NCBI GenBank assembly: GCA_048939245.1
Contig: JBHLPR010000043.1
Span: 1-18,243, forward strand
Length of the DNA stretch: 18,243 nt
DNA from: Promethearchaeota archaeon
GTDB lineage: Archaea > Asgardarchaeota > Hermodarchaeia > Hermodarchaeales > Hermodarchaeaceae
Direction: 5' to 3'
A model generated the notes under the pieces. That model saw only the letters and a list, made by a program, of their open reading frames with translations. It made no database searches and was not told the origin of the DNA. This document shows, one piece after another, positions 1 to 18,243 of this stretch (the stretch's first letter is position 1; every line of letters starts with the position of its first letter). The translations under genes and the position numbers were made by a program.

Positions 1-1
1 G

Positions 2-352
2 TCTAATGAGTGAGTTGCTGGTTTTGACATTGAGTGAACGGATAATTGCGTGTATAAGGGCTGAGAAGAGTTGAGCTGTTTGGTTTGGAAAAAGACTGTG
101 AGCGAGTAGTGTTAGTGAATAGAGGCGTTTGGGGCGGCCACGTTTCGCTTGTTCGTGACGCGAGGAAACGAGTCCAGCAATTTCTAAGACATCTAGATGC
201 CCTCGGATGGCACTGATGTTGATTCCGAGTTGCTCGGCTAAAAAGACCGCATTGGCATCTTGTACTAGCAAGCACTCAAGGATTGCCCGACGTGTACCAC
301 TAATCACTGGGGAGAGCTTGCTGGTTGACGTCAAAACGCTGAACCTTAGCAT
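2..352 (-). CDS. SufR/ArsR-like winged-helix transcriptional regulator (COG2345-like), 3' end runs off the window
   Basis: Not in the ORF track. Manual translation from ATG at 352 is open to the window edge: MLRFSVLTSTSKLSPVISGTRRAILECLLVQDANAVFLAEQLGINISAIRGHLDVLEIAGLVSSRHEQAKRGRPKRLYSLTLLAHSLFPNQ... It has the wHTH pattern (TRxxIL, LAxxLGI, AIRxHLxxLExxGLV) and the GRPxxxYxLT...LFP wing motif. Alternative starts are TTG 334 and GTG 307. Confidence 0.85.
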   Translation of the reverse strand, partial: MLRFSVLTSTSKLSPVISGTRRAILECLLVQDANAVFLAEQLGINISAIRGHLDVLEIAGLVSSRHEQAKRGRPKRLYSLTLLAHSLFPNQTAQLFSALIHAIIRSLNVKTSNSLIR

Positions 353-371
353 CTCCTGTTAGCTCTTTTCT

Positions 372-379
372 TATTTAAA
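372..379 (-). promoter_or_regulatory. Putative TATA box for the wHTH regulator (leaderless transcript)
   Basis: TTTAAATA on the minus strand, 20-27 nt upstream of the ATG at 352. Confidence 0.45.
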
Positions 380-499
380 TCATTATATGTAATATTTAGT
401 GACTATAATATGCCATTAAAACCGGCTCTACATCAACCAGGGGGAAAGCGCCATATACAGAGACTCAGCTCTAAGGCGCCTTATCGGATATTTATAGAA

Positions 500-1771
500 C
501 TATTCATAGCGCAAAGCCTTCACAGGATCAAGTTTCGCAGCTTTGCGTGCTGGGTAAAGCGCGAAGATAACACTAACAAGGATGGCAAATCCTACGGCGA
601 TGAAAATGGTTTCAATCGGTAAAACGGGGACGAGAGTAAAATTAGCGCTTCCGCTGAATCCGCTGAATCCGCCAAATCCTCCTCCACCTCCGCCTCCGAA
701 ATCTCCAAAGCCTCCGCTGAAGAGGGCGGGGAGCATCAATCCCATTCCATAGGCAAGCAGGAACCCCATCACAATTCCTACAATACCTCCGATGATTCCG
801 AGCAGGACTGCTTCGGAGAGGAACTGGCTTAGGATAGTTCGATCTTTGGCTCCGAGAGCTTTCATGATTCCGATTTCACGGGTTCGCTCCATAACTGACA
901 CAAGCATGATGTTGAGAATTGAAATGCCAGCGACGAGTAAGGCAATAGATGCAATGGCCAGGAGAAAGATTTCCATAATGTCAAATATGCTTAACACGGT
1001 ATTAATAATTGAACTTGGCACAAAAATGAGTACCTCATCATCAAAAGCGTCACTAATCTCATCAGCAACAGCGTCAGCTAGCGAAGGATCGGCAATGCGA
1101 ACATGAATACTATCAATATTCTGTGTATCGAAAATCGTTTGATAAGTGTCTAAGGGAAGGAAGACGTTGCGATCGAAAGGAAGCATACCAAGAAACCCAA
1201 CTTCCTCTAGAATTCCGCTTACAGTTAGAGAATAGTTGACGTAGGGGGAGCTAAAACCAAGTCGAACTTCCACTATGATGGTGTCTCCTGCGATGGCAAT
1301 GGGATCATCTAAATAACCAATCACGCAGGTTTCATTTTCTCCAGGATCTGGGTAATCACCACTAGAAAATGTCAAATGTGAACCGTATACTGCTTCAAGA
1401 TCAGTGAAATTCAGACCAACAATCCGAGTACCTAGTGTGCCACCTGTTTCATTATACACGGTTGTGCTGGATTGTGAAAAAGGTAAGGTGGCCTCAACAC
1501 CGGTAATATTTTGGATGTTATTAGTATCATTGATGGTAAATGTAGTGAATCCGCCGCTTCCAAAAATGCCACCTGGTAACACGGTGAGAATATCCATGGA
1601 TAATCCTTCGGTGAGCTGGGTGGTCACTTGGGCTTCAAAGCCGCCACCGAGGGCCGAAATTGAAACCACAGCCATGATACCCACAACAATACCTAAGGTT
1701 GTAAGGATGGTTCGGGTTTTTCGACGCCGCATGTTCGTAAATGATAACCCTAGAATGTTTCGAAATTTCAT
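500..1771 (-). CDS. MacB/FtsX-family ABC transporter permease
   Basis: N-terminal RRKTRTILTTLGIVVGI TM segment, large extracytoplasmic domain, GISILNIMLVSVMERTREIGIMKALGA motif, C-terminal YPARKAAKLDPVKALRYE. Confidence 0.95.
   Translation of the reverse strand: MKFRNILGLSFTNMRRRKTRTILTTLGIVVGIMAVVSISALGGGFEAQVTTQLTEGLSMDILTVLPGGIFGSGGFTTFTINDTNNIQNITGVEATLPFSQSSTTVYNETGGTLGTRIVGLNFTDLEAVYGSHLTFSSGDYPDPGENETCVIGYLDDPIAIAGDTIIVEVRLGFSSPYVNYSLTVSGILEEVGFLGMLPFDRNVFLPLDTYQTIFDTQNIDSIHVRIADPSLADAVADEISDAFDDEVLIFVPSSIINTVLSIFDIMEIFLLAIASIALLVAGISILNIMLVSVMERTREIGIMKALGAKDRTILSQFLSEAVLLGIIGGIVGIVMGFLLAYGMGLMLPALFSGGFGDFGGGGGGGFGGFSGFSGSANFTLVPVLPIETIFIAVGFAILVSVIFALYPARKAAKLDPVKALRYE
649..722 (-). 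repeat. Gly/Phe low-complexity repeat inside the permease
   Basis: Degenerate 9-nt tandem CCGCTGAAT CCGCTGAAT CCGCCAAAT plus CCT/CCG/CCA triplets, encoding FSGGFGDFGGGGGGGFGGFSGFSGS. Confidence 0.8.
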
Positions 1772-2553
1772 TGAATCACCTCCAGTCCTCCACCTGCACG
1801 TTCAGCAATGAATTCGCCATCTCTCATTTCGATGACGCGATCTGCCACGGTTGTTAATCGTGTGTCATGACCTACCACGATGAAAGTAAGCCCTTGGGTC
1901 TTGTTTAGCTGACGAAGCAGAGAGATAATCTCGGCTCCCGTTTTGGTGTCCAGGTTTCCAGTGGGTTCATCTGCTAAGATAATCCGAGGATTATTTGAGA
2001 GGGCACGAGCAATAGCCACACGCTGCTGTTCACCACCACTTAATTCTGAAGGAACATGGCCTCGGCGTTCCCCAAGCCCGACGCGTGTAAGTAATTCCTG
2101 GACTCGTCGGTGTGCATTAGCCGATGGGACATCCGCAAACTTAAGGGGTAATTCGATATTCCCTTGGGCAGTGAGTTGGGGCATTAAATTAAAAAATTGG
2201 AAAATAAAGCCTACGCGTCTTAGTCGCACGTCTGCCAGTTGATTATGGTCTAGAGTGGAGAGATCAAGCCCCTCAACAAAGACTTGACCGGAAGTTGGCT
2301 TGTCTAATGCCCCTAATAAATGGAGGAGCGTAGATTTTCCGCTACCTGAAACTCCTAAAATTACCAAGAATTCGCCGGGGAGTACCTGAAGATTCACGTT
2401 TTTTACGGCGTTAACAGCAACAGGTCCCATCTCATAGGTTTTACAAAGATCTGTTGCTTCGATGATGTATCGGGAGGTGTGTGATTCGTAATCGAAAAGG
2501 GGGACTATTGCATCATCGGGTTGTGTTGATTGAGGTTCAGTCATGGATCTCAC
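1768..2553 (-). CDS. LolD/MacB-type ABC transporter ATP-binding protein
   Basis: Walker [10 protein letters not shown]-loop GFIFQFFNL, signature [15 protein letters not shown], Walker [13 protein letters not shown]-loop GHD. ATGA stop/start overlap with the permease. The start may be ATG 2544. Confidence 0.95.
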
Positions 2554-2586
2554 CTATTGGGCGTGGTATGGATGAATCATGCTAAT

Positions 2587-2620
2587 TGTGTCTTTAATTG
2601 ACATGAAATTAACAAACACA
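2587..2620. promoter_or_regulatory. Imperfect palindrome, candidate PadR operator in the divergent promoter region
   Basis: TGTGT-ct-TTAATT-gacatga-AATTAA-caa-ACACA, directly before a TATAAG box at 2621. Confidence 0.4.
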
Positions 2621-2648
2621 TATAAGCTTTCGTAATTCATTATTGGAT

Positions 2649-3122
2649 ATGGCATTTGCGCCATTCTTTCAACGTCCAAAGGGCGTACTCCTACGCATTT
2701 CAATCCTTCGAATGCTCAGTGACGAACCGATGCATGGGTACCAGCTAATGAAACAGATTGAAGAACAAACAGGAGGTGCCTGGATTCCCTCCCACTCACT
2801 CCTGTATAACACCCTGAGTAAGCTAGAAGAAGAACACTATGTGTTTAGTAAGAAGGATTTCAAAGGGGAAGTGGAGCGAACTATCTACTCTATAACCAAA
2901 TCAGGCAAGAGCTATCTCAAGAAACAAGTGCAGCATATGGTGCAAATGATTTCTCAAATGATGCAGACTGTCTCTGATCGTCCCTTTCAACAGATGCCGC
3001 GTATGTTGTTATCACAGTTGGAACCTGACGAGCGCAAGCGCTTTTTACTCCAGATCAAAGACAACCTAAGGGCAACGCTCTTGGAAGTAGAGAAAGACTT
3101 AGCTGACCTTGAATCCAAGTGA
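2649..3122 (+). CDS. PadR-family transcriptional regulator
   Basis: LRISILRMLSDEPMHGYQLMKQIEE, W-x-PS...LYNTLSKLEEE, RTIYSITKSG. ATG 2649 is preferred over TTG 2643, with a TATA-like box about 25 nt upstream. Confidence 0.93.
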   Translation: MAFAPFFQRPKGVLLRISILRMLSDEPMHGYQLMKQIEEQTGGAWIPSHSLLYNTLSKLEEEHYVFSKKDFKGEVERTIYSITKSGKSYLKKQVQHMVQMISQMMQTVSDRPFQQMPRMLLSQLEPDERKRFLLQIKDNLRATLLEVEKDLADLESK

Positions 3123-3137
3123 AATCAGGCATTTCAA

Positions 3138-3145
3138 TTTTTTTT
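3138..3145 (+). terminator. Oligo-T archaeal terminator after the PadR gene
   Basis: T8 tract 16 nt after the stop codon. Confidence 0.5.
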
Positions 3146-3213
3146 GGATATCAAGATGAACCTTACCATAATAGTGGATAATTAACTAGATTTCCAATGC
3201 AAACAATCAGGCA

Positions 3214-3486
3214 CTATAAATCTTCAAATGGTGAACTACTGAGAGGTTCACGTGGAAATAAAACAGGGAGCCAAGGAAGAATGGCAAGCCCTCCTAATAC
3301 AAGAAAGATGAGCAAAAGTGTGATAATCTTCTCATACGGTTGCAGGGCAGATGCAAAGAAAATCAACCAGATAACTGCGACTACAGGGAACATGGCTAGA
3401 AAGATCAAACTTGCATAAAGTCTTGATTTCCGACTGATCTGTTTTTATTCCTTCTCTTCCGTCTTAGTATCGCTCGTCGCAATCAC
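3214..3486 (-). pseudogene. Small two-TM membrane protein with an apparent premature TAA (or a shorter intact gene from TTG 3408)
   Basis: From GTG 3486 the frame reads MIATSDTKTEEKE*KQISRKSRLYASLIFLAMFPVVAVIWLIFFASALQPYEKIITLLLIFLVLGGLAILPWLPVLF..., with TAA at 3445-3447. The ORF-track start lies inside the first hydrophobic helix. Confidence 0.55.
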
Positions 3487-3541
3487 TGTAATTAATTATG
3501 TCATCACCGATGGCGAGTCATTGATGGTTTTTTCGGAAAAG

Positions 3542-4108
3542 CTAGAATTTAATCTCAACGGCTTCCAGTGAACACGTAGTGAAGAATTGTTTCCCTGTGT
3601 GTTGACAGGGACGAAACTTTGTGATGTCCCAGGTTTTTGAGAAATAACCTTCAATGACGTGGGCGGCCATTATCTCTCCAACGATGAGGTCATGGTCACC
3701 GGCTTCGAAGGTTTTCCATACTTTGCACTCTAAATGGGCGACACATTCTTCGATGAGGGGAGCTTTCACCATTTTGGCTTTTCGAGCAGTGAGAGGAAGT
3801 TCAGCGAATTTATCAATATTTTTCCCACTCATGCGTCCAGCACGAATGACTTTTTCTGCCATATCAAATGTGGGAATGTTAACGACGAATTCACCAGTTT
3901 CTTGGATAATTTTGTAGGAGAATCGCTCCTTTCGGATACTCATGGTTATTAGAGGTGGATTTACGCTGGTGGGAATAATCCAAGCAATCGTCAACACATT
4001 GTTTTGCCCATCATTAGTTTTCGATGAGACCAATGCTGCATTATACGGGTGAAGCATATACAGGGATTGATTCAATGGAACCGTAACTTTCTCAGGCCCT
4101 TCAGACAT
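3542..4108 (-). CDS. Flavin reductase-like (flavoredoxin / DIM6-NTAB family) protein
   Basis: P...LVSS, NVLTIAW, SVNPP, RFSYKIIQETGEFVVNIP, GRMSG...DKF, APLIEECVAHLECKV, GDHDLIVGEI. ATG 4108 (MSEGPEK) is preferred, with ATG 4129 as an alternative. Confidence 0.92.
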   Translation of the reverse strand: MSEGPEKVTVPLNQSLYMLHPYNAALVSSKTNDGQNNVLTIAWIIPTSVNPPLITMSIRKERFSYKIIQETGEFVVNIPTFDMAEKVIRAGRMSGKNIDKFAELPLTARKAKMVKAPLIEECVAHLECKVWKTFEAGDHDLIVGEIMAAHVIEGYFSKTWDITKFRPCQHTGKQFFTTCSLEAVEIKF

Positions 4109-4208
4109 TTCAGAACAACATCCATTCATATTCGAAGCAGGCTATTTTTCAGAGCTTCGATGGTCTTCAATGAGTTGACTTTCGACATAAAAAGACATAC
4201 CACTTACT

Positions 4209-4224
4209 AGAGCTTCGAAGCTCT
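4209..4224. promoter_or_regulatory. Perfect 16-bp palindrome in the divergent promoter region
   Basis: AGAGCTTCGAAGCTCT, with related partial copies at 4150-4160 and 4132-4138. Confidence 0.45.
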
Positions 4225-4292
4225 GCAACGGTCATTTGATTTAGTGAGGATTTTAATAGCAATAGCACTCCTCTAGCAGTAGAGTGGTTCAA

Positions 4293-4940
4293 ATGACGGT
4301 TACCATCAAATGGCTAGCACACGCTAGCTTTCAAATTAAAGCGGATACAAAAATCATCTATATCGATCTTGAGCAAGGGGCTAATCCTAAGGAGCCCGCT
4401 GACATCATCCTTTCCACTCATTCTCACTACGATCACTGTGATCCAGAGAAGATCAAAAGTGTACGTAAAGACGATACCCTTGTCATCGCACCAGCTGATT
4501 GTAGGGCTAAAATTGGGGGCGAAGTCCATTCCCTGAAACCAGGCGAAGAGCATGCGGTTGGCGATATCCATATTCGTGCAGTTGAGGCATACAACCTAAC
4601 TCGGTTTCGCTCACCTGGGCAACCCTATCATCCCAAAGGGTTGGGTGTCGGTTATGTAATTAGGGCTGGTGGCAAAAGTATCTATCATGCTGGTGACACA
4701 GATTTCATTCCTGAAATGAAAGAGCTTGGTTCCATTGACGTTGCTCTTCTACCTGCTGGCGACACATATACCATGGACAATAAGGAAGCTGCAGATGCAG
4801 CGTTGGCAATCAAGCCCAAGGTCGCCATTGCCATGCATCTCTGGAATAAAGGCGACTCTGCATTCAGAAAGCATATTGAAGACAGCTCGAATATTCGTGT
4901 AGTTACTTTAGAAAAAGATGGCGAATTCGCACTCGATTAG
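4293..4940 (+). CDS. MBL-fold metallo-hydrolase (UPF0173/Lactamase_B_3-like)
   Basis: WLAHASFQI, THSHYDH metal motif, YHPKG, IYHAGDT, YTM, AMH. GTG 4284 is an alternative start. Confidence 0.92.
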   Translation: MTVTIKWLAHASFQIKADTKIIYIDLEQGANPKEPADIILSTHSHYDHCDPEKIKSVRKDDTLVIAPADCRAKIGGEVHSLKPGEEHAVGDIHIRAVEAYNLTRFRSPGQPYHPKGLGVGYVIRAGGKSIYHAGDTDFIPEMKELGSIDVALLPAGDTYTMDNKEAADAALAIKPKVAIAMHLWNKGDSAFRKHIEDSSNIRVVTLEKDGEFALD

Positions 4941-4988
4941 CCCAAATCGTGTAAATAGATTGATTCCGTCTTTCAGTGAGTACTTGAG

Positions 4989-5003
4989 AGAAATATTTTT
5001 AAT
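4989..5003 (+). promoter_or_regulatory. BRE/TATA-like promoter upstream of the candidate ncRNA
   Basis: AGAAATATTTTTAAT. The first 13 nt are identical to the box at 5215-5227 upstream of the ABC operon. Confidence 0.5.
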
Positions 5004-5026
5004 CTAGCCTAGGTTAACCCGATATC

Positions 5027-5186
5027 GAGGCATATCTGGTGGAATTGTTCAAACTGGATAATTAGCCCTTTTTGCCATGTGGATAGTGAGATTGGCGTTT
5101 CTTTTGTCAGTAGTCCCTTTGGGGTGATTCCAAGATGCCTGAGAAAGGAAAGTTTGCAGCGGTCAAATGCGACAGGGCTAGTCCAA
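5027..5186 (+). ncRNA. Candidate structured non-coding RNA of unknown family (~160 nt)
   Basis: At least five hand-identified helices, with G-U pairs favouring the + strand. It starts about 24 nt after a TATA-like box and the ORF track has no entry there. I do not recognise it as a known family. Confidence 0.5.
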
Positions 5187-5214
5187 ATAAGATTAGATAG
5201 TCATTAAATCTTAT

Positions 5215-5231
5215 AGAAATATTTTTATATT
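5215..5231 (+). promoter_or_regulatory. BRE/TATA-like promoter of the ABC-2 operon
   Basis: AGAAATATTTTTATATT, followed by a GGAGG RBS at 5260-5264 and ATG 5272. Confidence 0.6.
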
Positions 5232-5271
5232 AATCTCTGTTATTCCGCATTAAATTACAGGAGGCGTAGCC

Positions 5272-6321
5272 ATGCCCCCAAATCAGGAACCAATTGCAGA
5301 AATTAACAATGTAGTACGGATCTATACCAAACCCTTCCATCGTCCACGCAAAGGTGCTGCACGACGATTTATCGGCTTTCTTAAACGTGAAAAGCAAAAG
5401 ATCCGAGCACTCGATGATGTCAGTTTTGCCATTCACCCTGGTGAATGCGTTGCACTCCTTGGACCGAATGGGGCAGGCAAATCTACTACGGTCAAATTGC
5501 TTAGCGGCATCCTACACCCGACTTCAGGACAGGTGCGCCTTTTTGGCATGGATCCCTACCACAATCGCATCGCTTGTGCCATGCGGTATGGAGTCGTCTT
5601 TGGCCAGCGAACGCTGCTTTGGACACATGTTCCGGTGCTCGAGAGCTTGAAACTCTATCAGAAGATGTACAATGTCCCGAAACCCATCTTCGATGAACGC
5701 CTAAAGGAGTTCACCGAGATTCTGGATATCGAGCAACACCTTCATAATGCTCCTCGACGCCTTTCATTAGGCGAGCGGATGCGGTGCGAAATCATCGCTG
5801 CGTTACTCCACCAACCAGAGGTGATTTTCCTCGACGAACCCACTGTCGGGCTCGATGTCGTGGCTAAAAAACGGATCCGTGACTTCATTCGACGGGTTAA
5901 CCGTGAAGAGAATGTCACCGTTCTACTTTGCAGCCACAGTATGCGAGATGTCGAGGAACTCTCGGACCGCATCATACTTATCTCTCGAGGCAACATTAGG
6001 TTTGATGGACCCAAAAAACAGCTTAAACGTCAATGGAGTAATGAACGCAAGGTTCGAATTCTTTACAAGAAAGCCAAAGCCAGAAATTGGCAACGGCAAC
6101 TGAACGAGCTGCCCGGTGTTATCAATTTGGAAGTCAACAATGGGCAAGTGGAATTTCGCATCAATCAAGATCAGCTGCTAGTTTCTGACTTTCTCCAAAA
6201 TGCAATGACCCTTTTAGCAGTCGATGATATTCAAGTGACTGAGCCCAATCTGGAAGACATCATACGAGAAATCTTTGGCGAGGAAGAACGAGCCTCGAAC
6301 AAATCCCCGGAGGTCGTTTAG
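5272..6321 (+). CDS. ABC-2 type transporter ATP-binding protein (COG4586-like)
   Basis: GPNGAGKST, GVVFGQRTLLW, LSLGERMRCEI signature variant, FLDEPTVGLD, H-loop CSH. Confidence 0.95.
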   Translation: MPPNQEPIAEINNVVRIYTKPFHRPRKGAARRFIGFLKREKQKIRALDDVSFAIHPGECVALLGPNGAGKSTTVKLLSGILHPTSGQVRLFGMDPYHNRIACAMRYGVVFGQRTLLWTHVPVLESLKLYQKMYNVPKPIFDERLKEFTEILDIEQHLHNAPRRLSLGERMRCEIIAALLHQPEVIFLDEPTVGLDVVAKKRIRDFIRRVNREENVTVLLCSHSMRDVEELSDRIILISRGNIRFDGPKKQLKRQWSNERKVRILYKKAKARNWQRQLNELPGVINLEVNNGQVEFRINQDQLLVSDFLQNAMTLLAVDDIQVTEPNLEDIIREIFGEEERASNKSPEVV

Positions 6322-7152
6322 ATGGGAACTAAAGATGTCCTTCGTCAATTACGACTCCTACCCGACTATATTCGATTATCCTTTCTTCGAGTAGCTGAAA
6401 ACAAAATTCAGATTTTCGGGGCCTTCTTCAGCACATCCGTAAACCTAGCGATGTATGTGCTTTTTTGGGGCGTCATCACCTATCAAATCCCCATTCTCAC
6501 TGGATATGGCTGGGTTGTCTGGGGGCAAGGTGAACTCACATTTCTCATTGGAATGACCGAAGTCGCTTGGGGATTTGGGGCCTTTTTCTGGATGGGAATT
6601 TGGGAAACACACTGGTATATCACCGAAATCGGAATCGAAACATTTCAAATTCGTCCCGCTGGCTCAATTTACCAAATTCTGGCTACCTCCTTTTGGGCTG
6701 GAGGATTGGTCCAGGTTGGGGTTGGTGGGGTGATGTTAGCATTATCGGTGCTAGCCTTTGGATTAGTGGTAACTCCGTTTAGTATTGTGTTCGGAGTAAT
6801 CGCCTTACTGCTGGGACAGGCTGCTTTGTATCTATTGTGGGCCTGTCTGTGTTGTCTGGCGTTCTGGATTGGGAGAAATGAAGGGCTATTGGAAATTTCT
6901 GATGCGCTAGAGTATAACTTCGCAAGGATGCCCATTGATGTAATGCCTGTAGGAGTGCAGTACTTTTTGCTCTTTGTTTTTCCTGTTATCTTCATCTCCA
7001 CTGTACCCACAATGATAATGCTGAATCTGCTTCCATTGGGTCCTGCACTAATCTATCTAGGAATTGCGGGAGTGCTTGTGATTCTGTGGTTGCTAGTTCT
7101 TCGTGTGGTATGGAGTCGGGGACTCAGACGTTACCAACCTGTAGGAGGGTAG
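6322..7152 (+). CDS. ABC-2 family permease (DUF990-type)
   Basis: About six hydrophobic segments, RP motif, FARMPIDV, C-terminal GLRRYQPVGG. Abuts the ATPase stop codon. Confidence 0.88.
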   Translation: MGTKDVLRQLRLLPDYIRLSFLRVAENKIQIFGAFFSTSVNLAMYVLFWGVITYQIPILTGYGWVVWGQGELTFLIGMTEVAWGFGAFFWMGIWETHWYITEIGIETFQIRPAGSIYQILATSFWAGGLVQVGVGGVMLALSVLAFGLVVTPFSIVFGVIALLLGQAALYLLWACLCCLAFWIGRNEGLLEISDALEYNFARMPIDVMPVGVQYFLLFVFPVIFISTVPTMIMLNLLPLGPALIYLGIAGVLVILWLLVLRVVWSRGLRRYQPVGG

Positions 7153-7157
7153 ATACA

Positions 7158-7982
7158 ATGGCTGATCGAAAACGAATGGAAAGCTATATTGCGGTGGCCC
7201 GGATTTCCTTCCGAAATTCCCGGCAGTACACCGTAGATTTCCTGACCGGCTTTGCATTCTTTCCTACTCAACTCATTGCCTTATCGATAGTCTACTGGAT
7301 TGTTTATCTCCAATCCTGGCTTCTCAATGGTACCAACGTAATAGGTGGCTTCAACTATCCCGAACTCATCAGCTATTTATTTATAGCCCTGATTATTGCC
7401 CGTGCCCTGCCAAGGTGGCGGTTAAGTGTGCAAATCGAGCAAGATATTGATCGCGGTCCCTTAGTCTCATATCTCTCTAAACCCATTGATTACTCAGGCT
7501 TTCGCTTCTTCAGCGAACTTCCTCGTTCCATTCTCTACCTAATCTTCGGAAGTATCACCTATCTGATTGCTATGCTTTTCATCCCCCTACCGTTTCCAAC
7601 ACTAACGAACTTAATACTCTTCATTCCCTTCTTCATCATCGCCTATTTGGTTGCCTTCCTCTTGGTATTTACCATGTCATTGGGAACCTTCTGGGTTAAC
7701 CGCCAATGGTGGCTTCGCAACCTCCTCAGTCTACTCATGATCATCGCGGGTGGCGGACTTATCCCTCTAAGCTTCTTTCCTCCGATTATACAAACAGTAT
7801 TTAGCCTCTTACCCTTTCAATACTGTTACTACATTCCAGCCATTATCCTTCAGGGATATTATCTCCCCGAACAACTACTTCCTATCGCGTTGCTAAGCGT
7901 TATCTGGCTCTTGATTCTTTGGATATTAGCCCGTATCATATGGGGTCTTGGTCGACGAAGGTATGAAGGACCTGGTGGTTAG
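7158..7982 (+). CDS. ABC-2 family permease (DUF990-type), second subunit
   Basis: DIDRGPLVSYLSKPIDY, GGGLIPLSFFP, LPFQY..YIP, C-terminal GRRRYEGPGG. ATG 7158 (MADRKR) is preferred to the overlapping 7086 start. Confidence 0.9.
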   Translation: MADRKRMESYIAVARISFRNSRQYTVDFLTGFAFFPTQLIALSIVYWIVYLQSWLLNGTNVIGGFNYPELISYLFIALIIARALPRWRLSVQIEQDIDRGPLVSYLSKPIDYSGFRFFSELPRSILYLIFGSITYLIAMLFIPLPFPTLTNLILFIPFFIIAYLVAFLLVFTMSLGTFWVNRQWWLRNLLSLLMIIAGGGLIPLSFFPPIIQTVFSLLPFQYCYYIPAIILQGYYLPEQLLPIALLSVIWLLILWILARIIWGLGRRRYEGPGG

Positions 7983-8159
7983 CTACTCTAAGTATAGTTG
8001 AAGTAGTGACACTCGACCTCAGCATTTACTCCTGTAACTTTAGCTGAAGGTTGAACATTGGGGAAAGGCGAAAATTAGAATAGATATCCCCCAAAAACCC
8101 AAGATCACTAATTTGCTATTAGTGCCAAATTTGGGACATTTACCTGTTGCTACGCAAGA

Positions 8160-8191
8160 TGAGTGATTTAAATACAAAGCCCAATCACTCA
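8160..8191 (+). promoter_or_regulatory. TATA box embedded in a 9-bp inverted repeat (candidate operator)
   Basis: TGAGTGATT-N14-AATCACTCA, with TTTAAATA at 8167-8174 and ATG at 8203. Confidence 0.55.
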
Positions 8192-8202
8192 ATTCGATAA
8201 CT

Positions 8203-8961
8203 ATGCCAACACTCACCATAGAGAACAAACAGCTTAATTATCATATCCAAGGAACTGGTGTTCCTCTCGTAATGATTCATGGCTCGTTATGTCGTCATCG
8301 ATTATGGGATGAACAACTTACCTTAACCAATCATGCCCAACTGATTCGATTGGATTTACCTGGTCATGGTGAGTCTGAACCCCTAGAAGGAGCAATTACA
8401 ATTGAGAGATTCGCCCGCATCGTGGCACAACTAATACAGAAGTTAGGGCTAAAAACGGTAGTGCCTGTTGGGCATTCTTTAGGTGGGGCTGTCGCTCTTC
8501 AACTCGCCTTAGACTATTCAAGTCTTCTGAAAGGCTTGATCCTGATTGGAACAGGTGCGAAACTGGGGGTGCTGCCTGCCATACTAGAGGGATTACGCAC
8601 TGATTTTTCGCGTGGCGTTGAGTTGTCAATAGGACAACTGGGCTTTGCAGAAGGTGCAGCTCCCAACTTGATTGAATTTGCGAAAACTGAATGTCTTCGT
8701 TGTGATTCTACGATTGGGTATCAGGACTTTGTTGCCTGCAATGCGTTTGATATGCGTAATCGGATTCATGAGGTAGCACTTCCAACCTTGGTGGTAGTGG
8801 GTGATGAAGATCAATTAACTCCCGTTAAATGGGCTGCATACTTAGCTGACAAAATCACTAACGCACAATTGAAGATTATTCCACAGGCTGGTCATTTCGT
8901 GATGCTTGAACGCCCGGATGAGGTCAATCAGGCAATCATAGACTATCTGCAACAAGTGTAG
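8203..8961 (+). CDS. Alpha/beta fold hydrolase
   Basis: IHG oxyanion motif, DLPGHGES, nucleophile elbow GHSLGG, GDEDQLTP (Asp), AGH (His). Confidence 0.94.
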   Translation: MPTLTIENKQLNYHIQGTGVPLVMIHGSLCRHRLWDEQLTLTNHAQLIRLDLPGHGESEPLEGAITIERFARIVAQLIQKLGLKTVVPVGHSLGGAVALQLALDYSSLLKGLILIGTGAKLGVLPAILEGLRTDFSRGVELSIGQLGFAEGAAPNLIEFAKTECLRCDSTIGYQDFVACNAFDMRNRIHEVALPTLVVVGDEDQLTPVKWAAYLADKITNAQLKIIPQAGHFVMLERPDEVNQAIIDYLQQV

Positions 8962-9032
8962 TCTAAATGTATCTGAATTTTTGGCATTTGAGCAATGCCG
9001 TAATGGGAAACCACATAAACGTATGTTCTCAT

Positions 9033-9150
9033 ACCCAGCTTGCTTCTCTAACGGGCGGAGACGCTTGAGAAGTTTGGAAGGATGGTCGCATTGGCGGGAT
9101 CACATGCCACCCAGCTGTTGGCGATTCTTCTCGTCTCCGCCTCCCGCCAT
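9033..9150. ncRNA. Candidate GC-rich structured RNA element with pseudoknot or alternative pairings
   Basis: 15-bp bulged helix (9054-9072 with 9127-9141) and a crossing 8-bp helix (9092-9099 with 9142-9149). Strand unresolved. Confidence 0.4.
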
Positions 9151-9218
9151 TTTACTTTGACTACACGTTTTTTATTGTTATAGACAAGAATACTCACTTG
9201 TTTGAGGAAATGTAACCC

Positions 9219-10043
9219 ATGCCCGAATTACCTGATATAGTCGTGCTTGCAGAAAGTATGAAAGATGCCCTAATTCACAAAACAATTCTGGCAACAACGG
9301 TTCATCAACCGAAGGTATTGAATAAAGGAGTTACTACATTTCGTAAAGCCCTCAGAAACCGAACCTTTCAGGATTTTCATCAACGAGGTAAATGGATTAT
9401 TTGCGATTTTCATAATGATTCACATCTTGCCTTCAATTTAGGGATGGGAGGTGAATTACGAATTTATTGGCCACCCTTAATACCCGATCCCAAACGTGAA
9501 CGTGTGATTTTTTCTTTTCCAGATGGGAGTCAACTGTGGGTCCACTATTGGTGGTTTGGTCACGTTCATCAACTCAATCCGGGTGAACTTCAAAAACATC
9601 AGCAAATCGGTACCTTAGGAATCGAACCATTGAGTCAAGAATTCACGGAAGAAAAACTGGCTTCAATGCTTGAGAAGAAACGGGGTCGAATTAAAAGCTA
9701 CTTACTCGATCAACGGTTCATTGCAGGGATAGGAAATGTTTATGTACAGGATATTTTGTGGCATGCACGGCTCCATCCAAATCGGAAAACCAATACTCTT
9801 CAAACACAGGATATCGCAAAATTACACTATGCTATCCAGCATGTACTCCGGAAGGGTATTCGATATGGGCCTGGACCTGGTGAGCAAGATATTTGGGGGA
9901 ACCGGGGACAATGGGGCAAACAGCCAAGATGGCCACAAATTGCTTACAAAACTGGTAAACCATGTCCTATCTGTCAAACGCCAATTGAAGAACTTCGAGT
10001 GGGAAGTACTACCAGTTACATCTGTTCACAATGTCAAGTTTAA
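9219..10043 (+). CDS. Fpg/Nei-family DNA glycosylase/AP lyase (divergent)
   Basis: N-terminal MPELPD, RGK, LGM, H2TH motif LLDQRFIAGIGNVY, C-terminal zinc finger CPIC...CSQCQ. Confidence 0.92.
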   Translation: MPELPDIVVLAESMKDALIHKTILATTVHQPKVLNKGVTTFRKALRNRTFQDFHQRGKWIICDFHNDSHLAFNLGMGGELRIYWPPLIPDPKRERVIFSFPDGSQLWVHYWWFGHVHQLNPGELQKHQQIGTLGIEPLSQEFTEEKLASMLEKKRGRIKSYLLDQRFIAGIGNVYVQDILWHARLHPNRKTNTLQTQDIAKLHYAIQHVLRKGIRYGPGPGEQDIWGNRGQWGKQPRWPQIAYKTGKPCPICQTPIEELRVGSTTSYICSQCQV

Positions 10044-10108
10044 CAACCGGTCAATCTATTAATGAATACAATCGTGGTAGAATCTTAGAATTTGTTGTGG
10101 TATTCTCG

Positions 10109-10561
10109 ATGACACGTAAAGCAATTCAAGATCAATGGCCTGAGTGGAATTCTGTATGTTGGGGGTGTGGGCGGAATAATGAGCATGGTCTCCAATTGAA
10201 AAGTTACTGGGACGGAAATGAGACGATTGCACACTGGAAGCCTAAGCCCTATCATCTGGCATTTCCCGGAGTATTATGTGGAGGTATCATCGCTTCCTTG
10301 ATTGATTGCCATGCCACGAATACCGCAAATTCAGCTGCTTACAAAGCAAAAGGCTACGAAATTAGTTCAGAACCCCCCAAAGGTTATGTTACAGGTTCAC
10401 TTTTCATAAAGTATCTGAAACCAACTCCAGTAAATAATATGGTCACCCTTCGTGCTAAAGTGAAATCAATCCAAGGACGCAAAATCACAGTTACCTGTTC
10501 GCTCTATTCCGATGACGTCGAATGTGCTCAAGGTGAAGTGGTGGCTGTCGAAGTAGATTAA
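10109..10561 (+). CDS. PaaI-family (hotdog fold) thioesterase
   Basis: CWGCGRNNEHGL, PGVLCGGIIASLIDCH, VTGSLFIKYLKPTP. ATG 10109 is preferred over the overlapping 10031 start. Confidence 0.88.
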   Translation: MTRKAIQDQWPEWNSVCWGCGRNNEHGLQLKSYWDGNETIAHWKPKPYHLAFPGVLCGGIIASLIDCHATNTANSAAYKAKGYEISSEPPKGYVTGSLFIKYLKPTPVNNMVTLRAKVKSIQGRKITVTCSLYSDDVECAQGEVVAVEVD

Positions 10562-10659
10562 ACCTTTCGATAATAGATTATGCTGTAGCATCATTTTGGA
10601 ATGAGATTTACAAAGGTTAATGAGGGAATTAATCGCCAACATTACGCGGTGACATTTTC

Positions 10660-11427
10660 TTGAAAAAACGAATTCAGCCACATATACGGTTAGGCGAAGG
10701 CGATGTAGCTGATGTCGTATTCATTGCAGGCAACCCTGACAGAGTACCAAAAATCGCCGCGAAAATGAAAGACGCCAAAGAAATCGGTAACTATCGTGGT
10801 TTAGTATCCTATCAGGCATATACACCCAAAGGAGTTGAAGTGACAGTCGCTACTTCTGGCATGGGCACCCCATCAACACATATTGTGATCGAAGAATTGG
10901 CCAACTTAGGTGCAAAGATCTTTATCCGGATTGGGTCGTGCGGCGGGGTTAATCCAGAGATAAAAACTGGAGATGTTGTGGTCGCAACAGGTGCGGTTCG
11001 TGACGAACTAACCGGGACCAATTATGCTCCTTTGGAATATCCTGCTGTAGCGACAGCAGAAATCTATTCATCCCTACTAACTGCTATTTGGGAACTGCTA
11101 CCTGCAGATCGTATTCACGCAGGAATTGTCTGGTCAACCGATATCTACTATAACCATCGAGGTGCACACATACTCGATCAATGGACTCGAGCCAATGTTC
11201 AGTGCGTCGAAATGGAATCCTCACTTCTCTTTGTCTTTGCTCAGACTCGTGGATTACAGGCCGGATCCATTTTAGCCTGTGATGGTAACCTTCATGGGGA
11301 TCAAAAGGGTGAACAAAAGGATGAAACAGAACAGAGTGGTGAGCAAAATCCCTTACTGAATGAAGCGATCTCGAAAGAAATAGAGGCAGCTATCAAAGCG
11401 GTTGATGAGTTATACGCATCAGATTAG
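10660..11427 (+). CDS. Nucleoside phosphorylase (uridine/purine, PNP_UDP_1 family)
   Basis: QPHI, GNPDRV, GMGTPS, EEL..LG...FIRIGSCG, VEME. TTG start with GGTGA upstream. Confidence 0.93.
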   Translation: MKKRIQPHIRLGEGDVADVVFIAGNPDRVPKIAAKMKDAKEIGNYRGLVSYQAYTPKGVEVTVATSGMGTPSTHIVIEELANLGAKIFIRIGSCGGVNPEIKTGDVVVATGAVRDELTGTNYAPLEYPAVATAEIYSSLLTAIWELLPADRIHAGIVWSTDIYYNHRGAHILDQWTRANVQCVEMESSLLFVFAQTRGLQAGSILACDGNLHGDQKGEQKDETEQSGEQNPLLNEAISKEIEAAIKAVDELYASD

Positions 11428-11585
11428 GTAGTTTGATACCCTCAAGGGATACTGATAAGAAGCTTAATTGAGGATATAACTTGTTAAGGGATAACCTCCA
11501 ACTATCTCCAAAATCCTTCCCTCCAAACGGTCAATCATACCCTTCCCAATGACCGTTAAGGCTCATCAAAAAGGCGATTGATTCG

Positions 11586-11795
11586 ATGGCTAGATGTCTC
11601 CTCGGAAGGCACGATTATGTGCCCATGTACGCTAGACTCAACAATGATCCAGAGGGACCCATCGAAGGTGTTATGGAGGTATGTCGGAGATGCGGTGCCC
11701 AGAGGCCTCTTCAGGGTCTGCTACGGAAGGGTGCAAAATTATTTAACGAGAAAGGACAATGGTTAACGACCGTTGAAAAAGCCGCAGTTATCTAA
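11586..11795 (+). CDS. Small putative zinc-binding protein (C-x4-H...CxxC, DUF1660-like pattern)
   Basis: MARCLLGRHDY...EVCRRCG, 69 aa, occupying an otherwise empty gap. Confidence 0.6.
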   Translation: MARCLLGRHDYVPMYARLNNDPEGPIEGVMEVCRRCGAQRPLQGLLRKGAKLFNEKGQWLTTVEKAAVI

Positions 11796-11932
11796 TCCCT
11801 TTTACCAATTGGGGCAGGTTTCACATCTCCTTAAGCTACACTTAACGTTGAATAGCAGTGTAGCAACTCGTAAAGATTTATTTACCCTCATAAGAGAACA
11901 CTGCCTACCAAATATTCCTGGTGATCTGTAAT

Positions 11933-12109
11933 ATGGGTGTTACTTGTCATGATATGAAAAAAGGGCAAATATATGCCTGCGACGATTGTGGTTTGGAACT
12001 GCAAGTCGTCAATGAATGCGAAGAATGTGGAACTCCTGAAGATGCATGCGGGTGTGAAACCCACTGTACCTTCGAGTGCTGCGGAAAACCCCTGGCACTG
12101 AAAAAATAA
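11933..12109 (+). CDS. 58-aa Cys-rich desulforedoxin-like metal-binding protein
   Basis: KKGQIYACDDCGLELQVV...FECCGKPL matches the desulforedoxin CxxC...CCG pattern, with 10 Cys in total. GGTGA RBS at 11920-11924 and a T-tract after the stop. Confidence 0.8.
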   Translation: MGVTCHDMKKGQIYACDDCGLELQVVNECEECGTPEDACGCETHCTFECCGKPLALKK

Positions 12110-12135
12110 TTTATTTTTCACATTTTCGAGGGATT

Positions 12136-12495
12136 TCAGGGTTTGATATAAGCCCATCCCTCTGCCTGTTTCTTTACTAATTCACCTACGCCTGAGGCGA
12201 CAAACCCCACGACATCTAACATTGCTTCTTTAGTGAGATTATATACATTCAGAGAGTTTTGACATATCAGAAAGCGTACTCCACTTTTGACCAATGCTTC
12301 GATTTCCTCGTGGTTCATGTTCTTAGGCAGCTGAAAGAGCTTCACTCCAGCTCCATTCACGATGCATTCTATCTCTACTTGCTTTTCACCTAAATCCGTG
12401 AAAAGATTCTATATATTATTCAAGGCTAGTTTCAATCGAAAGGCACTGCCTTCATCAAGATGAAAGAGATAACGATATCGCGGCAAATCGGTCAC
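12136..12495 (-). pseudogene. DsrE-family (COG1416-like) gene with an in-frame TAG
   Basis: The frame upstream of the ORF-track start continues the family pattern: (M)TDLPRYRYLFHLDEGSAFRLKLALNNI*NLFTDLGEKQVEIECIVNGAGV...GVRFLICQNSL...SGVGELVKKQAEGWAYIKP, with TAG at 12409-12411. The start is GTG 12495 or TTG 12486. Confidence 0.85.
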
Positions 12496-12601
12496 AACCA
12501 CCCACTCATATAACATGGAAAAAATGTCCAGTATTTGGTTTTCGCGGTTCAACAAGTAAAGCTAAGGGTTGCTATCTCCTAATTATCAAGTGGTGAAGAA
12601 T

Positions 12602-13078
12602 ATGGCGGTTGGACGATTTCAAGTCATGGCCGTTTTACAGGCAGCACGCGCTCATATACTTGGATTAGCGCTTCCCTCTGCAAAAAGTTGGGGGTTAAAC
12701 CGGGCAATTTTCTATGCGGCCGCAAAACGCGGATTTAAAGGGCAAAAGCGTGTAAAACGATCCCGAAGTGAAGTAAAAGAAAAACCCATTAGCGATACTC
12801 CCGAAGCTTTTCATCTCGGTAGTGAGGTTGCCTTCAAGGCTCCAGAAGAAGACGGTCCCCTTTACTTTACAATTGGTGGAAAGGTTCAAACTGAAGCAGA
12901 ATTTACTCGTCAAATCGAAGCACGGTTTGGTGAATCCTTTACTCAGGCGTGGAAAGAAGCCTTGGAGTATGTGAAAAGCTTCGATGAAAAGACACTACTT
13001 TCGCAATCAGGATTTTATAATTCGGTGTACAAGCCAAAACGAGATGAATTAGCTTCGAAATGGTCTCAATCCGGTTAA
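12602..13078 (+). CDS. Uncharacterised protein
   Basis: Clean ORF with a globular-looking N-terminal block GRFQVMAVLQAARA...AKSWGLNRAIFYAAAKRGF, a basic linker and a helical C-terminus. No function recognised. TTG 12569 is an alternative start. Confidence 0.8.
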   Translation: MAVGRFQVMAVLQAARAHILGLALPSAKSWGLNRAIFYAAAKRGFKGQKRVKRSRSEVKEKPISDTPEAFHLGSEVAFKAPEEDGPLYFTIGGKVQTEAEFTRQIEARFGESFTQAWKEALEYVKSFDEKTLLSQSGFYNSVYKPKRDELASKWSQSG

Positions 13079-13203
13079 TAAAATGGGATAAGAGACTCTG
13101 TTGCCTTCAGTTAATTAGGATTGGGGAGTGCATTTAAGATGGACTTCCAGGTGTAGTCGAGAGAATTAATTTAAGTAATAATTAATGGGTGTGTTTTCTT
13201 CGC

Positions 13204-13258
13204 CTATCATTATTGAAGAACGATTCTAAAATAGAACTTCGTCTTCTATAATAGATAG
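13204..13258. repeat. 55-nt imperfect inverted repeat upstream of the DUF4185 gene
   Basis: CTATC-ATTAT-t-GAAG-a-ACGA-TTCTA-aaa-TAGAA-ct-TCGT-CTTC-t-ATAAT-a-GATAG, 23 pairs. Confidence 0.65.
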
Positions 13259-13280
13259 TGTTACTCGGAGGACTGAGACA

Positions 13281-14477
13281 ATGCGACGACGATGGTATGT
13301 CGTTATCCTCGCAGTTCTACTAATTCTTACTTTAGCAGTGTCTGCTTTTTTACTAGTTTTTCTTCCTCGGTGGACTCCGCTTCCGCATGAGATGGTATGC
13401 CAACTCACCGGGGAAGACGCTCTAAATGATACTACGGTCGTGAATGTATATGGGGCTGATGTTGGACTCATGGTGTTATTTCACGATCGTCTCAACTTCA
13501 TCTTCGGTGACACTTTTGGTCCAGATAAATGGGATTGGCGGTCCAATACCATGGCTTATACAATGGATTTGGACGCTTCAGATGGTATAATGCTTTCTGG
13601 TTGGGTAACTGATAATGCCACACATTTAGCGAAAGAATTGATCCATAGTGCAAAAGCTGATGAGGTCGAAAAAACCGTCATACCCACCGCGGCATATGCT
13701 CAGGAAGATTGTCTATACATTTTCTATATGTCAGTAATCAGTTGGGGCGATGCAGGTGATTGGACGTGTAACAATGCGAGCATCGCCTACACTTTTAATG
13801 GACATACATACATTGAAGCACATAACGTATCTTGGCCGGGAGATTCGAATTTCATTGAGTGGGGGCTCGTTAAAAGTGGGGAAGGTGCACCTGTAACTGG
13901 AGGTTACGCATATTTCCTCGCTACCGGAAGTGGACGCTATCATTCCTGCTATCTCGTTCGCGTTCCTGAACATCAAATCCTAAACCAAAGCAGTTACCAA
14001 TACTTCTCTGGATTTACCGTTACGAAGGTGCCAACATGGTCTTCAAATCATCTGGAAGCCCAGTCCGTAATAGAAGCACCAACAGGAGAAATCACAGTCA
14101 TGTGGAATCCTTATCTCAGCCACTACATGTTTATGAACCTAGATGATGTAGCAGGGAAACTGTACATACGGACTGCCCAATCACCTTGGGGGCCTTGGAG
14201 TTCACCCCGAACCATAATTTCGCGTCCTGAATACAGCGGGTTTTATGCTCCCAACATTGATCCGGTTTTAGTTGAAGATAACGGACGAATTGTCTACTTC
14301 ACAATGAGCCTTTGGAACGAATATAACGTCTATTTAATGAAAGTCGACCTCACTCAACTCAGTGGCTTCTTTCATCTTGAATTTAATGGAATTTTGGCTT
14401 CATCATATCTTTGGCTCTGTGGTTTAATGCTTCTGACGGAAATCACGGAGATCAACCGGTTCTTGTTAAAGAAGTGA
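13281..14477 (+). CDS. Membrane-anchored DUF4185-family protein (putative glycoside hydrolase)
   Basis: N-terminal RRR plus TM anchor, then GADVG, FGDTF, WRSNTMA, IPTA, YMSVISWG, PWGPWS, YFTMSLW..YNVYLM. GGAGG RBS at 13267-13271. Confidence 0.85.
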   Translation: MRRRWYVVILAVLLILTLAVSAFLLVFLPRWTPLPHEMVCQLTGEDALNDTTVVNVYGADVGLMVLFHDRLNFIFGDTFGPDKWDWRSNTMAYTMDLDASDGIMLSGWVTDNATHLAKELIHSAKADEVEKTVIPTAAYAQEDCLYIFYMSVISWGDAGDWTCNNASIAYTFNGHTYIEAHNVSWPGDSNFIEWGLVKSGEGAPVTGGYAYFLATGSGRYHSCYLVRVPEHQILNQSSYQYFSGFTVTKVPTWSSNHLEAQSVIEAPTGEITVMWNPYLSHYMFMNLDDVAGKLYIRTAQSPWGPWSSPRTIISRPEYSGFYAPNIDPVLVEDNGRIVYFTMSLWNEYNVYLMKVDLTQLSGFFHLEFNGILASSYLWLCGLMLLTEITEINRFLLKK

Positions 14478-14525
14478 AATTAAAAGCGATTAGTGTCTCA
14501 TAGACATCACTTTGAGGGACATAAA

Positions 14526-15449
14526 TTGAACGCAGAAATATATGATGTAATCATTATCGGTGGTGGACCTGCAGGATTATCCGCTGCTATTTACACGGCA
14601 AGAATGGGGAAAAAAACCCTGCTATTGGAAGGAAAAATTTATGGTGGTCGGACTGCAAAAGCACCGAATGTCTGGAATTATCCCGGGTTTCCCCAAGGCA
14701 TCAAGGGTATAGAGCTAATTGACTTAATGGTTAAACAAGCGGAAAAATACAAGGCTGATCTCAAATATGGCACTGAGGTTATAGATCTTCAACTCGTAGG
14801 AAAGACTAAGCAAGTGGTAACCCGTGATGCAACCTATCAGGGACACGCGATAATTGTTGCCACAGGAACCCACAGTAAAAAACTCCTTATTCCAGGTGAA
14901 ACTGAATTCGTAGGGCTGGGTGTTAGTTATTGTCCGGTTTGTGATGGTCCTCTCTATCGTGGGCTCAAAGTGGCTGTAATTGGATCAGGAACCGAAGCTT
15001 TCGAAGATGCCTTTTTCATGTCAAACATTGCAGAGCAGGTCACGTTGATCACGAATGCCCCTGATATCACAGCTGAACAAAAATTAGTGGAAGAAGCGAA
15101 AACAAAATCGAACATCGACATAGTGTCTGGAAAACCTCTCAACATTGTAGGAGATCAGGTGGTTACAGGACTCCGTTATCAGCATTTCGAAGAGGAAGCT
15201 GAAAAGGAGCTTCCTGCTGATGGAGTATTTGTGTCACTTGGTGGGGTTCCTCTTACGGCTCTTGTTAAAAAGGCCGGTATCACTGTAGATAACCGTGGCT
15301 GTATCAAAGTTACACGACAGCAAGCCACGAATCTCGAGGGAGTGTATGCTGCTGGTGATTGCACTTGTGGGGGTATGCAAGTTATTACTTCTGCAGGAGA
15401 AGGGGCTATGGCAGGGATACAAGCTTATCGCTTCACGAAGAAGCAGTAA
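14526..15449 (+). CDS. trxB: Thioredoxin-disulfide reductase-like flavoprotein
   Basis: DVIIIGGGPAGLSAAIY, NYPGF, IVATG, GVSYCPVCDG redox motif, GVYAAGD. TTG 14526 with GAGGGA upstream is preferred, with GTG 14493 as an alternative. Confidence 0.9.
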   Translation: MNAEIYDVIIIGGGPAGLSAAIYTARMGKKTLLLEGKIYGGRTAKAPNVWNYPGFPQGIKGIELIDLMVKQAEKYKADLKYGTEVIDLQLVGKTKQVVTRDATYQGHAIIVATGTHSKKLLIPGETEFVGLGVSYCPVCDGPLYRGLKVAVIGSGTEAFEDAFFMSNIAEQVTLITNAPDITAEQKLVEEAKTKSNIDIVSGKPLNIVGDQVVTGLRYQHFEEEAEKELPADGVFVSLGGVPLTALVKKAGITVDNRGCIKVTRQQATNLEGVYAAGDCTCGGMQVITSAGEGAMAGIQAYRFTKKQ

Positions 15450-15480
15450 CGCGTGTAAAGGGCTATTAGTATTAGGTCAA

Positions 15481-16836
15481 TTAATTACTTGGTAATGCTA
15501 AGCGTGTCCAGTCGACGAAATCTTCGCGTTTTCGATCAATTCGTGTACTCAACCAAGATATGAGGTCATGAACCGTCTTAATAGCCGCTGGATGCATCAT
15601 CATGAATACATCCACACCGGCTAACAAGAACATTAAGGCGGTTGTGCTTTCCCAGATGGGTCCGCGTAATTCACGTGGTCCCAGTTCCGGTTTCTTCATC
15701 CATGCTTCTCGGGCAGCCCAGGCATTGGTTGTTCCACTACTGAGCGGGAACTGCAGCTCAGAATCACCCAGTAATCCTGCCAGCCGCATGCGTTCCATAA
15801 TGGTGAAGCTGTATTCCGCGCCGTAACCAAGTGCAGCGGTCGTAGGATCGATGATAATTTGGTCAGTGGTGATGTAGTCGAGGAGGCGTCGATTGAGTTC
15901 TTTTTGTTGGTTAATGTCGATACTAGTCCATGAGAGCACAAGTTGGTCATGTGCTTTGGCTGCTTCGGCAACTGGTTCCCACATATCAACGGTTGCGGAG
16001 GCAAGAAGGACGCGTTCACCTTCTGCAACCTCTGCAGCTGCTGAAAGTATTTCCGCATCTTTGGCAGGGTCACCTGACCCACCAACAATGATAGGGACCT
16101 TCACGTTCTGCAGAACGTTTTCAAAGCCTTTCATCGCTTCTTTGGTACTGGTGTCTTTGAGGAGGGGATCAGTGCTGATCATGTGGTAGGTGATGAAGTC
16201 TGCATCGAATTTGTCGATTACTAGTCGTGCCCAGTCGACGGGATCATCCATTACATCATCGTAGTGCATTCGAACTACCTTTGCGAGTTTAATGCGCATA
16301 TCAAAGACATCTGCCGCAATTACTGGTGGATATTTGGCTTGGGCTTGGAATAGATTCCATGCCGGTGCAGTATGGCCTCCAACGGTTATCGTTTTACTTC
16401 GTGAACCGCCCTGAGCCTTTGTAGCCCCCAAAGTTATTTCTCGAATCTGCCCCGTATATTCAGTCAACGGTGCTTTAAACCGGGCCTTCAGAAGCTTTGT
16501 TGGTCGAGCTGGTGTGGGAATACCTGGTATAGGCACTGCAGATTGAACTTGCGGATTTTGCATTTGTACCCCTAAAGCAGAAAGTATTTGCTGGGCAAAC
16601 TGCTGGACTGCAAAAGCGTTTTGAGCAAGAAATTGTCGGGCTTGACCAGACATCCCTGCTCCACCTCCAGGAGGAACGATGACTTCGAGTTCGTCAACGT
16701 CAATAGTCATGTCTTCTAATTCAAGTTCAGCAAATTTTCCAAAAATAGCTTCCAGTGGTCCAAGGATACCCAACTCAGGATCATCTGCTGTTAAGGTTAT
16801 CTCGTTTTTCTCTTTCTTCTTCTCAGGCGACATCAT
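15481..16836 (-). CDS. cdhD: Acetyl-CoA decarbonylase/synthase complex delta subunit (corrinoid Fe-S protein small subunit)
   Basis: EITLGAT...GGSR...VGG, DVFDM, ISTDP, VPIIVGGSGDPAKD, IIIDPTTAALGYGAEY, ERMRLAGL.GD, TNAWAAREAW, RGPIWE, MMMHP. About 115 aa of N-terminal extension. Confidence 0.95.
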   Translation of the reverse strand: MMSPEKKKEKNEITLTADDPELGILGPLEAIFGKFAELELEDMTIDVDELEVIVPPGGGAGMSGQARQFLAQNAFAVQQFAQQILSALGVQMQNPQVQSAVPIPGIPTPARPTKLLKARFKAPLTEYTGQIREITLGATKAQGGSRSKTITVGGHTAPAWNLFQAQAKYPPVIAADVFDMRIKLAKVVRMHYDDVMDDPVDWARLVIDKFDADFITYHMISTDPLLKDTSTKEAMKGFENVLQNVKVPIIVGGSGDPAKDAEILSAAAEVAEGERVLLASATVDMWEPVAEAAKAHDQLVLSWTSIDINQQKELNRRLLDYITTDQIIIDPTTAALGYGAEYSFTIMERMRLAGLLGDSELQFPLSSGTTNAWAAREAWMKKPELGPRELRGPIWESTTALMFLLAGVDVFMMMHPAAIKTVHDLISWLSTRIDRKREDFVDWTRLALPSN

Positions 16837-16848
16837 TCATCGCCTCGT

Positions 16849-18243
16849 CTATTTCTTGCCCTTCTGATCCAGGCGTTTAATGATGACTTTCTCTGCGTAA
16901 ATCTTCGCGTTCTTAAAGATGATTTGGAATCCAGGACCACCGCCAGTTGCGGGGACCGTCGTCATCATTTGACCAGGCATCATGAAGGGTTGAGTCTGTT
17001 GACCTGCAGGCATAATTTCTTCTTTACGTTCTTCTTCTTCCAATCGCGCAGCACCACCTACATCCACCCAGCGTTCAACCACTGGGTGATTGTGGTCCTT
17101 AAGATAAGTTTTCAATTCCTCAACGCTTGATACGTCATTCTCGGTCGGAATAATATCCCGAACATTCTCGGGTATGAACTCATAGACCCGGTCCTTGATA
17201 GCTTTTGGCAACCAGACAATCCGATTCCAGCCATCATCAACCTGGAGGAATTTTGGAGAACGCATGTATTCGATGGAGATGCCATGAAAACCAGGAATCT
17301 GTCGTCCACCAGCTGTGGAATCTGCCATTGTAGAGAATGGAAGTCCATTCACAGCGGCTCCTTTATAGTCACGGTGGACAATTCCAAGGCCATCGACTTC
17401 TGGGATAACAAAGGCAATCGCTTCGAAACAACCACAACTGGTATGGGGTTTCTCAAACGCACTATACAAACAGACATCAGTTACTGCACCGAGCGTCTTT
17501 TCTTTGTATGCTTGATTTACTCCCGTGTATTCTCCCTTGAATTCGTCAATGGTGTCACCTTTTTCGATGGAAAATAATGGTCCCTTCGGGTCCACTCGTG
17601 CTGCGGCGCGTCCATCAAACCAGCTAATCGCTCCACAATTTGCATAACGTTGTGCAGTAATTGTACAACAGTGGGTTGGTGCGAAGCTCTGACAGAGAGT
17701 GCAGCCATAAAAGACATCAACTTCTTCATCTTTGAGGCCACGGGCACGAGCATCACGTTCATCATAGCGAACGATGGCTTTGTCATAGTGTTCCGCGATT
17801 TTGTCAGGGTCAGTTATGAAGGTGACCTGAATTTTTTCGATGATGGGTAGTTCGCTTTTATAGAGGCGTTCATAAACCTGACCAACGAGTTTGAAGGTAT
17901 TGAGCCCCTTTTGGAAAGATTTCTTGCTGATTCGAATCCAGATATCGTAGCGCTGGTTGAGGTGCATAACACCTTCGATGAAGTTAGTATATTCGTGGAC
18001 GTGCCGTTCAAGGACACCTTCTAGATCTTCTTCAACTTCTTTTCCAGCAACTTCAATGAGGATGCCAAGGGGATGGTATTCACCTTCTTTGAGGTCTTTA
18101 AGGTCAGGACCAATGATCTCAACTTTGCCGTCTTCGATTTCGTTCATCTTTTTGGTGACAACCAATTCGAATTTCTTTTCGATTTTAGGTCCACCAAGTT
18201 CAACTTGCATGTCACCTTTTCGAATGCGTTCGCCTTCGTAGAC
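16849..18243 (-). CDS. cdhC: Acetyl-CoA decarbonylase/synthase complex beta subunit (acetyl-CoA synthase), 5' end outside the window
   Basis: The frame is open to the window edge (VYEGERIRKGDMQVELGGP). Motifs HLNQR, FYGCTLCQSFAPTH, CGAISW, PHTSCGCFE (A-cluster ligands), plus the archaeal C-terminal tail IIFKNAKIYAEKVII. Confidence 0.96.
   Translation of the reverse strand, partial: VYEGERIRKGDMQVELGGPKIEKKFELVVTKKMNEIEDGKVEIIGPDLKDLKEGEYHPLGILIEVAGKEVEEDLEGVLERHVHEYTNFIEGVMHLNQRYDIWIRISKKSFQKGLNTFKLVGQVYERLYKSELPIIEKIQVTFITDPDKIAEHYDKAIVRYDERDARARGLKDEEVDVFYGCTLCQSFAPTHCCTITAQRYANCGAISWFDGRAAARVDPKGPLFSIEKGDTIDEFKGEYTGVNQAYKEKTLGAVTDVCLYSAFEKPHTSCGCFEAIAFVIPEVDGLGIVHRDYKGAAVNGLPFSTMADSTAGGRQIPGFHGISIEYMRSPKFLQVDDGWNRIVWLPKAIKDRVYEFIPENVRDIIPTENDVSSVEELKTYLKDHNHPVVERWVDVGGAARLEEEERKEEIMPAGQQTQPFMMPGQMMTTVPATGGGPGFQIIFKNAKIYAEKVIIKRLDQKGKK

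Follow-up and report, generated by a model that had tools for sequence, protein, structure and literature searches.

A conserved RNA element with a probable 8-codon mini-gene upstream of an ABC-2 exporter operon in Hermodarchaeota-type Asgard archaea

What occupies the gap upstream of the ABC exporter operon in this Hermodarchaeaceae genome, and does it act on the genes that follow? The window analyzed here is a stretch of 18,243 nucleotides from a Promethearchaeota archaeon (assembly GCA_048939245.1, contig JBHLPR010000043.1, forward strand). A first-pass annotation, made from the letters alone, had read the gap as a stand-alone non-coding RNA with its own promoter, folded into a four-way junction with a crossing helix. 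Comparison with related genomes and a covariance model identify the gap as a conserved plus-strand RNA element, which upholds one half of that reading. The other half, a purely non-coding nature, is put in doubt: a mini-ORF led by a Shine-Dalgarno-like motif had been overlooked in the 5′ hairpin, and it moves the interpretation away from a non-coding sRNA, ribozyme or switch and closer to a leader that is translated. The features discussed below are collected in Table 1.

Table 1. Features of the element and the adjoining operon (window coordinates).
Feature	Position	Strand	Observation
BRE/TATA-like box 1 (AGAAATATTTTTAA), putative promoter of the element	4989–5002	+	kept, by eye, in 20/20 copies (groups A, B and D)
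GAGGC: start of conservation, predicted 5′ end, Shine-Dalgarno-like motif	5027–5031	+	12 nt before RUG
P1: 5027–5030 with 5067–5070 (GAGG/CCTT)	5027–5070	+	92% of cells pair, group A
P2 hairpin: 5033–5037 with 5056–5060	5033–5060	+	89% of cells pair; two-sided change in 3/5 pairs
Mini-ORF GTG..TAG, 8 codons (M/V-E-L-F-K-L-D-N)	5039–5065	+	conserved start, frame signature
P3 hairpin: 5073–5077 with 5093–5097	5073–5097	+	predicted by RNAfold in 23/23 copies
U-rich tract 3′ of P3 (TTTCTTTT)	5098–5105	+	U4–U5 run, groups A, B and D
P4b hairpin: 5107–5110 with 5119–5122	5107–5122	+	group A only, 70% of cells pair
Purine-rich conserved block (GAGAAAGGAAAG)	5141–5152	+	conserved in groups A and B; absent in C
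P5 hairpin: 5154–5158 with 5168–5172	5154–5172	+	85% of cells pair, group A
Conserved 3′ tail (GGGCTAGTCC ... AGATTAG)	5175–5196	+	motifs kept in four groups
BRE/TATA-like box 2, includes T5 run	5215–5228	+	kept in all copies, paralogs included
ABC ATPase gene start: GGAGG and ATG	5260–5274	+	GAGG at −11 from ATG
ABC-2 exporter operon: DrrA-like ATPase and two ABC2_membrane_6 permeases	5272–7982	+	Pfam and NCBIfam matches; orthologue downstream of element

Distribution and operon linkage

Within one Asgard order, covariance-model searches recover the element from 17 of 19 genomes; 132 other genomes of the same phylum gave no match, and among the genomes searched it is restricted to one family of Asgard (Hermodarchaeota-type) archaea. 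The two genomes of the order without it likewise lack a match to the ABC gene, and both assemblies are incomplete. One copy per genome is the rule, as in the window's genome, with two tandem copies in three genomes and on one metagenome contig. In every element-bearing genome, one copy stands immediately before the same ABC-2 exporter operon, and this linkage holds across two genera. Identity to the window's copy is 50–78%, whereas four-fold degenerate sites in the neighboring ABC gene reach 28–58%; judged from the aligned sequences, the element is under purifying selection.

A diverged paralogous copy with its own box 2 is found at four loci, where it precedes a different gene, a 45-aa ORF; the paralogs do not adjoin a transporter gene. 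At three of the loci compared (L002–L004), a GC-rich 430-nt stretch between tandem copies carries a small ORF; this stretch has no Rfam match and a fold z of about −1.3.

Rfam 15 at the gathering threshold gives no match in the window or in three related loci, and the first reading had likewise left the RNA without a family. Permissive E-values brought up no credible family in the window or the related loci either; the best sub-threshold match is TarB (13.3 bits vs. a threshold of 80; E 7.7). No tRNA or tmRNA was found. Two guide RNA classes were considered and, on motifs read by eye, rejected. For a C/D-box sRNA, the C box (RUGAUGA) is missing, and CUGA at 5139–5142 becomes CGGA, AUGA or UCAG in relatives; for an H/ACA sRNA, the ACA in GCGACAGG turns into AUA, AUU or ACG in relatives, and Rfam yields nothing. 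No earlier description of the element was found in the literature.

Promoter-like boxes and the mini-ORF

Both boxes have the geometry of archaeal BRE/TATA promoters, a TATA-like A/T-rich octamer with a purine-rich stretch directly 5′ of it; the T-run is preceded by AGAAA or AGTAA. The hexamers TTTTTA, TTTTAA and TTTATA are enriched 3–4.5-fold upstream of genes in the window's genome, and a scan for sigma-70 promoters and terminators returned no match on the plus strand. In archaea the octamer is expected to end about 24 nt before the transcript start. The distance from the end of box 1 to GAGG, where conservation begins, is 22–23 nt in 20/20 copies of groups A, B and D when measured by eye (a script gave 22–23 nt in 15 copies, the other five being distorted by T-runs in the spacer), and the spacer itself is variable in sequence. 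This fixed spacing supports the 5′ box of the first reading as promoter-like, and box 1 is the putative promoter of the element itself.

Box 2 likewise proved to sit where a promoter of the ABC operon had been suspected: its center lies about 48 nt before the ABC ATG, within the genome-wide peak. Since it stands between the leader and the operon, the operon may be expressed independently of the leader. The identical 13-mer reported at 4989–5001 and 5215–5227 is indeed present, and these are its only two exact sites in the 2.52-Mb assembly. With up to two mismatches there are 88 matches in the genome, roughly what composition predicts, so we rejected a frequent special repeat motif and regard the 13-mer as a member of the TATA-like class.

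The comparison of copies covers 23 sequences in groups A, B, C and D, with 13 in group A and 19 main copies overall. Positions 2–3 (A, G) of GAGGC are invariant, and G stands at positions 1 and 4 in 22/23 copies. Relative to start codons across the genome, GAGG has its peak at −15 to −11, and the motif at −12 from the mini-ORF fits this distance. The RUG start is kept in 22/23 copies among variable neighboring columns, codon 3 has U as its second base in 22/23, and 7–8 codons with an in-frame UAG are present in 16 of the 19 main copies; 22 copies are free of frame-0 stops over the first six codons. The synonymous fraction is 0.11–0.13 in frame 0 vs. 0.06 in the other two frames, and the BLOSUM score is −0.1 vs. 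−0.9 to −1.0, amounting to a modest coding signature. Between the window's copy and group C, the F-K-L-D codons show synonymous differences only. Part of group A conserves the peptide poorly (E/R, L/M/K, F/N/H/Y), the stop or frame is lost in three main copies, and one paralog has ACG where the others start. A short ORF with conserved ribosome-binding site, start and stop, as in leader peptides, is thus present, and we consider it a probable 8-codon mini-gene. It sits inside P2 with its stop codon 5–12 nt before P3.

The gap had been described as having no entry in the list of open reading frames. A new ORF listing made here does hold a 42-aa GTG frame (5079–5207), which is unconserved; the conserved 8-codon frame (5039–5065) fell below the threshold of this listing. 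The longer frame was rejected as a coding sequence: 1-nt indels in relatives break it, and it carries no coding signature. A second ORF from an AUG in the P3 loop was likewise rejected, its start being unconserved in groups B, C and D and at loci L006 and L011.

Hairpins and conserved blocks

All complementary segments named in the first-pass annotation are found in the window. They comprise the closing helix TAGCCCT 5063–5069/AGGGCTA 5174–5180 and its extension TGGA 5055–5058/TCCA 5182–5185, three arms (GCCA 5074–5077/TGGC 5093–5096; a 13-nt arm, 5098–5110/5139–5151; TTGCA 5154–5158/TGCGA 5168–5172), and the three crossing helices. Their assembly into a four-way junction is not borne out: over 13 orthologues the nested fold pairs 73.9% of cells with a covariation of 0.141, equal to the shuffle mean of 0.140 (215/500), and pair 47–160 of the closing helix is kept in only 5/13 sequences. 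The crossing helices (60% of cells pair) score below the shuffle mean. On this comparison the four-way junction and the pseudoknot are single-sequence features and not conserved. The folding energy of the window's copy is also unremarkable (−46.5 kcal/mol vs. −44.7 ± 4.2 in shuffles, z −0.44; minus strand z −0.52), an outcome that the first reading had itself named as speaking against it. Individual arms fared better. GCCA/TGGC corresponds to P3 and TTGCA/TGCGA to P5, and both are kept with compensatory changes; the U-rich/purine-rich center of the long arm persists, but its ends fail in relatives.

In group A a five-hairpin model pairs 86% of cells vs. 38–46% when partners are slid, seven pairs change on both sides vs. 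3.6 expected (9/500), and covariation is 0.202 vs. 0.173 (24/500); these covariation tests are of moderate strength, and relatedness among the copies inflates the values. Over all 23 copies, 72.6% of cells pair vs. 37–46% with slid partners (12/500). The alifold energy against column shuffles gives z −3.1, with a low SCI of 0.24. P2, P3 and P5 persist in relatives with compensatory changes, their stems being built from other sequences in groups B, C and D.

P1 joins the Shine-Dalgarno-like motif to the bases immediately 3′ of the mini-ORF stop; it shows one-sided changes only and no compensatory ones, and AGGC/GCCU is kept in groups B and C. P2, which encloses the start and most of the mini-ORF, is rebuilt from UAUCC/GGAUA to AGCUA/UAGCU in group B, AUCUCG/CGGGAU in L010 and UCGAU/AUCGA in L011. 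The P3 stem reads CGCCA/UGGCG in group A, CUGCUAAA/UUUAGCAG in group B and CGCUGACC/GGGUUAGUG in group C, with UGUGGA of the loop kept. Nine of the 13 group A copies share exactly the same 15-nt loop (5078–5092), and the remaining four show single-base variants. A K-turn or K-loop in P3 was rejected by eye on motif misfit.

Groups A, B and D carry a U4–U5 run within 3–8 nt of P3, at which transcription may pause or terminate; the U tract, the purine-rich block and P5 are all missing from group C. The purine-rich block can pair with the U-rich tract, a pairing kept in group A. P4b changes on both sides in 3/6 pairs of group A and was not recovered in groups B, C and D. A further candidate helix proposed by RNAalifold, P6 (UUGGAU with GUCCAA in the tail), shows one-sided transitions only and competes with P4b, in which two-sided changes are seen. 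The P5 core UCG/CGA is extended by CA/UG (group A), AA/UU (L008, L009), UC/GG (group B) or GA..UC (paralogs), its innermost pair being A-U, C-G or G-C.

The tail motifs GGGNUAG(U/C)C and (A/U)UUAA are common to all four groups. In group C the tail and the mini-ORF initiation region form a long-range 14-bp helix; as a family feature this pairing was rejected, being broken in L047 and in group A and strong only in group C. We make no claim for a pairing between the tail and the ABC start region: each is close to a palindrome (GGCUAGCC-like), and covariation is not seen. In group A, but not in groups B and C, the start region of the mini-ORF can pair instead with the 5′ strand and the loop of P3. 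No conserved, mutually exclusive pair of terminator and antiterminator helices was found in the copies compared.

Candidate modes of action

The element most likely regulates the exporter. The reading we favor, tentatively, is a separately transcribed, translation-coupled leader RNA that acts in cis on the operon. A lineage-specific RNA of ~170–200 nt would be made from its own BRE/TATA promoter, box 1, starting at or just before GAGG (~5024–5027); a start exactly at GAGG would place the Shine-Dalgarno-like motif at the extreme 5′ end of the RNA, which counts against this reading. Its 5′ translation unit (GAGG, 8 nt, GUG/AUG, 7–8 codons, UAG) would be folded into P1, between the Shine-Dalgarno-like motif and the bases after the stop, and P2, between the spacer and the last codons. 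P3 would follow 5–12 nt beyond the stop, then the U tract in most copies, with P4b, P5 and the tail extending as far as the T-rich box 2. A ribosome engaged on the mini-ORF would preclude the P1/P2/P3 helices and vice versa, and the mode of translation, free or stalled at the end, would decide the fold of the RNA. The fold would in turn determine if box 1 transcripts stop in the U tracts or continue past box 2 into the operon, and exporter expression would be modulated in cis. The paralogous copy before another gene supports a cis-acting module.

A more specific form of this proposal is possible but doubtful: an Asgard leader that senses ribosomes, in which translation of or stalling on the 8-codon uORF would remodel the RNA and control termination or read-through into the ABC-2 operon. 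Transcription and translation are coupled in archaea. To our knowledge, attenuation, i.e., translation-coupled control of RNA fate, is not established in any archaeon, and such a leader would be without precedent in Archaea as a described attenuator of the leader-peptide type, built from archaeal parts (BRE/TATA promoter, oligo-U termination, tandem promoters). The element is a concrete, testable candidate: it is compact, with clear promoter geometry, a mini-ORF at the Shine-Dalgarno spacing of its own genome, compensatory hairpins and a fixed target operon.

The closest bacterial counterparts are leader-peptide attenuators and antibiotic-sensing uORFs before resistance or exporter genes, such as ermCL, catA86L/cmlAL and bmrB-bmrCD. 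The element shares with them a leader whose 5′ end carries, behind a Shine-Dalgarno motif, an ORF of fewer than 10 codons, a stop within ribosome reach of a hairpin, a U tract next to it in most copies, and loose peptide conservation with start, stop and length kept; as with the exporter uORFs, the downstream genes encode an ABC exporter. Unlike the bacterial systems, it belongs to an archaeal (Asgard) host, has a promoter-like box ahead of the operon, a feature foreign to classical attenuators, lacks a conserved terminator/antiterminator pair and has ~100 nt of further conserved RNA beyond the first hairpin, and the P3 loop is large (15 nt) and near-invariant, unlike that of a terminator. Since box 2 intervenes between the hairpin with its U tract and the operon, and the U tract is missing in group C, we do not file the element as a leader-peptide attenuator; its working principle is only proposed.

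Like riboswitch-type leaders, the element precedes a transporter operon and combines several conserved helices with unpaired nucleotides of high conservation. It differs from them in its translated-looking ORF, the second promoter-like box downstream, and its restriction to one family; it matches no known riboswitch class in Rfam, and no expression platform could be identified.

A stand-alone structured sRNA acting in trans is conceivable but rather doubtful. Transcribed from box 1 and ending in the T-rich part of box 2, it would contact a protein or target RNAs through the invariant P3 loop and the other conserved unpaired blocks; on this view the mini-ORF is incidental, and nothing more than synteny places the RNA beside the ABC operon. 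The promoter-like box of its own, the T-rich end and the gene-like occurrence of one copy per genome suit such an RNA, box 2 would supply the operon's own promoter, and attenuation alone is insufficient to explain the near-identical P3 loop and the long conserved single-stranded blocks. However, RUG and GAGG at the genome's Shine-Dalgarno distance and the frame-0 signature are hard to account for, the operon linkage extends over two genera, the paralog precedes another gene, and no target was identified. Intergenic archaeal sRNAs and dual-function (coding plus regulatory) sRNAs such as SgrS/SgrT and SR1/SR1P resemble the element: shared traits are a promoter of their own (putative here), a size of ~200 nt, hairpins whose unpaired loops are conserved as well, and a tiny ORF inside a structured RNA. 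In contrast to these sRNAs, the element is strictly linked to an operon (the paralog to another gene) and shows no identified target complementarity, and its ORF is far shorter than those of known dual-function sRNAs. We know of few regulatory RNAs described in Asgard archaea, and a literature search found none. Even if only a lineage-specific sRNA, the element would be a new RNA family, of local interest because it is confined to one family of uncultured archaea.

It is unlikely that the conservation reflects DNA, with transcription-factor sites controlling box 2 and a functionless RNA. Half-palindromes GGC(N)UA/UAGCC at the 5′ end, after the mini-ORF, in the tail and in the ABC start region would fit such sites, as would conservation reaching to box 2. 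Against them stand the stems rebuilt by compensatory changes, with G-U pairs on the plus strand only, and a negligible minus-strand consensus fold (−3.6 kcal/mol); this model would also give no role to box 1, conserved as it is and at constant spacing from the point where conservation sets in.

Slightly less likely still is that the 7–8-residue peptide is the product, for instance a small signal or substrate of the adjacent exporter, with the RNA structure tuning its synthesis. The conserved translation start, the partial conservation of x-[LIVM]-F-K-[LKQ]-D and the neighboring exporter speak for a peptide. However, its sequence varies strongly within one genus, three copies extend to 15–25 residues, the ~130 nt downstream are more conserved than the mini-ORF, and the paralogs have no transporter gene beside them.

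Highly improbable, finally, is a minus-strand gene or pseudogene in the start-less frame, or a mobile insertion with a 13-bp target-site duplication. The frame is stop-free over ~55 codons in most group A copies, yet it has no conserved start codon (the window's frame contains no Met), frame-shifting 1-nt indels within the element set 7/13 group A copies apart from the window, and its synonymous fraction (0.153, within the 0.11–0.19 of the other five frames) and BLOSUM score (0.01, likewise no better than theirs) give no coding signature. The insertion was suggested by the identity of the two 13-mers in the window, with no terminal inverted repeats seen, but the boxes differ from each other in most relatives, they keep the same locus throughout the order, and the element is single-copy in the genome.

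Occurrence and fold of the element

The window derives from contig C35 of a 2.52-Mb, 88%-complete MAG, and record titles of its close relatives read Candidatus Hermodarchaeota or Promethearchaeota (Asgard archaea). BLASTN matched the gap upstream of the ABC-2 exporter operon in 10 of the 14 other species of the genus (69–76% identity), with the ATPase orthologue directly downstream in the related loci fetched. A degenerate pattern of the most conserved block recovered the same set of loci from the species collection and added two metagenome contigs. Beside the 13 orthologues of group A, inspection upstream of the ATPase orthologue in genomes without a BLASTN match located diverged versions: three in additional species of this genus (group B) and three in the family's second genus (group C). 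A second, diverged copy (group D) lies ~500–700 nt upstream of the main copy in three genomes and one metagenome contig. The covariance model, with 22 copies as input, detected the element in 17 of the 19 order genomes and had no hit in 132 further genomes sampled from elsewhere in the phylum; the two order genomes without it likewise yielded no ABC gene match and are incomplete assemblies. Identity to the window's copy is 0.50–0.78 versus only 0.28–0.58 at the four-fold degenerate sites of the neighbouring ATPase gene, indicating purifying selection on the element. A covariance search of Rfam gave no match at the gathering threshold, and what it returned at E up to 10 was noise alone (TarB, 13 bits), in line with the first-pass annotation, which could name no family. 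The RNA element is real, new and restricted to one family of Asgard archaea.

The first-pass annotation had proposed a four-way junction with crossing helices. All complementary segments that it quoted are present at the positions given and two of its arms are retained here as P3 and P5; the observation was correct as sequence, but the fold is largely wrong. Among the 13 orthologues, 73.9% of cells of the nested junction pair, its covariation (0.141) equals the shuffle mean (0.140; 215/500), and there are breaks in the closing helix and at either end of the long arm. For the crossing helices, 60% of cells are paired and the score falls short of the shuffle average. Folding energy is likewise unremarkable, with a window MFE of −46.5 kcal/mol versus −44.7 ± 4.2 in dinucleotide shuffles (z = −0.44; minus strand, −0.52).

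A simpler model of five helices (P1, P2, P3, P4b and P5) holds better. In group A, 86% of cells pair versus 38–46% with partners slid, two-sided pair changes number 7 versus 3.6 in shuffles (9/500) and covariation is 0.202 versus 0.173 ± 0.016 (24/500), while 72.6% of cells pair versus 37–46% slid (12/500) when all 23 copies are aligned to the model; these figures are moderate and inflated by the relatedness of the copies. Comparison between groups is more telling. For the P3 stem, group A has CGCCA/UGGCG, group B CUGCUAAA/UUUAGCAG and group C CGCUGACC/GGGUUAGUG; UGUGGA within its loop is retained throughout, and RNAfold predicts the hairpin in 23/23 copies. P2 is UAUCC/GGAUA in group A, AGCUA/UAGCU in B, and AUCUCG/CGGGAU and UCGAU/AUCGA in loci L010 and L011. 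P5 combines a constant UCG/CGA core with a group-specific extension, the innermost pair being A-U, C-G or G-C. Support for P4b is limited to group A, and P1 shows no covariation. The group A consensus-fold energy lies 3.1 sd below column shuffles, with an SCI of only 0.24; the element is not a compact fold but a chain of short hairpins with lengthy conserved stretches of single strand.

Coordinates of the element, its parts and neighbouring features (window positions unless a locus or contig is named)
Feature	Coordinates	Strand	Remark
MBL-fold hydrolase gene	4284–4940	+	upstream flank of gap
Gap	4941–5271		331 nt, between MBL-fold gene and ABC-2 exporter operon
Shared 13-mer of boxes 1 and 2	4989–5001; 5215–5227
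P1	5027–5030 / 5067–5070
P2	5033–5037 / 5056–5060
Mini-ORF	5039–5065		M/V-E-L-F-K-L-D-N
P3	5073–5077 / 5093–5097
P4b	5107–5110 / 5119–5122
P5	5154–5158 / 5168–5172
Palindrome half-sites	5027–5031; 5063–5068; 5175–5184; 5261–5271		RNA 5′ end; after mini-ORF; 3′ tail; ABC start region
GGAGGC/GCCCC pairing	5260–5279		ABC gene start
DrrA-like ATPase gene	5272–6321		first operon gene, downstream flank of gap
Two ABC2_membrane_6 permease genes	6322–7152; 7086–7982		rest of operon
Group D copy	L002:847–1030	+
Group D copy	L003:2261–2443	−
Group D copy	L004:2233–2416	−
Group D copy	L025:5027–5227	−
45-aa basic ORF	L003:2010–2147	−	own GGAGG, between tandem copies
Homologous 46-aa ORF	C118, about 12790–12930		window's own genome
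Group C element	L051:2596–2820	−	likewise L052, L049 (second genus)
GNAT acetyltransferase gene	L006:1784–2569	−	equivalent position in L005, L007–L011

Promoter-like boxes and the mini-ORF

In the alignments, conserved box 1 is followed by ~22 nt of unconserved spacer, and conservation restarts sharply at YGAGGC. Counted by eye, the T-run/AA end of the box lies 22–23 nt from GAGG in 20/20 copies of groups A, B and D; a script returned this spacing in 15/20, the other five being distorted by T-runs in the spacer. The archaeal TATA box is centred near −26/−27, and the spacing has the geometry of such a box and its start site. TTTAAA, TTTATA, TTTTAA and TTTTTA are enriched 3–4.5-fold upstream of this genome's genes, peaking at −70 to −30. 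Box 2, preceding the ATPase gene, is as conserved as box 1, paralogs included; between it and the ATG lie an unconserved spacer, GGAGG and a further 7 nt. Their contexts thus amount to one layout twice in tandem: box, ~23 nt, GAGGC, 7–8 nt, start codon. The 13-mer shared by both boxes, already recognized in the first-pass annotation, has no other exact occurrence in the whole assembly. Because in most relatives one box is unlike the other, and the locus is the same throughout the order, the boxes are not a target-site duplication, and a mobile insertion is a less likely reading.

Half-sites (GGC-N-UA / UAGCC) of a GGCUAGCC-like palindrome recur in the window; this allows many alternative pairings, or a shared protein-binding site. 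A regulatory region acting purely at the DNA level is less likely.

Nearly all P2-loop columns are variable (entropy 1.0–1.9 bits) except three adjacent ones, R-U-G (G in 10 and A in 13 copies, then U in 22/23 and G in 23/23), located 12 nt downstream of GAGG. Across the genome, the position of GAGG relative to the first ATG of long ORFs shows a sharp peak at −15 to −11, and in the ATPase gene it is −11. In 16 of the 19 main copies (groups A–C) the frame from RUG runs 7–8 codons to an in-frame UAG belonging to conserved AUAGCC: 8 codons in 10/13 copies of group A, 7 in 3/3 of B and 3/3 of C. The exceptions are two copies extending to the P3-loop UAG and one frame-shifted copy. Over the first six codons, frame 0 has stops in 0/22 copies versus many in the other two frames, a synonymous fraction of 0.11–0.13 versus about 0.06, and a mean BLOSUM of changed codons of about −0.1 versus −0.9 to −1.0. 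Codon 3 has U at its second position in 22/23 copies, whereas positions one and three rank with the most variable columns, and the F, K, L and D codons show only synonymous differences when the window is compared with group C. Counting against the mini-ORF, the peptide varies considerably within group A and one paralog has ACG instead of the start; a functional 8-residue peptide is a less likely explanation.

Downstream of the mini-ORF no coding frame stands out on either strand. The start-less minus-strand frame, weighed earlier as a possible protein, stays open in many copies, but with a synonymous fraction of 0.153 and a BLOSUM of 0.01 it resembles the other frames, and 1-nt indels relative to the window occur in 7/13 group A copies, making a minus-strand gene less likely.

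A putative translation-coupled leader

P1 pairs the Shine-Dalgarno-like GAGG with bases right after the mini-ORF stop codon, and P2 pairs the GAGG-to-start spacer with the last two codons, so that a ribosome on the mini-ORF is incompatible with both. Codon 6 ends in G in 11/13 group A copies despite a variable amino acid, an argument for the P2 helix. The distance from the stop to the P3 5′ strand downstream is 5 nt in A, 10 nt in B and 12 nt in C, and ribosome footprints imply that a ribosome at the stop codon would also be incompatible with P3. Oligo-U is the archaeal termination signal; U4–U5 follows P3 in groups A, B and D (absent in C), and box 2 contains T5. Together with the ribosome/helix exclusion, these tracts suggest a translation-coupled leader, whose fold would decide where box-1 transcripts end and whether box 2 is crossed. 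We liken it to bacterial attenuators in working principle only, not in class membership, since a conserved terminator/antiterminator pair was sought and not found and box 2 would supply the operon with a promoter of its own.

The element is most likely a translated leader of the ABC-2 exporter operon; its transcription, RNA ends and translation are all inferred. A trans-acting sRNA is a serious alternative and would better account for the 15-nt P3 loop, which is nearly invariant, and for the long single-stranded blocks that are conserved. Paralogs with their own box 2 precede another small gene, an arrangement more in keeping with a cis-acting module than with an independent sRNA gene, though not proof of one.

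Paralogs and neighbouring genes

Each group D copy is a whole module (box 1, GAGG, RUG, P2, P3, P5, tail, box 2) with a longer mini-ORF of 15–22 codons; in L025 the P3 loop is expanded to ~34 nt. The 45-aa ORF between tandem copies has no Pfam family and shares 62% identity over 42 residues with the 46-aa ORF; an in-frame stop in the L002 version leaves a 35-aa ORF. In group C elements the GAGG-spacer-start unit is partly duplicated at the 5′ side (GAGGAGGUAUCC..GUG precedes GAGGCUAUCUUGAUG), and there is a long-range helix of 14 bp (GGCUAUCUUGAUGA with UCAUCGGGGUAGCC), whose formation would bury the mini-ORF start; P5 and the purine block are missing.

Most relatives carry a GNAT acetyltransferase gene (259–264 aa; Pfam Acetyltransf_1) between the MBL-fold gene and the element. 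The window lacks it, the MBL gene ending 48 nt before box 1. The 67-nt overlap of the permease ORFs as listed stems from the GTG start assigned to the second, whose true start is probably further downstream. At the ABC gene, GGAGGC can pair with GCCCC right after the ATG (Met-Pro codons); kept in 8/8 aligned orthologues without covariation, this pairing may form a hairpin sequestering the Shine-Dalgarno motif.
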